Assembly: GCA_963823225.1 (NCBI GenBank)
Contig: CAWGKM010000003.1
Span: 1,584,274-1,648,273 of the forward strand
Origin: an uncultured Alphaproteobacteria bacterium
GTDB lineage: Bacteria > Pseudomonadota > Alphaproteobacteria > Rhizobiales > Xanthobacteraceae
DNA length: 64,000 bases
Direction of reading: 5' to 3'
In this document: positions 1 through 64,000 of the stretch, one piece after another
Numbering within the stretch: position 1 is the first letter of the stretch
Layout of the letters: every line of letters begins with the position of its first letter
Program-made: the position numbers and the translations under genes
The notes under the pieces: model-generated
Databases searched by the model: none
What the model was told of the DNA's origin: nothing
The model's input: the letters and a program-made list of their open reading frames with translations, nothing else

Positions 1-947
1 CGCTGATGCTCACGGCCTACGCGATGGCCATATCGAGCACATTATGCGGCGGCGTTCTGGTGGAGAACGGCCAGCGATTGAACGAGAGCGGCACGTTCGT
101 CAACCAGCAATGGCTCTGGTACAACATCGCCGCCATGACGGCCGCACTTCTCGGCGGCCAACTGGTGCAGCACCTTGATCCCGCTTCGGCCTTGCATGTC
201 GCCGCCGACATCGTTGGGCTCACGCCGCTCGCCGTCATCGTCGGGGCCTTGTTTCTGATCCCCGAGAAGAAAACGACCGTCAACGTGCAGGGTATGAAGG
301 ACACTTTCCGCGGTCTGGCGAAAGCTTTCGAAAAACGGCAATTGTGGATCGTCGCGCTGTTTATCTTTCTCTACTATTTCAGCCCCGGCCTGAGCACGCC
401 GCTCTACTTTCACATGACCGACGATTTAAAATTCTCGCAAGCCTATATCGGCGTATTGTCATCGATCGGGTCGGCCGGCTGGGTGGTCGGCGCGCTTTTA
501 TACCGCAAGTTCTTCAACCGCCTGACCTTGAAGAACCTCCTCAATCTCAGCATCGCGCTCGGCACGGTGACGACGATGGCGTTCCTGTTTTTTTGGAACG
601 AGCCGGCCGCGGCGGTTATCGGCTTCTGCGCCGGATTCTCGGCCATGCTCGCGACCGTGGCGACGCTGACGCTGGCCGCCGACTACTGTCCGCCGCGCGC
701 GGAAGGGTTTTCCTTCGCCGTGCTGATGTCGATCATCAATCTCGCGACCACGCTGGCCGACAATATCGGATCGTTTCTGTACGCCCACGTTTTCCACAGC
801 ACGCTGCCGCCGCTGGTCTTGATTTCGGCGGCCTTTACCGCCTTTGCTTTCGTGCTGGTGCCGTTGCTTCGCCTCGGCGACAAGCGGCAGGGCGAGCCGG
901 TGGCGATGCAAGAGGCGATGGAACCGTCCGGCCCCGCTGCGCGTTGA
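1..947 (+). CDS. MFS-type membrane transporter (BT1/folate-biopterin-like), 5'-partial at window edge
   Basis: Frame is open from the window start. The translation is a run of hydrophobic helices typical of the C-terminal half of an MFS transporter, with high GC3. Confidence 0.6.
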   Translation, partial: LMLTAYAMAISSTLCGGVLVENGQRLNESGTFVNQQWLWYNIAAMTAALLGGQLVQHLDPASALHVAADIVGLTPLAVIVGALFLIPEKKTTVNVQGMKDTFRGLAKAFEKRQLWIVALFIFLYYFSPGLSTPLYFHMTDDLKFSQAYIGVLSSIGSAGWVVGALLYRKFFNRLTLKNLLNLSIALGTVTTMAFLFFWNEPAAAVIGFCAGFSAMLATVATLTLAADYCPPRAEGFSFAVLMSIINLATTLADNIGSFLYAHVFHSTLPPLVLISAAFTAFAFVLVPLLRLGDKRQGEPVAMQEAMEPSGPAAR

Positions 948-977
948 CGCTAGCTCAATATTCAAAGGTGGCTGATC

Positions 978-1994
978 ATGCGAAAGATCGGCGCTTGTCT
1001 CGCGATTGCCGCGCTTTGCCTGGCTATGCTTGCTCCAGCGCCGGCCGCGGCGTTCGGCCTGCGCATCGGACCGTTCCACATCGGCGTGCCGTTTTTCTGG
1101 CATCGGTACCGCCATGATCACCCGCTCTACATGCGGGCAAACCCGAATGAGCTCGCGACCCCCGAATCGGCGCAAGGCGTGACCTCGGCGCTGCTCTATC
1201 CGAACCTCGCTTTGCCGGCCATTTTCCAAAACGTCTTGTTCCCGGCCGCCGCGCCGTCTTGGCCGTTCAGCTATGAGGCGATTTTCTCGACGGCTTTCGC
1301 CAAAGCACCGGCGCACCACGATCGGCGGCTGTGCCAACCGTCCGTCGATGCCGACGCGATCGTCGGGCGGATTCGCGACGAGGTCGCGCCGACTGCGGAC
1401 CAGATGCAATCTTTGCAGAAACTCGGCGGCGCGCTCGGCGCGGCGTCCGGCTTCCTGGCCAAAGCCTGCCCGAGCGAGATCCCGGCACAGCCTGTCGCTC
1501 GCTTGCAGCTCATGGAATCGCAAATCGAGGAGCTGGCCATGGCGATCGACATCGTTCACCAGCCGCTGCAGGATTTCGAGCAATCGCTGAACGACGAACA
1601 ACAGGCAAAGTTTGCAGCCGTTGCGGCCACATCGACTGCCGCCGGCCAGGACAAACAGTCGGACGCGCTCGCCCAGGCTTGCAGCGCATCGCCGACGGCG
1701 ATCGATTGGTCGATCGACCGGATCGACAGATCGGTGCAACCGACCGCCGCGCAGCGGCCGGCATTGGCCGACGTCAAGGAAGCCTTCGGCAAGGCGGTGA
1801 GCGATCTGCAAGCGCATTGTCCGAGCTCGATGCCGCCGACCGCGGTCGGACGTTTGGAAAGCATCGAGTCTCGGCTCGATGCGACATGGCGCTCCGAATT
1901 GGCTATCCAGGTGGCGCTGGCGAATTTCGAAACCAAATTGAGCGACGCGCAGAAGAAAAGCTTCGACAATCTGAATTTCGCCGCGGCACGGTAA
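978..1994 (+). CDS. Periplasmic LTXXQ-motif (Spy/CpxP-like) family protein
   Basis: N-terminal signal peptide (MRKIGACLAIAALCLAMLAPAPAAA). Repeated xTxxQ/LxxxQ motifs (LNDEQQAKF, LSDAQKKSF, PTAAQRPAL). Confidence 0.55.
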   Translation: MRKIGACLAIAALCLAMLAPAPAAAFGLRIGPFHIGVPFFWHRYRHDHPLYMRANPNELATPESAQGVTSALLYPNLALPAIFQNVLFPAAAPSWPFSYEAIFSTAFAKAPAHHDRRLCQPSVDADAIVGRIRDEVAPTADQMQSLQKLGGALGAASGFLAKACPSEIPAQPVARLQLMESQIEELAMAIDIVHQPLQDFEQSLNDEQQAKFAAVAATSTAAGQDKQSDALAQACSASPTAIDWSIDRIDRSVQPTAAQRPALADVKEAFGKAVSDLQAHCPSSMPPTAVGRLESIESRLDATWRSELAIQVALANFETKLSDAQKKSFDNLNFAAAR

Positions 1995-2021
1995 TCACGC
2001 CCGCACCGGCAGTTTCCAGAG

Positions 2022-2143
2022 CGGGATGACTTTTCTTCGATTCGTCATCCCACTTTATCTAATCGTTCGAGCATGTCCTTTCGCAAACCCGTTCCCATCG
2101 TCAGATCAAGTCGCGGAACAGGCTCTTTCTGGATATGCTCTAA
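2022..2143 (+). repeat. About 120-bp palindromic intergenic repeat, copy A (family also at 27797-27921 and 43875-43992)
   Basis: Aligns by eye to 27797-27921 (cgggatgacttttcttc..gtcatcc..gagcatgtc..gatcaagtc..atgctcta). Has nested inverted repeats GGGATGAC/GTCATCCC and GAGCAT.TCC/GGA.ATGCTC. Confidence 0.75.
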
Positions 2144-3570
2144 GGCGCGCGATTTTGCGCGTTCCAATTGCGCTCCAGATTGGCGATCAGCGCCGGGCTG
2201 AAATGACAGTATGCCTGCTCGCGCGCGTAGACCGCCATGTAGCGGCGGAACGTATCGAGCGGCTCCTGCCCGACGCGAATGGCGCGGCGATTGCCGGCGG
2301 CGCTGACGACGCCGGAACCGGTGAAGCCGTCAACGACCCGATCCAATGCGGCATCGATTGACCCGGGCGGCGCCACTTCATCGCAAATCAGGCGGCCTTC
2401 CGGCGTATCGCAGTCGAGACGGCGGCCGTAGAGAATCGCCTGGCGCGCGATGCGGTCGCCGGTGAAGCGCCACAGCCGCAAATTCGCCGCGCCGGGGATA
2501 ATCCCTTCCTTGCGCGCCGGCAGCGTCATATAGGCGTCGCTCGCCGCCAGCACATAATCGAGCGCGAGCAGAAGCTGGCAGCCGCCGCCGATAGCGAAGC
2601 CGTCGACGACCCCGATCCAAGGTTTCTCGATCGTGCCGCCGTAAATTTCGTCGGGGTTTTCACCCGGCCGCGCCAGGCCGCGGAACAATTTATTGACGAG
2701 CCCCATGTCGCGTTTGACGTACCAGACGTAGGAAATCTTGCCGCGATAAAGATGCGTCAGGTTGATGCCGGCCGAAAACAGCCGGCGGCCGCGATATTTT
2801 GCGTGCGCGACCGTGTCGCCGCGCAGAATTGCGATGTCGGATTCGGCGTCGAGCGTGGCAACGTCGACCGCGATTTCGAGACCGTCGAGCGTCGTTTCGT
2901 CCTCGGCATTGAGAAAGCGCGGATTGCGCATGGTGACCAGCGCCGCCTTGCCGCGGCGCTCGAGCGTCGCGCCCGCAAGCGCGAGTTTGCCGCGCTCGGA
3001 GAAGCGGCGGCTTTGTTCGAGCGCCTCCGGCCGCGGCAGCAGCATGGCGTGGCACAGATGCGCACCGCACGCTGCATCGGCCAGAACGTGCGCGAGAAAC
3101 AGGCCCTGATCGATCTCGACGCCGTCTTTGTCGCGTTGCGGCAGGGCGTTCTCGCGGTCAAGCGCGCGATCGTCCGGCACCAAGCCGGGCACCGCCGCGG
3201 CGGCATCGCGGACCAGCCGCTCGACGCGCGTGAATTTCGCAAGATTATCGGTCAGGCGGCGATAAATCGCCTCGACATAGGCGGTCAGAAATTTTTCACG
3301 CGCCGCGCGGTCGCGCTCAACGATCGCCGCGGCGGCCGCAGCCTGCGCGGCCGAACGCGACGGTTTTGCCGGCAGCCGCGCGATCAGCCGGGCTCCGATC
3401 CGCCATTGCCGGGAAAAATTCTCCGCATCGCGGCGAAAATCGCCGGCGATCGCGCCGTCGCAATCAAGCCAGGCGGCAAGGTCGTCGCGCGGCAGGCCAG
3501 TGCGGCCGAACGCCGGCGTCGAAGCTTTCTCCGCCAGGAGCGAACGCGCGCGCGCATGTTGCTTCGGCAT
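2140..3570 (-). CDS. Crotonase-fold (enoyl-CoA hydratase/isomerase family) protein with a long N-terminal extension, DpgC-like
   Basis: 476-aa ORF. The C-terminal half has the crotonase signature region (FSAGINL...VDGFAIGGGCQLLLALDYVLA). The ~200-aa helical N-terminal domain resembles DpgC-type dioxygenases. Confidence 0.6.
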   Translation of the reverse strand: MPKQHARARSLLAEKASTPAFGRTGLPRDDLAAWLDCDGAIAGDFRRDAENFSRQWRIGARLIARLPAKPSRSAAQAAAAAAIVERDRAAREKFLTAYVEAIYRRLTDNLAKFTRVERLVRDAAAAVPGLVPDDRALDRENALPQRDKDGVEIDQGLFLAHVLADAACGAHLCHAMLLPRPEALEQSRRFSERGKLALAGATLERRGKAALVTMRNPRFLNAEDETTLDGLEIAVDVATLDAESDIAILRGDTVAHAKYRGRRLFSAGINLTHLYRGKISYVWYVKRDMGLVNKLFRGLARPGENPDEIYGGTIEKPWIGVVDGFAIGGGCQLLLALDYVLAASDAYMTLPARKEGIIPGAANLRLWRFTGDRIARQAILYGRRLDCDTPEGRLICDEVAPPGSIDAALDRVVDGFTGSGVVSAAGNRRAIRVGQEPLDTFRRYMAVYAREQAYCHFSPALIANLERNWNAQNRAP

Positions 3571-3669
3571 GGCATTTCCTCGGTGCGGCCAAGCCCACTT
3601 TAGGGCGCGCCGGAATCGCCCGCAATTCGACTGTGCCCAATGCCGCTACCGCGAAAGAGAACCGCTATT

Positions 3670-4443
3670 TCATTGCGCAACGAGGAGTTCAGGCCGAAAT
3701 TCGAAGTGCATCGTATCGAAGTGATACCACTTGCCACCCCAGATGAAGCCGTGTTTTTCGAAGATCGCGACGATCTCCTCGGGCATGCGGTTGCGATAAA
3801 CGATATGGCCATCATGCGGCCGCCAATACCAATAATCCGAAAATGCAGTATTGAGATCGATCGCGATACCGTAACTGTGCGGGCTCGGCTGGCCGGTGTC
3901 CGCCACCGCCCGGCAATCGTAAGTGCCGGCGATCGGGTAGGCGGCGTGTTTGATTTTTGCAGGCAACGCGTCGATCTCCGCCGATACGGCGCGCAAATGC
4001 CCATCGACGCCGTTCACGGAAGTGATGCGGATAGTTTTGCCCCAACTCCCGGGCAGCCAGGCGAGCGAAACAAGGCGCGGCGATACCTCACCCATTCGGC
4101 AGTCGCCGTACATCTTGGCGAAGAAGGCGGTATTGCGGAACCGGCCCGGATCGGCGTCCACGGCCGGCGGCTTTTCCAGCGGGCCGCGCGGATAGGGGAT
4201 GCGAAACTGATCGACGATGGAAGCGTGCCGGATGAGCTGCGGGAATGTCTTGCTCTCGGCGCCGTCGGACGCCGGCATGACCGTGCCGTCGCGCCAACGC
4301 AGCACTTTGCCGTCATGCCCCGCGAGCGCGTGCGGGTAGGCCGCCACCAGCCGGTCGAGCGCCAGACCGACCGCATCATCCTGCGCGAGAAGACCGGTCC
4401 CGCCCGCGAGCATTGCCAATCCGACGACAACGCAAACCTTCAT
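3670..4443 (-). CDS. M15-family metallopeptidase (D-Ala-D-Ala carboxypeptidase-like), secreted
   Basis: Signal peptide starts at MKVCVVVGLAMLAGG. Contains SPHSYGIAIDLN and FIWGGKW..FDTMHFEF motifs typical of VanY/M15 peptidases. Confidence 0.65.
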   Translation of the reverse strand: MKVCVVVGLAMLAGGTGLLAQDDAVGLALDRLVAAYPHALAGHDGKVLRWRDGTVMPASDGAESKTFPQLIRHASIVDQFRIPYPRGPLEKPPAVDADPGRFRNTAFFAKMYGDCRMGEVSPRLVSLAWLPGSWGKTIRITSVNGVDGHLRAVSAEIDALPAKIKHAAYPIAGTYDCRAVADTGQPSPHSYGIAIDLNTAFSDYWYWRPHDGHIVYRNRMPEEIVAIFEKHGFIWGGKWYHFDTMHFEFRPELLVAQ

Positions 4444-4507
4444 CGCAATCCGGTTGCCGGCGCCGCCTCCCCTGCTCCGCGAATACCGCCGCGGCATGCG
4501 CCGACCG

Positions 4508-6394
4508 CTAAGCGCCCGACGGCGTCGGCCAGTGCCGCTCGCGGAACCACGGGCGGTATTCCGTCATCTTCGCGCGCTGCGCCGCCGGCGCATGCCGCTT
4601 GCACGTCGACGCTTCGTCGCTGCCGGCCGGCGCGCCCCAGCGCAGCTCGACGCAGTCATTCGGGTTGTACGCCATCTCGAGATCCGCCGCGCGGTCGATC
4701 ACGTCTTTGAGCGAGAGCGTCCACGCGGAGCCGTCGCTGCGCGTATAGGTGAATTTGCGCGTCGCGAGATCCGAGGCGAGCGCGCCCTGCAATTCGGCCT
4801 TCACGTCCGCCACGTTCTTGCCTTGCGGTATCGCGTAGCGCTCGGCCCGCCGCGCGACGTGGTCCGGAAAGCCGCGCACCACATCGATGGCGATCAACAG
4901 ACGAAAATCGCGCGCCGGCGTCGAGAAATCTTCCCACGCGCCGGTCGTCTCGAAGATCGCCGCGCCGCCCGGCATATTGGCGTCGCCGCGGGACTCGTTC
5001 TGAAACTTTCGCCCGTTTTCGACCGCCGTGACGCGCGTCTTCACTTGCTCGTCGAGCGAGGTGATCGCGTCTTCCATCGCGCGCGAAGGATCGAGCGGCT
5101 GGGGCGACATCACGTCATCCATCCGGTCGTAGAACTGTTCGGCGCTGAGCTGCGACTGATCGAGCGAAAAATCGTCGTAGTCCGGGTCTTTCGCGATCTC
5201 GGCGTTGGTCAATCGCCGCAAGGCGCCGTTTCCCTCGCGCACGATCGGCCGGAAGCGCTTGAAGCCGGGACTGCCGAGCGCGGGATCGTGCACGAACAGG
5301 AAGTTGCCGCGCCAAAAACGCTTGCGCGTAACCGACCCGTCGGGCTCGGCGTCGACGGCGAGGAAGACACCGGCCGACCCGCCGGACTGCGGCACGCGCC
5401 GCACCAGCATCATGACGTGCCCGTAGGGATCGGCATAGACGGTGCCCGGGCGCAGCGTCTGTTGCGTCAACGGTACGGTATAAAAATCGGTGTTGTCGTC
5501 GGTCGCCAGCACCCGCACAGCGCCTGACTGCACCGCGTCGCCGACGACCCGCAAATAATCGCCGTACGAAGCTCCGACCTTCTGCGCCGCATCGGGATGG
5601 AGATTGCTGTACCACCCGTAGCACTTGGGCGGCTTGCCGGCGTCGCCGCGCGAGCACTTCGAATATCCGAACGGCAGCCCCAGCTTGAACGCGAAATAGG
5701 CGCGCAGGAAATACACCATATCGGCGCAGTCGGGGTGAAGGGCCATCGCCACTTCGTCTTCGCCGCGGCCCAAATAATCGAACAGCATGTTGCGCGATCG
5801 ATCGCGCAGCACGTCATGCAATGTCGGCCATGACAGCTCCGTGTCGGGCGGCGCGTCGAACAGTTTTTCGATCCATGCCGAATACAAATTTTCCGTCGCG
5901 CGGTTCCAGATATTGCGCACGGGCCAGACGTTTGCCGGCGTCGCGGGTGGTGGCGGCGGCGGCTCGTCGCGCACCGCAATTTCGCGCGTGATCGTGCTGC
6001 AGCCGGCCGGCGCCAGCGTCGCGCGCCAGGTCCCCGCGGCCGGCGAGGCGACCTCGGCGAACCAGAAATACGGCGGCCCGCCTTGGCGGTCGCGCGATTT
6101 GGCCGCGACGCTTCCATCGGGCGCGATCAGGGAAAGCTCGCCCTCGAGCGGCTTCTCCGCGGCGAAGATGACGCGCAACGGCGCGCCTTTCCACGGCGCG
6201 ATCGGCGCGGGCAACACCCCGAGTTCGGCCGCGTCCGCGCAGAGGCTGGATGAACTTTCGGCCCGTGCGTCCGCGGCTGCGAAAAGGACGACAAAAAACG
6301 CCGCCGCGATCGGCAGCAATGCCGTCACGGCAGCGGCAAACCGGCGCGCTAGAAACAATCGAGCCCCCTTTCCCGGAGCGCCCTCGACCTGCAT
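4508..6394 (-). CDS. Large secreted/membrane-anchored hypothetical protein
   Basis: Uninterrupted 663-codon ORF with high GC3. Probable start is MQVEG ahead of a hydrophobic segment (LLPIAAAFFVVLFAAA). No family recognised. Confidence 0.55.
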   Translation of the reverse strand: MQVEGAPGKGARLFLARRFAAAVTALLPIAAAFFVVLFAAADARAESSSSLCADAAELGVLPAPIAPWKGAPLRVIFAAEKPLEGELSLIAPDGSVAAKSRDRQGGPPYFWFAEVASPAAGTWRATLAPAGCSTITREIAVRDEPPPPPPATPANVWPVRNIWNRATENLYSAWIEKLFDAPPDTELSWPTLHDVLRDRSRNMLFDYLGRGEDEVAMALHPDCADMVYFLRAYFAFKLGLPFGYSKCSRGDAGKPPKCYGWYSNLHPDAAQKVGASYGDYLRVVGDAVQSGAVRVLATDDNTDFYTVPLTQQTLRPGTVYADPYGHVMMLVRRVPQSGGSAGVFLAVDAEPDGSVTRKRFWRGNFLFVHDPALGSPGFKRFRPIVREGNGALRRLTNAEIAKDPDYDDFSLDQSQLSAEQFYDRMDDVMSPQPLDPSRAMEDAITSLDEQVKTRVTAVENGRKFQNESRGDANMPGGAAIFETTGAWEDFSTPARDFRLLIAIDVVRGFPDHVARRAERYAIPQGKNVADVKAELQGALASDLATRKFTYTRSDGSAWTLSLKDVIDRAADLEMAYNPNDCVELRWGAPAGSDEASTCKRHAPAAQRAKMTEYRPWFRERHWPTPSGA

Positions 6395-6514
6395 TTGGTT
6401 CCCGCAGCCGGGGCCGGATTGCAAGATACCGAATTGGCGGGGATCATTCAGCGTGAATGATGGCGATTTTGCAACCGGCCGGTCGCTCGCCAAGGCCATG
6501 AGCCTGGGCGCCGG

Positions 6515-7492
6515 TCAGCCGATATCGAGCACGATATTGCCGATCACTTCGCCGCGCTCGCTGAGCTCATGGGCCGCGGCGATGTCGCGCAACGGCAAGC
6601 GCCGTCCGACGGTATGCACGAGCCGGTTGCTCCGAAGCAGCGCGCCAAGCTCGGCGAGGCAGGCATCGCGATCGGCGGCACTGAGATCGTAAACAAGAAA
6701 AAGACGAAGCGTGATCGAGTTGCGCATCAGCCAGAGCGTGGGCAGCGTTGCCTCGCTTGACGACATGCCGTAGACGACCACGGTGGCGTGCGGCCGCAAA
6801 ATATTCGGATAGTCCTTGCCGTTCGTTGTGAGGTCGAGCTCGATCAGCGCATCGACGCCGCGCCCGTCGGTCAGCACCTTGACGCGCTCGCCGACATTTT
6901 CGTTCCGGTAGTTGATCACTTCGTCCGCGCCGGCCTTGCGCGCATGCGCCGCCTTCTCAGGCCCACTCACGGTGGTGATCACCCGGGCGCCGCGCAGCTT
7001 TGCAAGCTGGATCGCGTAGTGCGCGACGGAACCGGCGCCGCCGACAACCATCACGGTCGAGGCCGGGCTGAGATCGGCAAGGCGAACCGCCTGAAGCGCG
7101 GTGAGCGCCGGAATACCGAAGCAGGCGCCTTCGGCGTAGCCGATGCTCGCCGGCAGCGGCGCCGCTTGCGCCGAGGGTAGCGCGATATATTCGGCGGCGG
7201 TGCCGTGCGGCCGCCGCCATTGTCCGTTCCAGATCCACACCCGCTCGCCGACCCGGTTGGCAACCCCCGCACCGACCTTGTCGATGTCGCCCGCGCCGTC
7301 GCTGTGGGGAATGACGAGCGGCGCCGACATTGCCGCGCCGCGGCCGCCGCGCGATTTCCAGTCGGACGGATTAGCGCCCGAGGTTTTGAGGCGCACGCGC
7401 ACCTCGCCCGGTCCGGGTTCGGGCGTCGGCTGCTCGCCGATTTGCAGCACTTCGCGCGCGGGTCCCTGCTTGACGTAAAATGCGGCCTGCAT
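6515..7492 (-). CDS. NADPH:quinone reductase / zinc-type alcohol dehydrogenase superfamily oxidoreductase
   Basis: 325 aa of the MDR family, with GEVRVRLKTSGANPSDW and the Rossmann motif VVGGAGSVAHYAIQLAK. Confidence 0.8.
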   Translation of the reverse strand: MQAAFYVKQGPAREVLQIGEQPTPEPGPGEVRVRLKTSGANPSDWKSRGGRGAAMSAPLVIPHSDGAGDIDKVGAGVANRVGERVWIWNGQWRRPHGTAAEYIALPSAQAAPLPASIGYAEGACFGIPALTALQAVRLADLSPASTVMVVGGAGSVAHYAIQLAKLRGARVITTVSGPEKAAHARKAGADEVINYRNENVGERVKVLTDGRGVDALIELDLTTNGKDYPNILRPHATVVVYGMSSSEATLPTLWLMRNSITLRLFLVYDLSAADRDACLAELGALLRSNRLVHTVGRRLPLRDIAAAHELSERGEVIGNIVLDIG

Positions 7493-7657
7493 CCGACCCC
7501 TCCTGGTGACTTTTGCGGCCCGGCCCGATCGGCGCGGGCATCACCGCGAACTTACAAATATTCAGGGTCAAGTTCGCGTCGGCTTTGCACCGCAAAGCAG
7601 ACATCCCTCGCCGCCTTTGGATCAAAAGCGGATATCGACCTCGCGGCAGCTATGCCT

Positions 7658-8110
7658 CTATTTTTTCCCGGCAAGCATCTGGTCGATGCTCAAGCGGCCT
7701 CCGCCGGTTACGAACAACACGACCAGGCCGCCCGCGATGGCAATGTCTTTGGTGAGGAAGATGTATTGTACTAGTTGTGCGGCCTCCGGATACCCCCAAT
7801 AGCGATGGGCGGTCCCCGCCGCGATAATGACGAAGAGCAGTGCGAGCAAGGCTCCATAGCGCGTACCGATCCCCAGCACGAGCGACACGACGATGATCCA
7901 CTCGATTATTCTGGCGAGCGGACTCATAAATTCGGGATAGATATAATTGATAGACGTCAGGTAAGCGACAGTCGGAGAGGCGAACCACACCGTCATCAAG
8001 AATACGGCGGCAATCAAAATACGCCCCACGAGGAGCAACGGATCGGCCAGGCTATTCGCGACGCCGTCAGTACAGGACAAGAGCGGATGTGAAGATCGTG
8101 TGGCAGCCAT
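7658..8110 (-). CDS. DoxX-family membrane protein
   Basis: 150 aa with four hydrophobic helices. LVGRILIAAVFL and the YWG motif region are typical of DoxX. Confidence 0.65.
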   Translation of the reverse strand: MAATRSSHPLLSCTDGVANSLADPLLLVGRILIAAVFLMTVWFASPTVAYLTSINYIYPEFMSPLARIIEWIIVVSLVLGIGTRYGALLALLFVIIAAGTAHRYWGYPEAAQLVQYIFLTKDIAIAGGLVVLFVTGGGRLSIDQMLAGKK

Positions 8111-8398
8111 TGTCGTTTCCCCCGTTGCTTAATCTATTTCGAGAAATTATAGCGGCCAATCGGCCCCCAGCAACAGCGTATTTTGGAAAAACCGGATGCG
8201 GATGGAAAACCCGCTGGCAGGATTCACTCCGGTACGTCCGCGGTGCGCGCCCGCCAAGGGCCGCATGCCCCAAGGGATTGCGAACGCGCGTCGCTCTGGC
8301 GCTTGACTCGCGCATGTCCCGGCTATCAATACGCCGTGAATCAAACGCGAAATTTGGGGTGCCCAGCCGGTGCCCGGAAAATGCTAAGTGATTGAAAA

Positions 8399-8473
8399 GC
8401 CGGGTTAGCTCAGCGGTAGAGCAGCGGTTTTGTAAACCGTTGGTCGGGAGTTCAATTCTCTCACCCGGCACCA
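8399..8473 (+). tRNA. tRNA-Thr (anticodon UGU)
   Basis: 75-nt cloverleaf. Acceptor GCCGGGT/ACCCGGC, anticodon stem GCGGT/ACCGT with loop TTTGTAA, T arm GGGAG-TTCAATT-CTCTC, encoded CCA. Confidence 0.9.
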
Positions 8474-8507
8474 CTTCATCGGCGATCCCAATTACGGCGC
8501 CGTCTGC

Positions 8508-8714
8508 TTACAGGGTCGATTGTTGGGCACCGCATTCCTTGCAGGTATAGGCGACGCGGGTCTGCCCCGGCGCCGCCGAGACGCGGTTCGGCGCGCCGCA
8601 TTTGCCGCATTTGGCTTCGATGCGGGTATTGCCCTGCTTGATGGTGACGGTCTTGCGCTCCAATGCCTCTTTCACGAGACGTTCGGTTTCGTCGCGCATC
8701 TGTTGTTTCGACAT
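8508..8714 (-). CDS. Small zinc-ribbon protein (two CxxC pairs)
   Basis: Start at MSKQQMRDE. Carries CGKCG...CKECG motifs. About 68 aa. Confidence 0.5.
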   Translation of the reverse strand: MSKQQMRDETERLVKEALERKTVTIKQGNTRIEAKCGKCGAPNRVSAAPGQTRVAYTCKECGAQQSTL

Positions 8715-8872
8715 TCGGGCTGTTCCGCTTGTTGACCGGCCGGTCCTACATGCGATTGCGAACCGCCGCAACGAATGTTTGCAAGCCGAGCGAAAGCGGC
8801 CCGAAACCCGGCTCGCGAGGCGGCGCTGCTTGGGGTATCGTCCAAGGGGGCGACCGCTTAGGGAGGCGATCG

Positions 8873-9842
8873 ATGTCGCACCTTAAATCGACGCAATCTG
8901 CTTGCCGGCACCGCCGCAGCCGCGCTCGCCGCAACTGCCGATCCGGCCGCGGCCGTCGCGCCGCCGGCCGACAAAGCGACGCCCGGCATCTACCGCTACA
9001 GGATCGGCAGCTTCGAGCTGACCGCGCTCTATGACGGCATCTGGTACCGGCCGATCACCGACAAATTCATCAGGAACGCGCCGTTTACCGAGGTCGAGCA
9101 CGCGCTCGATGCCGCCTTCATGCCGCACGATAAGCTCGCGACGCCGTTCACGGCGCTCGTCGTCAATACCGGGGGCAAGCTCGTGCTGATCGATACTGGC
9201 ACCGGCGGCCAGATCGCGCCGTCGGCCGGGGTGCTGCGCGATAATCTCGTCGCCGCCGGCCTCGATCCGAATGCGGTCGACCGCATCGTCATCTCGCATT
9301 TCCATCCCGACCACATCAACGGCATCAAGGACAAGGACAACGGCCTGATCTTCCCCAATGCCGAGATCATGGTGCCGGCGCCGGAATGGGCGTTTTGGAT
9401 GGACGACGCCAATATGAATGCCGCGCCCGCGGATCTGAAACCGACCTTCCTCAACCAGCGGCGCATTTTTTCCGATATCGCCAAGAACGTCACGCGCTAC
9501 GAACCGGGCAAGGAAGTCGCGCCCGGCATCGTCACGCTGCCGGCGCCGGGCCACACCCCGGGCCATACCGTTTTTGCCATTCATTCCGGCAGTCAGTCGC
9601 TCTTGGTGTTGAGCGACACCGCGCAGCATCCCGCCGTGTTCGCGCGCCATCCCGACTGGCAGGCGGCTTTCGACGTCGACGGCGCCGTAGCGGTGGCGAC
9701 GCGCAAGAAAATCTTCGATCGCGCCGCCGCCGACCGCATGCTGGTCACCGGCTACCACTTCCCGTTCCCGGCCTGCGGCCATTTGATCAAGACCGCGAGC
9801 GGCTACGAGCACGTTCCGATCGAGTGGCAGACGACGTTGTGA
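8873..9842 (+). pseudogene. Tat-exported MBL-fold metallo-hydrolase with an apparent 1-nt frameshift right after the start codon
   Basis: GGGAGG-N6-ATG at 8873. The Tat signal (LNRRNLLAGTAAAALA) and the HFHPDH MBL motif lie in the frame of the 9120 ORF, open from 8862. That frame has no ATG/GTG/TTG before 9120. Confidence 0.7.
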
Positions 9843-10172
9843 TCCGTCATCCTGGGGCGCGACCCCCAACTCGATCGGGGGGAGCCTCGAAGTCCGGCTT
9901 GCGGATGGGGCGGCGGTCTGCCGCCGGACACCCGCAAGCCGGTGCGTGCGACCCGGGCCTCGGTTCGCACCATTGTTAGGTGCATATTCCAGGTCGCAGG
10001 CATTTCTTCGTCGGACGGAGATCTACGCCGCGCGTCCTGAACGCGCCCTGAAGTGCCGCGACGGCAATCGTTCACCTACGTGAAATTCCGGTAATGCCGG
10101 GAAGCTGCAGGCCGGGATGAACTGCTATAATGCCGGTGTTTATTTCGCAGCAGTCCGAACCGGGAGGAGGTC

Positions 10173-10718
10173 ATGCGCCCAACGTCATTGCTTGCCGCCG
10201 CGATTTTCTTAAGCGCCGCCGCCGGGGCGCCCACCATCGCCAAGGCCATCGAAGGTGCCAGCCCCGCGGCGCCGCAAACCACGACGCAACAGCCGCCCAG
10301 CACCACCGGTACGAAGAAAGTGAAAAAGACCAAGCCGGACAAGTCGAGTTCGCTACAGGACTTCTACAGCGGCTGGCACAAGGCCTACGCGCTTATTTAC
10401 AACAAGGGCGACTATGTCGGCGGCATCGCGGTGCTGCGCGCGATGGGCTACGACGACAATGCCGACGTGGCGACGCTGATCGGTTATGCGAGCCGCAAGC
10501 TCGGCCGCTATGACGACGCCAAGCTCTGGTACGATCGCGCGCTTGCCGCCGACCCCAACCACGCCCTGACCTGGTCCTATTACGGCATGTGGCAGGCCGA
10601 ACAGGGCAATGTCCTCAAAGCCAAGGACGACCTCGAAAAGGTGCGCAGCATCTGCGGCACCGATTGCCGTGCCTATACGGCGCTCAAGGCGGCGATCGAC
10701 GGCACGGTGACGTATTAG
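10173..10718 (+). CDS. Secreted tetratricopeptide-repeat protein
   Basis: Signal peptide, then a low-complexity linker, then TPR-like repeats (LGRYDDAKLWYDRALAADPNHALTWSYYG). Confidence 0.65.
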   Translation: MRPTSLLAAAIFLSAAAGAPTIAKAIEGASPAAPQTTTQQPPSTTGTKKVKKTKPDKSSSLQDFYSGWHKAYALIYNKGDYVGGIAVLRAMGYDDNADVATLIGYASRKLGRYDDAKLWYDRALAADPNHALTWSYYGMWQAEQGNVLKAKDDLEKVRSICGTDCRAYTALKAAIDGTVTY

Positions 10719-10765
10719 CCGGTAGGGCGGACGCGGAACGCGCGCCGCGGCGCGCCGTGCCCACC

Positions 10766-11110
10766 CTATGATTTCGTCTCGGCCACCGTCTCCGCCATGA
10801 GCCAGGCGTTATAGTCCGGATCGACCGTCTCGATCAGCAGGACCAATATGGCGGGTGTCGTATAGGAGTGCATCTGTTTGACCGCGGCGCGCACCGCCTC
10901 GGCGAGGCTCGCTCGGGTTTTTATGATCATCACCACTTCCTCGCCGCGCTCGATCGCGCCCTGCCACCGGTAGAACGAAACCATGCCCGGCAGGATATTG
11001 ACGCAGGCGCACAGCCGGCGCTCGACCAGCGTGCGGCCGGCCGTCTCCGCCTCGACAATGGACGGATAGGTCGTATAGACGAACACCGCGCGTTCCACGC
11101 TTGCATTCAT
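10766..11110 (-). CDS. cutA: Divalent-cation tolerance protein CutA
   Basis: About 114 aa starting at [17 protein letters not shown]. CutA1-like sequence ([18 protein letters not shown]...EEVVMIIKT). Confidence 0.8.
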
Positions 11111-11159
11111 GTCGATCTCCCCCGGCGCCGCGCCGCCCGTCCGGTAAGGCCTGCCCGTC

Positions 11160-11949
11160 ATGCCGAAACGCCGCACCCGAGCCGTATTCAAGCACATCGC
11201 CTTCGTCGCCAGCGACGCCCCCGAGGCGGAGCGGGCGCGCCGCGCGCCTGATTCGGCGCTATGGCGATGCCCCGCCGGAGACCTCCGACGTCATCGTCGC
11301 GTTGGGCGGCGACGGGTTCATGCTGCAAACCCTGCAACGGTTCATGAACTCCGGCAAGCCGATCTATGGCATGCATCGCGGCACGGTCGGCTTCCTGATG
11401 AACGAATACGGCGAAAAAAACCTCATCGAGCGGCTCGCCGCCGCCCAGGTCACCGTCATCCATCCGCTGTTGATGCGCGCGCGCGACGCCGCCGGCCGCG
11501 TGCACCGCCACCACGCCATCAACGAGGTGTCGCTGTTCCGCCAGATCTATCAGGCGGCGCGGCTGCGCGTGTTGATCGACGGCAAGGTACGGTTGCCCGA
11601 ACTGGTCGCCGACGGCATCCTGCTGGCGACGCCGGCCGGATCGACCGCCTACAATCTCTCGGCACAGGGTCCGATCATTCCGATCGGCGCGCCGCTTCTG
11701 GCGCTCACCCCGATCAGTCCGTTCCGGCCGCGGCGCTGGCGCGGCGCGCTGTTGCCGGACCGCGCGCGGGTGACGGTCGAGGTGCTCGACGCCGCCAAAC
11801 GCCCCGTTGCCGCCGTCGCCGACCACGACGAGGTGCGGTCGGTGCGCTCGGTCGATATTGCCATGGATCACGCGATCGCCATGGACATGCTTTTCGATCC
11901 CGGCCACAGCCTCGACGAGCGCATTTTGCGGGAGCAATTCGGCTACTGA
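11160..11949 (+). CDS. nadK: NAD kinase, reading frame broken by a +1 shift near 11232-11250
   Basis: N-terminus [15 protein letters not shown] is in the frame starting at 11160. The rest ([16 protein letters not shown]...[13 protein letters not shown]) is in the frame of the 11101 ORF. Confidence 0.8.
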
Positions 11950-12040
11950 GCCGCGAATGCTTAACCGAGCGTTAACGACGGTTCCTTACGATTGACCGCG
12001 CGAGGCTGGACGCGGTCGCGTTCGCCGCGCGGGAGGCAGT

Positions 12041-12586
12041 ATGGTCCGCATCGACTTCAACCGCTTGCGCTTTCTGGTCATCGACGACAATGCGCATATG
12101 CGACGGATCCTGCGCACGCTGTTGCACGGATTCGGCACCCGAGAAGTCTACGAAGCCGAAGACGGCGCCGCCGGCCTCGAAGCCTTCACCCATTACATGC
12201 CGGACATCATCATCGCCGACTGGGTGATGCCGATTTTCGACGGTTTGGAATTGGCGCAGATGATCCGTCAGCCGGGCGCCAACGCCAATCCTTACGTGCC
12301 GATCATCATGCTCACCGGCCATTCCGAGAAGAAACGCGTGGTCAGCGCGCGCGATGCCGGCGTCACCGAGTTCCTCGCCAAGCCGATTTCGGCCAAGGCG
12401 CTGTACGAACGCATTCTCAACGTGGTCGCCAATCCGCGGCCGTTCATCAAAAGCAAAACCTATTTCGGGCCGGACCGGCGGCGCAACGTCAACCCGAACT
12501 ATGTCGGCCCGGAACGGCGCAAGGGCGGCAAGGCGGAAATCTCGCGCCAACAGCCGCTGCTCGATAAAGCCAAGGTCTTGATCTGA
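12041..12586 (+). CDS. Single-domain response regulator (CheY-like receiver) with a basic C-terminal tail
   Basis: Has the receiver hallmarks LVIDDN...DIIIADWVMP...LTGHS...FLAKP. Confidence 0.8.
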   Translation: MVRIDFNRLRFLVIDDNAHMRRILRTLLHGFGTREVYEAEDGAAGLEAFTHYMPDIIIADWVMPIFDGLELAQMIRQPGANANPYVPIIMLTGHSEKKRVVSARDAGVTEFLAKPISAKALYERILNVVANPRPFIKSKTYFGPDRRRNVNPNYVGPERRKGGKAEISRQQPLLDKAKVLI

Positions 12587-12605
12587 CGTCAGGAGTATAA
12601 TCTCT

Positions 12606-13191
12606 ATGCCCCCTCGCAAGGACGACACTCCCTCGGTTGCGACTTACGCAGATCACGAAGTGATCACGCCGCCGCACGAGCTGCGCAAGGCGGTTGGGCC
12701 GGCGCTGGACGGCAACGACGATCCAGTGGCGCGCGCCGAAGCGGCGCTGGTGGAGCTTTCTTCCGAGTTTTCCGATTGGATGCAAACCGAGTGCGAGCGC
12801 CTTGAAGAAGGCGCGTCAGAACGTCAAGCGCAAGGGCTTTACCGAGAAGACGCGCGAAACGCTGTTCCATGCCGCTCACGACATCAAGGGCGAGGCGGCC
12901 ACGTTCGGTTATCCCGAAGCTGCCGGCGTCGCCGAGAGCCTGTGCCGGCTGCTGGAACATACCCCCGAGCTCGCGCGCATCCCGATCAAGCTGGTCGACC
13001 AGCACGTCGATGCGGTGCGGGCGATCACCCGCGAACATGCCCGGCCCGACGTCGCCGATGTCGCCAGCGAGCTGACGCAGCGGCTGCGCGAAGTCACCGA
13101 CGATTTCCTAAGGAGCGAGAACCGTTTCCGTCCGGATTATCTGGAAAGCATTTTTGCGCCGCCGCTCGCTCCCGGCGTCGCCGGGACGTGA
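12606..13191 (+). CDS. Hpt (histidine phosphotransfer) domain protein, frame shifts near 12800-12815
   Basis: The N-terminal part is in the 12606 frame. The Hpt core LFHAAHDIKGEAATFGYP is in the 12694 frame. Lies directly downstream of the receiver gene. Confidence 0.7.
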
Positions 13192-13198
13192 CGGAAAG

Positions 13199-14368
13199 TT
13201 ACGCCGCGACTGAGTGGGCTTCGCAGTCCCGATCCTCGGCGACAAGCTCATCGCAGAACAGCCGCGCCTCTTCGCGCGCGGCTTCGGTCGCAAACCGGCG
13301 CAACAGCGTGAGCAGCGGCGCCAGCTCGCCGAGATCGGCATTTTCGCAGCCGGTGAGGACACGCTCGATCATGCGCCGCTTGAGCCGCGCGGCGCCGCCC
13401 GGTTCCAGCGGGACCCCTTCGCGCAGCGCTTCGATCGCTGCCTTGAAAGCGGGATAGGTCGACGCCGGCAGTTGCGCTCTTTCGAACAGCGCCCGCCAGC
13501 CCACGCTGCCGCGGTCGTGGATGAGCCCCGATACGCGCGCGACCGGCAAATCGGTCAGCTCCGCCAGCGCTTCCTCGAACAGCGCGATATTGCCGGACAA
13601 AAGCGCGCGCAGAATAAGGCCGGCGGTGAGCTGTCCGCTGGCGCACAAATGCCGGACCAGCGGGCGAAGTTCGGTCTCCGGCGTCGCCGCGGCAATCGTC
13701 ACCGTCGCCTTCTCGCAAGCGTCGCGCGCAATGCGTTGCGCTTGATCGACGCCGAGCCAGGCGCGGCCGGCGACAAAACCGGCCAGTGTCTGCGACAGTT
13801 TGATGACCAGCGCCTGCCGCGTGGCGGCGGGTATATCGTCGCGAACCAATAGCGACTCGCGGATTGCGGCGAGGTGACCGAAGCGCTCGACGATGCGATC
13901 GATCGAGAGCGGCGCGATGTCGGCGGCGCGGTTTTCGACGAGCACCAAGCAGGCTTCCGCCGTCCCTATTTCGGCGATTGCGGCGGCAACCGAACACGGC
14001 AGCGCGGCGCGGCTCGCGATCGCCGCTTGCACGGCGGCGCCGCCGGTCGCGACCGCATCGACCAGATCGGCGTCGACAAATAGCGGCGATAGCGCGTAAA
14101 CCGGCGCCGCGATCTGCGGCTGATCGGCGGCGAGCGCGATCACGATCGCCGGCGGCGCGGCTGGACTGGCGGCCAGCGCATCGGCGAGCGAGCGGCGCAC
14201 CAGCGGCGACGGATCGTCGAGCAGCATCAACATCGCGCCTTCGGCGGCGGCGAGATCGTCGGACGACAGCTCGGAATAAAGGTAGGCGCGCGCCAGCGCG
14301 CTCGTGGCCTCGGCCCGTTCGCCGGCCGGCGCGGTGCGTACCCATTGCAGAAAATCGCGGACGATCAT
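13199..14368 (-). CDS. DUF2336-family protein
   Basis: About 389 aa from MIVRDFLQWV. Alanine-rich helical repeats typical of alphaproteobacterial DUF2336, recalled from memory. Confidence 0.55.
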   Translation of the reverse strand: MIVRDFLQWVRTAPAGERAEATSALARAYLYSELSSDDLAAAEGAMLMLLDDPSPLVRRSLADALAASPAAPPAIVIALAADQPQIAAPVYALSPLFVDADLVDAVATGGAAVQAAIASRAALPCSVAAAIAEIGTAEACLVLVENRAADIAPLSIDRIVERFGHLAAIRESLLVRDDIPAATRQALVIKLSQTLAGFVAGRAWLGVDQAQRIARDACEKATVTIAAATPETELRPLVRHLCASGQLTAGLILRALLSGNIALFEEALAELTDLPVARVSGLIHDRGSVGWRALFERAQLPASTYPAFKAAIEALREGVPLEPGGAARLKRRMIERVLTGCENADLGELAPLLTLLRRFATEAAREEARLFCDELVAEDRDCEAHSVAA

Positions 14369-14489
14369 CGCTCGCTCACGCCGCGCGGAATTGCGGTCCA
14401 TGCCGATGGTATCGTCGCGGGGCTTAATAAACCGTTCACCATATATCGCCGTGATTTCCCGGGGATACCGGGCCCGCGCGGCGGCGCGC

Positions 14490-15605
14490 TTAAGTGCCGC
14501 GCTCGTTATCTTTGAACAGTTCGCGCATGCCGCCCGCCGGCGCAGCGGAAGTTCCGTTGGCACCCGGCGCCGCGTTGGCCACGCCCCATAGCTGACTCAC
14601 GACTTCCGCGACCGGGCCGGTGCGGTCGGGATCGGCAAACAAGTTGTGGAATATCTGTTTTTCTTGCCCGCTGCGCTTTGGAACGGCGGCGGCAAAGGCG
14701 CTGGTCATGCCCGCCGTATCGGGGACCGCTGCGGCAGCCGTAGTCGGCGCCTCCACCGCGGCAGCGATGGCAGGCGTGGCTGATGCGGTTGGCGCGGCCG
14801 ATGCGAGAAAAATCGGGACGGTACGAACGGGACGGGCCGTGGGCTCGGTGGAGGCGCTGGAGGCGCTGGAGCCGCCGGAGGCGGCCGACGCAGTGGTCGG
14901 AACAGTGGAAGCCGCCGCAACAGCGCTCGGTTCGCTCGTAATTTGCGCCACTGTGACCGCGGGCATGCTCGGCTTCGACCGCGCCGCCACATCGTAGCGC
15001 GCGGTGAGGAGATCGCGCACTTGCGCCAGGCTGCGGGCCGCGCCCGTGGTGCGGTCATAGAAGATCGAAGAATTGGCGTGCGCGGCATCCGGAAAATACC
15101 TTGCGGCACCGGCATTCGGATGAGCGGCTGCGGCCGAGATCAGCCGCGCCGCGCCGCCAGCGCCGAGAAAATGCGCGATGTAGAGTTCGCCTTCGCTCGG
15201 CGTGCGGCCGAGCCGCGCCGACAGCACGGCCGCATTGGCCTGGGTGAAGGCGCCCGCCATCACCGCGTTTGCGGTCGGATCGTTGCGCAATCTTAAAATT
15301 TCGCCGCGCATCGCCGGATCGGCCACCTCGTAGCGGCCGGAGGCGTTCTGCGTGATGGCGGCGGCATATTGGCCATAGCCGAGCGCCGCCCCTGACTGCT
15401 TCATGGTGGCGAGCCAAGTCTGATCGATAAACTGAAATAGGCCGCGCGCTGAGGAGGTCGAGGCGCCGGCTTGCGGATTGAGACCCGATTCGACCTGCGC
15501 CGTCGCCAACAGGTATTGAAAGCTCGTCCCGGTGGCTTGCGCCGCCTGGCGGATAGCGCCGGTCACCGCCGCGCCGGCGGGCGAATTGCTGGGATCGACC
15601 AGCAT
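14490..15605 (-). CDS. Lytic transglycosylase (SLT) domain protein with an Ala/Pro/Thr-rich C-terminal region
   Basis: SLT catalytic region (AQVESGLNP...ARGLFQFIDQTW...AHFLGAGGA). Confidence 0.75.
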   Translation of the reverse strand: MLVDPSNSPAGAAVTGAIRQAAQATGTSFQYLLATAQVESGLNPQAGASTSSARGLFQFIDQTWLATMKQSGAALGYGQYAAAITQNASGRYEVADPAMRGEILRLRNDPTANAVMAGAFTQANAAVLSARLGRTPSEGELYIAHFLGAGGAARLISAAAAHPNAGAARYFPDAAHANSSIFYDRTTGAARSLAQVRDLLTARYDVAARSKPSMPAVTVAQITSEPSAVAAASTVPTTASAASGGSSASSASTEPTARPVRTVPIFLASAAPTASATPAIAAAVEAPTTAAAAVPDTAGMTSAFAAAVPKRSGQEKQIFHNLFADPDRTGPVAEVVSQLWGVANAAPGANGTSAAPAGGMRELFKDNERGT

Positions 15606-15720
15606 GGCTTCCGTGCTCCCCTGCCGGCTCCCACCGGCTGTTTCGAGCGTTAGTAATATTTAACGATTATGGTAAACGTCGGCTTAACGGCACGACGGCA
15701 CGACGGCGCAGGAGGCAAAA

Positions 15721-16206
15721 ATGGCGAGCGAGACGGCCACCCGGCACAAGCGCGGCGGGCTTTATTTCGAGGATTTCGTCGCCGGCGAAGTCGTCGAGCA
15801 CCGTTTTACGCGCACCGTCACCCAGATGGACAACATGTTGTTCTCCAATATGACGCTCAACCCGCAGCCGCTCCATATCGACCGGCATTTCTGCGAACAG
15901 GAGACCGAATGGGGCCAGCCGCTGATGAACTCGCTGTTCACGCTCGGGCTGATGATCGGCATGTCGGTGAGCGATCTCACCGTCGGCACCACGATTGCCA
16001 ATCTCGGCATGACCGAGGTGAAATTCCCGCACCCCTTGTTCGAAGGCGACACCGTGCACGCCACGACCGAAATCCTCGGCAAGCGCGAATCGAAGTCGCG
16101 GTCCGGCGCCGGCATCGTCGAATTTCACCACCGCGCCTACAATCAGGATAACAAGCTTGTCGCCGAATGCCGCCGCCAGGCTTTTATGCGCATGCGGCCG
16201 AAGTAA
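15721..16206 (+). CDS. MaoC-like (R)-specific enoyl-CoA hydratase/dehydratase
   Basis: 161 aa with a hotdog fold. YFEDFVAGE...FSNMTLNPQPLHID matches the MaoC dehydratase signature. Confidence 0.8.
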   Translation: MASETATRHKRGGLYFEDFVAGEVVEHRFTRTVTQMDNMLFSNMTLNPQPLHIDRHFCEQETEWGQPLMNSLFTLGLMIGMSVSDLTVGTTIANLGMTEVKFPHPLFEGDTVHATTEILGKRESKSRSGAGIVEFHHRAYNQDNKLVAECRRQAFMRMRPK

Positions 16207-16223
16207 CCGCCCTGCCCCGGCCG

Positions 16224-17099
16224 ATGCGCTCGCTCCTGTTCGTTCCGGCCGATAGCGCCAAAAAACTCGCCAACGCCATGGCGAGCGGCGCCGATGCGGT
16301 GATCGTCGACCTCGAAGATTCGATCGCGCCCGACGGTAAGACGCGCGCGCGGCAGAGCGCGGCGGCGTTTCTCAAGGATGCCGTCACGGCCACGCCGCGC
16401 CCGTATCTTGTGGTGCGCGTCAACGGCTTGCAGACCGGGCTGACCGACGCCGATCTCGACGCCATCGCAGCGGCGAAACCGGACGCCATCATGCTGCCGA
16501 AGGCCGAGGGCGGCGCTTCCGTCGTTCACGCCGACGCCAAGCTCGCCGTGCGCGAGGCCCAAAACGGTTTGCCCGACGGACATATCAAGATTCTGCCGAT
16601 CGCCACCGAGACCGCGGCCGCCTTGTTCGTCGCCGGCACTTTTGCCGGCGCCAGCACGCGGCTGATCGGGCTGACCTGGGGCGCGGAGGATTTATCCGCC
16701 GAGCTCGGCGCGCACGCCAACCGCGACGCGCACGGCCGTTGGCTCGATCCATATCGGCTGGCGCGCGTGCTGTGCCTCGCCGCCGCCGCCAGTGCCGCCG
16801 TGCCGGCGATCGACACCGTCTATGTCGATTTCCGCGACAGCGACGGCTTGCGCCGCGAATGCGATGAGGCTTGCCGCGACGGCTTCGTCGGCAAGATGGC
16901 GATCCATCCGGCGCAGGTGCCCATCATCAACGAGGTATTCACGCCGTCGCCGGAAGCGCTGGCGCGCGCGCAGGCCATCGTCGATGCGTTTGCGGCCAAT
17001 CCCGGCGCCGGCGTCGTCGGCATCGGCGGCGTCATGTACGACCGGCCGCATTTGACGCGCGCCCAGCAATTGCTGGCGCGCGCCGACAAACCGGCATAG
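16224..17099 (+). CDS. CitE/HpcH-family CoA ester lyase (citryl-/malyl-/citramalyl-CoA lyase-like)
   Basis: MRSLLFVPAD...ADAVIVDLEDSIAP...MLPKAE is typical of citrate lyase beta-like proteins. Confidence 0.8.
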   Translation: MRSLLFVPADSAKKLANAMASGADAVIVDLEDSIAPDGKTRARQSAAAFLKDAVTATPRPYLVVRVNGLQTGLTDADLDAIAAAKPDAIMLPKAEGGASVVHADAKLAVREAQNGLPDGHIKILPIATETAAALFVAGTFAGASTRLIGLTWGAEDLSAELGAHANRDAHGRWLDPYRLARVLCLAAAASAAVPAIDTVYVDFRDSDGLRRECDEACRDGFVGKMAIHPAQVPIINEVFTPSPEALARAQAIVDAFAANPGAGVVGIGGVMYDRPHLTRAQQLLARADKPA

Positions 17100-17105
17100 G
17101 GCGCG

Positions 17106-17906
17106 ATGAGTTCGACAGCACAAAAAGCCGCCCAAAAGGCCGCCCTGATCACCGGAGCCGCGCGCGGGATCGGGCTTGCGACCGCCAAACGATTCCTTGC
17201 CGACGGTTGGCGCGTCGCTCTGCTCGATATCGACACCGAGACGCTCAATCGCACGCACGCCGCATTGGCCGAGCCCGATAAGACAATCGCCATCATTTGC
17301 GACGTTGCCGATGCTGCCGGCGTTACCGACGCGGTTGCAACCGTCGCGAAAAATTTCGGCCGGCTCGATGCGCTCGTCAACAATGCCGGAATTGCGATCT
17401 TCAAGCCGATCCTCGACGTCACCTACGAGGATTGGTCGCGCGTCTTGGCCGTCAATCTCACCGGCCCGTTTCTGTGTACGCAGGCGGCGACGCCGCTGAT
17501 GCGCGACAGCGGCGGCGGCGCCATCGTCAACATTACATCCATATCGGGGCTGCGCGCTTCGACGCTACGCACGGCCTACGGCACGAGCAAAGCGGGCCTT
17601 GCGCATCTCACCCAACAGCAGGCGGTCGAACTGGCGTCACTCGGCATCCGGGTCAATGCCGTCGCGCCGGGGCCGGTGAACACCGCCATGGCGAAGTCCG
17701 TCCACACCCCGGAGATCCGCGCCGCCTATCACGACGCCATCCCGCTCAACCGCTATGGACTGGAACAAGAGCTCGCCGAAGCGATCTTCTTCCTGTGCAG
17801 CGACCGCGCCAGCTATATCACCGGACAAACGATCGCGGTCGACGGCGGATTTGAAGCTACAGGCATTGGCCTGCCGGCGCTGCGCGGGAGCGGGCGGAAT
17901 AGCTGA
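17106..17906 (+). CDS. SDR-family oxidoreductase
   Basis: TGAARGIG glycine motif, NNAG, and the YGTSK catalytic motif. Confidence 0.85.
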   Translation: MSSTAQKAAQKAALITGAARGIGLATAKRFLADGWRVALLDIDTETLNRTHAALAEPDKTIAIICDVADAAGVTDAVATVAKNFGRLDALVNNAGIAIFKPILDVTYEDWSRVLAVNLTGPFLCTQAATPLMRDSGGGAIVNITSISGLRASTLRTAYGTSKAGLAHLTQQQAVELASLGIRVNAVAPGPVNTAMAKSVHTPEIRAAYHDAIPLNRYGLEQELAEAIFFLCSDRASYITGQTIAVDGGFEATGIGLPALRGSGRNS

Positions 17907-17910
17907 GCGC

Positions 17911-18000
17911 CTATTTCCGATACGCCGCTTTCGGATCGAACACTTTTTCGCCGGCGAATTCGAGCTTGACCGCACCCGGTTTGCCAAGCGGCACGGCGCG
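17911..18000 (-). pseudogene. Orphan duplicate of the hisI 3' end (last ~29 codons plus stop)
   Basis: About 93% identical to 18755-18845. Translates to [29 protein letters not shown], against the live hisI C-terminus [29 protein letters not shown]. Confidence 0.85.
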
Positions 18001-18099
18001 AGCAATTGCTGGCGCACTCCCTCTCTCCGCGCGGCGCAGAGAGGTGAACTAGAAACTCGATCCCACGGCGCGATTGCGCGCGGGTTTGTCAAACAGCGA

Positions 18100-18262
18100 A
18101 CGGTACCGGCCGTCATTGCGAGGAGCGAAGCGACGACCCACCTTCGCTCGCTTCGTGAGCTACGGTGGGTTTGAGTCCACCGAAGCGGAGCGCGTAGGTG
18201 GAAGCAATCCAGAGCGGAACGGTAAAGAACTGGATTGCTTCGCTTGCGCTCGCAATGGCGAA
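18100..18262. repeat. REP/RIME-like nested palindromes
   Basis: Inverted repeats: cattgcgag..(18113) with ctcgcaatg (18250); ggaagcaatccag (18200) with ctggattgcttc (18230); acccacc/ggtgggt; tccacc/ggtgga. Confidence 0.7.
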
Positions 18263-18659
18263 AGAAAGAAAGGAAGCGGAACGCCGGCAAACGCAGGGTA
18301 CTACCTCCCGCACCAAGCGGGTGCGGGTCGCGCCACGGAAAGGCGGCTTGCGCCGCCCTTCCGCTTGCGGGCGCGCTCGCCTGCCGGCGTTCCACCACGG
18401 CTCTCGCCAGAGGGACTTACGTCGCCTCAGGCGCAACTCAGGCCAGGCTTCCTGGGACGCGGCCGCTTTTGTCGGGCGGCGTTACCGCCCCTGCCTGTCC
18501 CAGTCCAGCGAAGCACCTCGCACGCCGGTCGTAATGCCGGCAGGCATGATACCCAAGCCGCCCGGGAGCGCAGCTGATGAGGCCACGCCCGCGGGCACCG
18601 CACTCGCCCCCGCCGTCCGGCATCACCGGCCGGCGTCCTTTTAGGGCGAGATTTGATTC
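18262..18659 (-). ncRNA. Candidate ~400-nt structured non-coding RNA of unknown class
   Basis: Lies downstream of a near-consensus promoter. 12-bp long-range helix 18382-18393/18278-18289. GCAA-capped hairpin at 18337-18362, GUAA-capped hairpin near 18474-18491 enclosed by CTGGGAC/GTCCCAG, hairpin at 18307-18327, then a U-rich tract. No convincing ORF. Confidence 0.35.
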
Positions 18660-18665
18660 GTTGGT

Positions 18666-18694
18666 TTTATAACTGAAATCGTGACTAATGTCAA
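18666..18694 (-). promoter_or_regulatory. Sigma70-like promoter TTGACA-N17-TATAAA
   Basis: The minus strand reads tgTTGACAttagtcacgatttcagtTATAAAacc. It sits in an AT-rich patch between the hisI terminator and the GC-rich segment. Confidence 0.5.
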
Positions 18695-18720
18695 CAGAAC
18701 AGTGACGCGAGCCGGCGAGT

Positions 18721-18754
18721 GCAAAATTCGCCTCTCCCCAGCAGCGGGGAGAGG
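18721..18754 (-). terminator. Rho-independent-like terminator after hisI
   Basis: Perfect 9-bp stem CCTCTCCCC/GGGGAGAGG directly after the hisI stop, followed on the minus strand by CGAATTTTG. Confidence 0.55.
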
Positions 18755-19201
18755 TTATTTGCGATACGCCGCTTTCGGATCGAACACTTTCTCGCCGGCG
18801 AATTCGAGCTTGACCGCACCCGACTTGCCGAGCGGCACGGCGCGATAAAAGCACGAGCGCCGGCCGGTGTGGCAGGCGGCGACCGTTTGCTCGACCTTGA
18901 TCCACACCGCGTCCTGATCGCAGTCGATGCGCATTTCGACGACGCGCTGGGTGTGGCCGGAGGTCTCGCCCTTCTTCCACAGCGCACCGCGCGAGCGGCT
19001 GAAATACCATGCTTCGCCGGTTGCGATGGTCTTGACCAGCGCCTCGGCATTCATATGCGCCACCATCAGCACCTCGCCGGTGCCGGCATCGGTGGCGACG
19101 GCCGTGACCAGGCCGTCGCCGTCGAATTTCGGCGTCAGCGCAATGCCGTCTTCAAGATCGGCGGCGCCGCCCGGCGCTGCAAATGGTGAGTTCACCGCCA
19201 C
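18755..19201 (-). CDS. hisI: Phosphoribosyl-AMP cyclohydrolase
   Basis: [25 protein letters not shown]...[20 protein letters not shown]...DCDQDAVW is canonical HisI. Confidence 0.9.
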
Positions 19202-19322
19202 AACTGTCCCGCCTTTGCCGCCCGCTGCGCTTGCCGAACTTCAAATCCAATGCGGCAGCGCCTATATAGTGGATTATCAGGCGGACTCAATAAACCCAGC
19301 TACGGTCGGATAAATCCGCGAT

Positions 19323-19784
19323 TTGGCGATGCTCAACGAAGTCTATAACCGCCGCATTATCGAGCTTGCCGGCACCATCCCGCGGATCGGCAGGCTGGCC
19401 GATCCCGACGCGACGGCGACCGCGCTGTCGCGGCTGTGCGGCTCCACCGTCACCATCGATCTGAAGATGGACGGCGACACCGTGACCGACTTCGCCCACG
19501 AGGTGAAAGCCTGCGCGCTCGGCCAGGCGTCGTCTTCGATCATGGCGCGCAACATTGTCGGCTCGAAGGCCGCGGAGCTGCGCGAAATTCGCGAAACCGT
19601 GCGCAAAATGCTCAAAGAAAACGGCGCCCCGCCGGCCGACGGCAAATGGGCCGACATTGCGGTGCTCGAACCGGTGCGCGACTATAAGGCGCGCCACGCT
19701 TCGACGCTGCTCACCTTCGATGCCGTGGTCGACGCCATCGGCCAGATCGAGCAGAAACGCGGCGCCAAGGCCGCGGCGGAGTAG
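19323..19784 (+). CDS. Iron-sulfur cluster assembly scaffold protein (IscU/NifU N-terminal-like)
   Basis: LYNRRIIELAG-type N-terminus with conserved Cys context (SRLCGSTVTIDL...VKACALGQAS). Confidence 0.7.
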   Translation: MAMLNEVYNRRIIELAGTIPRIGRLADPDATATALSRLCGSTVTIDLKMDGDTVTDFAHEVKACALGQASSSIMARNIVGSKAAELREIRETVRKMLKENGAPPADGKWADIAVLEPVRDYKARHASTLLTFDAVVDAIGQIEQKRGAKAAAE

Positions 19785-19794
19785 CCGCCCCCGC

Positions 19795-20727
19795 ATGAGC
19801 GCACCGGCGAGCGAAGCACATCTCGTCACCGTCGCCGACGGGGTGCATGCCTGGATCGGCGCCGGTGGCGATTCCAATGCCGGTGCGATCGAAACTCCGC
19901 AAGGCGTCATCGTCATCGATACCCAGCAATATCCGCGGCTGGCGCGGCAACTGCGCGCCGCCGTGCTCGGCAAGACCGGCAAACCGCTGCGCGCCGTCGT
20001 CAACACCCATTGTCATCTCGATCACACGTCCGGCAACACGGTATTCGCCGAGGTGCCGATCCTCGCGCACGAAAAGACGCTCGCCGCGATGAATGCGTGT
20101 CTCGGTCCGCGCCAGGGCGAGGAATGGTCGATCAACGATTTTGGCACCAAGCTGCGCTTTCTGTTCGGCCAGAATATTTTGGAGCTGGTGCCCGACGGCG
20201 ATCCGGCGCGGCGCTGGTTCGAGGGCCGCATCAGCCTGCCTGACTACGAGACCGTGGTGATCCGCCCGCCGAACGAGACTTTCGCCGACAGTTTTGCATT
20301 TGCCCTGCCCGACGACACGGTACGGCTGCACTATTTCGGCCCGGCGCATTGCGACGGCGACATCGTGGTGCATCTGCAACGGCGCAAGATCGCGTTTCTC
20401 GGCGACCTCTTGTTTCACGGCCGTTTTCCCTGGCTCGGCGATTGCGATCTCGACGGCTTGATCGCCGCGCTCGGCCGCGTGCTCGCGCTCGACGTCGCGG
20501 TGGTGGTGCCCGGCCACGGGCCGCCGGCGACGCTCGCCGAGGTGGCGCGCTTCCGCGACATGCTGGTCGAACTGCGCGGCGCAGTCGCGCGCGCCGTCAA
20601 GGCGGGCGTCTCGGAAGACGCCGCCGTGCGCGAAATCGCGCTGCCGCAATACGCCCATATCCAGCGCTACACCGAATGGCTGCCGCTCGACGTGCGCGCG
20701 GCCTATAGATATTTGCGCAGAGGATGA
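19795..20727 (+). CDS. MBL-fold metallo-hydrolase
   Basis: ATG at 19795. Contains the HCHLDHTSGN metal-binding motif and a downstream PGHG. Confidence 0.8.
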   Translation: MSAPASEAHLVTVADGVHAWIGAGGDSNAGAIETPQGVIVIDTQQYPRLARQLRAAVLGKTGKPLRAVVNTHCHLDHTSGNTVFAEVPILAHEKTLAAMNACLGPRQGEEWSINDFGTKLRFLFGQNILELVPDGDPARRWFEGRISLPDYETVVIRPPNETFADSFAFALPDDTVRLHYFGPAHCDGDIVVHLQRRKIAFLGDLLFHGRFPWLGDCDLDGLIAALGRVLALDVAVVVPGHGPPATLAEVARFRDMLVELRGAVARAVKAGVSEDAAVREIALPQYAHIQRYTEWLPLDVRAAYRYLRRG

Positions 20728-21140
20728 GTCCGTTCTCGAAAAGCCCAAGCCGGGGCGCAGCGATGGATCTCGACAGGCTCTTTGATGCCGCGCGCCGCGC
20801 GCCGCGGCTTGCCGGCCGCGGCCTGGTTCAGGCCTATCGCCATACGCTCTCCCCGCTCATCGGTTTCGAGTGCCGGCATTTGCCGACCTGTTCCGAGTAT
20901 GCCGATCAGGCGCTCGACCGCTTCGGGCTTTGGGCCGGCTCATGGATGACGCTGGCGCGGCTCCTGCGCTGTCAGCCGTGGGGCACGTCGGGGCTCGATT
21001 TCGTGCCCCAAGCGTTGCCGGAAAAATCGCGCTGGTATATGCCGTGGCGCTACGCAAGATGGCGGGGGACGAATTCCGCCCCGCCTGACCCGCGCGCCCT
21101 TGCCGGACCGGACTCGGCAGGGCGCCGCGCGCGAGACTGA
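20724..21140 (+). CDS. yidD: Membrane protein insertion efficiency factor YidD
   Basis: YRHTLSPLIGFECRHLPTCSEYA...LRCQPWG is the YidD signature. The start could instead be the internal MDLDR. Confidence 0.8.
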   Translation: MSPFSKSPSRGAAMDLDRLFDAARRAPRLAGRGLVQAYRHTLSPLIGFECRHLPTCSEYADQALDRFGLWAGSWMTLARLLRCQPWGTSGLDFVPQALPEKSRWYMPWRYARWRGTNSAPPDPRALAGPDSAGRRARD

Positions 21141-21200
21141 AATTCGTCCGGCCACGCTTACCTGCATTGGTACGCAGCGAGTGAGCAACAGGAGTCTCAA

Positions 21201-23144
21201 ATGGTCGCGCTGACCTTCCCCGACGGCGCGCGTCGGGATTATCCCGACGGCACAACCGGCCTCGACATCGCCAAGGGCATTTCGCCCTCGCTTGCCAAGC
21301 GCACGGTGGCGATGGCGCTCGACGGCAAGCTTGCCGACCTTGCCGATCCGATCGAGCGCGACGCCAAAATCGAATTTTTGACCCGCGACGATCCGCGCGC
21401 GCTCGAACTCATCCGCCACGATGCCGCCCATGTGCTCGCCGAAGCGGTGCAAACGCTGTGGCCCGGCACCCAGGTCACCATCGGGCCGGTGATCGACAAC
21501 GGCTTCTATTACGATTTCTTCCGCAACCAGCCGTTCACGCCGGAGGATTTCGCGGCAATCGAGAAGAAGATGCGCGAGATCGTCGCGCGCGACAAACCGT
21601 TCACCAAGGAAGTGTGGTCGCGCGACCAAGCGAAGAAAGTATTTCGCGACATGGGCGAGCAGTTCAAGGTCGAACTGGTCGACGCCATTCCCGAAGACCA
21701 ACAGATCAAAATCTACAAACAGGGCGATTGGTTCGACCTGTGCCGCGGCCCGCACATGACCTCGACCGGCAAAGTCGGCAATGCGTTCAAACTGATGAAA
21801 GTCGCCGGCGCCTATTGGCGCGGCGATCCCAGCCGGGAAATGCTGTCGCGCATCTACGGCACCGCCTTCGCCAAACAGGAAGAGCTCGACGCCTATTTGA
21901 AGCAGATCGAGGAGGCGGAGAAGCGCGACCACAGAAAACTCGGCCGCGAAATGGATCTATTTCATTTCCAGGAGGAAGCGCCCGGCTCGGTGTTCTGGCA
22001 TCCCAAAGGCTGGACGCTGTTCCAGACGCTGGAGAGCTACATCCGCCGCCGCCAGTTGGACGCCGGCTATGCCGAGGTCAACGCGCCGCAGCTCATCGAT
22101 TCCTCGCTGTGGGTCGCCTCCGGCCATATGGCGACGTTTCGCGACGTGATGTTTCTGGTCGAGCCGCGCGAGGAGGACGCGCGCACTTTCGTGGTCAAGC
22201 CGATGAACTGCCCCGGCCACATCCAGATTTTCAAGAATGGGCTCAAATCCTACCGCGATCTGCCGTTCAAGATCGCCGAATTCGGCAAGGTGCACCGTTA
22301 TGAGCCGTCCGGCGCGCTGCACGGGCTTTTACGCGTGCGCGCCTTTACCCAGGACGACGCGCATATTTTCATTACCGAGGGGCAGATCGCCGAGGAAGTG
22401 CTCAAGGTCAACGACCTGATCCTGTCGATCTACCGCGATTTCGGCTTCGAGGACGTGCGCATCAAATTCTCCGACCGCCCGGAGAAACGCATCGGCGAGG
22501 ACGCGGTATGGGACAAGGCCGAAGCCGCGCTGATGACGGCGCTTAAGGCTTCCGGCCGGCCGTGGACGCTCAACAAGGGCGAAGGCGCCTTCTACGGCCC
22601 GAAACTCGAATACGTGCTGCGCGACGCCATCGGCCGCGATTGGCAGTGCGGTACCGTGCAGGTCGATCTCAACATGCCGGGCCGGCTCGGCGCGTTCTAT
22701 ATCGACGAGCATTCGAACAAAGTGACGCCGGTGATGCTGCACCGCGCGATGTTCGGCTCGCTGGAGCGCTTCACCGGAATCATGATCGAGCATTATGCCG
22801 GCCATCTGCCGCTGTGGCTCGCGCCGTTGCAGGCGGTGATCGCCACCATCACCTCGGATGCCGACGATTACGCGCGCGAGGCGATCGCGGCGGCGCGGCG
22901 CGCCGGCCTGCGCGTCGAAGGCGATTTGCGCAACGAGAAGATCAATTACAAGGTCCGCGAACATTCGCTGGCGAAAGTTCCGGTGCTGCTCGTCGTCGGC
23001 AAGAAGGAAGCCGCCGAGCGCACGGTGTCGATCCGCCGCCTCGGCAGCGAAGGTCAGCAGGTGATGCCGTTCGACGCCACGCTGTCTGCGCTCGGGCAGG
23101 AAGCGGTGCCGCCGGACGCGGCGCGCGTCGGCAAGGCGGCGTGA
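21201..23144 (+). CDS. thrS: Threonine--tRNA ligase
   Basis: 647 aa with TGS, editing and class II catalytic motifs ([37 protein letters not shown]). Confidence 0.95.
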
Positions 23145-23154
23145 CGACGGCGCG

Positions 23155-23478
23155 CTAAGCGGCCACTTTGAGTTTGAGACCGAGCGCACGCAGCACTTTG
23201 AGTACCGTGGCGAGCTCGGGATTGCCGCCACGCGACAGCGCCTTGTAAAGGCTTTCCCGGCCGAGGCCCGCCGATCGGGCGATTTTCGCCATGCCTTTAG
23301 AGCGCGCGACATCGCCAAGCGCGGCCGCCACCAAGGCCGGGTCGCCATCCTCGAACACAGCTTCGAGATAACCGGCAACGTCAGCGGCGGTCTTCAAATA
23401 ATCGGCGGAATCCCAAGGTAAGGTCTTGATTTTTGTCTTGCGCCTTTTGGTTTTCGGCTTCTTCGCGTTTGCGGTCAT
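23155..23478 (-). CDS. Addiction-module antidote protein (HigA-family HTH antitoxin)
   Basis: 107 aa. DSADYLKT..YLEAVFEDGDP..IARSAGLGRESLYKALS matches the antidote family. Lies 9 bp downstream of the toxin gene. Confidence 0.75.
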   Translation of the reverse strand: MTANAKKPKTKRRKTKIKTLPWDSADYLKTAADVAGYLEAVFEDGDPALVAAALGDVARSKGMAKIARSAGLGRESLYKALSRGGNPELATVLKVLRALGLKLKVAA

Positions 23479-23487
23479 AAGAGCCTC

Positions 23488-23778
23488 CTAAAGGTCGCGC
23501 GCCAACCTGAGCGGCGTCGCGATGTCCTGTTGTTGCGTTCGCTTGTCGCCACCGGCGAGTAAGATGATGAGCGCATCACCGCGTCGAATGAAATAAACGC
23601 GATAACCGGGACCGTAGTCGATCCGCATCTCAGATACACCCTCCCCGATTGGGCTTACGTCGCCGGGATTACCGAGTGAAAGCCGGCGGATGCGGGCTTG
23701 GATTCGTGTCCGCGCCGTTCTGTCGCGCAAGCGTTCAAACCAACGAGCAAAACGCTCGGTTTGGCGAATTTCGATCAC
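23488..23778 (-). CDS. Type II toxin, RelE/ParE superfamily (addiction-module killer, HigB-like)
   Basis: 96 aa. FARWFERLRD...RIRRLSLGNPGDVSPIGEGVSEMRIDYGPGYRVYF is typical of killer proteins. Confidence 0.75.
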   Translation of the reverse strand: MIEIRQTERFARWFERLRDRTARTRIQARIRRLSLGNPGDVSPIGEGVSEMRIDYGPGYRVYFIRRGDALIILLAGGDKRTQQQDIATPLRLARDL

Positions 23779-23828
23779 GGACTACTACTGTATTCTATAG
23801 GATACGAAAATTCAAGCCCGCGCGCGCC

Positions 23829-24936
23829 TCACCGCGCGAGCACTTCGACCTCGCCGTCAACGCCGGTGACGACCTTGAAGTCGCGCTGATAGGTCTCGCC
23901 CTCGTTGCGCGCGATGACGTGGTAATCGCCTTCGGCCAGAACGATGCGCGGGAAGGCGCCGATCGATTCCTTGATCACGTCGCCGCCCGGGGTGAGCACC
24001 GTCCATTGGGTATTGGCAAGCGCCTCGCCGCCGGGATTGTTGACGAGCTTGAGCGTGATGACCGCGGCGCGATGGGTCACCACGATATCGGTGAGCTTGG
24101 CCGGCTCGATGTGCACGTCGGAGCGCACCACCGAATTGCCGTCGCCGTAATTCGACACGATGTTGTAGGTGCCTTCGGGCAACAGCACGACGTCGCCCGG
24201 CATCACGTTCTGCGCGATCGGCCGCCGCCGGCCGGTGTCGAACTGGCTGCCGGCGATAGATCTCGAACGAGATCTGTCCGGTCGGAATGCGCACGTCGCC
24301 GACGCGGCCTTCGAGCCGCATGCCGCCGGCGGGAATGTCGAAGACTTCGTGCACCGTTTCGGAGCGCAACTGAACCGCCTTGGCGGCGCTGGCGAGTCCG
24401 AGGCTCGCATGCACGACGTAATTGCCCGGCGGCAGCACGAAAGTCGGCGCCGCCGTGCGGTCCTCCTTGACCAGACGGAATATGCCGGTCGCGTCGGGCT
24501 TGGCCGCATAGACTCGCCAGATAAGCCCGCTGCCGATGAGCGGCGCGTCGCGGCCGTAGCGCGCAGTCACCGAAAGCGCCACGTGTCCGGCCGGAACGAT
24601 CGGCACCGCTTGCGCGGCCGGCGGCGCGGATTGCGGCACCAATGGCGCCGGCGCAACGATGGCGGCGGCGCCGGGCGGCGGTGCGACGGCTGGGGCGGGC
24701 GGGCCCGACGGCGCGGCCGGCGCAGGCGGCGCGAATGGTGCGAACGGCGCGGGCGCCGGCGGTTGCGGCGGCAGCAGGCTGCGCATTTGCGCGAAGCCCG
24801 GCGACGGCGCGAACACAACGGCCGCGACCACGGCCAAAACCGCGGCCAAAACCACGGCACCGTTGCAGCGCCGAACTTTGCTCAAGACCCAACCCGACAT
24901 CGTGTTTTTTGTCGATCCTAATCGCGGCGAATTCAA
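23829..24936 (-). pseudogene. Secreted proline-rich protein, frameshifted near 24250-24257
   Basis: Signal/TM segment, a Pro/Ala-rich linker and the first domain are in the 23857..24936 frame up to GQISFEIY. The continuation AGSQFDTGRRRPIAQNVMPGDVVLLPEGTY is in the 23829..24509 frame. Confidence 0.65.
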
Positions 24937-25019
24937 GCCGGCGCGGACCGAGCGGCCGGTCCCAGTCGCGGCCCCCCGAACGCCGTATCTAGCTGACAGA
25001 GCGTCACTTTCACCATATC

Positions 25020-26108
25020 GTGATTTTGCGATTGTTGCCGCGCGTGCCGGACCCGATGATGGCTCGCCGCGGCGAAACGATATCGTCCTTTGGCGCGTTT
25101 TTTGTGGAAGGTCGCGAGGATCACGTGAGTACCATCGACGTTGCAGCCAAGACCGTCGATGCCGGTCATCTCGCCGTCAAGCGCGGCGGGCCCACCATCG
25201 GCCTCGTCCTCGGCAGCGGTGCGGCGCGCGGCTTCGCCCATATCGGCGTCATGCGCGCGCTGCAAGCGCACGGGATTGCGCCCGATATCATCGTCGGCAC
25301 GTCGATGGGCGCGCTGGTCGGCGGTTGCTACGCCACCGATCAGCTCGACACGCTTGAGAACTGGGTGCGTTCGCTGACACGGCGGCGCATCATCGGCTAT
25401 CTCGACGTGCGGATCGGCGGCTCGGGCATTATCGGCGGCACAAGGCTGGCGCACGAGTTGGAGGAATCGATTGGCGATATCGCGATCGAGGATTTGCCGA
25501 TCCGTTTCACCGCGATCGCCACCGAGATCGGGACCGGCCACGAAGTCTGGCTGACGCGCGGCTCGCTGGCGCTGGCGCTTCGCGCCTCCTACGCTTTACC
25601 GGGACTTTTCCCGCCGGTCCATGTCGGCGGCCGCTGGCTGGTCGATGGAGCTCTCGTCAATCCGGTGCCGGTCTCGGCGGCGCGCGCGCTTGGCGCTCGG
25701 GTCGTTATCGCGATCAATATGGAAGGCGATCGTTTCGGCCGCGGCGCCACCATCGCGAGCCACGGCGCCGACCTCGGCGACGGCGTTGCGCCGCCCAACC
25801 ACACGCGCAACGGCTTCGCCCGCTTGCGCGGCCTATTCGGCGCCGAACGCGCGCTCAAGCGCAATCTCTTCGCCGACGCTTCGCAGCCCGGGTTCCCCAC
25901 CGTCATGGTTGAGTCGTTCAACATCATGCAGGACCGCCTGACTCGCATGCGACTCGCCGGCGATCCGCCGGACGTTCACATCACGCCGCATATCGGCCGC
26001 ATCGGCTGGCTCGACTTTCATCGCGGCGCGGAGGCGATCGCGATCGGTCAGGCCGCTACCGAAAAGGCGATCGATTCGATCAATGAATCCATCGCCGACC
26101 TCAGTTGA
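25020..26108 (+). CDS. Patatin-like phospholipase
   Basis: GLVLGSGAARGFAHIGV (oxyanion hole), GTSMGA (nucleophile elbow) and the DGALVNPVP Asp motif. Confidence 0.85.
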   Translation: MILRLLPRVPDPMMARRGETISSFGAFFVEGREDHVSTIDVAAKTVDAGHLAVKRGGPTIGLVLGSGAARGFAHIGVMRALQAHGIAPDIIVGTSMGALVGGCYATDQLDTLENWVRSLTRRRIIGYLDVRIGGSGIIGGTRLAHELEESIGDIAIEDLPIRFTAIATEIGTGHEVWLTRGSLALALRASYALPGLFPPVHVGGRWLVDGALVNPVPVSAARALGARVVIAINMEGDRFGRGATIASHGADLGDGVAPPNHTRNGFARLRGLFGAERALKRNLFADASQPGFPTVMVESFNIMQDRLTRMRLAGDPPDVHITPHIGRIGWLDFHRGAEAIAIGQAATEKAIDSINESIADLS

Positions 26109-26118
26109 CGCAGGGAAA

Positions 26119-26244
26119 CTATTGCGACGGCGAGTTTTGCGCGCAGGTCGTCTGGCACGCGATCTGTTGGGTGGTGCAATTGAGCTGGCAGGTGGTGCTC
26201 ACATTGGCATTGCCGGTCGTGGTCGCGGCGCGAGGCCGCATCAT
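26119..26244 (-). CDS. Possible small Thr/Cys/Gln-rich peptide (~41 aa)
   Basis: The C-terminal 35 codons (TTTGNANVSTTCQLNCTTQQIACQTTCAQNSPSQ) have strong GC3 bias. The start is uncertain because the upstream part overlaps a 42-bp tandem repeat. Confidence 0.25.
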   Translation of the reverse strand: MMRPRAATTTGNANVSTTCQLNCTTQQIACQTTCAQNSPSQ

Positions 26245-26315
26245 AGCGGCGGAGTTGCGACGGGCGAATGCGTGAGGCCGCATCATAGCGCCGGGGCTGC
26301 GACGGGGGAATGCGT
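26232..26315. repeat. 42-bp tandem direct repeat (2 units), followed by a 10-bp perfect hairpin at 26305-26330
   Basis: Units gaggccgcatcatagcggcggagttgcgacgggcgaatgcgt and gaggccgcatcatagcgccggggctgcgacgggggaatgcgt. Hairpin GGGGAATGCG-TTTTGC-CGCATTCCCC. Confidence 0.85.
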
Positions 26316-26355
26316 TTTGCCGCATTCCCCGCGCCGACTGCATCGCCGGTCCGCT

Positions 26356-26796
26356 TCAGCTCGCTACGCGGTGCGGATGTAATCGCGCATCGCCGCCGAA
26401 TTCGCGCTCCATTTCCTGCAGGCGATGCTTGACCACGTCGCCGATCGATATGATGCCGGCAAGCCGGCCCTGATCGAGGACCGGAAGGTGACGGAATTTG
26501 CCGTCGGTCATGCGTTCCATGATGCTGGCGACGGTCTCGGCCTCGGTGCAGGTCGAGACTTTGCGCGTCATGACCCGGTTCACCGGCTCGTCGAGCACGC
26601 CGGCGCCGCGCTCGGCAAGCGCGCGCACGATATCGCGTTCGGAGAGGATGCCGACGATGCGGCGGTCCGCGCCAAGCACGATCACCGCGCCGATCCGTTT
26701 TTCGGCGAGAAGCGCAACCGCCGCGGCGAGCGTGGCGTTAGGTTCGACGCTGACCACTTCGCGACCCTTGCCGGCGAGAATAATGCTGACCGACAT
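26356..26796 (-). CDS. CBS-domain pair protein
   Basis: 146 aa with two CBS motifs (IGAVIVL..IVGILSERDIVRA; FRHLPVLDQGRLAGIISIGDVVK). Confidence 0.85.
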   Translation of the reverse strand: MSVSIILAGKGREVVSVEPNATLAAAVALLAEKRIGAVIVLGADRRIVGILSERDIVRALAERGAGVLDEPVNRVMTRKVSTCTEAETVASIMERMTDGKFRHLPVLDQGRLAGIISIGDVVKHRLQEMEREFGGDARLHPHRVAS

Positions 26797-26997
26797 CGTA
26801 GCCTCCCTGGTTTTGCCGCGATCCGCTGCCGAAGCAGTTTCCGCTTCCGGCAGACCGCGCGGTGCTTCATGGCGCCGCCGTCCGCCTGGAGCGAACCGGC
26901 GACGGCGAAGCCAGTGACTTTAATGTTTTTAGCCTGTGTACGGTTCCGCCGCCACAACCGCCGTGCGTGCTGCAATGCAGCATTGAGCCAATTTGGC

Positions 26998-27792
26998 TCA
27001 GGCGCTCGGTTTCGTGCCGCGATCTGCGCGCCGAACGACCGGATCGAAGGCATCGAACAACAGGAGGCCGGCGAAAAAGCCGCCGACATGCGCCTGCCAG
27101 GCGATTTCCTGTCCGGCCTGTTCGCCGAACGAGATAGTGCCGAGGCCGAACAACGCGTTCAGTCCGAGCCAGACCGCCAGGAACAGCAAGAACCGCGGAT
27201 CGCGAAGCGTCGCGGCAAGCGAGGCGGCCGGAACCCGATAGGCGTCGCCGGAGCGTTCTCGCCAGCGGCTCAACGGACCGTCTTGCTGGAACACAAAGCG
27301 CATCGCCGCCGCCATAGCGCCCGATATTGCGGCGGACGCGCCGATCATCGGCACCATCGCGCCGAGGTGGCTGACCAGATGCGCCAGCGCACCGATCGCC
27401 GCCATCCCCAGCATGAACAAAATATAGCGCCACGGCCCGAAGCGCCGTGCCAGCGCGGTGCCGAACGGTATGAGCCAAGCCAGATTGAGCCCGAGATGCA
27501 TGAGATCGGCGTGGATGAAAGCGTAGGTGAAAAATGTCCACAGATCGGCGCCGAAGCCGCCGGGCAACCAGCCATGGCCGGGCAGATCGGTACCGTAACG
27601 CGCCGGGATGAACGCGAAAGTCAGAAGAAACCGCAAGTCCTGCTCGTCCGTGAGCGCGAAGGCGCGAAACGCATGAACGAGCACGAGCGCGCCAACCGTC
27701 GCAATGACGACCAGCGGCACGTTGAAAATCGGCTCTGAGAAACCAGGCTCGGATTGCTGCGTCACCGGCTGCACCTTAAGTCTTGCCGACAT
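26998..27792 (-). CDS. Rhomboid-family intramembrane serine protease
   Basis: Six or seven TM helices, with HLGLNL and the GASAAISG catalytic serine motif plus a downstream AHVGGF histidine. Confidence 0.85.
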   Translation of the reverse strand: MSARLKVQPVTQQSEPGFSEPIFNVPLVVIATVGALVLVHAFRAFALTDEQDLRFLLTFAFIPARYGTDLPGHGWLPGGFGADLWTFFTYAFIHADLMHLGLNLAWLIPFGTALARRFGPWRYILFMLGMAAIGALAHLVSHLGAMVPMIGASAAISGAMAAAMRFVFQQDGPLSRWRERSGDAYRVPAASLAATLRDPRFLLFLAVWLGLNALFGLGTISFGEQAGQEIAWQAHVGGFFAGLLLFDAFDPVVRRADRGTKPSA

Positions 27793-27796
27793 AGCG

Positions 27797-27921
27797 CGGG
27801 ATGACTTTTCTTCAAATCGTCATCCGGCTCTGTCTAATTGTTTGAGCATGTCGTTTTCGCAAAACCGGTTCCCACCCACGGATCAAGTCCGAGGGCAAGC
27901 TTTTTGCGGGACATGCTCTAG
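27797..27921 (+). repeat. About 120-bp palindromic intergenic repeat, copy B
   Basis: Aligns to copy A. Inverted repeats GGATGAC/GTCATCC and GAGCATGTC/GACATGCTC. Confidence 0.75.
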
Positions 27922-28315
27922 ACGCGTGCCGCGGCGGCGACAAGCGGTGCGCAACACAAAAGATAAAGAGAGGACGCCTGCGTCCTCCCTTTTGCACCCT
28001 GCGCGGGGCTTCCGCGTTCGACACCGGCGACAGCGGGCATCGCGGCCTCGCGTCGCCGGCGTCGGTCACATCCCCTCGCCTCCCTGAATTTCAGAAAACG
28101 CCGCCAAGAATTGAACCGCCACACTAGCCGGTCAACCCCACCCGGCCAACGTCAACGTCCCGTTAAGTTTAATTCCGCGTCGACGCCGCAACTGTGTGCG
28201 TTAACGCACGCGCGGCACGCGACCTGCTGCGCACCCCGTCACGCAGCCGTTCGCCGCCATCCTTGTCCCGGTCAGGGACAGGTGTGCGGCAATGGCGCGA
28301 TGGCAGGGAGCGTTT

Positions 28316-28885
28316 ATGAAACACGCAGCGAGCCGGGAACTCTATGCGTATTGGCAGGAGCGGCGCGGTACACGTGCGGCGCCCGAACGCGCCGAGATCG
28401 AGCCTGGCGCCATTCGCCAAGTGCTCAGCGACGCCTTCATCCTCGCGCTCGACGGCGGCACGGGTCATCCGTTTCGGCTTGCCGGCACGCGGGTCTGCGC
28501 GCTGTTCGGCCGTGAGCTTAAGGGCGAGCCATTCATCGGCCTTTGGGCCGCGGCGAGCCAGCCGGTGATCTCCGATTTGCTCGCCATTCTCGACAGCGAG
28601 CGCGTCGGCACCGTTGCCGGCGTGACGGCGCAGCACGCCAACGGGGAACCGATCGAACTCGAGCTTCTGCTGCTGCCGCTTGCCGCCACCCGGCCGAGCC
28701 TCGCCCGCACCATCGGCATCCTGGCGCCGCTCAAAATACCGCAATGGCTCGGCGCCAGCCCGATCGGCGCGCTGACCTTAACAGGCCGCCGCCATATCGG
28801 GGCATCGATCGAGACACGTATTTTGCCGCGTTTCATGGCGCCGCGCCGGCGTCAGCTCGTCGTTCACCAGGGCGGCCGCAGCTAG
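28316..28885 (+). CDS. PAS-like domain protein (DUF1457-type)
   Basis: MKHAASRELYAYWQERRG...PERAEIEPGAI is characteristic of this alphaproteobacterial family, recalled from memory. Confidence 0.6.
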   Translation: MKHAASRELYAYWQERRGTRAAPERAEIEPGAIRQVLSDAFILALDGGTGHPFRLAGTRVCALFGRELKGEPFIGLWAAASQPVISDLLAILDSERVGTVAGVTAQHANGEPIELELLLLPLAATRPSLARTIGILAPLKIPQWLGASPIGALTLTGRRHIGASIETRILPRFMAPRRRQLVVHQGGRS

Positions 28886-29000
28886 GCGTGGACTCATAAA
28901 CACGCAGCCAATGTCTGCTGTTGGGGGTAAAGCGGACATCGCGCGGAGTTGTCGTCATGTCCTGCAGGCTTTCGGTGGAAAAGACGAATATTCCGCTTAA

Positions 29001-29447
<447 letters not shown>

Positions 29448-29464
29448 CAACACCGGGGGAACAA

Positions 29465-30779
29465 ATGACACGGGCGCCATTACCCATCGCGTTGGCGGTG
29501 GCTGCTACGACCTTGACCGTCACGCCCGCTCTTGCGCAAGCCGGCAAGATCGACGCCGGCGATACCGCATGGATGATCGGCGCCACCGGGCTGGTGCTGA
29601 TGATGACTATTCCGGGCCTCGCGATGTTCTACGCCGGCATGGTGCGCAAGAAGAACGTGCTCGCCACCATGGCGCAAACTCTCGCCGCCACTTTCATCGT
29701 CTCCATCCTGTGGGTATTCATCGGCTACACGCTCACTTTCACCGGGAACGGCGCTTTTATCGGCTCGCTCGAGAAAATTTTTCTCATTGGCATAACGCCG
29801 GATGCGATTTCGCCGCTGGCAAAGACCATCCCCGAATACCTGTTCATGATGTACCAGATGACTTTCGCGATCATCACGGTTGCGTTGGTCGCGGGCTCGG
29901 TGGCGGACCGCATGCGCTTTTCCGCCTATCTGATGTTCTGCGCCTTGTGGCTGCTGCTCGTCTATGTGCCGATCGCACATTGGGTGTGGGGCGGCGGTTT
30001 TCTTAGCCGCCATGGCCTGATCGATTTCGCCGGCGGAACCGTAGTGCATCTCAACGCGGGCGTCGCCGGACTTGTGGCCGCATACGTGCTCGGTGCACGG
30101 CGCGGTTATGGCCACGAGAACCTATCGCCTTTCGATCTCACGCTGGCGGTCGCCGGTACCGGGCTGCTGTGGGTCGGCTGGTTCGGCTTCAACGGCGGCT
30201 CCGCGCTCGGCGCAAATTCGCGCGCGGTCACGGCAATCGTCGCCACCCATCTCGCCGCCAGTACCGGCGCCGTCACCTGGATGACGCTGGAATGGTGGAC
30301 CCGCGGCAAACCCTCGGTGCTTGGCATGATCTCCGGCGCAGTAGCTGGGCTCGGCACTATCACGCCCGCTTCCGGTTTTGTGCTGCCGATGCAAGCCGTG
30401 CTGATCGGCGTCATCGCCGGCTCCGTTTGCTTCTGGGCCTGCACTTGGTTCAAGCGCAACGTCGGCTACGACAATTCGCTCGACGTATTTGGTGTGCACG
30501 GGATTGGCGGCTTGACCGGCACCCTTCTCACCGGCGTGCTCGCGGTCGGCGCGCTGTCAGCGACGTCCGGAACTGCCGGGCGGCGTCCGCGGCCTCATCG
30601 AAGGCAATCCCCAACAAGTGCTGGCGCAACTCTACGGGGTCGTCGTTACCATCCTGTGGTCGGGCATCTTGACCTTGATCATCCTCAAAGCGGTCAGTGC
30701 CGTCGTGCCGCTGCGAGTTCGGCAGGAGGATGAAGTAATCGGCCTCGACGTCAGCCAGCATGGCGAGGCGCTGCAATAG
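29465..30779 (+). CDS. amtB: Ammonium transporter AmtB, frame shifts at a GGG run near 30578-30582
   Basis: Canonical Amt sequence (DFAGGTVVHLNAG, FGVHGIGGLTG). The conserved C-terminus GLIEGNPQQVLAQLYGVVVTILWSG...GLDVSQHGE is in the next frame and ends at TAG 30777-30779. Confidence 0.85.
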
Positions 30780-31191
30780 ATCAAAATGTTTAAGGGCGGC
30801 ATGTATGCCGGTGTATGAACTGGAAGGTGTTCTTTCCTTGCTCCGCCCTCAGGTAACGCAAGCCGGCGGCCAAGCCCAGTGGGCTAAAAAGAACGGCATT
30901 AGCCCGGTCCTGCGCCGCGGCGGTTTATGACCCCATTAGCGGACATAGCGTTGGGCTGCGACGCCCCAGCTATGCAGACGCGGGTCATGTCAAACCTCGG
31001 TTCAAGCGAACATTATGAAGATTTTATAGGTACTTGGACTCGCCGTCCCGTACTGTTACCGCACGGACACACTGCGCATAATTCAGAGCTATTGCACCGG
31101 ATTAATGGGTGGCGGCTGGCGGTTTCGGATGGACTGACGCGGTGCGGCGGGAGTTTAATGTGCGTCAAGTAGGAATCGGACGGGGGCCGTC

Positions 31192-31959
31192 ATGCGTCGA
31201 TCGGGTATCACACTTCTATTTGCGGCTGGTTTGTCGCTCGGTATGAGCGCCGGCGCGCTCGCCGCCGATATGGCCTTGAAGGCTCCGCCGCCCGTGCCGC
31301 TGTTCGACTGGACCGGTTTTTACGGAGGCGTCAATGTGGGTTACAGTTGGGGCAACAGCCAGTCGACGAGCTACAGCGGCGGACTTTCGGAAACAGATGT
31401 CCAGTCGATTACGCATAAGGGTTGGGAAGCGAGTGTCGAAGGTGGATATTGCTACCAGTACGCTACGACTTACGTAGCCTGTCTCGAAGCGCGCTATGAC
31501 TTTCCGAGAGAGCGCTCAAATACAATCACGTCGACCGGACTACTCCTTACGAACCTTACTTATCAGACCCAAGCTGATCCCTTTCTTGTCGGCCCTCATC
31601 TCGGATTCCTGACGGATTCAAACCACATGATGTGGTATGCCGCGGGCGGCGCTGCGTTCGGAGAAGTGGGTGGAAATGTTACGGCTACTGGTGTGGGTGG
31701 AACATCCACCGCCAACCCTGGCAACTCATCGACTACCGGTTGGTTTCTTGGTGCCGGCATCGAGCGCATGATCGATCTGCACTGGAGTTGGAAGGTCGAA
31801 TACGATTATGTGCGTTATTCGAGTAATGGCGCTACTGCCGCTTTTACAGGAACTCAATACGCTTTTCTTACCGGCAGTGGAAGCGCGGCTACCCTCGGCA
31901 GTCACGCTTACGATAATATTATGACTTTCGGAATCAACTACCATTTGGGTATGCATTAG
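31192..31959 (+). CDS. Outer-membrane beta-barrel protein (OmpA-like/porin family)
   Basis: Signal peptide ending ALAAD. Contains FDWTGFYGGVNVGYSWG, alternating beta-strand pattern, and a C-terminal aromatic region. Confidence 0.8.
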   Translation: MRRSGITLLFAAGLSLGMSAGALAADMALKAPPPVPLFDWTGFYGGVNVGYSWGNSQSTSYSGGLSETDVQSITHKGWEASVEGGYCYQYATTYVACLEARYDFPRERSNTITSTGLLLTNLTYQTQADPFLVGPHLGFLTDSNHMMWYAAGGAAFGEVGGNVTATGVGGTSTANPGNSSTTGWFLGAGIERMIDLHWSWKVEYDYVRYSSNGATAAFTGTQYAFLTGSGSAATLGSHAYDNIMTFGINYHLGMH

Positions 31960-32324
31960 TCTTCTTGAATTTGAGCGCATGACGGCACGCGTGAAGCTGC
32001 GCTGTTGATTAAATTCGGCGCTAAGTCAATCGCACTCCTAAATCCAGTGATGTTTCGGCTGCGCATTGAGAATTGTCCGCATTGGCCTGAATTACAAATG
32101 TCCGGCTGAAGCGAAGCCACCAAATTAGGAAACTAACCTCGTTCCCGCGTGTTCGATCGTCCTGCCTTGCTCGTGCTTCGATATCCGCATTTAGCCCAAG
32201 CAGACTTTGCGTGACCGCCGTCGAGAGTCCGCTTTTGGGGGAAAGCGGACATTGACCAACCGCCAAGCAAACTCGATTTATAAATACACGCCCTCGCACT
32301 CATTAATCGCTGTTAGCTGAATCA

Positions 32325-32482
32325 CCTCACCCCGGAGGGAAGAGAGCCTGCCCCGGACTTGATCCGGGGCCGAGCGAGCTCCGATTCGATTGGCGGGAGC
32401 GAGGGTGAGGGGGTTCGGAAGCTTCAGTTTTGCTCGCAACCCCGACCCCCCTCACCCCACCCTCGCCCCTGCGGGGAGGGAG
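32325..32482. repeat. Mosaic of GC-rich palindromic repeats
   Basis: CCCCGGA-cttga-TCCGGGG hairpin. GGGTGAGGGGGTTCGG pairs with CCCGACCCCCCTCACCC. CCCCTGCGGGG element. Confidence 0.6.
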
Positions 32483-32608
32483 TCAATTGCCGCGCGACGT
32501 ATCGTTCTTCAATGATCCCGAGTACTTGCACAAAGGCCGCGTCGTGACGGCGGCTAACCGGGCATTAACATCGCCCGCCTAGGGTTGCGCGCTTGCCGGG
32601 CAGGCGAA

Positions 32609-33232
32609 ATGAGCATGGCCGTCGCTGAACGAAGAGCGAGTTTGCGGGCGCTGAGCGAGGACCGCCGCCGCCACCAGCGGGTGAAGGTCAATTTGCTCGG
32701 CCGCTATATGCTGGCGGATCGCCGCGAGTTTCCCTGCCAGGTCGTGAACATGTCGCCGGGCGGCATGGCGCTGATCGCGCCGGTCGGCGGCACCGCGGGC
32801 GAACGCATCATCGCCTATGTCGATCATCTCGGCCGGCTCGAAGGCCGCATCGCGCGGCAGTTTCAGAACGGCTTTGCCATGACCATTTCGGCCACCGCGC
32901 GCAAACGCGACAAGCTCGCGGCGCAACTCACCTGGCTCGCCAACCGTCACATCCTCGGTTTGCCGGAAGACCGCCGCCACAGCCGTATCGTGCCGCGCAA
33001 CCCGGTCGGCCGCGTGATCCTGCCGAACGGCGTTAATCTCACCTGCCGCGTCATCGACATATCGGAATCCGGCGCCGGCATCGCCAGCAACGAGCGGCCG
33101 CCGATTGGCGCGCTGGTCACGCTGGGCAGGGTGCAAGGCCGCGTGGTGCGCCATCTCGAAGACGGTTTCGCCGTCGAATTTACCCGCCTCCTCCATCCCG
33201 ACTTTCTCGAAGAGAGCGTCACCGGCGGCTAG
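32609..33232 (+). CDS. Tandem PilZ-domain protein
   Basis: Two RRxxxR/H...D/NxSxxG motifs (DRRRHQRV...NMSPGGMAL and EDRRHSRI...DISESGAGI). Confidence 0.75.
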   Translation: MSMAVAERRASLRALSEDRRRHQRVKVNLLGRYMLADRREFPCQVVNMSPGGMALIAPVGGTAGERIIAYVDHLGRLEGRIARQFQNGFAMTISATARKRDKLAAQLTWLANRHILGLPEDRRHSRIVPRNPVGRVILPNGVNLTCRVIDISESGAGIASNERPPIGALVTLGRVQGRVVRHLEDGFAVEFTRLLHPDFLEESVTGG

Positions 33233-33407
33233 CGCGAGTCCGCGGCAGGCGCAGCGGCGCGCCCGGATCGCTCGCGGCGCAGAACTCCGTCACACGTGAT
33301 AAGATGTTATCCTTGGCCCTTTGGGATGGCCACGAGGCGCTCGCCGCGCACGCGCAGCAGCCGAAAGTGCCAGCAGTCGGATTCAGGGCGCCAAAGGACA
33401 ATGTGCG

Positions 33408-34397
33408 ATGGATCGGAGGAAACCGATGAGATTTTCCCGCCGTATATTTTTTCAGCTCGCAGCCGCTACCGCCGGTCTGCCGTTGATGCCTGGGCTGGCG
33501 AGTGCGGAGGTCTATCCCTCGCGGCCGGTGCACCTGATCGTCGACATTCCAGCCGGGTTAGCGCCCGACGTGTTGGCGCGGCTCATCGGACCGCCGCTTG
33601 CACAGCGGTTCGGCCAGGATTTTGTCGTCGAGAACAAGCCCGGCGCCGGGGGAAACGTAGGTGCCGAGTACGTCATACGCGCCGCACCGGACGGGTACAC
33701 GCTCCTGGTGATGATTTCAGGGAACGCCGCCAACGCCGCGCTCTATCCAAATCTCGACTTCAATTTTGTTCGCGACATCGTGCCTATCGCGTTCCTTGGC
33801 TACACGCCCTTCGTCGTCGTAGTTCATCCATCGGTTACGGCGAAGACGATCTCTGAGCTCATCGCCTACGCCAAGGCTAATCCGGGCAAGCTCAACTTTG
33901 CTTCGCAGGGCGCCGGGACGGCGCCGCATCTCGCCTTCGAACTGTTCAGGATGATTACCGGCGTGAACATCGTTCACGTGCCGTATCGCGGGTCTTATTT
34001 GCCCGATCTGCTCGCCGGCCAAGTGCAGCTCGTCTTTGCCACCGTCCCGCCGGTGCTCGGCTACATCCATACCGGCAAGCTGCGCGCGCTCGGCGTGACC
34101 AGTATGAAGCGCATGGAGGCATTGCCGGATGTGCCCCCGATAGCCGAATCCCTGCCCGGCTTCGACGGAAGCGGCTGGACCGGCGTTGGAGCGCCCAGCG
34201 GCACGCCAGCCGAAATCATCGATACGCTCAATAAGAACATCAATGCCATCATTGCCGACCCTGCGATGAAGGAGCGCTTCGTCGCGCTGGGGGCCGAGCC
34301 GGAAACGATGACGCCGTCTCAATTCGGCGCGCTGATTACCAATGCCGCCGGGAAGTGGGCGAAGGTGATCGCCTTCGCCAACCTCAAGGCGAACTGA
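33408..34397 (+). CDS. Tripartite tricarboxylate transporter substrate-binding protein (Bug/TctC family)
   Basis: Tat-like signal, YPSRPVHLIV, ENKPGAGGN and the LNFASQGAGT motif. Confidence 0.85.
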   Translation: MDRRKPMRFSRRIFFQLAAATAGLPLMPGLASAEVYPSRPVHLIVDIPAGLAPDVLARLIGPPLAQRFGQDFVVENKPGAGGNVGAEYVIRAAPDGYTLLVMISGNAANAALYPNLDFNFVRDIVPIAFLGYTPFVVVVHPSVTAKTISELIAYAKANPGKLNFASQGAGTAPHLAFELFRMITGVNIVHVPYRGSYLPDLLAGQVQLVFATVPPVLGYIHTGKLRALGVTSMKRMEALPDVPPIAESLPGFDGSGWTGVGAPSGTPAEIIDTLNKNINAIIADPAMKERFVALGAEPETMTPSQFGALITNAAGKWAKVIAFANLKAN

Positions 34398-34807
34398 ACC
34401 TGTCAGGCGGCGGCATAGGTGACGTTCGCCACCGAGGTCGCCGCGATCCTAACTGCAATTCGCAGAGCCCAATTCGCAGACAGCGTCACCGCCCAGTAAA
34501 CCCGAAGGCGACAATTTGCGGCTGGCCGGCCCGCCTGCGGCTCGACGCAGCATCGAATGGCGCGAGGCCGGCGGAGATTCCCGCGGCCGGCCCGCGCGCG
34601 CAAAGCCGCCCGCCGTGCCCGGTTGCGGCGTCGTTACAATTTGAATCAAGATAGAATAGTTCGACTTTTATACAATATTCGCGGCGTAGATCGTGCGACT
34701 TTTGCTGTGTCTTGATCCGTTTTTACTTCAAATTGAACGACTCAACTTAGCGGCGCCGCAAAAGCTTTGTGCGAAACGTGACCCCGACGATACGGGCAGG
34801 GGTCACA

Positions 34808-35440
34808 ATGAATTCGATTGCAGAAGCAATCCTCAAGCGCGGTGCGGCCGCGAGCGTCATCGCGCTCACGCTCCTCGCCGCGCCGACCGGGACTACGGCA
34901 CAGGAGCGTCCTTTGTTCATCGCGCTCGGCGAGGTCGCCCGCCCGCCCATCGGCTGGGTCGAGTTCTGCGTCGAATACGATCCGGAGTGCAAGACCAAGC
35001 CGGCGGCGCCGCGCGACGTGGTGCTTTCGGCGCAGGCTTGGAAGGATCTGCAGCGCGTCAATCTGTGGGTCAACAGCCACGTCAAGCCGATGACCGATTT
35101 GGATCATTGGGGCGTCGTCGAGCGCTGGAATTATCCGGACGACGGCTACGGCGATTGCGAAGATTACGTGCTGCAAAAGCGCAAAATGCTGATGCAGCAG
35201 GGTTGGCCGCGCGAGGCGCTGTTGATCACCGTGGTGCGCGATCAGCACGGCGACGGCCACGCCATCCTCACGGTGAAAACCGACAAGGGCGAGTACATCC
35301 TCGACAACGAGACCAACGACATCCTGTTGTGGTCCGACACCGGCTACCGCTTCGTCAAGCGCCAGTCGCAAGTCGATCCGAATGTTTGGGTCGCGCTCGG
35401 CAATACGCAGCCGGCGCCGGCCACCGCGTCCTCGCGCTAG
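34808..35440 (+). CDS. Bacterial transglutaminase-like cysteine peptidase (BTLCP family)
   Basis: Signal peptide. WNYPDDGYGDCEDYVLQKR (catalytic Cys), HAILTV (His) and LDN. Confidence 0.8.
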   Translation: MNSIAEAILKRGAAASVIALTLLAAPTGTTAQERPLFIALGEVARPPIGWVEFCVEYDPECKTKPAAPRDVVLSAQAWKDLQRVNLWVNSHVKPMTDLDHWGVVERWNYPDDGYGDCEDYVLQKRKMLMQQGWPREALLITVVRDQHGDGHAILTVKTDKGEYILDNETNDILLWSDTGYRFVKRQSQVDPNVWVALGNTQPAPATASSR

Positions 35441-35551
35441 CGCGACGCGTACCAAGGAGTTACGCGACCCCGGTCACGTCCCCACCCCTCCCCGTCCCCA
35501 GACCGGGTTCGCGCGCGGGCGGCTCTCCCCCAGGAGCCGCCCGCACCTTTT

Positions 35552-36079
35552 TCATCCGATCGGCTTCAACCCCTTGGCGTATTGCTTGAAGCGCCGGACG
35601 TAAATGTCGGCGCCGGCGGCGATCGTTTTCATCGCCGCCTCGTCGAGCGTGCGGATGGCGCGCGCCGGCGCGCCGACGATCAGCGATTTATCCGGAAAAG
35701 TTTTGCCCTCGGTGATGAGCGCGCCGGCGCCGACCAGGCAGTTGTCGCCGATGCGCGCGCCGTTGAGCACGATCGCGCCCATGCCGATAAGACTGTTGGC
35801 GCCGACCGTGCAGCCGTGCAGGATCACGTTGTGGCCGATCACGCAATCCGGCCCGATGGTCAGCGGAAAGCCGGGATCGGTATGCAGCGTCGCGTTGTCC
35901 TGAATCTGCGAACGCTCGCCGAGCTCGATCCATTCATTGTCGCCGCGCAGCACGGCGCCGAACCAGACGCTGGCGTCGAGCTTGAGCCGCACTTTGCCGA
36001 TCACCGACGCGATCGGCGCGATCCAATAGCGGCCCGCTTCCGGCAAATCCGGCCGGTGGCCGTCGAGTTCGTAGATCAT
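35552..36079 (-). CDS. Gamma-class carbonic anhydrase family / left-handed beta-helix (hexapeptide repeat) protein
   Basis: 175 aa with hexapeptide repeats. VIGHNVILHGCTVG...LIGMGAIVLNGARIG is YrdA/PaaY-like. Confidence 0.85.
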   Translation of the reverse strand: MIYELDGHRPDLPEAGRYWIAPIASVIGKVRLKLDASVWFGAVLRGDNEWIELGERSQIQDNATLHTDPGFPLTIGPDCVIGHNVILHGCTVGANSLIGMGAIVLNGARIGDNCLVGAGALITEGKTFPDKSLIVGAPARAIRTLDEAAMKTIAAGADIYVRRFKQYAKGLKPIG

Positions 36080-36091
36080 GACGAAGGAATA

Positions 36092-36435
36092 TCAGACGCT
36101 GATCAGCGTTTGAAGCGCGAGCACCACGACGGTTCCGGACATCAGGCTCCACAGCCCGGCCACACGTCGCCACCATGACGATCTCGGTGCGGCGGCCCTC
36201 GATGCGGCGGCCGCGGATCGTGTTGCGCATGATGATGAAGGGCGCGGAGAACATCAGCAGCGGGATGGCGGCAAAGCGCGCCGGCACCGGCCCGACTTCG
36301 AGCTGGCGGAAGCTCGGGAAATGCCGGCTGAACAGCCGATAGCCAGCTGGCGCACATGCCGGCGACGGCAAAGCCGATGGCGAGCGCGAAAAAAGATTCG
36401 ATCGTCTCTGGCGAAATTGCCGGCAGCATGGACAT
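36092..36435 (-). pseudogene. Small membrane protein spread over three reading frames (two frameshifts)
   Basis: MSMLPAISPETIESFFALAIGFAVAGMCASW (frame 1), then GYRLFSRHFPSFRQLEVGPVPARFAAIPLLMFSAPFIIMRN (frame 2), then AGLWSLMSGTVVVLALQTLISV* (frame 3). Length is not a multiple of 3. Confidence 0.5.
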
Positions 36436-36548
36436 CCGGGCGCCCCCTTCTGCCCAAGCCATTGCAGAGGATGCCGCGCCCCGCTACGAATTGATTAAAG
36501 AAAGGTTAATGCCGCCCGATTAAGACTTTAGCGTCCGGAGCTTAGCCG

Positions 36549-37109
36549 ATGATTTTTGCCGCCCTGCGCGCGTCGGCCATAGCGGTCGCTCCTCGCCGTT
36601 GCCGCGCCGCTGCACGCGGCGGCGCTGAACATCGTGGCGATCGGCGCCAGCAACACGACCGGCTTGGGCGTCGGCGCGCAGAACGCCTATCCCGCGGTCT
36701 TGCAGGCGCTCCTGCGCAAGAAAGGCATCAATGCCAACGTCACCAATGCCGGCGTCAATCGGCGATGTCACCGCCGGCATGCTGCCGCCGCCTCGACGCC
36801 GCCGTGCCCAAGGGCACCGATATCGTGATCTTGCAGCCCGGCGCCAACGATCTGCGCTTCTTCGGCACCAAGGAGGCCCGCGCCGCCAATATCGCGGCCA
36901 TGGTGCGCGACCTGCATTCCCGCGGCATCCGCGTCATCGTCTACGACCCGGATAAAATCCCGGACGATTTTTATCAGTGGGACCACATCCATTTTAACGC
37001 CGCGGCGCACGCCAAAATCGCGGCCATCCTTGCCGCGCAGATCGCGGCGCCGCCAAAACCGCCGCCGGCGCAACCGAACGCACCACAGTCGGGCCCGAGC
37101 AAGCCATAG
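36549..37109 (+). pseudogene. SGNH/GDSL-family hydrolase (arylesterase-like) with about three frameshifts
   Basis: Signal MIFAALRASAIAVA, then LLAVAAPLHAAALNIVAIGASNTTG...NAGVN, then GDVTAGMLP, then RLDAAVPKGTDIVILQPGANDL...DHIHFN. The segments lie in three frames with junctions near 36590, 36765 and 36790. Confidence 0.65.
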
Positions 37110-37204
37110 CGCGCGGCGAAGATTTGCTGCGGCCGGCCTGCCCCATTTGTGCATGTCGGCCGTGCGATACTGAGCCGCTGATTCGTGCAAAGCGGCACAA
37201 CGGC

Positions 37205-37948
37205 ATGACGGCGCATGCAGTTTGCGGACGCAAAACGCGCAGACAAGCGCGCGGCGTGGTTACGCTGCCGTTCGCTTGTCTGGTCCTGCTGGTGGGCGCC
37301 GCCGCGGCCTTCGTTTCCTACGTGCTGTGGCCGACCTGGCCGGGCCAACCGACGCCGCTCGATGCGCCGGCAATTCCGATCACCGTCGCCGGCGTGCTGT
37401 TCGACGTGCCGCCGGCGGCGATCCGCGAAGCGGTGCAACGTCATGCCGGGCAACAGGAGCGTATCGATCTCGCCTTCGAGTGGCCCTCGCTGACGCCGCC
37501 GCGAGCGGACGACAAGCCGGCCGACAAGACCGCGCTCAACGCCGAGAACGCCGCCGCGGCGGCGGCCGAAACCGAGAACGAGCGGCTGTTCGTCACCATT
37601 GCCGGCCTGGGCGCGGAGCTGCCGCCGCTCGAGCGGCTGCGCACCATCTATCCGCGCTATGTCGAATCCCAGGCGAGCGCGGGCCCGGACGGGCTTGCCA
37701 TTTTGCCGTTCCGCGCCGGCACGCCCTATGCGGGCGAGGATCTGGTCTATCTCGGAAGCAATCCCGAGCAATTCTTCGCCCGCTGCACGCGCCCGGGCCG
37801 GGCCGTGCCCGGCACCTGCATTCAGGAGCGGATGCTCGATGCCGCCGAGATCACGTTCCGTTTTCCACGCGATTGGTTCGGCGATTGGCGCACCGTCGCC
37901 GGCGGTTTCGACCGGCTCGTCGCGCAATTGCATTCGCGGCGAAATTAA
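37205..37948 (+). CDS. Conserved-looking membrane-anchored hypothetical protein
   Basis: One N-terminal TM helix (LPFACLVLLVGAAAAFVSYVLW), intact frame, high GC3. No family recognised. Confidence 0.5.
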   Translation: MTAHAVCGRKTRRQARGVVTLPFACLVLLVGAAAAFVSYVLWPTWPGQPTPLDAPAIPITVAGVLFDVPPAAIREAVQRHAGQQERIDLAFEWPSLTPPRADDKPADKTALNAENAAAAAAETENERLFVTIAGLGAELPPLERLRTIYPRYVESQASAGPDGLAILPFRAGTPYAGEDLVYLGSNPEQFFARCTRPGRAVPGTCIQERMLDAAEITFRFPRDWFGDWRTVAGGFDRLVAQLHSRRN

Positions 37949-37974
37949 CCGCTGCGCGCAGCGGCGGCGCAGTT

Positions 37975-38388
37975 TTAGGCTAAATCCATATCCAGAATCG
38001 GCATTTCAAGAATATAGGACCCGGGCCGCTTTTCATCATCGACAAATAATACGCCGATGAACTCGTCACCGAGGTAGGTTTCAAGCGAATCCTGTTTCTT
38101 GGCGCGCGGCACGACACGGATGGACGCGTTATCGAATTTTCGCTTCAGATACGCATCCAAGCGCTTGATCCGATCGATGTCGGCGACTTCTCCCAGATCG
38201 ATTTCCATCCGAAAATTATAGGAGAGGTCGTCGTCTTCGTCGTCGAGCTCAAGATCGCCCAACCGCTCTTCGCCGATATAGACCTCGGCTGAGCCTTCCT
38301 TTTTCGGCAGCGGCACCACGCGGATGCGGGCGTTGCCGAACAGCTTCTTCAGATAAGCGTCGAGCTTCCTGACTGCCTGAACGTCCAC
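37975..38388 (-). CDS. Tandem-duplicated DUF3126 protein (two DUF3126-like modules in one ORF)
   Basis: GTG start. Module 1 VRKLDAYLKKLFGNARIRVVPLPKKEGSAEVYIGEE. Module 2 IKRLDAYLKRKFDNASIRVVPRAKKQDSLETYLGDEFIGVLFVDDE. Confidence 0.6.
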   Translation of the reverse strand: MDVQAVRKLDAYLKKLFGNARIRVVPLPKKEGSAEVYIGEERLGDLELDDEDDDLSYNFRMEIDLGEVADIDRIKRLDAYLKRKFDNASIRVVPRAKKQDSLETYLGDEFIGVLFVDDEKRPGSYILEMPILDMDLA

Positions 38389-38426
38389 CGCGCGTCTCCT
38401 CGACCGGGATTCCGATAAGTGATAGC

Positions 38427-39243
38427 TCAAATTTCGTCTTGAAACATCTGGTCCATGGAGCGCGCGGGCTCGGGACAGCCGGCAACGCCGATCACTTTGG
38501 CCGGCACGCCGGCGACCGTCACGTTGTTCGGCACCGACTTGACCACCACGGAACCGGCGGCAATGCGCGCGCAATGCCCGACCTCGATATTGCCGAGAAT
38601 TTTGGCGCCGGCGCCGATCATCACGCCATAGCGGATTTTCGGATGCCGATCTTCGTGCTCTTTGCCGGTGCCGCCGAGCGTCACGTCATGCAGCATGGAG
38701 ACGTCATCCCCGATCACCGCGGTTTCGCCGACCACAAGCCCGGTGGCGTGATCGAGGAAAATGCCGCGGCCGATTTCGGCGGCGGGATGGATGTCGCACT
38801 GGAACACCGCCGATGAGCGGCTTTGCAGGTAAAGCGCGAAATCGCGGCGGCCCTTTTGCCAGAGCCAATGCATCAGCCGGTGCGTCTGGATGGCGTGGAA
38901 TCCCTTGTAATAGAGCACCGGCTCGATCAGGCGATGGGTCGCCGGATCGCGGTCCACGGTCGCCATCAGATCGGCGCGGAAGCTCTCCCCGATCGATGGG
39001 TTTTCCCTCGAGCGCGTCGGCATAGGCCTGCCGGATCAATTCGCCGGGCAGCGCGGCATGGTCGAGCCGCACCGCCAGCCGGTGGACGATGGCCGCTTCG
39101 AGCGTGTCATGGTGCAGGACGCTGGAATAGATGAAGGTGGCGAGTTCGGGCTCGCGCCGCACGATTTCTTCGGCCTCGCGGCGGATGCGCGCCCAGACCG
39201 GATCGACCTTATCGAGTGCCGGTTTTGCCTGATACTGCGCCAT
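38427..39243 (-). CDS. cysE: Serine O-acetyltransferase, frame shifts near 39000-39015
   Basis: The N-terminal SATase helical domain (DPVWARIRREAEEIVRREPELATFIYSSVLHH) is in the 39243 frame. The hexapeptide core (DIHPAAEIGRGIFLDHATGLVVGETAVIGDDVSMLHDVTLGG) is in the 39023 frame. Confidence 0.85.
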
Positions 39244-39371
39244 CGCTGTCTCCCGGGAAAATGGCGTGACCTTCTATCATATTGGGCGGCGGCTAGGCCA
39301 AAACCAAGGGGCAAGGCTTATCGGCCAAAGGCCTGGAATATAGGGCCAATGGCCTAGTTCGCGGGCCTAGT

Positions 39372-40128
39372 TCACGCGCGTTCCGACAGGAACTCCAATA
39401 CCGCGGACTTAAAGGCCTCATCGCCGACCGCCAACATGTGATCGCGGCCGGGAATGGCAAGGGCCTGCGCTCCGGGGATCAGCGCGGCCAGCTCGTCCGG
39501 CGAGCCGGCAAGCGGATCGTCGCTGCCGACCGCGACCAGACAGCGGTAGCGCGATGCGAGACACTTCGGCGCGGCTGAGCGTCTGGCGCGAGCCGCGCAG
39601 GCAGGCGGCAAGCGCGCGCAAATCGGATTTTGTCTGCTCGGCAAAGGCGCGGAACAGATAGGCCGTCGGATCGGTCACGGCGGCGAGCGACGGCGCTTCG
39701 AAGCGCGTCCGCGATCGTGTCCGGCAGCCCGACGCCCTTCGACCAGGCGGATGCCGAGGCCGCCGAGCACGGCCGAACGCACATGGCCGGGACGCGCCAG
39801 CGCAAGGAAAGCCGTGATCCGCGCGCCCATGGAATAACCCATGACGTCGGCGCGCGGCAGGCCGAGATGGTCGATCAGCGCCCGCACATCCTCGCGCCAT
39901 GATCGCGCTGTGATAGGCGGCGGGGTCGTAGAGTTTGGCGGAGGCGCCATGGCCGCGATTATCGAGCGCGATGACGCGGCGGCCCGCACGCGTGAGCGTT
40001 GCCACCCAGCCCGGCGCGACCCAGTTCACCTCCTTATTGGATGCAAAACCATGAACGAGCACGATCGGCTCGCCCTCGCCCTCGTCGAGAAAGGCGATCT
40101 CCACGCCATCGTTGGAAAAACCCGGCAT
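39372..40128 (-). pseudogene. Alpha/beta-fold hydrolase broken by at least four frameshifts
   Basis: Conserved pieces (IVLVHGFASN; MGYSMGARITAF; GVGLPDTIADAL; TDPTAYLFRAFAEQTKSDLRAL; LVAVGSDDPLAG...IPGRDHML) follow one another in four different ORFs. Confidence 0.7.
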
Positions 40129-40196
40129 GATTTGAGCATACGATCCAGCCGGCCATGCGGCAAAGCACGCCCGCCCGTCGGTCGATGGCGGAGCCC

Positions 40197-41225
40197 TTAC
40201 GCCGACGCCGCGCGCGCACGGCGCAGTTTTAACCGCAGGACGTGGCGTTGCGTCATGCGTTCGACCGCGGCTTTGCACGAGGCGCAGAAGCCAAAGAGCG
40301 CGAACGCGGCCCAAAATAGCCACATCGCCAGATTGAACGCGCTTGCGGTGAGCACGATCGCGGCGCGGCCGAGAAGTTTTATGATCGCCCGCGTCTTGCC
40401 GCCGTTGGCCGCGGCAAGGCGCGACAGCCGCGACATGTCTTGCGGCTGTTCGGCGACCGCGAGGCTGTCCATCACCGCCTGCGTGCCCGCCTTGGTCTCC
40501 ACGCGCCCGGTATTTTCGGCGAGTTCGACAAGGCCGCCGGCGCCTTCGACTTTCACCGCTTCGCGCGCCGCGCGCACCGCCAAGACCGGATTGAGCCGCC
40601 CGGTCCGGCGCGCCGCCTTGACCAGCGAGAGGCCGACCCGCTCCGGCGCGCTAGCGCCCAGCGTAGCGTAGGTCGCGGCGGTAATGGCGATGCCCACCCC
40701 GGCAAGGCCGAGAATCCAGGGATCGTAATGCTCCCCGGTGAGATAATGCGTGCCCTCGCGCGCCGCGTCGCGGATGTCGCCGAACACGAAGAGATCGCCA
40801 AAGGCGGTGCCGGCGAGGCTGGCGAGATCGGTGGGCACCCCGGTCCATAGACCATGCACAAATCGTCCCGCCGTGTTGACGGGTGAGGCGCGCTCCGCGC
40901 TCGCTTGCTTGAGCTGGTCGGTCAATGCCGGATCGAGCGATACGCCGCGATCGGCCGCAAGCTCGACAAAGCTTTGGGCGAGGTCGAGATCGCCGGCAGC
41001 AAGCGCCGAGCGGATTTCGCGTTCGGCGACGGCCCGGTCGAAGGTGCGGTCGAGCGCCTGGTCGCTGATTTTGACCGGGTCGTCGGCGGTGGCGAGCGCG
41101 CTCTGCGTGGCAATGCCGCCGCGAATGAATACAAGCGCGGCGAGCGCAAAAACGACGGCGCCGCCGAGCGCGAAGGTCGGATGGCGCACGGCGCGCAGCG
41201 ACGGTTTTTGGCTCATGGTCTTCAT
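40197..41225 (-). CDS. Membrane hypothetical protein
   Basis: 342-aa intact ORF with N-terminal and C-terminal TM helices. No family recognised. Confidence 0.5.
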   Translation of the reverse strand: MKTMSQKPSLRAVRHPTFALGGAVVFALAALVFIRGGIATQSALATADDPVKISDQALDRTFDRAVAEREIRSALAAGDLDLAQSFVELAADRGVSLDPALTDQLKQASAERASPVNTAGRFVHGLWTGVPTDLASLAGTAFGDLFVFGDIRDAAREGTHYLTGEHYDPWILGLAGVGIAITAATYATLGASAPERVGLSLVKAARRTGRLNPVLAVRAAREAVKVEGAGGLVELAENTGRVETKAGTQAVMDSLAVAEQPQDMSRLSRLAAANGGKTRAIIKLLGRAAIVLTASAFNLAMWLFWAAFALFGFCASCKAAVERMTQRHVLRLKLRRARAASA

Positions 41226-41364
41226 GTCGGGCCTTCAAATCCCCAATAATCTGCCGGCAATTTGCGGCTTTTTCACAACGGGCCCCATCCGCAATGCTGT
41301 GCTGGCAATCGCAACCCCGGCCCGCTATGGTGCCGCCGTAAGCGCGAAGCCGGATATCAAGAGC

Positions 41365-41610
41365 ATGACGGACGCGATAGTCCCGCATTTCCACAACGAT
41401 TTGGGCGTTGCGGTCATCGAGATCGGCGCCAAGGAATTCATGTGCGTCGGCGCCAAGCCGCCATTCGATCATCCGCACGTATATTGCGACATGGGCGACG
41501 ATGCCGAATACGTTTGCCCGTATTGCTCGACGCTTTACCGCCACGATCCGAAGCTCGCGCCCAATCAGGCGCGCCCGGCGGAATGTGCCTTGACTGAAGC
41601 CGCCGTCTAA
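41365..41610 (+). CDS. Zinc-finger (zf-CHCC-like) small protein
   Basis: 81 aa. FMCVGAKPPFDHPHVY...YVCPYCSTLYRHD resembles the conserved alphaproteobacterial zinc-finger domain proteins. Confidence 0.6.
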   Translation: MTDAIVPHFHNDLGVAVIEIGAKEFMCVGAKPPFDHPHVYCDMGDDAEYVCPYCSTLYRHDPKLAPNQARPAECALTEAAV

Positions 41611-41630
41611 TCCTTTGCCGTGCCTCGCGC

Positions 41631-42827
41631 ATGGTCATTGTCGCAGGCGCCGGCATTGGCGGGCTGACTGCCGCGCTGGCGCTCGCGCGCAACGGCTTTC
41701 GCGTCATCGTCTTGGAGCAGGCCGAGCGGCTTGAGGAGACCGGCGCCGGCATTCAGCTCTCGCCCAATGCCACGCGCATCCTGCTCGATCTCGGCCTCGG
41801 CGACCGGCTGCGGCCGCACGTCGTCGCGCCGACCGCCGTGCGCGTGCTCGCAGCCAAGAGCGGGCACGAAATCGTCCGCATCCCGCTCGGCGAAGCGGCG
41901 GTGCAGCGCTACGGCGCGCCATACTGGATCATCCACCGCGGCGACCTGCAGGCCGCGCTCGCCGCCGCCGTCGCACAGCAATTCGATGTTTCACTCAAGC
42001 TCGCCATGCGCATGGAAGATTTCGCCACTCATCACCACGGCGTCACCGTGTCGGCGAATGGATCAGCGGGCCTGTGGAACGAGCGTGGCCACGCGCTGAT
42101 CGCCGCCGATGGGCTGTGGTCGGCGGCGCGGACACGGATCGGATTCAAGGAACCGCCGCGTTTTGCCGGCCGCACCGCATGGCGCGCGCTCATTCCGGCG
42201 CAGGAGGTTGCGCCCGAATTCCGCGAGCCGCTGATCCATCTCTGGCTCGGGCGCGATGCCCATATCGTGCATTATCCGGTCAAGGCCGGCAAAGTGATCA
42301 ACGTCGTCGTCATCACCGCCGACACCTGGAATGCGCCGGGATGGAGCGAGCCGGCAAGCCGGATCGATCTGTTGCCGCGGCTTCCCGCCGTGCGCTGGGC
42401 GCCGCAGGCGCGCGCGCTTACGCGCCAGCCCGAAGCCTGGCTGAAATGGGCGCTCTACGACCGCCGGCCGCTCCTGAGCTTCGCGCAGGGTGCGTCTGCG
42501 CTCTTGGGCGATGCCGCCCATCCGATGCTGCCGTTTCTGGCGCAGGGCGCGGCCATGGCGATCGAGGACGCGGTGGTGGCGGCGCGCTGCCTCGCGCGCA
42601 TGCCGGAAAATGCCGAAGCCGCGTTGCGAACCTATTCCGCGGTGCGCGGCGCCCGCACGCGCAGAGTGCAGCGGCTGGCGGCGCGCAACGGCGAGCGCTA
42701 TCACTTGGCGGGCGTGACGGCTATGCTGCGCGACGCGGCGATGCACGCGATGGGCGGCGAGCGGCTCTTGCGGCATTACGATTGGCTTTACGATTGGCGG
42801 CCGCCCGCGGCTTTGTCGGTCGCGTAA
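41631..42827 (+). CDS. FAD-dependent monooxygenase (salicylate/aromatic hydroxylase-like)
   Basis: GAGIGGLTAALAL dinucleotide motif, the DG..S motif (ADGLWSAAR) and GDAAHPMLPFLAQGAAMAIEDA. Confidence 0.85.
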   Translation: MVIVAGAGIGGLTAALALARNGFRVIVLEQAERLEETGAGIQLSPNATRILLDLGLGDRLRPHVVAPTAVRVLAAKSGHEIVRIPLGEAAVQRYGAPYWIIHRGDLQAALAAAVAQQFDVSLKLAMRMEDFATHHHGVTVSANGSAGLWNERGHALIAADGLWSAARTRIGFKEPPRFAGRTAWRALIPAQEVAPEFREPLIHLWLGRDAHIVHYPVKAGKVINVVVITADTWNAPGWSEPASRIDLLPRLPAVRWAPQARALTRQPEAWLKWALYDRRPLLSFAQGASALLGDAAHPMLPFLAQGAAMAIEDAVVAARCLARMPENAEAALRTYSAVRGARTRRVQRLAARNGERYHLAGVTAMLRDAAMHAMGGERLLRHYDWLYDWRPPAALSVA

Positions 42828-42840
42828 TCGGTGCAAACCG

Positions 42841-43878
42841 ATGCCAGCCACCGAAATGCTGTTTCCCACCACGATCGCCGGCAGCCTGCCCAAGCCGGCC
42901 TGGCTCGCCGAGCCGAACAAGTTGTGGGCGCCGTGGCGGCTCAAGGGCGAGGAACTCGCAACCGCCAAGGACGACGCCACGCTGCTTGCGCTCAAGCTGC
43001 AGGAGGACGCCGGGATCGACATTGTCGGCGACGGCGAGCAGTCGCGCCAGCATTTCGTGCACGGCTTTCTCGAAGCGGTCGACGGCATCGACTTCGACAA
43101 GCGCGTCGAGATGGGCATCCGCAACGATCGCTACAAGGCGATGTGTCCGACCGTCGTCGGCCCGTTGCGGCTGCGCGCGCGCGTCCATGCCCGCGAAGCG
43201 CGGCTGGCGCGCGCCCACACGGCGAGAAAACTCAAATTCACCTTGCCCGGGCCGATGACCGTCGTCGACACCATCGCCGACGCCCATTATGGCGACCGCG
43301 TGAAGACGGCTTTTGCCGTCGCGGCACTGCTCAACGAGGAGGCGCGCGGGCTTGCCGCCGACGGCGTCGACGTAATCCAGTTCGATGAGCCGGCCTTCAA
43401 CGTCTATATGGCGGACGCCGCCGCATGGGGCATCGAGGCTTTGCACCGCGCCATCGACGGCGTCGCCTGCAAGACCGCGGTGCACATCTGCTACGGCTAC
43501 GGCATCCCCGCCAATATCGAGTGGAAGGCCACGCTCGGGCCCGAATGGCGGCAATACGAAAAGTTCTTCCCGGCGCTGGCCAAGAGCCGCATCGATCAGG
43601 TCTCGCTCGAATGCATCAATTCGCACGTGCCGATGCGCGTGCTCGAATTGCTCGACGGCAAGGACGTGCTGATCGGCGTCATCGACGTCGCCACCGACCA
43701 GATTGAGGCGCCGGAACAAGTCGCCGCCGTGATCGGACAGGCGATGCAATACGTGCCCAAAGACAAAATCATCGCCTGCACCAATTGCGGCATGGCGCCG
43801 ATGCGCCGCGAGGTCGCGGCGAAAAAACTGCAAGCGCTCGGCCAAGGCGCCGCGCTGGCGCGCAAGAAATTCGGCTAG
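42841..43878 (+). CDS. Cobalamin-independent methionine synthase family protein (MetE C-terminal-domain-like)
   Basis: 345 aa. LFPTTIAGSLPKP...DGEQSRQHF...IQFDEPAF...HICYGY...NCGMAP are motifs of the MetE catalytic domain. Confidence 0.8.
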   Translation: MPATEMLFPTTIAGSLPKPAWLAEPNKLWAPWRLKGEELATAKDDATLLALKLQEDAGIDIVGDGEQSRQHFVHGFLEAVDGIDFDKRVEMGIRNDRYKAMCPTVVGPLRLRARVHAREARLARAHTARKLKFTLPGPMTVVDTIADAHYGDRVKTAFAVAALLNEEARGLAADGVDVIQFDEPAFNVYMADAAAWGIEALHRAIDGVACKTAVHICYGYGIPANIEWKATLGPEWRQYEKFFPALAKSRIDQVSLECINSHVPMRVLELLDGKDVLIGVIDVATDQIEAPEQVAAVIGQAMQYVPKDKIIACTNCGMAPMRREVAAKKLQALGQGAALARKKFG

Positions 43879-43992
43879 AGCATGATCCCGAAAAAGCCTG
43901 TCCTCGGACTTGATCCGAGGATGGATACCGGTTTCCCGCCTTCGCGAAGCCCGCTTCGGCGGGCGAAGCAAGGTCGGAAAAGATCATGCTCA
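43875..43992 (-). repeat. About 120-bp palindromic intergenic repeat, copy C (reverse orientation, with an internal extra hairpin)
   Basis: The reverse complement contains ttgagcatgatc...ggatcaagtccgaggacaggctttttcgggatcatgctctag, matching copies A and B. Its terminal ctag supplies the stop of the upstream gene. Confidence 0.7.
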
Positions 43993-44000
43993 ACCAAAAA

Positions 44001-44049
44001 GCTAGAGCCTAATCAGTTTTGATTCCATCAAAACTGATTAGGCTCTAGC
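44001..44049. repeat. Perfect 23-bp-arm palindrome
   Basis: gctagagcctaatcagttttgat-tcc-atcaaaactgattaggctctagc. Confidence 0.9.
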
Positions 44050-44051
44050 GG

Positions 44052-44465
44052 TTAAGTCCGCGTCTTCCCGGCCAGCAATTCGCGCAAAACCCCGGCGTGG
44101 CTGAGAGGAAGCTCGCGCGTCGCGGTGACGAGCGTCGTGGCGCGGCCTTGGATCATTTTGCGCAGCGCGGCAAGTTCGTCCTTGTGCTCGGCAAGCTCGG
44201 CGCGATAACGGCGGCGAAATTCGGCAAAGCGCGCCGGCTCATGGCCGTACCATTTTCGTAAAGCCGTCGATGGCGCAAGCTGGCGCGGCCATGCATCGAG
44301 CGCAAGCGCGGCTTTGGACAGGCCGCGCGGCCACAGCCGGTCCACGAGAATACGCACGCCGTCTCGCGGCGCCGGCTTGTCGTAAGCGCGCTTGATTGCG
44401 ATCGGCGACGACCGCAACCTTTGGCGCGGCTTACCCTTGCCCCTAGTCGAGGCCCGTTTCGTCAT
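44052..44465 (-). CDS. DUF488-family protein
   Basis: IAIKRAYDKPAPRDGVRILVDRLWPRGLSK...LRKWYGH is typical of DUF488. Confidence 0.7.
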   Translation of the reverse strand: MTKRASTRGKGKPRQRLRSSPIAIKRAYDKPAPRDGVRILVDRLWPRGLSKAALALDAWPRQLAPSTALRKWYGHEPARFAEFRRRYRAELAEHKDELAALRKMIQGRATTLVTATRELPLSHAGVLRELLAGKTRT

Positions 44466-44615
44466 GGCTCGCTCCGATTCTGAGCCCCACGACGAATATC
44501 GGGATTTACGGCGCCTCTACAACTTTCTGCAGCATGGCGATGAACCGCCCCGCTACACGCGCCGCAGCCGTACTGCCTCACGACGTATAACTGCCATGTC
44601 GCGACGCCCATTCGA

Positions 44616-45170
44616 TCACATCATGCCCATAGGCCCCCAGAGAATCTGATCGGCGCGCTGCTTTTGGCTGTCGTTGAGCCCCGCATATAACGGCTTAAGC
44701 GCCTTGTTCATTGCCCGCACGGCGTCGAGTTGCGCGGCCAAGAGTTGTTCATTCTGGTCAAGCCGGTCAGGCACGCCGACCGTGGACGCACCGCGCTCGC
44801 TCATCATCGTGGTGCAACGTGCGAGCATGGCGTTTCCATTGTCGTGGGCAGCGGCGGCATAGGCGTTCCACAACGGCTCCTGGGCGTCGGTGATTTTCAA
44901 CTCTGCTTTGATATAGGCGAGGCGGCCTTCGGTATGGCCGGCCATTGCGTTGCAGATCGCCTGGCCCGCGCCGCGCTCTCCCATCATCCATGGCCCCATC
45001 CCGACATAGCCCATCATGCCCGGACCCATGAACCCGTAGTCTGCCGTGCCACGCGGGCCCCATTGTCCCATCATTCCGTAGCCCGGGCCGTATCCGTACG
45101 GCTGAGCCATCGCTGCGGCGGTCGCCAGCGTCAACGCGAGCGCGGCGCCTACAAATGTCAATCTCTGCAT
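44616..45170 (-). CDS. Periplasmic Met/Gly-rich Spy/CpxP-like (LTXXQ) protein
   Basis: Signal peptide from MQRLTFVGAALALTLA. A GYGMMG/GPGMMG Met-rich segment and LTXXQ-like motifs (ITDAQEPLW, LNDSQKQRA). Neighbours csoR-like and copA genes. Confidence 0.6.
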   Translation of the reverse strand: MQRLTFVGAALALTLATAAAMAQPYGYGPGYGMMGQWGPRGTADYGFMGPGMMGYVGMGPWMMGERGAGQAICNAMAGHTEGRLAYIKAELKITDAQEPLWNAYAAAAHDNGNAMLARCTTMMSERGASTVGVPDRLDQNEQLLAAQLDAVRAMNKALKPLYAGLNDSQKQRADQILWGPMGMM

Positions 45171-45330
45171 AACATTGCTCCTTGCTTTGGTTTGCCTGCA
45201 ACGTTCTCTCGCTGCGGCGCGCAAGGCGTTGCTCGCGCCTTGCGGCGGCTTACCCTATGGGGGTATCATAGCCACGAAGGGCGTCATCACTATTGATGTA
45301 GATCAAGTGCGGCGTTGTGTCCGGCGCGCC

Positions 45331-45606
45331 CTAGGAGGTCGCGTGAGTGAGAACCTGCACAAGCTCGGCGACTTTGCGCCGCTGATCCACTGCGTCGCCG
45401 GAAATGATCGCATGCTCGACGCAATGCTCGATGTGATCGTGAAGAATCGCGTCCTCGACTTTCTTGAGCGCGGCCTTTACCGCCTCGATCTGGTTGATGA
45501 CATCGATGCAGTAACGGTCGTCCGCGATCATGCGCGCAACGCCACGAACCTGGCCCTCGATGCGGCTCAATCGCATGGCAGCCGATTTCTTGACAGGGTC
45601 TCTCAT
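45331..45606 (-). CDS. Metal-sensing transcriptional repressor, CsoR/RcnR/FrmR family
   Basis: 91 aa. RLSRIEGQVRGVARMIADDRYCIDVINQIEAVKAAL...HIEHC carries the family C-H-C signature. Confidence 0.8.
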   Translation of the reverse strand: MRDPVKKSAAMRLSRIEGQVRGVARMIADDRYCIDVINQIEAVKAALKKVEDAILHDHIEHCVEHAIISGDAVDQRRKVAELVQVLTHATS

Positions 45607-45657
45607 AGCAGTAATATATACCTGTATAGGGTATCTGTCTAGGCGGAGAGAGTCAAA

Positions 45658-47999
45658 ATGAGCAAGCCGGCGCCGCACCGTCACCATCATCGCCCGCCAG
45701 CGGGTGAGGCCGCCCTGGCCATCGACCCGGTGTGCGGCATGACGGTCGATCCGGCGGCGAGCCCGTATCGCCACGACTATCGGCAACGCACCTACTATTT
45801 TTGTGCGGCCGGTTGCCGCAGCAAATTTGCCGCCGATCCGGAGAAATATCTCAAGCCGGCAGTCGAACCTGCGCCGATGGCGAAGGGCACGATCTACACG
45901 TGCCCGATGCATCCAGAAGTCCGGCAAGCCGCGCCGGGCTCTTGCCCGATCTGCGGCATGGCATTGGAGCCCGCGGGCGTCAGTGCCGAAACCGGCCCGA
46001 GCGTCGAACTGATCGACATGACTCGCCGGTTCTGGATCGGCGCCGCGCTCGCCGTGCCGGTTGTGATCCTGGAAATGGGCGCGCATTTTTCAGGCCTCAA
46101 TCTTCACCGGTATGTTCCGCCGCTGATCTCAGTGTGGGTCCAATTCCTACTCGCCACGCCGGTCGTGCTGTGGGCCGGGTGGCCGTTCTTCGTGCGCGGC
46201 TGGGCGTCGGTTCGCAACCGGTCGCTCAACATGTTCACGCTCATCGCCATGGGCACCGGCGCCGCCTATCTCTACAGCCTTGCCGCCACCTTCGCGCCGG
46301 GGTTTTTTCCGGAAACTTTGCGGCCGGAGGGCGTGGTCGCCGTCTATTACGAGGCGGCCGCTGTCATCACCGTGCTTGTCCTGCTCGGGCAGGTTCTTGA
46401 ATTGCGGGCGCGAGAAAAAACCGGCAGCGCGATCCGCGCCCTCCTAAATCTTGCGCCGAAAATTGCGCGGCGTATCCGCGACGACGGCAACAACGAGGAG
46501 GTGCCTCTCGAGCAGGTGCATATCGGCGATCGTCTGAAGTCCGGCCGGGCGACAGCGTGCCGGTGGACGGCATCGTGATCGAGGGCCGCAGCGCCATCGA
46601 CAAATCCATGGTGACCGGCGAATCGATGCCGGTCGAGAAGGAGCCGGGCGCCACGGTGATAGGCGGCACGATCAACGGGACGGGCGGCCTCATCATGCGC
46701 GCCGAGAAAGTCGGCTCTGACACCATACTCGCGCGCATTGTCCACATGGTCGCTGAAGCACAGCGCAGCCGCGCGCCGATCCAGCGCCTCGCTGATATCG
46801 TCTCCGCCTGGTTCGTTCCTGCCGTCATTCTCGTCGCGGTCGTCGCGTTCATTGCCTGGATGGTCTGGGGACCGCCGCCCGCCTTCGCCTACGCATTGGT
46901 AGCCGCGGTCTCGGTCCTCATTATCGCGTGTCCGTGCGCGCTGGGCCTCGCGACCCCGATGTCGATTATGGTCGGTGTCGGCAAGGGCGCGACTGCGGGC
47001 GTCCTAATCAAAAATGCTGAGGCGCTAGAGCGCTTCGAGAAGATCGATACTCTTGTCGCCGATAAGACTGGCACCCTGACCGAAGGAAAGCCCCGCGTCG
47101 TCGCGGTGGTGCCTGCCGAGGGCTTTGATGAAGCCACGATCTTGTCACTCGGAGCCAGCCTCGAACGATCCAGCGAGCATCCACTCGCCGCTGCGATCAT
47201 TGCCTCCGCGAAGCAGCGCAGCGTAGCGATCACCGATGTGACAGACTTCGGTTCGGTTACCGGTAAGGGCGTCACCGGCAAAATCGGTGGCCGACAGGTG
47301 GCCGTCGGCAACGCCAAGCTCCTCCAGGATATCGGCATTAGTACCGCGGGCCTCGAAGCCCGAGCCGATGAGCTTCGGCGCGAGGGCGCGACGGCGATGT
47401 TTGTTACCATTGACGGTCGACTTGGCGGAATCATCGCGGTGGCCGATCCTATCAAGGCGACGACACCGGCGGCGCTTGCCAGGCTGCGGGCCGACGGAGT
47501 TCGCATCGTCATGTTGACGGGCGACAACCGCACCACAGCGCGGGCTGTCGCGGGCAAGCTTGGCATTGTCGATGTCGAGGCAGAAGTCCTGCCCGAGCAG
47601 AAGAATGCAATTGTGCATCGTTTGAGAAGCGAGGGCCATGTCGTCGCGATGGCCGGCGATGGCGTGAACGATGCCCCCGCGCTCGCGGAGGCCGATGTCG
47701 GCGTGGCGATGGGCACGGGCACCGACGTGGCGATCGAGAGCGCCGGCGTCACGTTGGTGAAGGGTGACCTCGCTGGCATTGCTCGCGCGCGGGCGCTCAG
47801 CCGGGCGACCATGCGCAACATCCGGCAGAATTTGGTGCTCGCCTTCGTCTACAACGTGCTCGGCATTCCGCTGGCCGCCGGCGTGCTCTATCCGGCTTTC
47901 GGTCTGCTGCTCAGCCCGATCGTCGCTGCGGCGGCGATGAGCTGCAGCTCCGTGTCGGTGATTAGCAATGCGCTGCGGCTGCGGCGCATCAAACTTTAG
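45658..47999 (+). CDS. copA: Copper/heavy-metal translocating P-type ATPase with an N-terminal TRASH/YHS-like domain; -1 frame change near 46536-46550
   Basis: N-terminal CGM...FCAAGC domain and the CPMHPE metal site. [16 protein letters not shown] and TGES motifs. GDRLK...[10 protein letters not shown] is split between the ORFs 45658..46578 and 46557..47999. Confidence 0.85.
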
Positions 48000-48154
48000 A
48001 CGGGGCTGGCTTGCGGCACGGGACGCGGTTCCGCGCGGCGCCCCGATAACGCGTCTACACAGTGCGGCCACGATCGGGCCAGGCCAAACAACGCAAAAAC
48101 CGATGGCGTTGCCGACTTGAGCGGATCGAACGCCGGTTCCATAATTGCCGCGCC

Positions 48155-49450
48155 ATGATCACGGCACCGTCCCCGGCGAGCGTTGCGCTGCTGCTTGGCC
48201 TGAGCTTCTTTCTCGGCCTGGCTTTCGAAGATTTTTTTGCGCACACCGACGAGCGACGGCCCGGCGGCATCCGCACCTTTCCGATGCTCGCGCTGGGCGG
48301 CGGCGTGCTCTATCTTTTCGATCCTACCCATTTCATTCCCTTCACCGGCGGACTCCTCGTGTTGGGCGCTTGGCTCGTCGTCTACTATCGCACGCACGTG
48401 CGCGAGCATGACGAAAAGGGCGAACCCAATGTCGGACTCGTCATCCCCATTCTCAACGTTCTTGCCTATTTGCTCGGCGCCGTCGCGCTCGCACTGCCGC
48501 CATGGTTCGCGGTGACGATGACGGTGGCGGCGGTCCTGCTGCTCACCGGCCGCGAGCAACTTCACGCCCTGGCGCGCCGACTCGAGATCAAGGAGATCGT
48601 CACCGCCGGCCAATTCCTGATCCTGACGGGAATCGCTTTGCCGCTGTTGCCGGACCATTCGGTAACGACGCTGACCGCGATCACGCCGCGCCAGGTCTGG
48701 CTCGCGCTCGTGGTGGTCTGCAGCATTTCCTATGCGAGCTATCTGGCGCAGCGCTATTGGACCGCCGCCGCCGGTGGCCTGTGGATGGCGGCGCTCGGCG
48801 GGCTCTATTCGTCGACCGCGACGACGGTCGTACTGGCGCGGCAGGCGAAAGCCGAACCGGGGCTCAAACGGCATGCGCAAGCCGGCATCACGCTGGCGAC
48901 CGCAATCATGTATTTGCGCATCCTTGCAGTCGTCGCGATCTTCAATATGACGCTCGCGCGCGTCCTGGCGCTGCCGCTCGCGGGCCTCTCGCTCGCCGGA
49001 TTCTTGATCTGTGCCTTGCAATATCGGTTCGGCAAGCCGGCGCAAAACCAACCGGCGCGAGATTCACTGCACCTTGCGGCGAGCATCAATCCGCTCGAAC
49101 TCGGCGCCGCGGCCGTTTTCGCCGCTTTGTTCGTTGCGGTGTCCGTCGTCTCCGCCGTGGCCAAGTCGCAATTCGGAATTTCCGGCATCTACGGACTCGC
49201 GGCCATCGTCGGCGTCACCGATATCGATCCATTCGTGCTCAACCTGGCGCAAGGCGGCATAGCCGGCGTGCAGAGTTCCGCGCTCGCCGCCGCGATCCTG
49301 ATCGCGGCGTCCTCCAATAACGTCCTCAAAGCGGTCTATGCCGCCGCGTTCGCAGGCGGCAAGGCGACCGCAGCCAGCGCGGCCGCGCTCATTGTCCTCG
49401 CCCTCGCCGGTATCGTGGCGGCGATCGCGGTGCTGACATTGCCGTCGTAG
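48155..49450 (+). CDS. MgtC/SapB-family plus DUF4010 membrane protein
   Basis: Polytopic membrane protein. GLSFFLGLAFEDFF...GGIRTFPMLALGG is typical of the family, recalled from memory. Confidence 0.6.
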   Translation: MITAPSPASVALLLGLSFFLGLAFEDFFAHTDERRPGGIRTFPMLALGGGVLYLFDPTHFIPFTGGLLVLGAWLVVYYRTHVREHDEKGEPNVGLVIPILNVLAYLLGAVALALPPWFAVTMTVAAVLLLTGREQLHALARRLEIKEIVTAGQFLILTGIALPLLPDHSVTTLTAITPRQVWLALVVVCSISYASYLAQRYWTAAAGGLWMAALGGLYSSTATTVVLARQAKAEPGLKRHAQAGITLATAIMYLRILAVVAIFNMTLARVLALPLAGLSLAGFLICALQYRFGKPAQNQPARDSLHLAASINPLELGAAAVFAALFVAVSVVSAVAKSQFGISGIYGLAAIVGVTDIDPFVLNLAQGGIAGVQSSALAAAILIAASSNNVLKAVYAAAFAGGKATAASAAALIVLALAGIVAAIAVLTLPS

Positions 49451-49473
49451 CCGAGGCTTTCGCCGAGCGCCGA

Positions 49474-49851
49474 TCAGCGAATCATCTGGTCGCTCTGAAA
49501 CGGGGTCGAGAAGCTGCAATTTTTATCCGCCGCCGCGCGTTGCAAAAGCTTTTCTTCGCCGATCACGAAATCGTAGTCGGTCCGGTAGGCGAGCGAACCG
49601 ATCACGGCGCCGCCGGCCCCCTCGGCCGCCTTAGCCATGAGACTGCGCAATTCCTTTTCGCGCGCGACCAGAAATTTCCATCGCGCGGCGAGGTCGTTGC
49701 AGTGATAGGCGCTGTACCGGCCCGGATCGACCAGCAGCGAGCCGGCTCCGTTGCTCATGCCGCAGCCGGAAAGCGCGACCAGCGCGAGGCTTATGAGCCC
49801 GCGACGCGGTCCGGCGAGCCACGCAATGCCGATGTCGTCGACAATTCTCAT
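49474..49851 (-). CDS. Small lipoprotein
   Basis: Lipobox LVALSGC after a hydrophobic segment. Start taken as MRIVDD. Confidence 0.5.
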   Translation of the reverse strand: MRIVDDIGIAWLAGPRRGLISLALVALSGCGMSNGAGSLLVDPGRYSAYHCNDLAARWKFLVAREKELRSLMAKAAEGAGGAVIGSLAYRTDYDFVIGEEKLLQRAAADKNCSFSTPFQSDQMIR

Positions 49852-49986
49852 CAAAGGCGCCCACCGCGCGCCAAGCGCGCGAATTCCCCGCGTCCAGTTT
49901 GCAGCTTCCTGCGCCGCAAATATGGCAAAGCCGCACCGCACCGACCCGCTCCGCTGCAGTGCCACGCGACCAATGGAGATATCGGG

Positions 49987-50373
49987 CTAGCGATCTTGCG
50001 GAAATGCGATGCCGATGACCAGTCCGGTGCGCCACACCGTGCGGCAATGGCGCCGCGCCTGGCCATTTGCGGTCAACAGCAACCAGAAAGTTTCCGGCAG
50101 TTCGCTGTCGCGTTCGAGCACGACCCGCGCGCCGAGTTCCGAAATATCGGAAATCGAACACGGGATCGGCGGCGTTGTGTCGTCGATTATGATTTTCGCA
50201 GTGTAATGAAATTGCCGCCGCGGTTTCTGGCGCAATTCGGCGCGCGTGCGATAATTGCCGACTACGACCATCGGAATTCTCCCCGCCCGCCGCTTGACCG
50301 GCACAATGGCGCGATTGGCGGAAATTAGGGAAATGACATTAAAGGCGCGTAAATTGAGCCTGGCGCGGTGCAT
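49987..50373 (-). CDS. PilZ-domain protein
   Basis: RQKPRRQF...DISELGARV matches RxxxR / DxSxxG. Confidence 0.65.
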   Translation of the reverse strand: MHRARLNLRAFNVISLISANRAIVPVKRRAGRIPMVVVGNYRTRAELRQKPRRQFHYTAKIIIDDTTPPIPCSISDISELGARVVLERDSELPETFWLLLTANGQARRHCRTVWRTGLVIGIAFPQDR

Positions 50374-50675
50374 TATATTTTATGTTGCAACGTCTTAGCT
50401 GCCCGGCACCGGCAATCTTGCTCGCGCCGAACAAGTCGGTATCATTACCGTCTCATGAGGGTGACTGACGCTCTGTGTTGAGTTCGCCGATGAGTCTCGA
50501 TTGGCTGGATTGGTCTAATCCGGTCCGGCGTGGCGGAGAGCCGCAACGGCGCCTTCGCGATCGAGCCGCTGCTGGCGCGGGCCGCCATAGCGATAGGCAT
50601 TTTGGCTTGAATCCGATACTATTTTGGGGCTGATTCGCGCCCCGCGTTATGTGAACGGCCGTGGAGGTGACGGGT

Positions 50676-51320
50676 ATGATCATCACGGTGGCCACCATGA
50701 AAGGCGGCAGCGGCAAGAGCACGCTGGCGAGTTGCTTGGCCGTGTATTGGCATCTGCGCGGCCGACGCCCGAGCCTGATCGATGCCGATCCGCAACGTTC
50801 CATCATGCGGCTTGTGGCGCGCGAACGCGCGCTCGGCGGCGTCAACGTGGTCGAAGACGCGACCGAGCAGGCTTCGCAGACCGCGCGGCGGCTCGCCGGC
50901 AGCGACGGGCTCGTCATTATCGACACGCCGGGATTTCGCTCCAAGACGACGTTCGACTGCCTGGCGGCGGCCGATTTCTTGCTCGTCCCCGTCAAGCCGT
51001 CGCCATTCGACGTCGACCGCATGCTCGATACGATCGGCATCCTGACCGAGCGCACCGATGGCCGGCGTCCGCTGTTTCGCTGTCTGTTGACCCAGACCAC
51101 GCGCAACTCCGTCATTGCCAGGCACATTCGCTCCGAACTCGTCGAGGCCGGCTTGCCGGTGCTGCAAAACGAGATGGCAAACCGCGTCGCCTATCCGGAG
51201 GCAAGCCTGTGGGGCGCGACGCCGAGCCTGATCAGCTGGAAGGGACACGCCGCGCATGAGATCGCCGCGATCGCCGACGAGGTCGATATGCTGCTCGGCG
51301 TGCAACAGGCGGCCGCATGA
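50676..51320 (+). CDS. ParA/MinD-family ATPase (orphan)
   Basis: Deviant Walker A (MKGGSGKSTLA), the DADPQ switch and IIDTPG Walker B. Confidence 0.8.
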   Translation: MIITVATMKGGSGKSTLASCLAVYWHLRGRRPSLIDADPQRSIMRLVARERALGGVNVVEDATEQASQTARRLAGSDGLVIIDTPGFRSKTTFDCLAAADFLLVPVKPSPFDVDRMLDTIGILTERTDGRRPLFRCLLTQTTRNSVIARHIRSELVEAGLPVLQNEMANRVAYPEASLWGATPSLISWKGHAAHEIAAIADEVDMLLGVQQAAA

Positions 51321-51907
51321 CCCGCAAACCGCTCCCCAAGGCCATCACGCAGCCGCTTGGCGATCTGCGGGCGTTGGCGCCGCGCCTCACGGCGGAGGAG
51401 GAGGCGCCGCCGCGCAACGCCGCGGCGTCATTCGATAAAGTCGAGGCGGAGCCGGCGCTGGCGGTTTCATCGGCGCCGATCGCCAACGATTTGGTTGCGC
51501 CGGCACCGGCGCTGACGCACAAGCTCGCGGCGCGGCGCCGGGCGCTCGCGCGCAAAATCGTCGACCGCCATAAAAACCTCGCGGCATTGGGCGGGCTCGT
51601 GCCGCTGCCGGTAGTCAATATCGCCAGCGTGACCGCCGTCAACCTGCGCATGGTGAAACGGCTGAGCGAGCTTTATCAGGTCCCATTCCAGCACGATCGG
51701 ACGCGATCGCTGATCGTCGGACTGATCGGCGGCGCCGCGCCCACCGGCGTCGGCCTCGCAACCTCTTCGACGCTGACGTGGATCGTTCCCGGCGGTGTTC
51801 TATGGGGCCTTGGTGCGTCGGCGGTCACCGCGGGCGCATTGACCCGCGGCATCGGCCTCGTCTTCATCGAGAGTTTCGAGGCCGGCGCGACCGCGGCCGG
51901 GCGCTGA
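51317..51907 (+). CDS. DUF697 (YcjF-like) membrane protein
   Basis: The ATGA overlap couples it to the ParA-like gene. The C-terminal half (GLVPLPVVNIASVTAVNLRMVKRLSELY...two hydrophobic helices) resembles DUF697. Confidence 0.5.
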   Translation: MTRKPLPKAITQPLGDLRALAPRLTAEEEAPPRNAAASFDKVEAEPALAVSSAPIANDLVAPAPALTHKLAARRRALARKIVDRHKNLAALGGLVPLPVVNIASVTAVNLRMVKRLSELYQVPFQHDRTRSLIVGLIGGAAPTGVGLATSSTLTWIVPGGVLWGLGASAVTAGALTRGIGLVFIESFEAGATAAGR

Positions 51908-51952
51908 CACATCGCAGCGGCGTCCGACAAGCCTTCAGACCGGGCAACTCGA

Positions 51953-52402
51953 TTAATGGTGAAGGCGTTTGATCTGATTTCTCAGATGCAACTTGCGGCG
52001 CTTGAGATCGGCAATCGACAAATCATCGGTCGACTTACAAATCAAAATCTCGTCGATCTCAGCTTCAAGCCGTTCAAGGTCGCCGATATAGGCATGCCCC
52101 TTCGTTATATTCTCCGACTCGATGTCTGAACGCGCGCGGTTGCAGATGGGCTGATCGACCTGCAGTTCGCACAAAATGTCGGCAACCGGACAGAAGCTTG
52201 GAGCGACCGCCACCGACCGAGGCATGCTGTCGAGCCAGTCGCGGCAGGTTTGTTTGCACGGGCAAGCCTCGCACCTGTTCAACGCAGTGGCGTAGCTTAG
52301 GCCCAACACCGACACCGCGCCGCCGCCCGGATCGACACCGAGGCGCTCCATCATTTCGAACAGATAAATCGATTGACCTTCACGCGGGACTGGAGCGGTC
52401 AT
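51953..52402 (-). CDS. DUF6455-like N-terminal domain fused to a DUF465 (YdcH-like) C-terminal motif
   Basis: LFEMMERLGVD...CEACPCKQTCRDWL (Cys cluster), then LERLEAEIDEIL...DLSIADLKRRKLHLRNQIKRL. Confidence 0.45.
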   Translation of the reverse strand: MTAPVPREGQSIYLFEMMERLGVDPGGGAVSVLGLSYATALNRCEACPCKQTCRDWLDSMPRSVAVAPSFCPVADILCELQVDQPICNRARSDIESENITKGHAYIGDLERLEAEIDEILICKSTDDLSIADLKRRKLHLRNQIKRLHH

Positions 52403-52842
52403 TCTAACCCTCCCTTCCCTTATGGCCCGCCAAGCGCACAGCTTAGCAGAGCGCCAGCTCGCGTCTTGATCTGGATCAAAATCGACTTCAGAATCGCCGC
52501 ATATCGATTCCGATCCACAAGATAAATCGACTGCATAAAAGTTAAGCAATGTTGGCGCGACGTTGCTGTCCGCCTCGGCTCATCCGCGTCGATTTCTGCA
52601 CCCGCCAGGCATGCCCGCAATGCCTCCGATCGCTGCCGAATTGCTGCATGACGGCAACCGACGTTTCGGGGCCGAAGCTGCCTCACGCATCGCAAAAGCG
52701 AGTCGTGGAAGATTTCGCCCTCGCCACGATCAGAAATACTCATCGCGTTTCAGACGAGCGAGGCACGGTTTACAAAGTTGCATAGCGTAGGCATCTGCGG
52801 ATGGCAGCAATATCAAGCGCGTCCCCAACGAAAGGTGGGAAG

Positions 52843-53256
52843 ATGAAGCGTCAACCAAAGGCAGCAAGCAAGGCGGCCTCCAAACTAATCAGCGATAGGA
52901 TAGCCGAGTTGGGTGACTGGAGAGGCGAGACACTCGCAAGGATGCGCGCCCTCATCAGGGAGGCCGACCCTGGTGTTGTGGAAGAGTGGAAGTGGAGGGG
53001 AACCCCGGTATGGTCCCATGACGGGGGCATCTGCACGGGAGAGTCGTACAAGTCGATCGTGAAGCTGACCTTCTTTAAGGGCGCTTCCTTGAAAGATGCC
53101 GCCAAGCTCTTCAATTCGAGCCTTGACGGGAACGTAAGGCGCGCCATCGACATTCACGAGGGTGAGGAGATTGACGCGAATGCGTTCAAGGCGCTCATCC
53201 GCGCGGCCGTCGCTCTCAATACTTCTGGCGGAAAGAAGTCCACGAAACGCAAGTGA
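52843..53256 (+). CDS. DUF1801 (YdhG-like) domain protein
   Basis: IAELGDWRGETLARMRALI...EEWKWRGTPVWSHDG...KLTFFKGASL is typical of DUF1801. Confidence 0.7.
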   Translation: MKRQPKAASKAASKLISDRIAELGDWRGETLARMRALIREADPGVVEEWKWRGTPVWSHDGGICTGESYKSIVKLTFFKGASLKDAAKLFNSSLDGNVRRAIDIHEGEEIDANAFKALIRAAVALNTSGGKKSTKRK

Positions 53257-53495
53257 GCATTCCAGGCAATCCCACCCCTGAACATGTCCGACATCGGGGC
53301 CGCAGAAGTGTCGTTCCTGCCGAGGGTTCTCATTGCCCGCGCTGTTGGATCGGCGGCGCCCAGTCCGCTCCTGCCCAATAAGCCGACATTAGCGTGCTTC
53401 TCACCCAACAGCGGTCATTTCGCTGCGTTGCACTAGGTGACGCTGCGACCTAGGCTCGGACGTAGCGCGATGTCCGCGTCATGTCTGCTTCACGC

Positions 53496-53729
53496 CTAAA
53501 AGCGGTGAGGGTGCGGTCCGGCAGGCGGAATGTATAAGTTGTTAGGTTGGCAGAACCCACCGATCCCACTCACGTAGGCCATGCACTGATCGTGGGTGGA
53601 AAAGCCGCAATTGTAGGCAGCATCGCCCATGTTGAGAACCGCACACCACGGATAATTTTGCGCTTTAGCTGGCGTGCCGATTGCCGCCATACCGGCGAGT
53701 AGTCCCAGCATGAAGAGTGAAAGTCTCAT
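53496..53729 (-). CDS. DUF3551-family small secreted protein (paralog 1)
   Basis: Signal peptide plus QNYPWCA...NCGFSTHDQCMAYVSGIGGFC. Confidence 0.7.
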   Translation of the reverse strand: MRLSLFMLGLLAGMAAIGTPAKAQNYPWCAVLNMGDAAYNCGFSTHDQCMAYVSGIGGFCQPNNLYIPPAGPHPHRF

Positions 53730-53994
53730 AGCCGAACTCCTAGCGTTGCGGCTCTGTGTATGAACACCAATGTGTATTTTTTATTCCAGCAACGAGGATT
53801 GGCATGCATCGAAATCAATAGTGCTGCTGCATTTTGCAGGACGTCGCTTGGGTCATCAACATCATTTTCGGCGCATTTGGCCTTCGTCGGCGGCGGGTAG
53901 CAGTTACTGATATCAGCATGCCGCGGGTGGAAGCCAGGACGGCTAGCGACCGTTGGCGAACTGCTGCACAAGTCGTAGTGCGGCGACAATTCGG

Positions 53995-54249
53995 TCAATA
54001 ATGAGGACGTCTTGGAGACTTTGTGAGCGGATGAGGTCCGGGCGGATGGTAAGTATTGTTTTGGATGCAGAAACCGCCGATACCGCTCACATCGGCCATG
54101 CACTGTTGGTAGGTTGAGAAGCCGCAATTCATGCTGCCGCTCATGGCGCCGCCGTATTGCGCACACCAGGGATAATTTTGCCCTTCGGCCGGGGTGCAAA
54201 ACGCAGTTGCCGCGGCGGTAATGCCAAATACGAACAGCAATGACTTCAT
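53995..54249 (-). CDS. DUF3551-family small secreted protein (paralog 2)
   Basis: QNYPWCAQY...NCGFSTYQQCMADVSGIGGFC. Confidence 0.7.
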   Translation of the reverse strand: MKSLLFVFGITAAATAFCTPAEGQNYPWCAQYGGAMSGSMNCGFSTYQQCMADVSGIGGFCIQNNTYHPPGPHPLTKSPRRPHY

Positions 54250-54482
54250 AGTCGCCTTCCGGATTTGGGGGATGGATGGGCTGGAACGTATAAGCTGTTA
54301 AGTTGGCAGAACCCTCCGATCCCACTTATGGTGGCCATGCATTGTTGAAAGGTTGTGAATCCGCAAGTCGCGCCGTCCCTGTAGCTGTATTGCGCGCACC
54401 ACGGATAATTTTGAGCCTCCGCGCGCGTGTTGATCGCGGTTGTCACCACGAAAAATCCTAACGCAAAAAGAAAACACCTCAT
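54246..54482 (-). CDS. DUF3551-family small secreted protein (paralog 3)
   Basis: QNYPWCAQY...CGFTTFQQCMATISGIGGFC. Overlaps paralog 2 by 4 nt. Confidence 0.7.
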   Translation of the reverse strand: MRCFLFALGFFVVTTAINTRAEAQNYPWCAQYSYRDGATCGFTTFQQCMATISGIGGFCQLNSLYVPAHPSPKSGRRL

Positions 54483-54960
54483 GACCGGTCTCCTTTGGAT
54501 TGCGTTGGCTCTCGGTTATTAACGCCGAACCCGCTATTTTATTCCACCGATCACGAACAGAATTTTGGCTGCGCTGTGACCCTTCCGAAGACTAGAAAAG
54601 TAACCCATGGGGCGCAAAACAGTCCGAGATGGTGACGCTGTTGTGGCAGACCAGGGCTGTTTTCGCCCAGCGCAAAAATCATCAATCTCTCGACTGCTGC
54701 GATGCACACTCCACTTCCCACGTGGGTCATTCACGTCATTACGGGCCGCGGGTTCGGACTTCCGCTTGTCCCCCAATTGCAGACATATCGCTGCACCGCA
54801 CTAACCGTCGCGGAGGGCCAGGAACGCGCCCTACCTTCCGCTTCTCGGCCGGGAGATCACAAACAATACGAGCCCTCGCCGGCGCCGGTGCATGTGAACC
54901 TAGGGCGAACCTAAGCAAATCAGATTCGGATGCCGTATTTACACAAGCCACTGACATTGC

Positions 54961-55015
54961 TGGTGCGGACGGCCGGACTTGAACCGGCACGGGGTTGCCC
55001 CCAAGGGATTTTAAG
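54961..55015 (-). pseudogene. 3' half (anticodon loop to CCA) of a disrupted tRNA-Leu(UAA)
   Basis: The minus strand reads CTTAAAATCCCTTGGGGGCAACCCCGTGCCGGTTCAAGTCCGGCCGTCCGCACCA. No matching 5' half is adjacent. The partner lies at 56260-56297. Confidence 0.85.
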
Positions 55016-55154
55016 TCTTTGGAGGCTAGCAAAAAGCCCTTATTTCATTGGGTTTTTCGACCGTCAAATTCGAAGTGTGTAAGAAAGTGTGTGAGACTTA
55101 AATTCCTATCCACGTGCCATTGACGGAATTGCACGGTCTCGACAGGTTCGGAGG

Positions 55155-55385
55155 ATGCAATTCGAGATTCTCGGCGCAATTTCGCAGGTCGAGACGTTCG
55201 CCGCTGGGACCGGAATTCGTGAAATCGCGCGGCTACGCAGGATCTATGGGCGGGGCCGCTGGCGCAAACGCAAGGGCGTCGCTCGCATTCGATTGCCCAA
55301 TGGCTCTATTCATATGGCTGAAGTACACTGGTACGAAGCCAGCGGAATCGGCCGCAAGGAATTCAAGATCAAACATCTGCTTTAA
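55155..55385 (+). CDS. Small hypothetical protein (76 aa), first gene of a compact pair
   Basis: ORF MQFEILGAISQVETFAAG...RWRKRKGVARIRLPNGSIHMAEVHWYEASGIGRKEFKIKHLL. GGAGG sits immediately before the ATG. The family looks familiar but I cannot name it. Confidence 0.5.
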   Translation: MQFEILGAISQVETFAAGTGIREIARLRRIYGRGRWRKRKGVARIRLPNGSIHMAEVHWYEASGIGRKEFKIKHLL

Positions 55386-55396
55386 AACGCAAAGCC

Positions 55397-55627
55397 ATGG
55401 CAAAATCGCAAGCGAAGCAACTGGTCGTATGCGTCAGCAACGAGGGCTATTCGGCCTCGCTCGAAAAGCGCAAAATTTATGTCGCGCTCCGCGACGCCGA
55501 CGCCGAAAAGCATAGCCTGCTTCGGATCGTCGATAAATCCGGGGAAGACTATCTCTTCCCGAAATCATTCTTTCGTTCGATCGCCTTGCCGCAAGCCGTC
55601 AGGAAGGCCGTATTAGCGGCGGCATAA
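55397..55627 (+). CDS. Small hypothetical protein (76 aa), second gene of the pair
   Basis: Starts 11 nt after the first ORF's stop. MAKSQAKQLVVCVSNEGYSASLEKRKIYVALRDADAEKHSLLRIVDKSGEDYLFPKSFF. Confidence 0.5.
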   Translation: MAKSQAKQLVVCVSNEGYSASLEKRKIYVALRDADAEKHSLLRIVDKSGEDYLFPKSFFRSIALPQAVRKAVLAAA

Positions 55628-55912
55628 TTCCGCGACGCCTGGCGCCTAACCTGGGAAGGCTTCGCCATAACGGCACGCGGAGGCGCAGTCCAACGCCGCG
55701 GCGCCTGTCGCTCATTGGTGGACAATCACACCGAACTTCAGCATGTCATCCTGACGGCTGAACGCGTAGTTGAACAACGGCGATGCCGGCGGCGGCGGTG
55801 GCGTAACAAATCGTCTCACTACGCTCATGTTACGCATGAGCTTCGAGGGACATCCTTCGCCCAAGATGCGGCTTTGGCTAGCTGCGCCATCCGAAGCCCG
55901 CAGGGCGAAGGA

Positions 55913-56202
55913 TGGTGCGGGCGGCCGGAATCGAACCGGCACGGGGTTTCCCCCAACGGATTTTCGTACCAGCTACGGCTTTCACCGCCGCCGCGAATGG
56001 CGTTTGTGGTCTGGACTATACCTTCGCCGTAGCGTGAGCCTTAGGCGCTGCCCGTCTAGTCTCTACACCTTCCCTTTCGGGCTTGGCTCGGGATTGCCAT
56101 CTGACAGGTTTCCCCGACTTTGAGCAGTTCTACGTCTCGGGTTTCCCGCGAGCGCACTCAATTTCCTTAAGTCCGTTGCGTCTACCGTTCCGCCACGCCC
56201 GC
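55913..56202 (-). tRNA. tRNA-Leu (anticodon UAA) interrupted by a group I intron between U34 and A35
   Basis: Exon 1 (56202..56169) is GCGGGCGTGGCGGAACGGTAGACGCAACGGACTT. Exon 2 (55964..55913) is AAAATCCGTTGGGGGAAACCCCGTGCCGGTTCGATTCCGGCCGCCCGCACCA. Joined, they give a complete class II cloverleaf. Confidence 0.85.
55965..56168 (-). ncRNA. Group I intron (IC3-like, 204 nt, no ORF)
   Basis: Core strings CUCAAAGUCGGGGAAACCU, AUGGCAAUCCCGAGCCAAGCC, GAAGGUGUAGAGACUAGACGGG and CCUAAGGCUCACGCUACGG match the remembered Azoarcus tRNA-Ile and Anabaena tRNA-Leu introns. U precedes the 5' splice site and the terminal nucleotide is G. Confidence 0.85.
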
Positions 56203-56259
56203 ATTGCGTTGATCACATACCCTGCCCGTCTGACCGGACAGCAGTCCTAAATTTGCAAC

Positions 56260-56297
56260 TTTTAAGTCCCTTGCGTCTACCATTTCGCCACGTCCGC
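56260..56297 (-). pseudogene. 5' half (position 1 to anticodon loop) of the disrupted tRNA-Leu(UAA)
   Basis: The minus strand reads GCGGACGTGGCGAAATGGTAGACGCAAGGGACTTAAAA. Its acceptor strand GCGGACG and anticodon stem AGGGA pair with CGTCCGC and TCCCT of the 54961-55015 fragment. Confidence 0.85.
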
Positions 56298-56459
56298 GAA
56301 GCGGACATCGATAAGGACGTCCGCGGAGCGGACATCCGTTCGGACATCCGCGCGGCGGCATTTGTAGCACTCGCGGCGCGTGCCCCGGAAGCGACGATAA
56401 ATTCGAAAAGGCCGATCCCGTCCCGATCCGGCCCGGCCCGCCGCAACGGTTAGGTCCGT

Positions 56460-56756
56460 TCACTGCTGCTTCTTGTTCTGCGACACAGTCTTATTTTGCG
56501 ACGCAGGCTTACTCTGCGGCGCGGTCGCCGGCGCAGGGCGCACACTGGCCCACGGATCGTTGGCGGAGCTCTGATCGGGAATTTTCTTGGTCGCCGATCT
56601 GTAGGCGTTATCAATCTGCTTGTCCTTTTCGATCTGCTCCCGCGTCCGGTGATTTTCCAATTCGAGAGATACACTGGGCATTATCGGCAACTGGGCGAAT
56701 GCGGTCCCCGTCAGCCAGGCGATGAGCGCAACCGCTAGGATGAGTCTTTGCAGCAT
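56460..56756 (-). CDS. Small secreted hypothetical protein
   Basis: Signal peptide MLQRLILAVALIAWLTGTAFA, then a low-complexity polar tail. Confidence 0.5.
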   Translation of the reverse strand: MLQRLILAVALIAWLTGTAFAQLPIMPSVSLELENHRTREQIEKDKQIDNAYRSATKKIPDQSSANDPWASVRPAPATAPQSKPASQNKTVSQNKKQQ

Positions 56757-56856
56757 GGTCTGGGCCCTCGACCTAAGATCACACGGTTAAGTGCATGATC
56801 GTCAAAAACCGGCATCCGCCCGGATCGGTCGGGGCCGGGTTTTTTCGAAATCATGC

Positions 56857-57309
56857 TCACTCCTTGAAGACATGCCCCCACAGTTCGTCCCAGTCGCCGC
56901 CGCAAATGTCGGTCACGCGACCATCGCGTTCGAAGAATTTATTGGGCACCTGGAACATGGCAAGCATAAGCCCGCCTTCGGGCGTCCACGCGACGTGGCG
57001 GCTGCCGGCCTCGCGCCAGACGAATTCGCCGGGGCCGACCGTCAAGCCCGCCGCCGGGCCTGCCTTATCGACGAGCTTGCCCTCAAGCACGTAGGTCTGC
57101 TCGATCTTGACATGCTGGTGGTCGGGCAGCGTGGCGCCGGGCGCGAACTTCATCAGCGCGGTGACGAGCCCCGTCTCCCGGTCGAGTAACAGACCCTTGA
57201 CCTCGCAGCCGGCAAACCGCGTCTTTTTCCATTGCATATCGGCCGGCCGCACGACGTGAGAATGGGTATCGGGCGTGTCGTGCTTTGATTTGGGCGTGAC
57301 GGCGTCCAT
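56857..57309 (-). CDS. Cupin-domain protein (ChrR-like cupin)
   Basis: LMKFAPGATLPDHQHVKIEQTYVLEGKLVD...GEFVWREAGSRHVA. Confidence 0.7.
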   Translation of the reverse strand: MDAVTPKSKHDTPDTHSHVVRPADMQWKKTRFAGCEVKGLLLDRETGLVTALMKFAPGATLPDHQHVKIEQTYVLEGKLVDKAGPAAGLTVGPGEFVWREAGSRHVAWTPEGGLMLAMFQVPNKFFERDGRVTDICGGDWDELWGHVFKE

Positions 57310-57431
57310 GGCGTTCTCCTTCCCTGTCGCGACGGATAATAGACGCTGCGGTTGGCGCATAAAAGCCGAGACAATGACCCCCTCCCCAACCTTCCCCCGG
57401 GGGCAGCCGGCCGTAAGCGCGGTTCCCTACC

Positions 57432-57953
57432 CTACAATCCGGCCTCGCGGATCGGCGGCTGGAAGGCAAGCCCGGTGTCCCAGGGAAAGTAGATCCAGGT
57501 ATCCTGCGACACCTCGGTGATGAACGTGTCGACCAGGGGCCGGCCCATCGGCTTGGCATAGACCGCCGCGAAATGGGCGCGCGGCAGCAGCGCCCGCACC
57601 ACCTTCGCGGTCTGACCGGTATCGACGAGATCGTCGACGATCAGCACGCCGGCGCCCTCCCCGCCGCCGCGGGCGACGATCGAGGCGGCGACGTCCTTGA
57701 GCACCTTCAAATCGCCCTGGCTGGTATGGCTGTAACTGGCCACGCACACCGTTTCGATCAGCCGGATACCGAGTTCGCGCGCCACGATTGCTGCCGGCAC
57801 CAGCCCGCCGCGGGTGATGCAGACAATCGCCTCGAACGGCCCGGCGTCACTGAGCCGCCAAGCGAGCGCTCGGGAATCGCGATGAAACTGGTCCCATGAA
57901 ACCGGGAAGATTTTTTCCGGGCTCGGCGGCTTGTCCGGTTCGGGCTGCGGCAT
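57432..57953 (-). CDS. gpt: Xanthine-guanine phosphoribosyltransferase
   Basis: [19 protein letters not shown]...[17 protein letters not shown]...[13 protein letters not shown]...WIYFPWD. Confidence 0.85.
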
Positions 57954-57966
57954 CCGATCTTGTCTT

Positions 57967-59415
57967 TCACGGAATCTCGTAAACTATCGTCTCGTCCGCG
58001 ATGCCGCGCAACGCAGCGCGCTGCATGGTCGGCTGCAGCCCCGAGCTTTCGAGGATTTTTACCGCCTTTGGATCGTCGACCACCGACTGAGTGACGTAGA
58101 TGGCGCGCGAGGAGGCGAGGCTCTGCACGCGCGCCGCCATGTTCACGGTCTGACCGAAATAATCCTGACTGTTGTTGAGCGTCACCGCGAGGCACGGACC
58201 CTCGTGGATGCCGATTTTAAGGAGCAAGTCCTCGTTGTTTCGCTCGGCATTGATGCGCGCCATTTCCTCGCGCATGCGCAACGCCGCGGCAAGCGCCCGG
58301 TCGGGCGTCTGGAACGTCGCCATCACCGCGTCGCCGATGGTCTTGACCACCGCGCCGGCCTCCGCCGCCACGATTTCGTTAAGGACGCCAAAATGCTGGC
58401 GCACCAGATCGTAGGCCACGAGGTCGCCGACGCGTTCGTAGAGCGCGGTCGAGCCCTTCAGATCGGTGAACAGGAACGTCAAGCTCGTGATCTTGAGCCG
58501 TTGATCGGGATCGAGCGTGTCGGTCTGATAGATGTCGCGGAAAGTCTGATTGGTGAGAAGGCGCTTGGCCGTGAGGAAGGGCTTGCGCCTGCCAAGCAGA
58601 TGATGCAGCGCGTCGCCGGCGATCCACAGCGCCGGCAGCACGCGGCGGTCGGTGCGGTTCTCAAGCGACAGCCGCAGCGGCCCCGGCCGCAGCGCGACGG
58701 CGGCGCCGCCCGGCGCCCTGACTTTGTTGAAGACCATCGACAGCGATTGCCGTTCGCGCGTCGGCTCGCCTTTCACCTCGACGATTTGCCTGCCGTGCGT
58801 CACCGGATCGAATACGATGACGAAGCCAGCGGACAGCTGCACCGATAGCACCGCCTTTTCACCCGCCGGAACTTCGATCAATTCGATCGTAAACTCGGCG
58901 AGAGTGTCCGCCAAATTTTCCGGCAGGTCGGCGCCCGAACTCCAGAAAATCTGACGGTAATATTCCACTTCCGGCAATGAATCCGGATCGTGGCCGGCGA
59001 TGCGGCGCACGCGCGGGCTCACGGTGAAGGTGACCTCGACCATTTCGTCGAGGGTGGGCTTGTAATCCGTCGCACACAGCGTGCAGGCGTATTCGTCGTG
59101 ATTGACGGTCTTGAGCGTCGCGCCCGCATCAAGGACCCCGCCGCAGGCGGGGCAAAGCACATTCCACGACAGTTCGAACAGGCCGAGCCGAGCCGCATGC
59201 AGGAACGCGGCGATGGTGCGCTCTTCGTCGAGACCGTTCTTGGCGGCAAAATCGAGCGCGTTGACGCGGCACAGTTCGCGATCGGGCGCGTTGGCAACCG
59301 CGCGCTCGATTGCCGCGACGCAATCGGCGGCCGCCGATTGCCGCAGCACACCGAACAGAGCTTCGGTTTCGCTCACCGCCGAACAACCCCGTTTTCGCAA
59401 TATCGTGCGCAGCAA
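57967..59415 (-). CDS. Adenylate/guanylate cyclase with an N-terminal Cys-rich sensor-like domain
   Basis: C-terminal class III cyclase domain ([20 protein letters not shown]...[11 protein letters not shown]...IGIHEGP). Confidence 0.85.
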
Positions 59416-59477
59416 ACGTAAGCATCAGCGCGCGCCGCGACAAGGCGCATCGCCGTGAACAGGCCGTGCCGCAGTCC

Positions 59478-60323
59478 TCACAGCGAATTGATCCACTCGA
59501 CTACTTGTTTGCGGGCGATTAGCGGCGTCGTCAGATGGCCGGCGAAGACTTCGATATATTTGCTCTTCGGATTCTTGGCCGCGGCATCGAACGCGTATTC
59601 GGGGCCGCGGCGATCGATCGGGTCGAGCTTGCCGGCGACCCAGAGCAGCGGCACCGGATGCGCCGCCGCTCCCATGGCCGCGGCATTTTTCGGGATTACC
59701 GCCGGGCCGTCGGGATCGAACATGCTCAGATAGACAATGGGAGTCGCGGTCGCGAGCAGCGGGATGCCCTGCGCCATATCGGGAAACGTTTGCGGCACGT
59801 TGCCCCGGCCCGCCGCGATCAAGGCTTTGGCGCGCGCCACCGCGCCGGCCACGAAACTGCGCATGCGCCCAGCTTCCGGCAAATGCCCGGGCGCAAGCGC
59901 CACGACGCCGGCGAGATCGGGATGCCGCGCGGCATAGCCGATCGCGGCATTGGCGCCGAGCGAGTGGCCGATGACGACGATGCGGCTTGCACCCTTGGCT
60001 TGCAGTCCGGCGACGACCGTGTCGATCTCGGCCATCGCCTGGTCGTAAGTGGCGGCGTAACGGCGGCGGAACGACCACGGCATTTCCGGCGTCGCTATCA
60101 GCGCCCCTTCGTCTTGCAGCGCATCCAAAATTCCGCCGTCGAGCCCGCCCGGCCAACCGGCTTTGCCGTGCAGATAAACGATGCCGAAACCCTGCAGCTG
60201 CGCCGGCGGCGCCGCCGCCGCCGCACCGCAAACGTTCGGCGCCAACGGCGCCGCGATAAACGCCGCAAGCGCGCGTACGAACACGCCTGCGAACACATGG
60301 GCGATGATCCGGCGCCGGTTCAT
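59478..60323 (-). CDS. Secreted alpha/beta-fold hydrolase
   Basis: Signal peptide and the GHSLGA nucleophile elbow. Confidence 0.7.
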   Translation of the reverse strand: MNRRRIIAHVFAGVFVRALAAFIAAPLAPNVCGAAAAAPPAQLQGFGIVYLHGKAGWPGGLDGGILDALQDEGALIATPEMPWSFRRRYAATYDQAMAEIDTVVAGLQAKGASRIVVIGHSLGANAAIGYAARHPDLAGVVALAPGHLPEAGRMRSFVAGAVARAKALIAAGRGNVPQTFPDMAQGIPLLATATPIVYLSMFDPDGPAVIPKNAAAMGAAAHPVPLLWVAGKLDPIDRRGPEYAFDAAAKNPKSKYIEVFAGHLTTPLIARKQVVEWINSL

Positions 60324-60392
60324 GCTTATGACTGTGACGCGCCACGATGGAGGAATGAAAAACGAATCACCGCCGCGATTGCGCCGCGGCGG

Positions 60393-61169
60393 TCAGGCTT
60401 TTGCAAGCTCAGCCTTGACGCGCTGCAACATCGCCTCGACCGCGGCTGTCGCAGCGGCGAGCTTTTGCGGGTCGCGCGAGCGCACCACGACATTGGTGTT
60501 GGCGGCGTTTTTTTCGTCCATGAACGGATAGGAGCCGATCACCACATCGGAATGTCTTTTTGCGATCTCGCCGAGCTCGGTGCCGATATCGCCTTCCCGG
60601 CAGTCGGCGCGCACCGATTGCGAAAGCATCCTGGCGCCGGTCTTGAGCCGAGGCGTGACGTAGTCGAGCATCGCCTGCATGACGCTCGGTATGCCCGCCA
60701 TCACGATGACATTGCCGATCCAAAAACCGGGCGCCGCCGATACTTTGTTGAGGACGAGCTCGGCGCCGGCCGGAACACGCGTCATCCGCATGCGCGCCTC
60801 ATTCATCACGCCGCCGGTTTGGGCGATACGCGCGCGCATGATCTCGACCGCGCGCGGGTGGTAATCGAGCGGCACGCCGAACGCCTTGGCGACGCAATCG
60901 GCAGTGATGTCGTCGTGGGTCGGGCCGATGCCGCCGGTCGTGAACAGGTAGGTGTAGCGCGCGCGCAGCGCATTCACGGCGGCGACGATTTCCGGCTCCT
61001 CGTCGGGGACGACGCGGACTTCCTTGAGATCGATACCGATGTCGGTCAGGTATTCGGCGATGTAGCCGATATTCTTGTCCTTGGTGCGGCCCGACAGGAT
61101 CTCGTCGCCGATAACAAGGACGGCGGCGGTGACGATCGCGCCATCGGTTTCAGCCGCGCCACTGGGCAT
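60393..61169 (-). CDS. CinA-like molybdopterin-binding (MoCF_BD) domain protein
   Basis: LVIGDEILSGRTKDKN...TTGGIGPTHDDIT. Confidence 0.8.
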   Translation of the reverse strand: MPSGAAETDGAIVTAAVLVIGDEILSGRTKDKNIGYIAEYLTDIGIDLKEVRVVPDEEPEIVAAVNALRARYTYLFTTGGIGPTHDDITADCVAKAFGVPLDYHPRAVEIMRARIAQTGGVMNEARMRMTRVPAGAELVLNKVSAAPGFWIGNVIVMAGIPSVMQAMLDYVTPRLKTGARMLSQSVRADCREGDIGTELGEIAKRHSDVVIGSYPFMDEKNAANTNVVVRSRDPQKLAAATAAVEAMLQRVKAELAKA

Positions 61170-61411
61170 GCCCCGATCTCCGTACTTCGCTTGCTCTAGC
61201 CCGGCTGCGATGGCGGCTCAAGCAGGTGGCAAGGAATGGTGGAGTTTTACACCGCGGGCGCCGCTGCGATGGTCAGACCGCCCAAAACGTGAGCAATAAT
61301 GGGGGAAAGGGCCAGCGCTCAGCCCATCTGCCGGCCCATCCGAATTGGCGCGAAGATTGCTACAAGTATCGGTACCGCAGGCGTTTGTGGTGGGAGCGGG
61401 CCGGGGTCGAG

Positions 61412-62821
61412 ATGTTTGACGAAATGCGAGGCAGCGGGGACACCGTGCGACCGGCCTATGCCGAACTGTCGCACTGGCTCGGCGAGGTCAAACCCGACGT
61501 GCTCGACTTCCGCCGGCGCGAGGCGGAGCTGGTGTTCCGGCGCATCGGCATTACCTTTGCGGTCTACGGCGACCCCGAGGCGCAGGAGCGCCTCATTCCG
61601 TTCGACGTCATTCCCCGCATCATCTCGGCGACGGAGTGGGACGCCGTGAAGCGCGGCCTCGAGCAGCGCGTCAAAGCCATCAATGCCTATATCAAGGACG
61701 TGTACGGCCGCCGCGAGATTTTAAAGGCGGGTATCGTGCCCGAGGAGCTGGTTTTTCAGAATCCGGTATTCCGCCCGGAGATGAACGGCCAAAAAGTGCC
61801 GTACGACATCTATGTGCACATCGCCGGCATCGACATCGTGCGGCTCGATGCCGACACCTTTTACGTGCTCGAGGACAACGCGCGCACGCCTTCCGGCGTC
61901 TCCTACATGCTGGAGAACCGCGAGATCATGCTGCGGCTGTTTCCCGAACTGTTCTCGCGCTACCGCGTCGCGCCGGTCGAGAATTACCCGGACGAGCTGC
62001 TCGACACGCTGAAATCCGTCGCGCCGCCGTCCGCGTCCGCCGAGCCGAACGTCGCGCTGTTGACGCCCGGCGTTTACAATTCCGCCTATTACGAACATTC
62101 GTTCCTGGCCGACAAGCTCGGCATAGAATTGGTCGAGGGCCGCGATCTCGTCGTCAAGGGCGACGTCGTCTACATGCGCACGACCGAAGGATTAAAGCGC
62201 GTCGACGTCATCTATCGCCGCATCGATGACGATTTTCTCGATCCGCTGGCGTTCCGCCCCGACAGCACGCTCGGCGTGCCGGGCCTGATGTCGGCCTATC
62301 AGGCCGGCACCGTCACGCTCGCCAATGCGGTAGGCACCGGGATCGCCGACGACAAGGCGGTCTATAGCTACATGCCCGAGATCGTAAAATTCTACCTTGG
62401 CGAAGCGCCGCTGTTGAAGAACGTGCCGACCTGGCGCTGCCGCGAGGACGAGCATTTGTCCTATGTGCTCGATCACATCGAGGAATTGGTGGTCAAGGAA
62501 GTCCACGGCTCCGGCGGCTACGGCATGCTGATCGGGCCGAAGGCGGACAAAGCGACGATCGCGGCGTTCCGCGTCAAACTCAAATCCGATCCGAGGAATT
62601 TCATCGCGCAACCGACGCTCGCGCTGTCGACTTGTCCGACTTGCGTCGATGACGGCATCGCACCGCGCCACGTCGATCTACGGCCGTTTGTGCTTTCGGG
62701 GCGCGACCGCATTCGCATCGTGCCCGGCGGGCTGACGCGCGTTGCGCTCAAGAAAGGTTCGCTCGTGGTCAATTCGAGTCAGGGCGGCGGTACCAAGGAT
62801 ACCTGGGTGCTGGACGGATGA
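61412..62821 (+). CDS. Circularly permuted type-2 ATP-grasp protein
   Basis: About 469 aa from MFDEMRGSGD. FDVIPRII..EW, VLEDNARTPSGVSYMLENR and VVKEVHGSGGYGMLIGP are typical of the family. Confidence 0.8.
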   Translation: MFDEMRGSGDTVRPAYAELSHWLGEVKPDVLDFRRREAELVFRRIGITFAVYGDPEAQERLIPFDVIPRIISATEWDAVKRGLEQRVKAINAYIKDVYGRREILKAGIVPEELVFQNPVFRPEMNGQKVPYDIYVHIAGIDIVRLDADTFYVLEDNARTPSGVSYMLENREIMLRLFPELFSRYRVAPVENYPDELLDTLKSVAPPSASAEPNVALLTPGVYNSAYYEHSFLADKLGIELVEGRDLVVKGDVVYMRTTEGLKRVDVIYRRIDDDFLDPLAFRPDSTLGVPGLMSAYQAGTVTLANAVGTGIADDKAVYSYMPEIVKFYLGEAPLLKNVPTWRCREDEHLSYVLDHIEELVVKEVHGSGGYGMLIGPKADKATIAAFRVKLKSDPRNFIAQPTLALSTCPTCVDDGIAPRHVDLRPFVLSGRDRIRIVPGGLTRVALKKGSLVVNSSQGGGTKDTWVLDG

Positions 62822-62830
62822 TATAGCCCG

Positions 62831-63772
62831 ATGCTTTCGCGCACCGCCGATAATCTTTTTTGGCTCGCCCGTTATGTCGAGCGCGCGGAATATATCGCCC
62901 ACGTACTCGACACGACGCTACGGCTCACCACGCTGCCGCTCGCCTATGTCGGCACCACCAATGAATGGGAATCCGCGGTCGCCACGGCCGGCTGCGCCAA
63001 TGCTTTTTTCACGACCTACACGGAGGCCAACGAGGAAACCGTCACGGAATTCCTCGCCTTTTCGACCGTTAATCCGTCTTCGATCCGCAGCTGCTTCGAA
63101 AGCGCCCGGCTCAACGCGCGCGCCGTGCGCACCGCGCTCACCATCGAAATGTGGGACGCCATCAACAGTGCCTGGCTCGAGCTCAAGAGATGGGGCAACG
63201 GTCCGAGTTCGCGCGAGGAGTTCGCGCGATTTCTCCGCTGGGTGTTGGGATCCTCGCTCCGCTTCGACGGATCGGCGTACCGGACCATGCTGCGCAACGA
63301 CGCCTACTGGTTCTCCCGGCTCGGCGTCTATATCGAGCGCGCCGACAACACCGCCCGCATTCTCGACGTGAAATATCATCTGCTGCTGCCCGCCGATGAG
63401 AAGATCGGCGGTCCGCTCGATTACTACCAGTGGTCGTCGATCCTGCGCACGGTTTCGGCGCTCACCGCCTATCACTGGGTTTATCGCGAGAACATCAAGC
63501 CGTGGCTGGTTGCCGATCTGCTCATCCTCAAGGATGAGATGCCGCGCTCGTTGGCGAACTGTTACGAAAACCTGGTGCAAAACCTCGATCGCATCGCCAA
63601 CGCCTATGGCCGCCAGGGGCCGGCACAGCGTCACGCCCGCACGGTGCGCGGCCGGCTCGAAAACTCCACAATCGAGGAGATTTTCCAGAACGGATTGCAC
63701 GAATTCATCGGCGAATTCGTCGAGGACAATAACCGCCTCGGAACGGCGGTCACGCAGCAGTATTTGCTGTGA
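62831..63772 (+). CDS. Alpha-E domain protein
   Basis: MLSRTADNLFWLARYVERAE...YIERADNTARILDVKYH is the alpha-E signature. Follows the ATP-grasp gene. Confidence 0.8.
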   Translation: MLSRTADNLFWLARYVERAEYIAHVLDTTLRLTTLPLAYVGTTNEWESAVATAGCANAFFTTYTEANEETVTEFLAFSTVNPSSIRSCFESARLNARAVRTALTIEMWDAINSAWLELKRWGNGPSSREEFARFLRWVLGSSLRFDGSAYRTMLRNDAYWFSRLGVYIERADNTARILDVKYHLLLPADEKIGGPLDYYQWSSILRTVSALTAYHWVYRENIKPWLVADLLILKDEMPRSLANCYENLVQNLDRIANAYGRQGPAQRHARTVRGRLENSTIEEIFQNGLHEFIGEFVEDNNRLGTAVTQQYLL

Positions 63773-63780
63773 CCAGGAAT

Positions 63781-63886
63781 TCAGTAATCAGGAGTCAGTA
63801 ATCAGAACGAGGACAAGGCAGCGTTACGTGAGCTATCCTTCCGGCGAACCTCGTCTGATTATTGATCACTGATTACCGATTACTGA
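63781..63886. repeat. Long imperfect inverted repeat built from TAATCAG/CTGATTA heptamers
   Basis: Left arm tcagtaatcaggagtcagtaatcagaacgagg. Right arm cctcgtctgattattgatcactgattaccgattactga. Confidence 0.7.
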
Positions 63887-63887
63887 C

Positions 63888-64000
63888 ATGCGCCTGCGCA
63901 TCGCCCATCGCAATGTCTATCGCTACGATCCACCGGCCGCGGGCGTGATCCAGGTGCTCCGCCTCACGCCACGCAACCATGAGGGCCAGTTCGTGGTGCG
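63888..64000 (+). CDS. Transglutaminase-family protein (Bact_transglu_N-like N-terminus), 3'-partial
   Basis: MRLRIAHRNVYRYDPPAAGVIQVLRLTPRNHEGQ. This is the usual third gene of the ATP-grasp/alpha-E operon. Confidence 0.7.
   Translation, partial: MRLRIAHRNVYRYDPPAAGVIQVLRLTPRNHEGQFVV

Follow-up and report, generated by a model that had tools for sequence, protein, structure and literature searches.

Organisation of the hisI locus

The locus was analysed within a window of 64,000 nucleotides, by which we mean the whole stretch of DNA under study. The window comes from a metagenome-assembled genome (MAG), which was recovered from a soil metagenome. The region of interest holds, in this order, a live citE-like gene, an SDR gene, a stranded copy of the hisI 3' end (copy A), a dead citE tail (citE'), a non-coding composite and the live hisI gene (Table 1). 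The SDR gene begins 6 nt past the citE stop, and 4 nt separate its end from copy A. The ORFs found between 15.5 and 21.5 kb were only maoC, citE, SDR, hisI, NifU-like, MBL-like and thrS, and this list places neither an integrase nor a transposase within or next to the insert that separates the hisI tails. Exact-protein look-ups returned no identical record for hisI or SDR.

Table 1. Features of the citE-hisI region, in window coordinates.
Feature	Position	Strand	Details
citE-like gene, HpcH/HpaI aldolase / citrate-lyase beta family	16167-17099	+	ORF; Pfam PF03328, E 1e-35
SDR gene	17106-17906	+	Pfam PF13561/PF00106
Copy A, stranded hisI tail	17911-18000	-	29 codons and TAG stop, without the 5' part
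citE', putative stranded citE tail	18001-18047	+	15-mer, then diverged tail ..QQLLAHSLSPRGAER; stop TGA 18045-18047; hairpin 18020-18044 included
Module a (..TTTGTCAAACAGC..CCGTCATTGCGAG)	18039-18136	.	Dispersed repeat, about 16-30 copies
REP-like palindromic modules (cgtcattgcgag.. / gaagcaatccag..ctggattgcttc)	18134-18260	.	25-83 copies; coverage profile, inverted repeats I9, I11 and I19, alignment
Structured RNA gene, transcribed part	18255-18661	-	Roughly 400 nt, GC-rich; about 35-41 copies in the genome, genus-wide
Predicted RNA-gene promoter	18667-18695	-	TTGACA 18695-18690, 17-nt spacer, TATAAA 18672-18667
Right-end module	18695-18754	-	Common to 5 copies; coverage, alignment
Copy B, hisI tail in use	18755-18844	-	Part of live hisI
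Live hisI, phosphoribosyl-AMP cyclohydrolase	18755-19201	-	148 aa; Pfam PF01502, E 7e-36, residues 46-119
NifU/IscU-like gene, conserved neighbour of hisI	19323-19784		Synteny in relatives

The duplicated hisI tail and the stranded citE tail

The 3' end of hisI occurs twice in the window. Copies A and B were identical at 84 of 90 positions (93.3%, with 6 differences), and BLAST gave 94.4% over 17912-18001 and 18756-18845. Their homology has abrupt ends, one at 18000/18001 and one at the matching codon of the live gene, which reads ...CFY at this boundary and whose protein ends in ...YRK. Across the genome (4.83 Mb), each hisI 90-mer was found at its own place and nowhere else, giving two places for the repeat, and the duplicate is therefore neither a dispersed repeat nor a product of chance. 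When translated, the copies differ by one amino acid (P/S), and their stops differ as well (TAG in copy A, TAA in copy B). These results bear out the sequence-only reading, which had described a duplicate of about 93% identity holding the last 29 codons and stop with a single amino-acid difference, starting 5 bp past the SDR stop (17904-17906). Its further statements, that the live gene uses one copy of the tail and that the other is stranded beyond a non-coding block, both hold.

The repeat begins at the stop codon, and its other boundary coincides with the exact end of the PRA-CH catalytic domain; live hisI has the full domain. Five of the six differences between the copies are synonymous third-position changes, and the sixth falls at a residue that is variable among relatives. 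Such a pattern would be expected if both tails had evolved inside working genes, which it suggests only weakly with n = 6 differences; the codon-position p of about 0.02 holds only if all of the changes were neutral.

A second gene end was detected directly against copy A. The 15-mer AGCAATTGCTGGCGC (18001-18015) is a second copy of the citE tail piece at 17065-17079, and its exact matches in the genome are two, at 17065 and 18001. The word across the junction 18000/18001 reads GGCACGGCGCG on the left and AGCAATTGCTGGCGC on the right. A local alignment of 17996-18050 to the citE tail scored 37, a value reached by none of 500 shuffles, and citE' was also compared with the citE tail of the related genome L090. 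Past the 15-mer, a weak similarity hints that 18016-18047 may be citE tail, and the reading frame given for it is a presumed one. The same segment also resembles hairpins at the left edge of other element copies.

The 754-bp stretch between the hisI tails

The 754-bp stretch (18001-18754) is without unique cargo. From 18039 to 18754 it is built of dispersed families with 5 to more than 80 copies each, and the ORFs found in 18001-18754 are spurious GC-rich ones. The sequence-only reading was right that the insert lacks a credible ORF and that it holds a promoter, palindromes of the REP type and a GC-rich segment with structure. The proposed search for other copies of 18001-18754 did find the element families dispersed elsewhere. 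The best full-length siblings of 18039-18754 are 82-87% identical, and any copy in the genome reaches 92% at best. Module a usually lies on the same side of the RNA gene as it does here, and it also follows the citE stop in L090.

The core of the composite is the structured RNA gene, whose end is formed by a long closing helix with UUUCUUUCUUUC after it. The core of the gene spans 18262-18660 and the copy as a whole 18262-18700, and 41 loci of it were located in this genome. RNAalifold yielded 98 pairs, of which 18 show compensatory changes; 98% of cells are paired, and the covariation score was reached by 0 of 500 shuffles. The minimum free energy is -236.5 kcal/mol (z -5.8), and the strand of the gene was fixed because of its many G-U pairs. 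The covariance models of Rfam 15 gave no match to 18001-18754 even at E up to 10, and across the window only a tRNA and a group I intron were found at gathering score. The RNA gene was observed without a link to any protein gene.

Both boxes of the predicted promoter are conserved across the RNA-gene copies (26-copy alignment). A consensus promoter scan did not call the promoter in the window copy, because its -10 box, TATAAA, is without T at position 6. As the region now stands, this predicted promoter lies downstream of hisI and points in the same direction. The right-end hairpin CCTCTCCCC..GGGGAGAGG occupies 18731-18754 and is followed by CGAAUUUUG on the minus strand; the scan calls it on the plus strand. 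The hairpin begins 1 nt after the hisI stop, and for this reason it is read as a putative hisI terminator. The right edge of the element family falls on the junction to copy B, and element copies have ragged ends. Terminal inverted repeats pairing the two ends of the insert were not found.

Two known kinds of mobile DNA were considered for the composite and rejected. A group II intron or an ORF-less derivative gave no Rfam match, and the GNRA hairpin present is without the bulge of domain V and is absent in some copies. A MITE derived from an IS1595-family element was dismissed, as that insertion sequence is a unit of its own: it measures 1,858 bp, its 24-bp inverted ends match perfectly and it has 8-bp duplications. 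The sequence occurs in or beside about ten RNA-gene copies and inserts into the RNA gene at the start site, ATTCGCNC; one copy lies away from any RNA gene. Its transposase belongs to Pfam PF12762/PF12760.

Layouts of the citE-hisI junction in related genomes

In most of the genus, maoC-citE and hisI are convergent with abutting stop codons (TGATCA). Two other layouts were identified in other species, with DNA identities of about 82-87% (L187) and 85% in citE (L090). L187 has the order maoC-citE-SDR-66 bp-hisI-nifU; it lacks the element, its hisI tail is single, and it is the empty arrangement that had been proposed as a check on the insert. In L090, module a comes after the citE stop, then REP and the RNA gene's first 32 nt, and finally the hisI stop, with no SDR and no duplication; the order and orientation of the element are those of the locus described here, and most of the RNA gene is lost. 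The locus described here equals an L187-type layout joined to an L090-type layout by a single non-homologous joint at 18000/18001. The L187 layout is here called S-type and the L090 layout E-type, and both are known from these other species. Among the relatives examined, no strain-level genome with exactly the predicted parental alleles was found.

The SDR lies between citE and hisI in only two genomes, the host genome and L187, and its homologues in other genomes occur in unrelated contexts. The SDR as part of a defined mobile unit was considered and rejected, since the homologues are alike in coding sequence only and their flanks differ per genome.

Duplications flanking other copies of the element

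A genome-wide scan revealed 28 local low-copy direct repeats, two of which, at hisI and at a POT transporter, enclose mostly element-family DNA. A few 'naked' local duplications also occur in the genome. At the 3' end of the POT transporter gene, a 62-bp repeat (92%) spans the stop, and the same element family is enclosed. The POT site is empty in G050, G011, G023 and G015, in which a single tail is followed by the sequence that is found here after the distal copy. No extra templated filler was found at the POT junctions.

In another genome (G024), 168 bp of the 5' end of a gene called crotonase-like, a name that comes only from reading an N-terminal motif, span the start and flank the same element family. 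Among its relatives, G073 has the element-gene junction without the duplicate, and G007 and G018 are without the element. The stranded copy in G024 displays a neutral decay pattern and a frameshift, compatible with either a merger or an in-situ insertion. A sibling copy of this insert at another locus has 1,052 bp in common with it.

Long flanking repeats were rejected as a general trait of the element, since 33 of about 35 copies in this genome lack them, as do 88 of 89 copies from 12 other genomes (G003, G005, G007, G009, G011, G012, G013, G018, G019, G022, G023 and G024). The three duplicated targets (62, 90 and 168 bp) are unrelated sequences, and at more than 120 other copies no duplicate flanks the element. 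As the element family is flanked by quite different duplicated sequences, it has no fixed attachment site and no replacement end of its own.

Origin of the duplication

We consider it very probable that the hisI duplicate is a scar of the long-target-duplication type that arose without site-specific integration, and we favour, with modest confidence, the merger of two versions of the junction as the route to it. Two versions of the convergent junction would have existed in the lineage or population, an S-type (citE-SDR-hisI) and an E-type (citE-element-hisI). One illegitimate join would have linked hisI codon 119/120 of the S-type to a point 15 codons before the citE end of the E-type, placing the two versions head to tail, with S-type DNA to the left of 18000 and E-type DNA to the right. 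Both genes would thereby remain intact, each with a stranded tail left in the middle. That the stranded convergent ends lie back to back speaks for two alleles having merged. The join was likely made either during the uptake of DNA from a related strain, with one homologous and one non-homologous exchange, or by unequal exchange between chromosome copies. The 754 bp would then not have integrated by themselves; the element would already have been present between citE and hisI in one parent, and one hisI tail probably arrived along with it, as part of the DNA that flanked it in another version of the locus.

The sequence-only reading had instead seen the footprint of an element that integrates into gene 3' ends, in parallel with a tRNA-Leu event in the same window. 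A site-specific integrative element, or its remnant, aimed at the hisI 3' end and bringing a replacement end along would suit both the layout, which is like attL/attR at gene 3' ends, and the empty site of L187. However, there is no integrase in or near the insert, no common att site and no pair of terminal inverted repeats, and other copies of the family are flanked by unrelated duplications or by none. The cargo consists of dispersed repeats save for the left 47 bases, the stranded tail of the convergent citE, which such an element does not explain, and the element of L090 lies between citE and hisI with no duplication. We regard this origin as extremely unlikely, and the parallel is formal only, the tRNA-Leu site having unique, ORF-bearing cargo. 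The shared element family in all three cases could also mean that the duplications are made when the element inserts. On a citE-SDR-hisI chromosome, a copy of the composite element would then have entered the hisI tail and duplicated 90 bp through widely staggered cuts or replication template switching, the citE piece of 15-47 nt being filler from 936 bp away. Such an insertion fits the fact that all three repeat-flanked inserts (T-X-T), including both in this genome, hold this family, and also the clean empty POT sites in relatives and the G024 sibling that shares 1,052 bp at another locus; long variable duplications of 8-514 bp are moreover known from IS1634 and IS1549 of the IS1634 family (PMC2266710). 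Nevertheless, the repeats are found at 3 of about 125 copies examined, the element has no terminal inverted repeats, young copies are lacking (92% identity at best in this genome), and the citE piece would need three template switches. The L090 element sits at the same junction without a duplication, and G073 shares the element-gene junction of G024 without the duplicate. The genome encodes no IS1634-family transposase, and IS1634-type transposition was rejected after the NF033559 profile gave no match in it (93% complete). In-situ insertion is rather unlikely in our judgement. We also hold it to be improbable that the RNA gene and its REP-like escorts form an active mobile element of a new kind that makes duplications of 60-170 bp itself without a transposase gene or inverted ends.

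A tandem duplication of the junction (the citE and hisI tails, about 125 bp), with the SDR and the element entering the copies independently afterwards, predicts a hisI tail and then a citE tail back to back, just as seen, and the genome does hold a few naked local duplications. Against this, the SDR is common to L187 and the element to L090, both of which show far more divergence than separates copies A and B. Once the junction had been duplicated, each insert would need to enter its old place a second time, a coincidence that would be required again at the POT site. The data already point to the SDR and element insertions being older than the split of copies A and B, and we find this order of events quite unlikely. 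Finally, an assembler could have concatenated co-existing S-type and E-type strains of the soil metagenome; the structure is exactly S-type plus E-type in a MAG, and the synonymous-only differences between the copies resemble strain variation. The overlaps, however, measure just 90 and 15-47 nt, the structure as a whole (1.8 kb) would fit within long reads of several kb, and the junction 18000/18001 would need to exist in the reads. The assembly consists of three megabase-sized contigs in all, and a like structure recurs at one other locus of the genome as well as in a further MAG; we consider an artefact very unlikely. The merger of two junction versions remains our preferred reading.

Comparison with known systems

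Insertion with long target duplication has been described by Nobusato et al. 2000 (Gene 259:99) and by Furuta, Abe & Kobayashi 2010 (PMC2853133). Its repeats are unique and 46-423 bp long, they often run across a start or stop codon and so leave the gene intact, and there is no mobility gene (PMC2853133). The hisI case presents the defining features of this class, namely unique repeats of more than 30 bp, an empty site, no mobility gene and a spanned start or stop. The repeats in our three cases (62-168 bp), like those of the class, greatly exceed transposon duplications in length. They are likewise unique in the genome and lie at starts or stops, with the target gene intact, the insert lacks a transposase or integrase, and a related genome with an empty site has the repeat just once. 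The mechanism of the class is unexplained. The cargo there consists of restriction-modification genes, whereas here it is a non-coding composite on one side and the SDR on the other. The present case differs further in that both parental layouts are visible in relatives and in that the scar has two convergent gene ends back to back.

Islands and prophages that tyrosine recombinases insert into the 3' ends of tRNA or protein genes also show a duplicated 3' end bracketing foreign DNA, with one copy completing the gene. Unlike these, our cases have no recombinase gene and no att core common to the three targets; one of them duplicates a 5' end, and the cargo is a multi-copy resident repeat. IS1634 and IS1549 resemble the hisI case in their long, variable direct repeats (8-514 bp; PMC2266710) around an inserted element. 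They are, however, autonomous insertion sequences that encode a DDE transposase and have inverted ends, and the insert here has neither of these features. The absence of paired inverted ends and the duplications of 62, 90 and 168 bp also set the element apart from DNA transposons and MITEs. As in REP, BIME and REPIN-type mosaic repeats, palindromic modules pile up after convergent genes, and as in the ornate RNAs (OLE, ROOL, GOLLD, HEARO) the core is a large, GC-rich, covarying RNA without an Rfam family. In contrast to both, the RNA gene itself is dispersed in about 35-40 copies per genome, with its promoter and flanking modules, and the IS1595-family elements insert into the RNA gene and do not encode it.

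In homology-facilitated illegitimate recombination during DNA uptake, a homologous anchor and an illegitimate joint reportedly fix foreign DNA. Its classical outcome is that recipient DNA is replaced or deleted, not duplicated. The route proposed for the hisI junction has the same single anchor and single illegitimate joint, but here the recipient DNA is duplicated.

Significance

For annotation, copy A and 18001-18047 should be treated as gene fragments and not as an att site. Should the RNA gene and its escorts nonetheless prove mobile in their own right, they would represent a new kind of mobile element, its insertion perhaps replication-coupled or RNA-guided, that could enter the ends of essential genes without killing them. 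The hisI locus is a rare case of long target duplication in which both parental layouts are seen in relatives. An unexplained class of rearrangement thereby gains a concrete, testable route, a homologous and an illegitimate exchange between structurally different alleles. Abutting convergent genes can in this way part and gain neighbours, terminators and promoters with neither gene lost, and structural polymorphism at gene ends is tied to an undescribed RNA gene family that occurs genus-wide and in many copies in uncultured soil Xanthobacteraceae.

Duplication of the hisI 3′ end and composition of the insert

Sequence alignment revealed the 3′ end of hisI as direct repeats at 17911-18000 (copy A) and 18755-18844 (copy B), which differ at six of 90 bases. 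Copy A, which lies beyond the SDR stop codon (17904-17906), comprises 29 codons followed by a TAG stop on the minus strand, while copy B forms the terminus of an intact hisI gene of 148 amino acids (18755..19201) and carries Ser instead of Pro and a TAA stop. The differences are mostly synonymous, as five of the six fall at third codon positions. The inner edge of homology is abrupt (…GGCGCG followed by AGCAATTG in copy A, and by ATAAAAG in the live gene), and it falls where the PRA-CH domain ends (Pfam, residues 46-119). The whole 4.83-Mb genome was searched with the 90-mer and held no third site. The sequence-only reading had reported a duplicated gene end around a non-coding insert, and it was correct as to the differences, the abrupt edge and the coordinates.

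The search for further copies of 18001-18754 proposed in the same reading gave 71 matches at about 40 loci across the genome. The insert was subdivided from the genome coverage profile and alignments of the copies, as listed in the table. No terminal inverted repeats pairing the insert ends were detected by the inverted-repeat search, and no Rfam family matched within it, even at E up to 10. At the left edge, a hairpin (18020-18047, and in many other copies) runs into TGA (…GGGGAGAGGTGA…); the gene upstream may often take its stop codon from such a left-edge repeat.

Subdivision of the insert and IS1595-family insertions at the RNA gene
Feature	Position	Copies or basis
Almost unique stretch	18001-18038	coverage profile, alignments
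Module a (TTTGTCAAACAGC…CCGTCATTGCGAG)	18039-18136	about 16-30 copies
REP-like palindromes	18134-18260	25-83 copies
Core	18262-18694	41 loci, 73-92% identity
Right-end piece, ending in hairpin CCTCTCCCC…GGGGAGAGG 1 nt from the hisI stop	18695-18754	common to five copies
IS1595-family insertions, genome under study (outside the window)	C1:201750-203152, C2:208190-209086, C2:527334-529700	

The core is an RNA gene

The insert core is an RNA gene and not the relic of an insertion sequence. In the alignment, all copies retain a minus-strand promoter made up of TTGACA, a spacer of 17 nt and a -10-like box, and downstream of this promoter lie about 400 GC-rich nt that terminate in a closing helix of 19 bp plus a U-rich stretch. 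The structural evidence was drawn from 21 copies, in which RNAalifold predicted 98 pairs with compensatory double changes at 18, and 98% of the alignment cells pair. The 18 pairs changed on both sides compare with 9.3 ± 1.6 after shuffling (reached in none of 500 shuffles) and with 0-5 when the partners were slid. The strand is fixed, since many G-U pairs are invariant. The fold computed for the window copy has an energy of -236.5 kcal/mol (z = -5.8). The RNA family is multi-copy in 23 of the 24 genomes of the genus, a group of uncultured soil Xanthobacteraceae MAGs of which one is named 'bog_931', and it was not found at the DNA level in 16 other families of the order.

About ten copies of the RNA gene contain or adjoin a transposase gene of the IS1595 family (Pfam PF12762/PF12760). 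This gene belongs to an IS of 1,858 bp whose 24-bp inverted ends match perfectly (GGCGATTATCTGCCACTTGACTAT) and which is flanked by 8-bp duplications (ATTCGCAC, ATTCGCCA). Its recurrent insertion site, ATTCGCNC, lies downstream of the -10 box and ahead of the RNA start. The RNA core as a relic of this element was rejected, as the IS is separate, with its own inverted ends and duplications, and one copy is distant from any RNA gene. Two IS copies on contigs C1 and C2 are 100% identical with swapped flanking duplications (CATATATC and ATTCGCCA), a pattern characteristic of recombination between copies of the IS located on different contigs or replicons.

The hisI locus in related genomes

A NifU-like gene neighbours hisI throughout the genus, and in most genomes maoC-citE converges on hisI with abutting or overlapping stop codons (…TGATCA…). 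No terminator was seen between this convergent pair (window 17040-17110; relatives' loci L015, L077, L079, L087, L117), and the C-terminal tails of the citE-like and hisI proteins vary greatly in length and sequence. In several relatives, folE (GTP cyclohydrolase I) lies between hisI and the NifU/IscU-like gene (L012, 1960-2628); it is missing here (window 19202-19322) and in others.

Close homologues of the SDR gene (17106-17906), at 80-90% protein identity, are present in many genomes across the family (L041-L043, L185-L264), where neighbourhoods differ and homology stops at the limits of the coding sequence; those in G001, G003, G005 and G008 occupy unrelated contexts. One of 80 loci retrieved with the SDR protein, L187 (CAVYGV010000001), has the order maoC-citE-SDR-66 bp-hisI-NifU with a single hisI tail and no element, and is an empty site of the citE-SDR-hisI layout (S-type). 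The comparison of relatives suggested by the sequence-only reading yielded this insert-free locus. The SDR flanks in L187 have a short similar stretch in common (…TAGCGAGC…; score reached by 6 of 500 shuffles), a hint that the SDR gene too entered with a target duplication. Locus L090 (CAWAEV010000041) is a partly decayed citE-element-hisI layout (E-type). It has no SDR gene, and its order and orientation are those of the window: citE stop, module a, REP-like palindrome, 'cgaaagaaataa' with the initial 32 nt of the core, a further 95 nt or so, and the hisI stop.

To the left of 18000/18001 the window is collinear with the S-type layout and to the right with the E-type, leaving only one non-homologous joint between two layouts that are both present in the genus. 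The 15-mer directly after copy A (AGCAATTGCTGGCGC) occurs at exactly two genome sites, the other being the live citE tail at 17065, and the alignment of 17996-18050 to that tail scored above all 500 shuffles. In the citE frame, which is putative beyond the 15-mer, 18001-18047 would translate as QQLLAHSLSPRGAER up to a TGA stop at 18045-18047; before their stops, the live citE protein ends in QQLLARADKPA and that of L090 in QLLLARALHPDPR. The 15-mer, the alignment and this reading together argue that dead hisI and citE tails stand back to back at the joint.

Other duplications around the element

A flank-vs-flank search of all element copies in this genome found one further unique duplication, outside the window, which repeats the 3′ terminus of a gene for a POT-family transporter (Pfam PF00854; C3:147114-147175 and 147867-147929, 62 bp, 92%). 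These repeats enclose 691 bp with a hairpin, module a, REP, the RNA gene and its promoter. The site is empty, with a single transporter tail, in many relatives (e.g., G050, G011, G023, G015), where the tail runs directly into a hairpin and an rpoH-like gene, as after the distal copy here. In G005, an element copy lies in the same intergenic region; sited after the ancestral hairpin and about 1.8 kb farther along, this copy must have inserted independently. When the whole genome was scanned for direct repeats that are local and low in copy number, 28 pairs were recovered. Only the hisI and POT pairs enclose mostly DNA of this element family, and another pair surrounds an element of the IS3 family.

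Among 89 copies from twelve other genomes, one further flanking duplication was identified, in G024 (C18, L278, 104400-108100). Here, a crotonase-like gene has 168 bp of its 5′ end doubled (1128-1294 and 2532-2699) on either side of 1,237 bp that contain the same RNA gene. A 1-nt deletion puts the stranded copy out of frame, and this copy shows differences across all codon positions; the live copy has a ribosome-binding-site region resembling those of relatives. Genome G073 has the same element-gene junction with a single gene start, and G007 and G018 lack the element. The L278 insert (1295-2531) shares 1,052 bp with its sibling at another locus (L279, G024:C17:113920-114978), of which about 850 bp is ~98% identical and the adjoining 200 bp or so only ~85%. 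This step in identity suggests gene conversion between copies at separate loci, a form of concerted evolution.

The tRNA-Leu event that the sequence-only reading had likened to hisI has non-repetitive cargo. Within the region 54961-56300 (minus strand), a group I intron (Rfam match 55992-56178) interrupts the tRNA-Leu gene at its anticodon loop, and ARAGORN missed the gene. A second, stranded copy of 52 nt from the gene's 3′ half (54961-55012) is 90% identical to 55913-55964, with 900 bp of unique DNA and two small ORFs in between; an additional fragment resembling the 5′ half lies at about 56240-56300.

Origin of the duplication

In the preferred route, S-type and E-type versions of the junction would have merged by one homologous and one illegitimate exchange, possibly after uptake of DNA from a related strain or by unequal exchange between two chromosome copies; homology-facilitated illegitimate recombination is a further process for comparison. 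Such a merger would explain the back-to-back tails and the citE 15-mer, the right edge of the element family coinciding with the hisI stop, the mostly synonymous differences between copies A and B, and the alleles in L090 and G073 that have the element but no duplication. The chief alternative is insertion of the element in situ, the insertion itself making the duplication. That all three cases involve the same element family speaks for it, but it requires an unknown enzyme or three template switches. It is also hard to square with a total of 3 cases among about 125 copies, with the lack of young element copies, and with the search for an IS1634-type transposase, which found none in this genome.

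If a tandem duplication had come first, followed by two independent insertions, the SDR gene and the element would need to have been regained at exactly the sites that they occupy in L187 and L090. The observed order is also exactly what a chimera of two strains, joined during assembly, would give, and the genome is a MAG; such a chimera is nevertheless unlikely, given the short overlaps, the megabase-sized contigs and the recurrence of the pattern elsewhere. The sequence examined held no mobility gene, inverted ends or common target motif. The observation made in the sequence-only reading is confirmed; its interpretation as an integrating element that brings a replacement gene end holds only in part, and site-specific integration is rejected for want of a mobility gene and a common target motif.

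The nearest known class is 'insertion with long target duplication', defined by Furuta et al. (PMC2853133) after Nobusato et al. 2000, in which unique 46-423-bp repeats surround restriction-modification genes, related genomes have empty sites, no other mobile element is present, and the repeats often span a start or stop, leaving the gene intact, by an unexplained mechanism. All four defining features are found at the hisI locus. Unlike that class, the cargo here is an SDR gene on one side and a non-coding RNA/REP composite on the other, both parental layouts are visible, and there is a pair of stranded gene ends. Repeats of 8-514 bp are produced by IS1634/IS1549 (PMC2266710), which, unlike the hisI element, are autonomous insertion sequences. 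The structure is an altered form of a poorly understood class of rearrangement already known.

Follow-up and report, generated by a model that had tools for sequence, protein, structure and literature searches.

The window, by which we mean the whole 64,000-nucleotide stretch of DNA analysed here, probably carries on its minus strand an intact member of a hitherto undescribed gene family, in which each gene is free-standing and encodes a structured non-coding RNA (ncRNA) of about 400 nt. It comes from the genome of a soil bacterium belonging to an uncultured MAG lineage, in which the gene is repeated at dispersed sites, and each copy forms a self-contained unit composed of a predicted promoter, a three-domain RNA, a putative terminator helix with a U-rich tail and a downstream hairpin. 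Large, strongly structured bacterial RNAs without known function are rare, and to our knowledge every such RNA solved to date has revealed new biology, in the form of ribozymes, guide RNAs or RNA cages. We found nothing in the literature on an RNA of this kind, nor on the choice of target by IS1595, the family of an insertion sequence (IS) that is nested in other copies of the gene. The features of the locus in the window are as follows.

18755-19201: hisI open reading frame
18749..18845, minus strand: direct repeat copy 1, the functional last 91 nt of hisI with its stop codon and 6 nt
18002..18748, minus strand: whole insert, 747 bp, between two copies of the hisI 3' end
18731..18754, minus strand: hairpin CCTCTCCCCGCTGCTGGGGAGAGG directly after the hisI stop codon, belonging to the insert
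18695..18707, minus strand: conserved leader CGTCACTGTTCTG at the 5' end of the repeat unit, preceding the -35 box (conservation profile and boundary alignment of 27 copies)
18689..18694, minus strand: -35 box TTGACA, read directly from the sequence
18666..18671, minus strand: -10 box TATAAA, after a 17-nt spacer
18654..18661, minus strand: ACGAATCA at the predicted transcription start, counterpart of the IS hot spot GTGCGAAT, uninterrupted in the window copy
18262..18659, minus strand: predicted transcript of the structured RNA, 398 nt, three domains (fold, consensus pairs, covariation and strand test)
18603..18650, minus strand: 5' domain, comprising helix 1 (18650-18644 with 18609-18603) around an invariant AAGGAC, and helix 2 (covariation)
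18397..18601, minus strand: central multi-branched domain, in which one hairpin has the conserved loop CAYUAYGA and another is GUAA-capped
18450..18457, minus strand: TCCCAGGA, an 8-bp IS target in three other copies, uninterrupted in the window copy
18275..18396, minus strand: 3' domain with a 21-bp closing helix (18396-18376 with 18296-18275)
18260..18276, minus strand: pyrimidine/U-rich tail after the closing helix, CTTCCTTTCTTTCTTTC
18096..18259, minus strand: variable REP-type hairpin module between the RNA and the downstream hairpin
18052..18095, minus strand: conserved downstream block, TGTTTGACAAAC followed by the hairpin GCGCGCAATCGCGC at 18081-18068
18020..18046, minus strand: GC-rich hairpin CACCTCTCTGCGCCGCGCGGAGAGAGG at the 3' edge of the insert
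17905..18001, minus strand: direct repeat copy 2, an orphan hisI 3' end

Promoter, fold and strand of the proposed RNA gene

The first-pass annotation of this DNA described a near-consensus promoter on the minus strand driving a GC-rich, unclassified RNA of about 400 nt that is rich in compensating helices and encodes no real open reading frame, and the Rfam, covariation, strand, -35 conservation and coding tests reported below all agree with that description. The promoter elements are exactly as it gave them (TTGACA at 18694-18689, a 17-nt spacer and TATAAA at 18671-18666), as is the contrast in composition, the promoter region containing 44.7% GC and the 398-nt transcript region 69.3%, compared with 63.4% for the window. 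An automated promoter scan that demands T at position 6 of the -10 box passes over TATAAA. A perfect TTGACA is present in all 24 genome copies whose 5' end escapes IS disruption, and TTGAC[ATC] is retained in 17 of 21 cross-genus sequences, and the -35 box is kept between genera at a mean column identity of 42%. The spacer of the window copy carries a palindrome, GTCAC...GT(G/T)AT, that represents a candidate operator, and a different palindrome is found in the equivalent spacer in other genera. The promoter architecture of the family is of the sigma-70 type, consisting of TTGACA, a palindrome-holding spacer of 16-18 nt and a TA-rich -10 box.

Transcription is predicted to start at about 18659 and to terminate at about 18262, where the closing helix and the U-rich tail would serve as an intrinsic terminator. 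A closing helix plus U tract is found in every copy; the tail that the annotation had noted at the end of the segment is located at 18276-18260, and other copies have 6-9 consecutive U at this position. The segment of about 400 nt is thus present where it had been placed, but the conserved unit is longer than was then supposed, extending from about 18707 to about 18050. Conservation of a putative promoter and terminator together with the RNA is the pattern expected of a free-standing ncRNA gene. The downstream hairpin block accompanies the RNA gene in all genera and its conserved hairpin sits past the predicted terminator, which we count against our preferred explanation.

The window copy has a minimum free energy of -234.1 kcal/mol, compared with -198.8 +/- 6.1 for 100 dinucleotide shuffles (z = -5.83), none of which folds as well, and it forms 124 of the 127 consensus pairs. 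The 12-bp long-range pair proposed by the annotation, GGAACGCCGGCA (18393-18382) with TGCCGGCGTTCC (18289-18278), lies inside the 21-bp helix that closes the 3' domain, the most conserved portion of the RNA family, and each hairpin that it listed (18337-18362, 18307-18327, 18474-18491 within 18452-18503, and 18524-18541) is part of the consensus structure conserved in the family. Compensatory changes are seen both among paralogues and between genera. Within the genus 92% of cells are paired and 43 of 128 pairs change on both sides, compared with 23.9 +/- 2.6 in shuffles (0/500 as high) and 11-23 in slid registers. Between genera 88.4% of cells are paired and 48 of 93 pairs change on both sides, compared with 31.3 +/- 2.8 when shuffled (0/500), and the covariation score is 0.343, compared with at most 0.107 for slid registers. 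Shuffle controls on related sequences inflate significance somewhat, an effect that the slid registers and the cross-genus data mitigate. Helix 1 alternates between CUCGCCC/GGGCGAG and CCCGCUC/GAGCGGG in different genera, and the long-range and nested multi-branch helices also covary between genera.

The strand-specificity tests agree on the minus strand as the sense strand, as had been proposed. The alifold energy is -270.8 in the sense direction and -237.2 in the antisense direction, all 37 of 37 sequences fold better in sense, and covariance-model scores are 39-84 bits in sense compared with no more than 24 in antisense. Helix positions hold 520 G-U pairs versus 110 A-C pairs, and this G-U bias shows that selection acts on the RNA and not on double-stranded DNA. 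Taken together the comparisons indicate that structure is selected on the minus-strand transcript, and compensatory conservation of a predicted secondary structure on one strand is again what is looked for in an ncRNA gene.

A search of the region with Rfam 15, which includes models for RNase P, tmRNA, SRP, 6S, the cobalamin, TPP and glycine riboswitches, group I and II introns, HEARO, OLE, ROOL, GOLLD and raiA, gave no match at gathering thresholds, and up to E = 10 returned two chance-level matches only (16.8 and 9.7 bits). Homologues from other genera likewise had no Rfam match, in keeping with the earlier assignment to an unclassified family. An ORF-less group II intron was considered and rejected, as no Rfam model matches and the unit has its own conserved promoter.

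Copies, the hisI insertion and the nested insertion sequence

The annotation had treated the RNA as a single candidate; the RNA itself stands, but the family is multicopy and dispersed, and the genome from which the window derives contains 44 BLAST matches, of which 27 are full length; with about 15 fragments besides, the gene occurs some 40 times in this genome. Copies are present in 35 of 36 genomes of the genus, where most species carry many and the number ranges from 0 to about 40, and the family has expanded in this genus to some 30-40 dispersed copies per genome. We know of no copy numbers near 40 other than in mobile elements. A covariance model of the 3' domain (R1) finds the RNA in 24 of 62 sampled genera of the Xanthobacteraceae, with 1-7 copies. 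No RNA was found in a thin sample of the order (150 genomes, with three other genera of the family); this sample alone would wrongly suggest restriction to one genus, since the denser sample of 62 genera gave matches. Plasmid records gave no match to the RNA gene.

The copies are intergenic, and their neighbours differ from genus to genus. Clustering of the open reading frames around 131 copies yielded only Arg-rich artefact frames that lie over the element itself, and in these 131 contexts we found no protein gene systematically linked to the RNA, and no linked reverse transcriptase, transposase or recombinase. A RAYT-like gene adjoins one distant copy.

Paralogues are 72-97% identical in nucleotide sequence, promoter included. 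The closest are 92-97% identical, compared with 74-82% for copies at orthologous sites in other species, which suggests that copies are homogenised or replaced within a genome. Among 18 syntenic sites, 10 are occupied and 8 are empty in the window genome; 10 of the 18 are common to other species, and many copies are therefore old and stable. At the 8 empty sites the flanks are 77-90% identical, the intergenic DNA being too diverged for base-level alignment of the junctions.

The window copy itself lies in the insert downstream of hisI, which is absent in all relatives examined; in these hisI abuts a convergent citE-like gene. This difference indicates that the window copy arrived after the species split from the sampled relatives. 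A repeat search revealed a 97-nt direct repeat, 92% identical, on either side of the insert, and hisI stayed intact because the insertion duplicated these 97 nt of its 3' end. A second copy in the genome is associated with a 55-63-nt duplication of a gene end. Long flanking duplications are thus seen in 2 of 27 copies and in none of the other 25, and the ends of the element show no terminal inverted repeats and no recurrent short target duplication at a fixed position above chance. A template/variable repeat pair resembling that of a diversity-generating retroelement was considered for the hisI duplication and rejected, as the differences between the repeats are not adenine-specific. The annotation also referred to a hisI terminator, an assignment that we withdraw: the hairpin CCTCTCCCCGCTGCTGGGGAGAGG is part of the inserted DNA, together with GAATTTTGCA it also precedes four other copies, and relatives have no hairpin after hisI. 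At the other edge a hairpin of the CACCTCTCTGCGCCGCGCGGAGAGAGG type, or of a second type, follows most copies, and some copies have REP-type hairpins in direct orientation at both edges. The variable module contains a 77-nt REP (18131-18205) with more than 60 copies in the genome, and the REP-type module is missing from homologues in other genera.

We propose that the RNA would act in trans as a stable folded RNA of the protein-binding or scaffold type, and not as a short antisense regulator. The gene probably spreads as DNA, since its promoter and downstream hairpin travel with it, by a recombination route that may sometimes duplicate 55-97 nt of the target. The 30-40 copies per genome are unusual for a cellular trans-acting RNA and count against this proposal, and the conserved fold might serve the propagation of the element itself rather than the cell. 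It is accordingly possible, although we consider it unlikely, that the unit is a selfish, protein-less mobile element whose fold is of no use to the cell; candidates are a SINE-like template copied by a reverse transcriptase of the host, and an element of the ribozyme-like or single-strand-DNA-hairpin type moved by a host HUH/RAYT-type or other recombinase. Such an element would account for copy numbers that are high and differ greatly within one genus (0 to about 40), the patchy distribution among genera (24/62), the existence of both occupied and empty sites, the lineage-specific insertion at hisI, the varying length of the target duplication (55-97 nt), the greater similarity of paralogues than of copies at orthologous sites, the directly oriented REP-type hairpins that border some copies on both sides and the RAYT-like gene beside one distant copy. 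Retroposition of its own transcript is made less likely by the promoter, which lies upstream of the predicted start and is copied with the unit. The 131 contexts provide no linked enzyme of mobility, terminal repeats and a fixed target duplication are lacking, the 10 of 18 sites common to other species point to old and stable copies, and the G-U bias reflects selection on RNA and not on double-stranded DNA.

A conventional mobile element does reside in the family, as a guest. The nested IS encodes a transposase with matches to Pfam PF12762 (DDE_Tnp_IS1595, E = 4e-39) and PF12760 (N-terminal zinc ribbon, E = 2e-14), its ends are perfect inverted repeats of 24-27 nt and it is flanked by 8-bp target duplications (TCCCAGGA, TTCGGGAG, ATTCGCAC and GTTTTAAG); domains, inverted repeats and duplication length all place it in the IS1595 family. 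The RNA gene is a preferred landing site of this lineage, harbouring 11 of 13 IS copies in the window genome and 11 of 17 in other species. The IS occupies three different internal sites of the gene, in both orientations, with the 8-bp targets GTGCGAAT, CTCCCGAA and TCCCAGGA, one of which appears to resemble the terminal repeat of the IS. Since these inverted repeats and 8-bp duplications belong to the IS itself, it is a guest and not the owner of the RNA gene. The RNA unit as a transposase-less IS1595 derivative or MITE was rejected, as the IS has its own ends, three internal sites and both orientations, and the RNA unit has no inverted termini. Matches of the RNA promoter beside transposase genes in other species were artefactual, as the query used had included an IS end. 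A HEARO or omega RNA was also rejected: no neighbour protein family is shared in the 131 contexts and the sole nearby transposase is the DDE enzyme of IS1595, with its own ends.

In a rather improbable combination of these ideas, an RNA gene lacking any protein would spread through genomes as a whole and require its fold in order to do so, as a bacterial counterpart of a SINE or ribozyme-type element, and would at the same time be the dedicated homing site of one IS1595 lineage. The IS might then find its target by way of the RNA or its transcription bubble, protein-DNA recognition not being the only means.

Readings without a free-standing functional RNA

It is very unlikely that the family is a DNA-level repeat, similar to a large REP/BIME or MITE, which lacks a functional RNA and whose helices are by-products of palindromic DNA recognised by a protein. 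REP-type palindromes are indeed nested in and around the element, which is multicopy and intergenic. The many G-U pairs in the helices, however, would become A-C mismatches on the opposite strand (520 versus 110), every copy folds better in sense, and the covariance-model scores are strongly asymmetric between the strands. Covariation of long-range, nested multi-branch helices between genera and conservation of a consensus -35 box in register with the -10 box also argue against this explanation, as does the presence of neither terminal inverted repeats nor a target duplication.

The order of promoter, large conserved fold and terminator-like helix with a U tract would also suit a riboswitch, attenuator or other cis-acting leader, in which the closing helix and U tract would form the expression platform for a downstream gene, and some leaders typically have many copies per genome. 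We regard such a role as exceedingly unlikely. In the window the RNA is followed only by the orphan hisI fragment and a convergent SDR gene, and among copies and genera the downstream genes vary in both identity and orientation. Moreover no riboswitch model matches, and identities of 72-97% that include the promoter are unlike those of independent leaders.

Type I toxin mRNAs of the hok type are highly structured, about 400 nt long, multicopy and often inactivated by IS elements, and the present RNA shares their size, strong long-range pairing, own promoter, multiple copies and frequent IS interruption, but that a small peptide is hidden in the fold is barely plausible, as variable sites show no codon periodicity (96/103/105 by codon position), 427 of 478 indels (89%) have lengths not divisible by three, candidate start codons are kept neither between subfamilies nor between genera and the open reading frames that overlap the RNA gene have no Pfam match.

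Significance and likeness to known systems

The RNA family is tractable, as it has a clear predicted promoter and terminator and rich covariation from dozens of paralogues per genome in many genera, and some carrier lineages have one to few copies and complete genomes, making a knockout possible. The IS1595 lineage can serve as a model of how a DDE transposase locates a target defined by sequence or structure, and of the 'safe-haven' use of multicopy RNA genes in bacteria; RNA-guided homing, if true, would for the first time connect a DDE transposase of the IS1595 family with a structured RNA. Two insertion sites with duplicated gene ends indicate a little-understood route of DNA insertion.

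Several known systems share part of this behaviour. REP/BIME and MITE sequences are likewise dispersed, intergenic and rich in hairpins, and REP units are nested in the RNA element, but the latter is far larger, has a multi-branched, strand-specific fold and a promoter, and lacks terminal inverted repeats or a fixed target duplication. Integrative elements that use gene 3' ends (tRNA, tmRNA and protein-gene att sites) also repeat the end of a gene, here the last 55-97 nt, and leave it intact; in contrast the insert at hisI is only 747 bp and has no integrase, the copies lie at unrelated genes and 25 of 27 have no repeat. HEARO and omega RNAs, the guides of IscB and TnpB in IS200/IS605 elements, are similarly multicopy, mobile in appearance and a few hundred nt long, with some ORF-less copies, but the HEARO model does not match, no IscB, TnpB or TnpA is found beside any of the 131 copies, and the RNA described here has its own predicted upstream promoter and terminator outside transposon ends.

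The relationship between the IS and the RNA gene is reminiscent of R1/R2 retrotransposons in rDNA and of elements that target tRNA genes, where one lineage occupies few fixed positions in a multicopy RNA gene and disables single copies of a redundant family, although the guest in the present case is a bacterial DDE IS of the IS1595 family and the host gene is an uncharacterised RNA. The RNA itself resembles the large 'ornate' RNAs OLE, ROOL, GOLLD and raiA, whose functions are at best beginning to emerge and which are also several hundred nt long and multi-domain with abundant GNRA-type loops, are free-standing without an obligatory neighbour gene, and were found by comparative genomics with support from covariation and not from a known function. 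None of their Rfam models matches this RNA, and whereas they are as a rule single-copy and known from other phyla or from prophages, the family described here is restricted to a single alphaproteobacterial family, with up to about 40 dispersed copies.

Promoter, fold and anatomy of the unit

Direct reading of the minus strand bears out the promoter TTGACA-17 nt-TATAAA proposed in the first-pass annotation, which an automated promoter scan missed solely through demanding T at position 6 of the -10 box. The unit has the following features.

18694-18689, minus: -35 box TTGACA, read in the sequence
18671-18666, minus: -10 box TATAAA, with a 17-nt spacer from the -35 box
18659-18262, minus: predicted transcript region of 398 nt, downstream of the promoter
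18650-18603, minus: 5' domain
18601-18397, minus: central multi-branched domain
18396-18376 with 18296-18275, minus: 3' domain, with a 21-bp closing helix
18276-18260, minus: pyrimidine/U-rich tail after the closing helix
18095-18052, minus: downstream hairpin block
18046-18020, minus: GC-rich terminal hairpin at the end of the insert

The GC content is 44.7% in the promoter region, 69.3% in the 398-nt RNA region and 63.4% in the window. The folding energy of 18659-18262 is -234.1 kcal/mol, compared with -198.8 +/- 6.1 for shuffled sequences (z = -5.83), and none of 100 dinucleotide-preserving shuffles folds as well. All the helices listed in the first-pass annotation are real and each belongs to the conserved structure; its failure to recognise a known RNA family agrees with the Rfam 15 search, which placed no match here at gathering thresholds over the window and none up to E = 10 in the region. 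Elsewhere in the window a group I intron match (RF00028; 55992-56178, minus strand) scores 51 bits, where the gathering score is 50.

In 27 copies the conserved span starts about 13 nt upstream of TTGACA (~18707) and ends at ~18050. A perfect TTGACA followed 16-18 nt downstream by a TA-rich hexamer is present in all 24 copies with an uninterrupted 5' end, and 17 of the 21 cross-genus sequences retain TTGAC[ATC]. The promoter spacer contains a palindrome (GTCAC-N7-GTGAT/C in this genus, TCCTA-N3-TAGGA-like in other genera) that is a possible operator. The closing helix and the tail are likely to form an intrinsic terminator, because the tail is pyrimidine/U-rich and contains 6-9 consecutive U in other copies. 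The hairpin block lies merely 40-50 nt past the 3' domain in other genera; in this genus the spacer before it (18259-18096) has been invaded by REP-type palindromes. A 77-nt REP-like palindromic repeat at 18131-18205 recurs more than 60 times elsewhere in the genome, 85-91% identical and often in tandem, and a second REP type (CGTAGCCCGGAT...ATCCGGGCTACG) fills the same slot in other copies. Each end of the unit carries the motif CTGTT(T)GACA, identically oriented: once in the promoter (18689-18694) and once in the downstream block (18087-18092).

Distribution, conserved structure and strand

A 446-nt query matched 44 times within the genome that contains the window (70-92% identity; 27 full length), and of 36 genomes from the genus 35 have many copies. 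A pattern from two invariant blocks returned more than 104 loci, all from uncultured soil Alphaproteobacteria or 'Xanthobacteraceae bacterium' MAGs, and no match among the plasmid records searched. A covariance model built on the 3' domain, the best-conserved part of the RNA, detected nothing in a sparse sampling of the order; across the family it matched at full length in 24 of the 62 genera sampled, with 1-7 copies per genome in the other genera versus 13-15 or more in this genus. Homology in the other matching genera extends beyond the 3' domain and can be recognised over the entire RNA.

Within the genus, a 128-pair structure was scored on an alignment of 37 copies, made up of 27 paralogues and 10 copies of related species; 92.0% of cells are paired and 43 pairs change on both sides, compared with 23.9 +/- 2.6 in shuffles (0 of 500 reach 43) and 11-23 in slid-register controls. 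The cross-genus alignment (21 sequences from 11 genera, mean column identity 42%) has 88.4% of cells paired over a 93-pair structure, with 48 double-sided changes versus 31.3 +/- 2.8 in shuffles (0 of 500) and a covariation score of 0.343 versus at most 0.107 in slid registers. The candidate RNA has held up in this homologue search and covariation check, in that relatives carry copies and compensatory changes exceed those of shuffles. The consensus energy is -270.8 in the sense direction versus -237.2 in antisense, the sense fold is the better one in 37 of 37 sequences, and covariance-model scores are 39-84 bits versus at most 24. The structure is real and specific to the minus strand, as the first-pass annotation had proposed; consensus energy, G-U excess and covariance-model scores all agree.

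These data are best read as a new family of RNA genes that are structured and free-standing. We favour an RNA that would act in trans, as a stable, protein-binding or scaffold-type molecule whose promoter is regulated; as the chief alternative, the fold would serve solely the element's own propagation. Three further explanations are contradicted by specific tests. A pure DNA repeat is at odds with the sense-strand fold preference and with the 520 G-U against 110 A-C oppositions in the helices, an excess that has no comparable counterpart in the structure predicted for the antisense strand. A cis-acting leader is opposed by gene context, since 131 contexts revealed no protein family linked to the unit and the neighbours differ in low-copy genera. 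A toxin mRNA does not accord with the even distribution of variable columns over codon positions (96/103/105) or with the indels, 427 of 478 of which have lengths not divisible by three. The alignments show no conservation of possible start codons, and long ORFs overlapping the region on both strands gave no Pfam match. The region is non-coding and its reading frames are artefacts, as had been supposed.

In a further genus (locus L219) the region ~350-880 nt upstream of a distant RNA copy contains an ORF resembling REP-associated tyrosine transposases (MTSYRRNFSPGASYFFTVNL...); this proximity may be coincidence.

The duplicated hisI end and turnover of the unit

The end of hisI (its last 91 nt, the stop codon and 6 nt) is present twice, at 18749-18845 and 17905-18001; the repeats are 92% identical and 844 nt apart, and the 747 bp separating them contain the RNA unit. 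The element is absent downstream of hisI in all relatives examined, and in several of them the stops of hisI and a convergent citE-like gene directly abut, and a terminator hairpin is lacking. Judged from this arrangement, the window copy was inserted into hisI. Right after the hisI stop lies a hairpin (18754-18731), also found ahead of four other copies, that had been taken for hisI's own terminator; because hisI of several relatives lacks such a hairpin, it came in with the insert instead. An SDR-family gene (17106-17906, plus strand), whose stop codon overlaps the orphan hisI repeat, lies between that repeat and the citE-like gene and is a separate lineage-specific gain, since hisI abuts the citE-like gene in several related species.

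The copy at C3:147352 in the same genome has the same geometry, with a flanking duplication of 55-63 nt (92-94% identical) copied from the 3' end of a membrane-protein gene that runs convergently. Among the remaining 25 copies, long flanking repeats are absent and short ones do not recur. At 18 loci of other species with both flanks syntenic here, the orthologous site is occupied in 10 and empty in 8. The closest paralogue pairs are 93-97% identical, with the likeness limited to the unit, and copies occupying the orthologous positions in other species reach only 74-82% identity, no better than their flanks; this fits replacement or gene conversion between copies. On the best reading the unit is accessory, dispersed and probably mobile in its behaviour, and would spread as DNA because the promoter and downstream hairpin move along with it.

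The nested IS1595-type element

Several split copies of the RNA gene pointed to a 304-aa protein that combines the domains DDE_Tnp_IS1595 and Zn_ribbon_IS1595, within an element that has its own 24-27-nt inverted repeats (GGCGA[AT]TAT...CTTGAC) and produces 8-bp target duplications. Thirteen copies of the transposase occur in this genome (64-100% amino-acid identity), 11 of them inside or immediately beside an RNA gene, where three internal sites are used in both orientations. The target sites are as follows.

Site 1, GTGCGAAT: at the predicted transcription start
Site 2, CTCCCGAA: helix-2 loop, in one subfamily
Site 3, TCCCAGGA: around position 225
Site 4, GTTTTAAG: directly upstream of the RNA unit

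As RNA genes take up only ~0.4% of the genome, the association reflects targeting and not chance. Elsewhere in the genus, other species have 17 loci with this transposase, and in 11 it is again joined to the RNA gene, at sites 1 and 2. We considered the RNA unit as a derivative of this element and rejected it, given an insertion sequence with its own inverted repeats and 8-bp duplications at several sites; having its own ends and being repeatedly inserted in the RNA gene, it has the RNA unit as its host.

Two identical copies (C1:201750-202649 and C2:208190-209089) have swapped flanks: each 8-bp duplication, ATTCGCCA as well as CATATATC, has one member at either locus; recombination between the copies has therefore rearranged the genome. 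The copy at C3:645500-648600 carries a 272-aa passenger ORF with an N-terminal membrane segment, a coiled-coil-like middle and no Pfam match. An IS630-family element (DDE_3 and HTH) is present in two further RNA-unit copies, C3:729500-731500 and C1:900400-904200, in the latter beside an IS1595-type element.

On the best reading, one IS lineage takes advantage of the RNA unit as an insertion target. Target site 1 resembles the IS1595-type terminal repeat (GGTGCGAATCAAATCTCGCC versus GGCGAATATCTGCC), which may explain its use. At an RNA locus of another genus (L206), ...CACATAATCGCC abuts the promoter region and likewise resembles this terminal repeat, a likeness which hints that the association may reach beyond this genus.

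Follow-up and report, generated by a model that had tools for sequence, protein, structure and literature searches.

We analyzed a 64-kb stretch of DNA (64,000 nt, hereafter the window) from an uncultured alphaproteobacterium of the Xanthobacteraceae, in which a single tRNA-Leu(UAA) gene is split on the minus strand into a 5' half (56297..56260) and a 3' half (55015..54961), with 1,244 nt between them (Table 1). Two small ORFs and a second tRNA-Leu(UAA) gene, itself interrupted by a group I intron of 204 nt, lie in this insert. On re-reading, all coordinates and sequences given in an earlier interpretation made without database searches (the sequence-only reading) proved to be as described. 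The halves, when joined (56297..56260 + 55008..54961), form a canonical 86-nt tRNA-Leu(UAA) according to ARAGORN. The outer tRNA (A) and the inner one (B) differ at 9 of 86 positions, including two compensatory pairs (5:78 and 28:42), owing to which each lone half finds its pairing partner in the other and not in the inner gene; the only complement to the acceptor and anticodon stems of the lone 3' half is the lone 5' half. A has the acceptor sequence GCGGACG...CGUCCGC, and B has GCGGGCG. At one junction the 5' half runs into foreign DNA and at the other foreign DNA runs into the 3' half, the tRNA being rebuilt at neither. The window holds no tRNA-Leu besides split A and cargo B, and a search of the rest of it for copies of the tRNA 3' end that would mark a further island found none.

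Table 1. Features of the split tRNA-Leu(UAA) gene and its insert (window coordinates)
Feature	Position	Strand	Remarks
Displaced 5' half of resident tRNA A	56260..56297	-	Acceptor, D arm, 5' anticodon stem, loop CTTAAAA; attL side
attL copy of crossover core CTTAAAA (7 nt, anticodon loop)	56260..56266	-	Common to all two-ended elements
Left-end spacer of element, 57 nt	56203..56259	-	Degenerate promoter-like box; no arm repeat
Cargo tRNA-Leu(UAA) B	55913..56202	-	ARAGORN i(35,204); 5' exon 56202..56169, intron 56168..55965 (204 nt), 3' exon 55964..55913 with encoded CCA
ORF2, 76 aa, second gene of conserved two-gene module	55397..55627	+	Found paired with ORF1 elsewhere
ORF1, 76 aa, first gene of two-gene module	55155..55385	+	Very widespread family
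Tandem arm-type repeat TCACACA-CTTTC-TTACACA	55076..55094	-	60 nt from attR core; putative P-arm integrase-binding site of attP
attR copy of crossover core CTTAAAA	55009..55015	-	Repeat analysis
Displaced 3' half of resident tRNA A	54961..55015	-	Loop, 3' anticodon stem, variable arm, T arm, acceptor, CCA

The sequence GACTTAAAA occurs exactly twice in the 64 kb, both times at a junction (0.08 occurrences expected; 0 of 100 shuffles reached two). The 9-bp junction repeat of the sequence-only reading is thus present, but the meaningful unit is shorter. In every two-ended element compared (L074, L086, L107, L111, L124, L012, L018 and L076), the direct repeat measures 7-13 bp and always includes the anticodon loop; the junctions of the window share a core of 7 bp, with identity over 9 bp. 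This comparison indicates that the meaningful repeat is the 7-nt loop CTTAAAA, the extra GA being element-side similarity to the anticodon stem. Excision would be predicted to yield the circle junction CCTCCAAAGA-CTTAAAA-GTTGCAAATTT (CCAAAGA-CTTAAAA-GTTGCAA) and the restored attB GGGACTTAAAATCCCT.

The intron of B lies between U34 and A35 (...GGACTT/AAGGAAATTGAG...GGTACG/AAAATCCGT), the 5' splice site being preceded by U and the intron ending in G. It scores 51 bits against Rfam RF00028 (gathering score 50, E=1.2e-11), with P1 and the core paired. B is 94% identical to the tRNA gene carried by locus L137 and 93% identical to that of L053. As the sequence-only reading proposed, the insert carries a complete tRNA-Leu(UAA), which could act as a substitute for the broken gene provided that its predicted group I intron is spliced. 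According to the sequence-only reading, the promoter of the resident tRNA could drive B. Cargo tRNAs of relatives have their own promoter-like box upstream, CTTGGC-N17-CTATAG, and the 57-nt spacer of the window has a degenerate box at the same position, CTGTCC-N16-GTATGT (both from alignment by eye); a promoter scan of 54800-56600 returned no match and no sigma-70 consensus, and terminator matches were at chance level.

On the opposite strand, ORF1 has 5,143 homologous clusters, many at 80-92% identity, and the ORF1-ORF2 pair is also found at unrelated, tRNA-free loci (L004-L010). The AlphaFold model of ORF1 is confident (pLDDT 87.8, beta-alpha-beta3) and matched no PDB fold at E<=0.001; the single-sequence model of ORF2 is too poor for a fold search. 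Neither protein matched anything in Pfam, NCBIfam or PADLOC, and PHROGs gave nothing meaningful beyond one weak match for ORF2; none of these four resources revealed homology to a known toxin or antitoxin family. The pair resembles a toxin-antitoxin system solely in its two-small-gene layout and its independent occurrence.

Three further contigs, two from Logan (L001 and L002) and one from an ENA metagenome (L003), show the split structure, and all copies of the element that we saw, including that of the window, occupy one locus. Further copies, which the sequence-only reading suggested looking for, exist at this locus, and neither these contigs nor a scan of the metagenome collection for the left junction (CTTAAAAGTTGCAAATTTAGG) placed the element at another site or in another host: the scan gave one match, which we attribute to chance because the contig is unrelated and AT-rich, and none elsewhere. 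Divergence between the window and L003 is 0% over 52.5-56.25 kb and 5-8% over 56.25-58.25 kb, a recombination mosaic that provides no date for the insertion. The same CinA-hydrolase-cyclase-gpt-cupin context holds an intact, intronless tRNA-Leu(UAA) in six contigs (L131-L136), and in L131 the 5' half of this gene is identical to that of the window at 38 of 38 positions. These empty-site contigs have the upstream flank alone in common with the window, their downstream flank being different. An intact gene in related genomes was the check put forward by the sequence-only reading, and this allele bears out its claim that a formerly whole tRNA-Leu(UAA) gene was broken by an insertion in its anticodon loop.

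No integrase ORF is present in 55016..56259, and tblastn with three family integrases found none across the 64 kb; we therefore infer integration by an L137-type integrase from relatives. The sequence-only reading was right that the element has no integrase, but homologous elements, among them L137, L143 and L053, do carry one, including an element at the same site. In L137, whose flanks are 81-87% identical to those of the window, a lone 5' half is followed by 139 nt, a 452-aa tyrosine integrase and then an intron-bearing cargo tRNA-Leu, and the same context recurs in L143-L147 with integrase, cargo tRNA and HicAB. The L137-type integrase is encoded at no fewer than 13 further loci, and 12 loci from the genome scan described below fall in one integrase cluster. 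At least 7,359 clusters match it, named integrase or tyrosine-type recombinase by public sources; we assign the family to the tyrosine integrases because of these annotations and a weak, sub-threshold match to Pfam PF00589 (E=2e-4). Searches against PDB sequences, whether made with the single integrase or with a profile of seven sequences, gave nothing meaningful, and NCBIfam gave nothing. The family also occurs in three viral contigs, one of which (L149) has a lone 5' half; all are heavily truncated and their prophage status is not readable.

The arm-type repeat provides a second link between the window and these elements. It is the sole match in the 64 kb, with 0 expected, and among 150 fetched loci its 5-nt-gap form is found only in the window lineage and at the right ends of L143-L147 and of a complete element at a Micavibrio locus (L138), 60 nt from the attR core in the window and 61 nt in L138. 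In 13 integrase-bearing loci a 4-nt-gap form of the TTACACA repeat immediately precedes int, at 53-142 nt from attL on the element side; the tandem TTACACA repeat (P'-arm) is absent from the 57-nt left spacer of the window element. Neither this left end, which has no common k-mers, nor the part with ORF1 and ORF2 has detectable homology to integrase-bearing elements, so that we could not demonstrate a simple internal deletion; the element may be mosaic. The Micavibrio locus has the same integrase and crossover point, yet its tRNA is intact, with a displaced 3' half that starts at CTTAAAA 10 kb away; there the block of identity spans 52 nt, against 7-9 bp common to the junctions of the window.

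Broken tRNA genes of this kind appear to be common. One species-level scan, with a pattern that left out lone 5' halves followed by T, revealed broken tRNA-Leu(UAA) 5' halves in 65 of 119 cases among the matches listed, and hence at least 65. Again among the matches listed, a complete cargo tRNA-Leu(UAA) lies downstream of 34 of the 65, and 21 of these 34 cargo genes have an intron. Small inserts of 0.9-4 kb that lack an integrase and hold a cargo tRNA-Leu between matching halves are present at nine loci, namely the eight two-ended elements listed above and L071; they are devoid of the TTACACA repeat and their cargo is unrelated.

We consider it likely that 55016..56259 (1,244 nt) is an integrase-less derivative, and most likely a decayed remnant, of a genomic island. 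The island would belong to a widespread family of tyrosine integrases that use the anticodon loop of tRNA-Leu(UAA) as attachment site. The integrase would join attP to the resident gene by recombination across CTTAAAA, a 7-bp overlap. Identity between attP and its target would be limited to the loop and a base or two of the stem, so the tRNA would not be rebuilt and its halves would persist as attL and attR. The complete tRNA-Leu(UAA) that the element brings along would offset the lost gene; in the L137-type family this cargo gene is interrupted at U34/A35 by a predicted self-splicing group I intron, which splits its CTTAAAA core at the DNA level and would so keep it from being used as a second target. 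The integrase gene would presumably have been lost afterwards. Judging by its sequence, the copy in the window keeps both cores, the cargo tRNA, the two-gene module and the P-arm repeat, and lacks the integrase gene and the P'-arm repeat. It is incapable of moving by itself and is probably a fixed relic.

The same remains could belong to a live, non-autonomous miniature element, similar to cis-mobilizable elements, stabilized by the two-gene module and excised and inserted by a cognate integrase whose gene lies at another place in the genome. Neither the cores nor the tRNA halves are damaged, so a functional gene would be restored on excision, and undamaged halves agree equally well with a dead remnant and with an insertion that is recent or can still be reversed. 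The exact spacing at which the P-arm repeat is kept and the nine other integrase-less inserts also speak for mobility. We nevertheless find a live element unlikely: it has no P'-arm repeat and no integrase in 64 kb, its left junction is seen nowhere else in the metagenome collection apart from the chance match, its copies in the window and L001-L003 all sit at the same locus, and the other small inserts share neither its repeat nor its cargo.

A transposon-like insertion, in which a DDE transposase acting in trans made a 9-bp target-site duplication, would account for the direct repeat flanking the insert, and 9 bp is a common duplication length (IS1, IS4 and Tn10 families). As the sequence-only reading had noted, however, the insert has no terminal inverted repeats and no transposase ORF. 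Parallel insertions at the same position have repeats of 7-13 bp that always cover the anticodon loop, a tyrosine integrase adjoins attL in related elements, and the arm repeat is common to the window and integrase-bearing elements; we reject a DDE transposon or IS as very unlikely. We give still less credence to the notion that the insert is a giant or degenerate intron, or that the halves are joined in trans, with the outer tRNA still expressed. As the repeat leaves the junction ambiguous, the insertion can be placed at U34/A35, where tRNA-Leu introns classically lie, but no register of the outer junctions combines a U ahead of the 5' splice site with a G as the last intron base, the single group I core found belongs to the inner gene, and at homologous loci such junctions were made by an integrase. 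An assembly chimera, for which nothing speaks but the oddity of the structure, is ruled out for practical purposes by three independent assemblies that share it, one of them from a strain with flanks diverging by 5-8%.

The preferred reading, a decayed island, has close precedents. The sequence-only reading knew of no described element with this design, but it has been published as tRNA-dependent lysogeny in actinobacteriophages (Fionnbharth, Cluster L, Gaia), where the target of a tyrosine integrase is a tRNA gene of the host, the common core of 8-10 bp overlaps the anticodon region and the tRNA is not reconstructed, as tested experimentally in mycobacteriophages (Guerrero-Bustamante and Hatfull, mBio 2024; PMC10865867). 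The window shares with these phages an attB in a tRNA gene, a short core, the lack of reconstruction at either junction and a carried tRNA. It differs in its alphaproteobacterial host, the absence of visible phage genes, its target tRNA-Leu(UAA), the group I intron in the cargo tRNA, and its size of 1.24 kb without an integrase. Sister elements with a long core rebuild the tRNA, as in Boilgate versus Fionnbharth (PMC10865867), a contrast paralleled here by the Micavibrio locus versus L137 and the window. A similar substitution occurs in Sinorhizobium meliloti, where a host tRNA gene is functionally replaced by one on an integrated prophage (PMC11476347). As is predicted for the window, an integrated element there substitutes a tRNA, and the host is likewise an alphaproteobacterium; that case concerns full-size prophages and tRNA-Leu(UAG), with no intron or miniature element reported (PMC11476347).

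Genomic islands in tRNA genes are the classical relatives of such elements. Williams is said to have described, in 2002, classical islands with the crossover in the anticodon loop. As in the window, the tRNA gene is split at that loop, and the far end of the island is recognizable by a displaced fragment. Classical islands, cataloged in the Islander database (PMC4383910), carry the 3' part of the tRNA, so that attL again has a complete gene and the displaced piece is a 3' fragment only, whereas in the window displacement affects both halves and the element brings a whole gene. The element family may be new, while its design is known. Intact att sites around DNA that has no recombinase gene are typical of cis-mobilizable elements (CIMEs) and other non-autonomous integrative elements; the window element differs from CIMEs in that we found no sign of its mobilization.

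The intron of B corresponds to type Leu.3Ug of tRNA-Leu(UAA) group I introns, subgroup IC3 (Williams 2020, preprint 10.1101/2020.01.27.920355), in its position (CUU/...g/AAAA), the U before the 5' splice site, the terminal G and the core, the difference being that the intron-bearing gene is here the cargo of an integrating element and not resident. The same preprint describes "ghost exons" called by ARAGORN beside real ones (10.1101/2020.01.27.920355), and these may be lone tRNA halves like those of the window. In our loci, ARAGORN joined a lone 5' half to the 3' exon of the cargo gene, giving false introns of 417-1,544 nt, and it gave the wrong identity to other intron-bearing tRNA-Leu genes. 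Lone tRNA halves that mislead tRNA finders are an issue for genome annotation.

The sequence-only reading further suggested that the intron, by interrupting the target motif, protects the cargo from insertion. The core is indeed split in the DNA, and protection is plausible, with some support from sequence comparison. All 12 of the 12 visible cargo tRNAs of the L137-type integrase family have the intron; their spliced sequence, ACGGA-CTTAAAA-TCCGT, equals sites used as targets by the same family; and in L033 an intronless tRNA of the cargo type has itself been struck by an insertion. The intron may thus shield the cargo copy from targeting. We regard as rather unlikely a joint reading in which the intron confers target-site immunity and the inserts of roughly 1 kb that lack an integrase (those of the window, L074, L086, L107 and L111 among them) are not debris but a class of hitchhiking mini-elements mobilized in trans.

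The strategy of breaking a tRNA gene and bringing one's own has been shown experimentally only in actinobacteriophages, and with at least 65 broken halves it appears here to be common in Proteobacteria and beyond. If the intron protects the element's tRNA from the element's own integrase, this would partly explain why tRNA-Leu introns are patchily distributed in Proteobacteria; and if such immunity is real, these islands would be a main vehicle by which intron-bearing tRNA-Leu(UAA) genes spread among Alphaproteobacteria.

We report that the resident tRNA-Leu(UAA) gene of the window, called A here, is broken into a lone 5' half and a lone 3' half by a 1,244-nt insert, and that this insert carries a second tRNA-Leu(UAA) gene, B, with a group I intron. 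Merged via a single copy of the anticodon loop, the halves of A give an 86-nt tRNA-Leu(UAA) that ARAGORN accepts. Nine of the 86 positions distinguish A from B, and since compensatory pairs account for two of these differences, in the acceptor stem and the anticodon stem, the lone halves belong together. In Rfam, the group I core of B scores 51 bits (gathering score, 50), and both P1 and the catalytic core are paired. GACTTAAAA is confined to the two junctions (expected number, 0.08). An assembly artefact is ruled out, since the structure recurs unchanged in L003, an ENA contig of a related strain, and in the Logan contigs L001 and L002. The sequence-only reading of a split gene enclosing a second one is thus borne out by the sequence, ARAGORN, Rfam and three further contigs. 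Just 5' of the 5' half, tandem 27-nt units with GTCCGC...GCGGAC palindromes (56290-56343, minus strand) overlap the start of the tRNA, as they also do in an empty-site relative (L131, 6440-6480); they could form an upstream terminator or regulatory site.

Features of the broken tRNA-Leu(UAA) locus, in window positions
Feature	Position	Strand	Description
5' half of A	56297..56260	minus	GCGGACG-TG-GCG-AAATGGTAGA-CGC-A-AGGGA-CTTAAAA
3' half of A	55015..54961	minus	CTTAAAA-TCCCT-(variable arm)-GCCGG-TTCAAGT-CCGGC-CGTCCGC-A-CCA
Cargo tRNA-Leu(UAA), B	56202..55913	minus	ARAGORN; 204-nt intron after U34
ORF1	55155..55385	plus	76 aa
ORF2	55397..55627	plus	76 aa
TCACACA-CTTTC-TTACACA	55076-55094		60 nt before the attR core; sole match in 64 kb, none expected
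Three tandem DUF3551 paralogues	53496-54482		77, 84 and 78 aa; adjoin the displaced 3' half, downstream; correspond to DNA repeat families D1 and D2

The neighbouring genes, among them CinA, gpt, three DUF3551 paralogues, a DUF5939 cyclase and a ChrR-type cupin, indicate a Bradyrhizobium-like alphaproteobacterium as host. An empty site, which the same reading had proposed to seek in relatives, is found in L131-L136 as an uninterrupted allele identified by upstream context only: their gpt shares 87% DNA identity with that of the window, the upstream gene order is alike, and a single intact, intronless tRNA-Leu(UAA) lies at the position corresponding to the insertion, while its downstream flank differs and shows no conservation with the window. 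The 5' half of this tRNA and that of the window agree at all 38 positions, and the acceptor and T arm match as well. Another relative (L130) has no lone halves at this place, where its resident tRNA-Leu is interrupted by a 234-nt intron of its own. Divergence between the window and L003 is a mosaic, at 0-0.4% over 52.5-56.25 kb, element included, and 5-8% over 56.25-58.25 kb, and the switch coincides with the junction at the 5' half (attL). Elsewhere in the window (44001-44049), the 23-nt arms of a perfect inverted repeat, GCTAGAGCCTAATCAGTTTTGAT / ATCAAAACTGATTAGGCTCTAGC, stand 3 nt apart.

A scan of one genome from each species, with a pattern that takes the 5' half only where the next base is not T and so leaves out intact genes, gave at least 119 loci. 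Among the matches listed, the 5' half is directly followed by a group I intron in 52, belongs to an 8-nt anticodon loop in 2, and gives way to foreign DNA right after CTTAAAA in 65. The last count is an underestimate because lone halves followed by T fell outside the pattern; such halves lie upstream of intron-bearing tRNA-Leu genes in L015 (about 2045-2085), L079 (about 3788-3828) and L116 (about 896-936). ARAGORN finds a complete downstream tRNA-Leu(UAA) in 24 of the 65 broken loci listed, and 10 further ones have an intron-bearing tRNA-Leu that it misidentified (7 checked by alignment, 3 assigned from ARAGORN calls and BLAST similarity to B), so that cargo tRNA-Leu genes number at least 34 among the matches listed, 21 of them intron-bearing and 13 intronless. 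The wrong identities (e.g., L017, L087) arise because ARAGORN picks wrong splice points; it also fuses the lone 5' half with the cargo 3' exon into false introns of 417-1,544 nt (L011, L012, L071, L082, L108, L114). These false joins and wrong identities may be what a preprint (Williams, 2020; 10.1101/2020.01.27.920355) calls "ghost exons". The tRNA-Leu-like genes with 8-nt loops in L084 (4483-4570) and L050 (about 7117-7200), with CTTAAAAA and an ARAGORN anticodon of "taaa", could be frameshift-suppressor-like tRNAs or reflect homopolymer error.

Nine of the loci listed retain both displaced halves, 0.9-4 kb apart with the cargo tRNA between them, and the direct repeat of every one consists of the anticodon loop (7 nt), with extra identity in some that brings it to 9-13 bp. 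This constant core with variable extra identity indicates site-specific recombination; a target-site duplication would have a fixed length, at odds with repeats of 7-13 bp.

Clustering the element-side ORFs of the 65 broken loci listed yielded a single dominant family in 12 loci, of 390-450 aa, on the tRNA strand and starting 120-200 nt past the junction. Pfam gives weak matches to Phage_integrase (E=2e-4, whole domain) and to an N-terminal SAM-like domain; the family has an LRHTY motif and a C-terminal YY, and its homologues (at least 7,359 clusters at E<=1e-10) are named integrase, site-specific integrase or tyrosine-type recombinase in public sources. The host 5' halves beside the integrase vary (GCGAGCG, GGCCCCG, GCGGACG, GCGGGCG) while the downstream tRNA has the same GCGGGCG acceptor and intron in most of these loci, which argues that the cargo tRNA travels with the integrase. 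One relative, L137, shares the window's gpt-cupin-small ORF context, with flanks 81-87% identical, and has a lone 5' half at the same place, then 139 nt, a 452-aa integrase and a cargo tRNA. L143-L147, another relative, repeat this arrangement with a HicAB pair as additional cargo; L144 carries the intron-bearing cargo tRNA-Leu twice in one element (11221-11510 and 13407-13696). The cargo tRNAs of L053 and L137 share 93% and 94% identity with B, respectively. The proposed site-specific insertion supplying a substitute tRNA was thus right at its core, given the uninterrupted allele of L131-L136 and these integrase-bearing relatives. The same integrase family in Micavibrio aeruginosavorus (L138) follows the classical strategy of keeping the tRNA intact: an intact tRNA-Leu and int are followed, 10 kb off, by a displaced 3' half that starts exactly at CTTAAAA. 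An IMG/VR contig (L150, 5942-7449) has the same family and TTACACA repeat adjoining tRNA-Leu(CAA), and may represent a sister lineage directed at a different target.

In 13 integrase-bearing loci, a tandem TTACACA-N4-TTACACA immediately precedes int, at 53-142 nt inside attL; it is near-absent from the other 890 kb of comparison DNA. L138 has a second repeat, TTACACA-GTTTC-TTACACA, 61 nt before the core of attR, the junction at the 3' half. Of the 150 loci compared, the only ones with this 5-nt-gap form are those of the window lineage and, at their right ends, the elements of L138 and L143-L147. Because its form and spacing match those right ends, we read the window repeat as a bona fide right arm of the family's attP, kept by the window element. 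In L143 the right-arm repeat is present (17438-17520) with no CTTAAAA core or 3' half about 60 nt on, suggesting that this lineage has lost the displaced 3' half, which the window retains intact.

The intron had been proposed to shield the cargo gene from self-insertion. All 12 visible cargo tRNAs of the TTACACA family have an intron, and the spliced cargo sequence, ACGGA-CTTAAAA-TCCGT, equals the sites attacked by this family in L033, L052 and L061. In L033 an intronless cargo-type tRNA (GCGGGCG) is itself cut, 38 nt past an earlier lone half; the two successive 5' halves (2232-2330), host-type GGCCCCG then cargo-type GCGGGCG, point to nested, serial integrations. The pattern supports protection without proving it, and is also explained by descent of these cargo genes from a single intron-bearing one.

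Expression of B may draw on the resident tRNA promoter, an arrangement that fits the 12 loci listed in which the cargo gene lies 5-72 nt past the junction in the same orientation. In L053, L137, L077, L033, L030, L080, L045, L095 and L141, a conserved promoter-like box, CTTGGC-N17-CTATAG, lies within or just past the end of the integrase gene and stops about 12 nt short of the cargo tRNA; the window has only CTGTCC-N16-GTATGT at the corresponding position.

ORF1 and ORF2 are also paired at unrelated tRNA-free loci, with 78% DNA identity. No protein-family library searched named either; ORF1 has 5,143 homologous clusters, and its model shows a confident beta-alpha-beta3 fold without a match among solved structures. 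A stabilising, addiction-like role would be a guess from the two-gene layout and from HicAB at the analogous place in L143.

By tblastn, the 64 kb of the window contain no integrase gene, and its element lacks the left-arm TTACACA repeat. The most likely reading of the window copy is a non-autonomous and probably dead derivative from which int and the left arm were lost; its left 57 nt and ORF1/ORF2 segment have no homology to full-length elements. In the literature searched we found no earlier description of an intron-bearing replacement tRNA-Leu that is carried as cargo by a large integrase family targeting the anticodon loop, or of how frequent integrase-less inserts of about 1 kb with such a design are.

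The design had been thought novel and integrase-free, a view overturned by the tyrosine integrases at the same place in L137 and L143-L147 and by published tRNA-dependent lysogeny. In mycobacteriophages this was shown experimentally: with a common core of 8-10 bp the tRNA is not rebuilt and the phage tRNA is required, while sister phages with a 43-bp core reconstruct it (PMC10865867). Prophages of Sinorhizobium offer a comparable case of substitution (PMC11476347). The mechanism is tyrosine-integrase integration with tRNA replacement, of a kind already known, and shares the logic of the mycobacteriophages, to which the experimental proof belongs: integration across the 7-bp loop would leave the resident gene as two pieces, and B would take over UUA and UUG decoding.

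Follow-up and report, generated by a model that had tools for sequence, protein, structure and literature searches.

A group I intron in the tRNA-Leu(UAA) gene of a deep-subsurface gamma-proteobacterium was reportedly described by Vepritskiy and colleagues in J Bacteriol in 2002, and that account is said to describe no mobile-element context. The mapping of 5,292 bacterial tRNA group I introns (Williams 2020, bioRxiv 10.1101/2020.01.27.920355) included one Leu intron type confined to Proteobacteria, and 'ghost exons' were noted near intron-bearing tRNA genes, which were left unexplained there. The intron of cyanobacterial and plastid tRNA-Leu(UAA) genes, 'Leu.3Ug' in the nomenclature of the same work and of class IC3, interrupts its gene between U34 and A35 (CUU/AAAA), has a U-1.G wobble, a terminal G and no ORF, and folds into the P1-P9 architecture. 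All of these features are shared by the intron of a tRNA-Leu(UAA) gene, gene B, in the stretch of 64,000 nucleotides analysed here (the window), which comes from an uncultured Alphaproteobacteria bacterium. The two differ in that the host of gene B is a Bradyrhizobium/Xanthobacteraceae-like alphaproteobacterium (by its DUF3551 genes and best relatives), the intron, at 204 nt, is short and its P5 minimal, and the gene appears to be borne by an element, not resident.

In classical tRNA-targeting islands, attP holds the 3' part of the tRNA gene, and the gene is regenerated at the junction. For islands of the Islander/TIGER type, the anticodon loop is a known sublocation of tRNA-targeting integrases (PMC4383910). 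Another mode of integration, tRNA-dependent lysogeny, is known from actinobacteriophages (Fionnbharth and others; Guerrero-Bustamante & Hatfull 2024, PMC10865867); there the common core has about 10 bp, the host tRNA gene is not rebuilt, and the phage must supply a tRNA of matching isotype, as shown experimentally in mycobacteriophages. In the literature that we covered, we found no description of a link between tRNA introns and integrative islands; this coverage was incomplete, and a prior description is possible.

The new point of the present locus is its context, namely an intron-bearing replacement gene inside an insertion that splits the cognate tRNA gene. The insertion, of 1,242 bp (56259..55018), holds gene B and cuts an intron-less tRNA-Leu(UAA) gene, gene A, in the anticodon loop (Table 1). 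The preliminary description of this DNA, made from the sequence alone, had gene B travelling inside an insertion and was right in this, and it did not see what we regard as the main interest of the locus, the splitting of gene A at the very loop that bears the intron in gene B. We consider it probable that the insertion is a worn-down, integrase-less relic of an integrative element of a 'disrupt-and-replace' kind.

Table 1. Features of the split gene A, the insertion and gene B, in window coordinates.
Feature	Position	Strand	Evidence
Gene A 5' half, 38 nt, GCGGACGTGGCGAAATGGTAGACGCAAGGGACTTAAAA, attL side	56260..56297	minus	Sequence, pattern search, direct repeat D2
Left copy of 9-bp direct repeat GACTTAAAA (att core)	56260..56268	minus	Repeat family D5, spacing 1251
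Leader, 57 nt, between att core and gene B	56203..56259	minus	Core TAGGACTGCTGTCCGGTC kept in relatives
Gene B, tRNA-Leu(UAA) with group I intron	56202..55913	minus	ARAGORN with intron search
Gene B 5' exon, 34 nt, GCGGGCGTGGCGGAACGGTAGACGCAACGGACTT	56169..56202	minus	ARAGORN with intron search
Gene B group I intron, 204 nt, no ORF	55965..56168	minus	Rfam RF00028, ARAGORN, covariation
Gene B 3' exon, 52 nt, encoded CCA, AAAATCCGT...CGCCCGCACCA	55913..55964	minus	ARAGORN
ORF2, 76 aa, conserved hypothetical, second of pair	55397..55627	plus	2,568 homologues
ORF1, 76 aa, conserved hypothetical, first of pair	55155..55385	plus	5,143 homologues
Candidate recombinase-binding relics near right end	55073..55106	minus	2 matches vs 0.08 expected
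Right copy of 9-bp direct repeat GACTTAAAA, attR side	55009..55017	minus	Direct-repeat search
Gene A 3' half, GACTTAAAATCCCTT...CGTCCGCACCA	54961..55017	minus	Strands complementary to 5' half

Gene B encodes a complete tRNA-Leu(UAA), with an interruption between U34 and A35. ARAGORN at default settings makes no tRNA call at 55913-56202; only once intron search (-i) is on does it report a tRNA-Leu(taa) there, with a mature length of 86 nt and a 204-nt intron at 34/35 ('gactt-Intron-aaaat'). This run had been proposed as a check in the preliminary description, and its result agrees exactly with the exon lengths, intron position and coordinates claimed there. The boundary strings of the intron, AAGGAAATTGAG at its start and GGTACG with the terminal G at its end, had likewise been given letter for letter. 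Minus the intron, the ARAGORN prediction is a cloverleaf with a long variable arm, a UAA anticodon, GG in the D loop and TTCGA in the T loop. A scan for consensus promoters around genes A and B found none.

The Rfam group I intron model (RF00028, Intron_gpI), the other computational check suggested beforehand, matches 56178..55992 on the minus strand over its full span (model positions 1-253) with 51.0 bits against a gathering score of 50 (E = 5e-10); L007, a close homologue (such labels denote the loci and contigs compared), scores 48.9 bits. A structure drawn by hand on the window sequence was then set against 43 aligned homologous pre-tRNA-Leu(UAA) sequences, all of which have the intron core in common. 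It counts 54 pairs in 13 helices (P1, P2, P3, P4, P5, P6/6a, P7, P8, P9.0, P9a and P9 were drawn, the P3/P7 pseudoknot included). Across the 43 sequences, standard pairs occupy 96.7% of the cells, and 28-46% once the partners are slid by 1-3 columns; double-sided changes occur in 29 of the 54 pairs, and none of 500 shuffles reached any of the observed pairing measures. The U-1.G wobble of P1 at the 5' splice site is found in 43 of the 43 homologues, and P7 is without variation among them. The support for this P1-P9 fold, whose absence had been named in advance as grounds for giving up the intron, is far beyond chance. Of the GAAA-capped hairpins pointed out earlier, both are present, at P2 and P6a, and P9 has a third such cap. 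There is no endonuclease ORF within the intron, as also claimed before; its 204 nt are fully occupied by ribozyme helices and are too short for any ORF, and it is not of the homing-endonuclease-mobile type. We conclude that the intron is a genuine member of the small group I introns of bacterial tRNA genes (IC3-like) and that it occupies the classical U34/A35 position in tRNA-Leu(UAA), where it had been placed. Because of the conserved core and the U-1.G and terminal-G boundaries, it is predicted that the intron should excise itself from the precursor, yielding the 86-nt tRNA. With the Azoarcus intron it presumably shares the J6/7-P7-P3 core GAAGGUGUAGAGACUAGACGG, a likeness offered as a lead, and presumably also the CCUAAG...UA(U/C)GG receptor-like P8, the GAAA loops and the small size; the two lie in different tRNAs and at different loop sites.

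As an intron, however, that of gene B is ordinary, one more member of a large known class, and the earlier view that its presence in a proteobacterium is notable does not stand beside the thousands of bacterial tRNA introns already mapped and the counts that follow. When one genome per species was scanned for exact matches to a 20-nt core string (AAGGTGTAGAGACTAGACGG), at least 120 species genomes matched, and tRNA-Leu(UAA) introns at the site used in gene B occur in at least 80 species (80 of the 120 matches listed). Among the matches listed, these carriers are mostly Proteobacteria and Acidobacteria, with Alpha-, Beta- and Gammaproteobacteria, Acidobacteria, Bacteroidota and Chloroflexi all represented, and include Phenylobacterium, Brevundimonas, Hoeflea, Sphingomonadales, Rhodobacterales, Bradyrhizobium, Burkholderia/Paraburkholderia, Carnimonas, Halioglobus, many Acidobacteria and others; the same list contains intron-bearing tRNAs for Met/Ile(CAU), Arg(CCU/UCU), Thr and more.

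Let us turn to gene A. Its 5' half begins 95 nt upstream of gene B and stops exactly at the end of the 7-nt anticodon loop (in a pattern search, 2 matches vs 0 expected), and its 3' half lies about 900 nt downstream of gene B (55017..54961, GACTTAAAATCCCTTGGGGGCAACCCCGTGCCGGTTCAAGTCCGGCCGTCCGCACCA). The acceptor strands of the two pieces are complementary (GCGGACG/CGTCCGC), as are their anticodon-stem strands (AGGGA/TCCCT), and both stems differ from those of gene B (GCGGGCG acceptor, ACGGA anticodon stem); the pieces are the halves of one intron-less tRNA-Leu(UAA) gene. The 9-bp repeat at both junctions is part of the anticodon stem plus loop. Gene A is rebuilt at neither junction, with non-tRNA sequence following the 5' half and preceding the 3' half, so that the locus, with junctions that diverge right after the anticodon loop, is not a classical tRNA-restoring island. 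In the variable arm of gene A, one apparent compensatory change was seen between the window and L007.

The same insertion is found in close relatives. Two Logan contigs (L005/L006) are near-identical to the window and have its layout; the soil-metagenome contigs L007/L008 have the gene A 3' half, the ORF pair (92-95% identical to that of the window) and gene B in the order of the window; and in L266 a gene A 5' half is followed by the leader of the window, giving the same left junction. The leader core TAGGACTGCTGTCCGGTC is conserved in L007, L008 and L266, and a metagenome scan with the leader gave ten contigs, of which one was relevant. The 5' half in L266 has decayed, with G18 changed to A and the anticodon UAA to CAA, and because both are lost it is to all appearance a pseudogene. 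Since these independent assemblies share the layout or the left junction, the arrangement in the window is real, old and vertically inherited, with gene A decaying as a pseudogene. That a chimeric contig joined two tRNA-Leu loci during assembly is practically negligible as an explanation: several metagenome contigs do break near the repeated 5' exon, but the layout stands in a 2.7-Mb contig as well as in two Logan runs, one ENA and two JGI metagenomes, and the divergence among the assemblies fits real orthologues. We also considered that the gene A halves might serve as a functional split tRNA, and rejected this on the losses in the orthologous L266 half.

Apart from the leader and gene B, the insertion contains two 76-aa ORFs on the opposite strand, which are the only conserved ORFs in it, and repeats at its right end. 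No integrase or integrase remnant was found in the window by tblastn with the integrase of the Bradyrhizobium lablabi element described below (L048) at E <= 1e-3. ORF1 (1,669 clusters at 50% identity) is beta-rich with a basic RWRKRKG patch, and its AF2 model (pLDDT 95.5) has one long strand, a helix and then three strands; this model has no significant match among PDB folds and one viral neighbour in BFVD, an uncharacterised phage protein. ORF2 has homologues that are 80-95% identical, and its AF2 model is poor (pLDDT 66). The families of both ORFs are large and nameless. Neither ORF falls into a family of Pfam, NCBIfam, PHROG or PADLOC, and nothing in the two sequences or in the ORF1 fold matches a type II toxin-antitoxin system. 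In L110, which has a layout like that of the window, a ParD/ParE pair occupies the position and orientation of ORF1/ORF2, and the pair might possibly be an addiction module, a guess by position. Elsewhere in Bradyrhizobium, the ORF1/ORF2 pair is an ordinary chromosomal pair with no tRNA nearby. Near the right end, 55073..55106 comprises tandem TCTCACACACTT/TCTTACACACTT copies and an inverted imperfect copy of the att core, GGAATTTAAGTCT; the tandem pair within the insertion reads TCTYACACACTT. These repeats are conserved in L007, and repeats like CTTACACA adjoin the integrase gene in L273, L275 and L137, so they are possible relics of recombinase-binding sites.

What the window insertion may have been before its decay is suggested by relatives that have kept an integrase. 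The order of the full-length elements is a host-type 5' half ending in CTTAAAA(TC), arm-like repeats, a tyrosine integrase gene, 50-105 nt, an intron-bearing tRNA-Leu(UAA) gene, and cargo. In B. lablabi (L048), the host-type 5' half ending in GGGACTTAAAATCC gives way to unrelated DNA with three TTAGCAC repeats, followed by a gene for a 415-aa tyrosine recombinase, 78 nt, the intron-bearing tRNA-Leu(UAA) gene and a DNA-methylase gene. The L048 integrase falls just below the Pfam cut-off for Phage_integrase and its SAM-like domain and its homologues number over 6,700 and go by the names integrase or tyrosine recombinase in their sources; by these scores and names, we take integrases of this type to be tyrosine recombinases. 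Afipia sp. 62-7 (L132-134) and B. diazoefficiens (L135/136) have this order too, and their cargo comprises restriction-modification, Gabija-like and Abi genes (Eco29kI-type restriction-modification with Vsr, AAA_15/21 with UvrD, Abi_C and a type III restriction-modification system). It is also found in Bryobacteraceae (L273 and L277, with an MmeI-type enzyme in the cargo of a Bryobacteraceae MAG element), in Phenylobacterium (L012 and L047), in Sphingomonadales (L068), in Micavibrio (L098) and in Acidobacteria (L114). The pre-tRNA of L277, 89% identical to gene B, is its closest relative. Altogether, the integrase is present in L012, L047, L048, L068, L098, L114, L132-136 and L273-278, and in seven loci (L018, L028, L054, L065, L100, L103, L105) a C-terminal stub of it lies directly upstream of the intron tRNA.

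In a second layout, the intron tRNA has the displaced half 60-230 nt upstream and genes of recombinase or plasmid type downstream. It is found in the window and in L014, L066, L126, L127, L077, L017 and L107, and with other tRNAs in Polynucleobacter (L013, tRNA-CAU), Acetobacteraceae (L030, tRNA-Thr) and Vibrio (L057, tRNA-Arg). Displaced-half or integrase relics were seen at a minimum of 19-22 of the 80 tRNA-Leu(UAA)-intron loci listed, and a complete tRNA with the same anticodon is supplied in 12 or more related elements. A break at the end of the cognate anticodon loop recurs at 17 other loci from unrelated taxa, many of them with an adjoining tyrosine integrase. This recurrence bears on the idea that the 1.24-kb unit is a MITE-like non-autonomous transposon that landed in a tRNA gene by chance and duplicated 9 bp of its target. 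A 9-bp direct repeat is indeed typical for several IS families, and the unit holds no recombinase; but terminal inverted repeats are absent at 56259/55018, the only conserved ORFs in the unit, the 76-aa pair, match no Pfam or NCBIfam family, and in the window and its relatives (L005-L008, L266) the unit is seen at the gene A site only, which together with the recurring break makes a chance landing very unlikely.

The integrase family appears to supply replacements more widely. In L275/276, an integrase of the same family occupies the loop of a tRNA-Leu(CAA) gene; after it comes a replacement tRNA-Leu(CAA), which is intron-less and has an altered stem. This suggests that replacing the target is a trait of this integrase family. 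In L137-139, the replacement tRNA-Leu(CAA) is absent, plausibly because this isoacceptor is dispensable.

We propose the following scenario. A tyrosine integrase would recombine a short attP core with the anticodon loop of the host tRNA-Leu(UAA) gene, the 7-nt loop being the overlap region of the reaction. The common core would be too short for the host tRNA gene to be rebuilt, unlike in classical tRNA-targeting islands, and the tRNA-Leu(UAA) of the element would take over decoding. In the lineage of the window, the integrase and most of the cargo would subsequently have been lost, leaving the ORF1/ORF2 module as the only other content of the insertion, while gene A became a pseudogene and gene B was fixed as the working gene. 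This reading is backed by the recurrence of the cognate break point, the integrase and the replacement tRNA in relatives, and the window itself has a host tRNA gene split at a short core and a tRNA gene of the same isotype and anticodon inside the insertion. Beside its att site there is no integrase, and we therefore class it as a relic and not as an active member; an integrase origin of this insertion is inferred by analogy, the intron-tRNA being what the window has in common with the integrase-bearing elements, which share neither its leader nor its ORFs. A matching direct repeat at both ends is shown for the window insertion only, the flanks covered for the integrase-bearing elements ending before attR. 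The ordinary chromosomal occurrence of the ORF pair and the missing integrase count against the disrupt-and-replace reading.

With classical tRNA islands (PMC4383910), the present family has in common the tyrosine integrase, the tRNA target, the anticodon-loop crossover and the displaced tRNA fragment; it differs in that identity extends over no more than 9-12 bp and that the element brings a complete gene of its own. The parallel with tRNA-dependent lysogeny extends to the replacement, with the differences that the carriers, as read from sequence, are islands of integrase and defence genes in Proteobacteria and Acidobacteria, not demonstrated phages, that the replacement tRNA has a group I intron at the crossover, and that the copy in the window is integrase-less.

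Which of the two genes came in from outside? The displaced halves have acceptor stems of host type (GCCCGGR in Acidobacteria; GCGGACG in Bradyrhizobium, Afipia and the window), and the intron-bearing copies have the acceptor stem GCGGGCG in common across phyla; gene B is about 82% identical to an acidobacterial copy, the same as to Bradyrhizobium copies. By these stems and identities, the intron-bearing gene is, as we read it, the incoming copy. The reverse would be that gene B is the ancestral chromosomal tRNA-Leu(UAA) gene and the gene A pieces are foreign debris, copies of att sites, with nothing having been replaced. A Xanthobacteraceae MAG (L081) could be taken in this sense: there, a B-type gene whose 5' exon is identical follows the 98-aa gene that also neighbours the locus in the window, and no gene A half is recognisable at this apparently identical locus. 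Furthermore, tRNA fragments are common as island leftovers (PMC9897764). However, the gene A pieces are halves that complement one another, flank gene B in the order and orientation of one split gene, share the 9-bp repeat and would need two separate deposits; gene A resembles the chromosomal-side halves of Bradyrhizobium and Afipia (GCGGACG...AGGGACTTAAAA), and gene B the cross-phylum, element-borne type. We consider an ancestral gene B very improbable. The B-type gene without a recognisable gene A half in L081 also counts against the disrupt-and-replace reading.

There remains the question of why the intron sits where it does. In the elements that use the anticodon loop, the intron lies inside the att repeat (GACTT|AAAA), and wherever it occurs in the elements compared, from different phyla, it is the element-borne copy that has it, never the host half that was displaced. 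In three acidobacterial loci (L014, L066, L273), the anticodon stem-loops of host and element are identical apart from the intron. Because the intron alone keeps the element tRNA from being a perfect attB there, we tentatively suggest, as a possibility that has somewhat less than even chances, that the intron acts as a mask of the att site and has been kept since it splits the crossover site CTT|AAAA in the tRNA of the element, so that this now-essential tRNA would be shielded from its own and rival integrases. The universality of such masking is put in doubt by the tRNA-Leu(CAA) elements, which rely on an intron-less tRNA with an altered stem, and by the Vibrio element (L057), in which the displaced part of the tRNA-Arg gene extends to the T loop and the crossover is away from the intron site.

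The main rival of masking is a neutral passenger, an intron that came into gene B independently, through reverse splicing or by homing from another allele, and that has nothing to do functionally with the insertion. In the classical view, group I introns are selfish or neutral (PMC3984707), the intron-less replacement in L275/276 and the crossover position in L057 are as expected for a passenger, and phage contigs too carry intron tRNA-Leu genes. Against it stand the lack of a homing endonuclease gene, the preservation of intron and exons as one unit (82-89% identity) in elements of different phyla, and the acidobacterial loci, where the intron is the sole difference between host and element at the att core. 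On balance, we regard a mere passenger as less likely than not, with chances a little below those of masking.

Irrespective of the role of the intron, the context described here offers a testable vehicle for the patchy scatter of tRNA group I introns without homing endonucleases among bacteria: intron, exons and often a tyrosine integrase would move together, the host tRNA-Leu(UAA) gene would be lost, and an intron-bearing copy would be left as the sole one and fixed, as in the window. It would also extend tRNA-dependent lysogeny from actinobacteriophages to the defence islands of Proteobacteria and Acidobacteria. The displaced tRNA halves beside intron-bearing tRNA genes, the 'ghost exons', would then mark the ends of islands that current island finders and tRNA annotators miss. 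If masking is true, these introns would act as masks of att sites and not merely as selfish passengers, and the same reasoning could perhaps cover tmRNA genes with introns in the T loop, which is the other site that integrases favour.

A complete intron-containing tRNA-Leu(UAA) gene, unannotated, resides within a widespread gentamicin-resistance module, aacC2(aac(3)-IId)-tmrB, where it is flanked by tmrB and 'orf192'. At 99% identity or above this gene occurs in 646 of the 5,426 complete E. coli genomes, plasmid-borne in most of them, and roughly 1,270 PLSDB plasmids of Escherichia, Klebsiella, Salmonella and Acinetobacter carry it, with ~77% identity to the window's gene. The gene scores 39.8 bits against Rfam RF00028 (E = 1.9e-8), short of the gathering score. 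A paper on this module refers to neither a tRNA nor an intron. About 170 nt upstream of the tRNA gene stands a string ending in CAGCGGACTTAAAA and abutting AGTC, which, from its sequence, resembles the terminus of a displaced 5' half, the piece of a host tRNA gene left at the end of an element.

Intron-bearing tRNA-Leu(UAA) genes occur on other replicons as well. The 317-kb conjugative plasmid of Bradyrhizobium sp. ISRA443 carries one with a 204-nt intron and 84.6% identity to the window's gene; it adjoins trb genes, and no displaced half was found near it. The intron core string is present in at least 120 IMG/VR viral contigs, and at least 42 intron-bearing tRNA-Leu(UAA) genes were counted among the matched contigs listed. 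Among these same contigs only two 5'-half-like matches occur, both weak and neither at a tRNA-Leu locus, and no integrase of the type found in the Bradyrhizobium lablabi element was seen, a pattern expected of unintegrated phage genomes.

Features discussed here, with the coordinates of the contig or window on which each lies
Feature	Locus	Coordinates	Source
Intron tRNA-Leu(UAA) of aacC2-tmrB module	L260	~6004-6301	E. coli plasmid pEC1-1, NZ_CP058575
Intron tRNA-Leu(UAA) of aacC2-tmrB module	L272	~12000-12460	E. coli AR_0013 chromosome
Intron-bearing tRNA-Leu(UAA), 204-nt intron	L261	6003-6292	Bradyrhizobium sp. ISRA443 conjugative plasmid NZ_CP094524
Arrangement matching the window's layout	L110	4507-5730	
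Variable arm of displaced 3' half	window	55001-54990	
Variable arm of displaced 3' half	L007	~3712-3695	
GGAYGTCCGC-like motif, four copies	window	56298-56352 (-)	
Low-GC stretch	window	~51950-54960	

The layout of the window recurs in L110, a comparison locus with a ParD/ParE pair between the intron-bearing gene and the downstream 3' remnant. There the intron-bearing gene has a 3' acceptor strand of host type (CGTCCGC) and the remnant one of element type (CGCCCGC), as if, judging by these sequences, the 3' ends had been swapped through later recombination. The displaced 3' half of the resident gene differs between the window and its metagenome relative L007, the variable arm reading GGGGG CAA CCCC in the former and GGGAG TAAC TTCCC in the latter, and its pairing is preserved despite these differences. 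Such a pairing-preserving change would not be expected in a pseudogene, and chance, gene conversion or independent insertions could account for it.

Directly downstream of this 3' half, the GC content of the window falls to 0.56 from about 0.64 over a stretch holding three tandem genes for DUF3551 secreted proteins, one DUF1801 gene and one DUF6455/DUF465 gene. The stretch is missing in L007, in which only ~120 nt separate the tRNA end from a DUF697 gene, and it may have entered this tRNA locus as a second insertion; a flanking repeat around it was looked for and not found. Just upstream of the displaced 5' half lies a tight cluster of four GGAYGTCCGC-like motifs, akin to the 5' end of the tRNA itself, GCGGACGT, in reverse complement and partially conserved in the relative L266.

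Besides the anticodon loop, island integrases favour the T loop as a target. In tmRNA genes, every group I intron sits in that loop (PMC11915505), a parallel that, by analogy, would fit the idea that the intron masks the element's own tRNA by splitting the integrase crossover site.

Three independent metagenome contigs related to the window locus (L007, L008 and L266) break off no more than a few tens of bases from the 57-nt leader or the 5' exon of the intron-bearing gene, likely because short-read assemblies were broken by the duplicated tRNA 5' portion. Assembly breaks of this kind may conceal such loci in MAGs.
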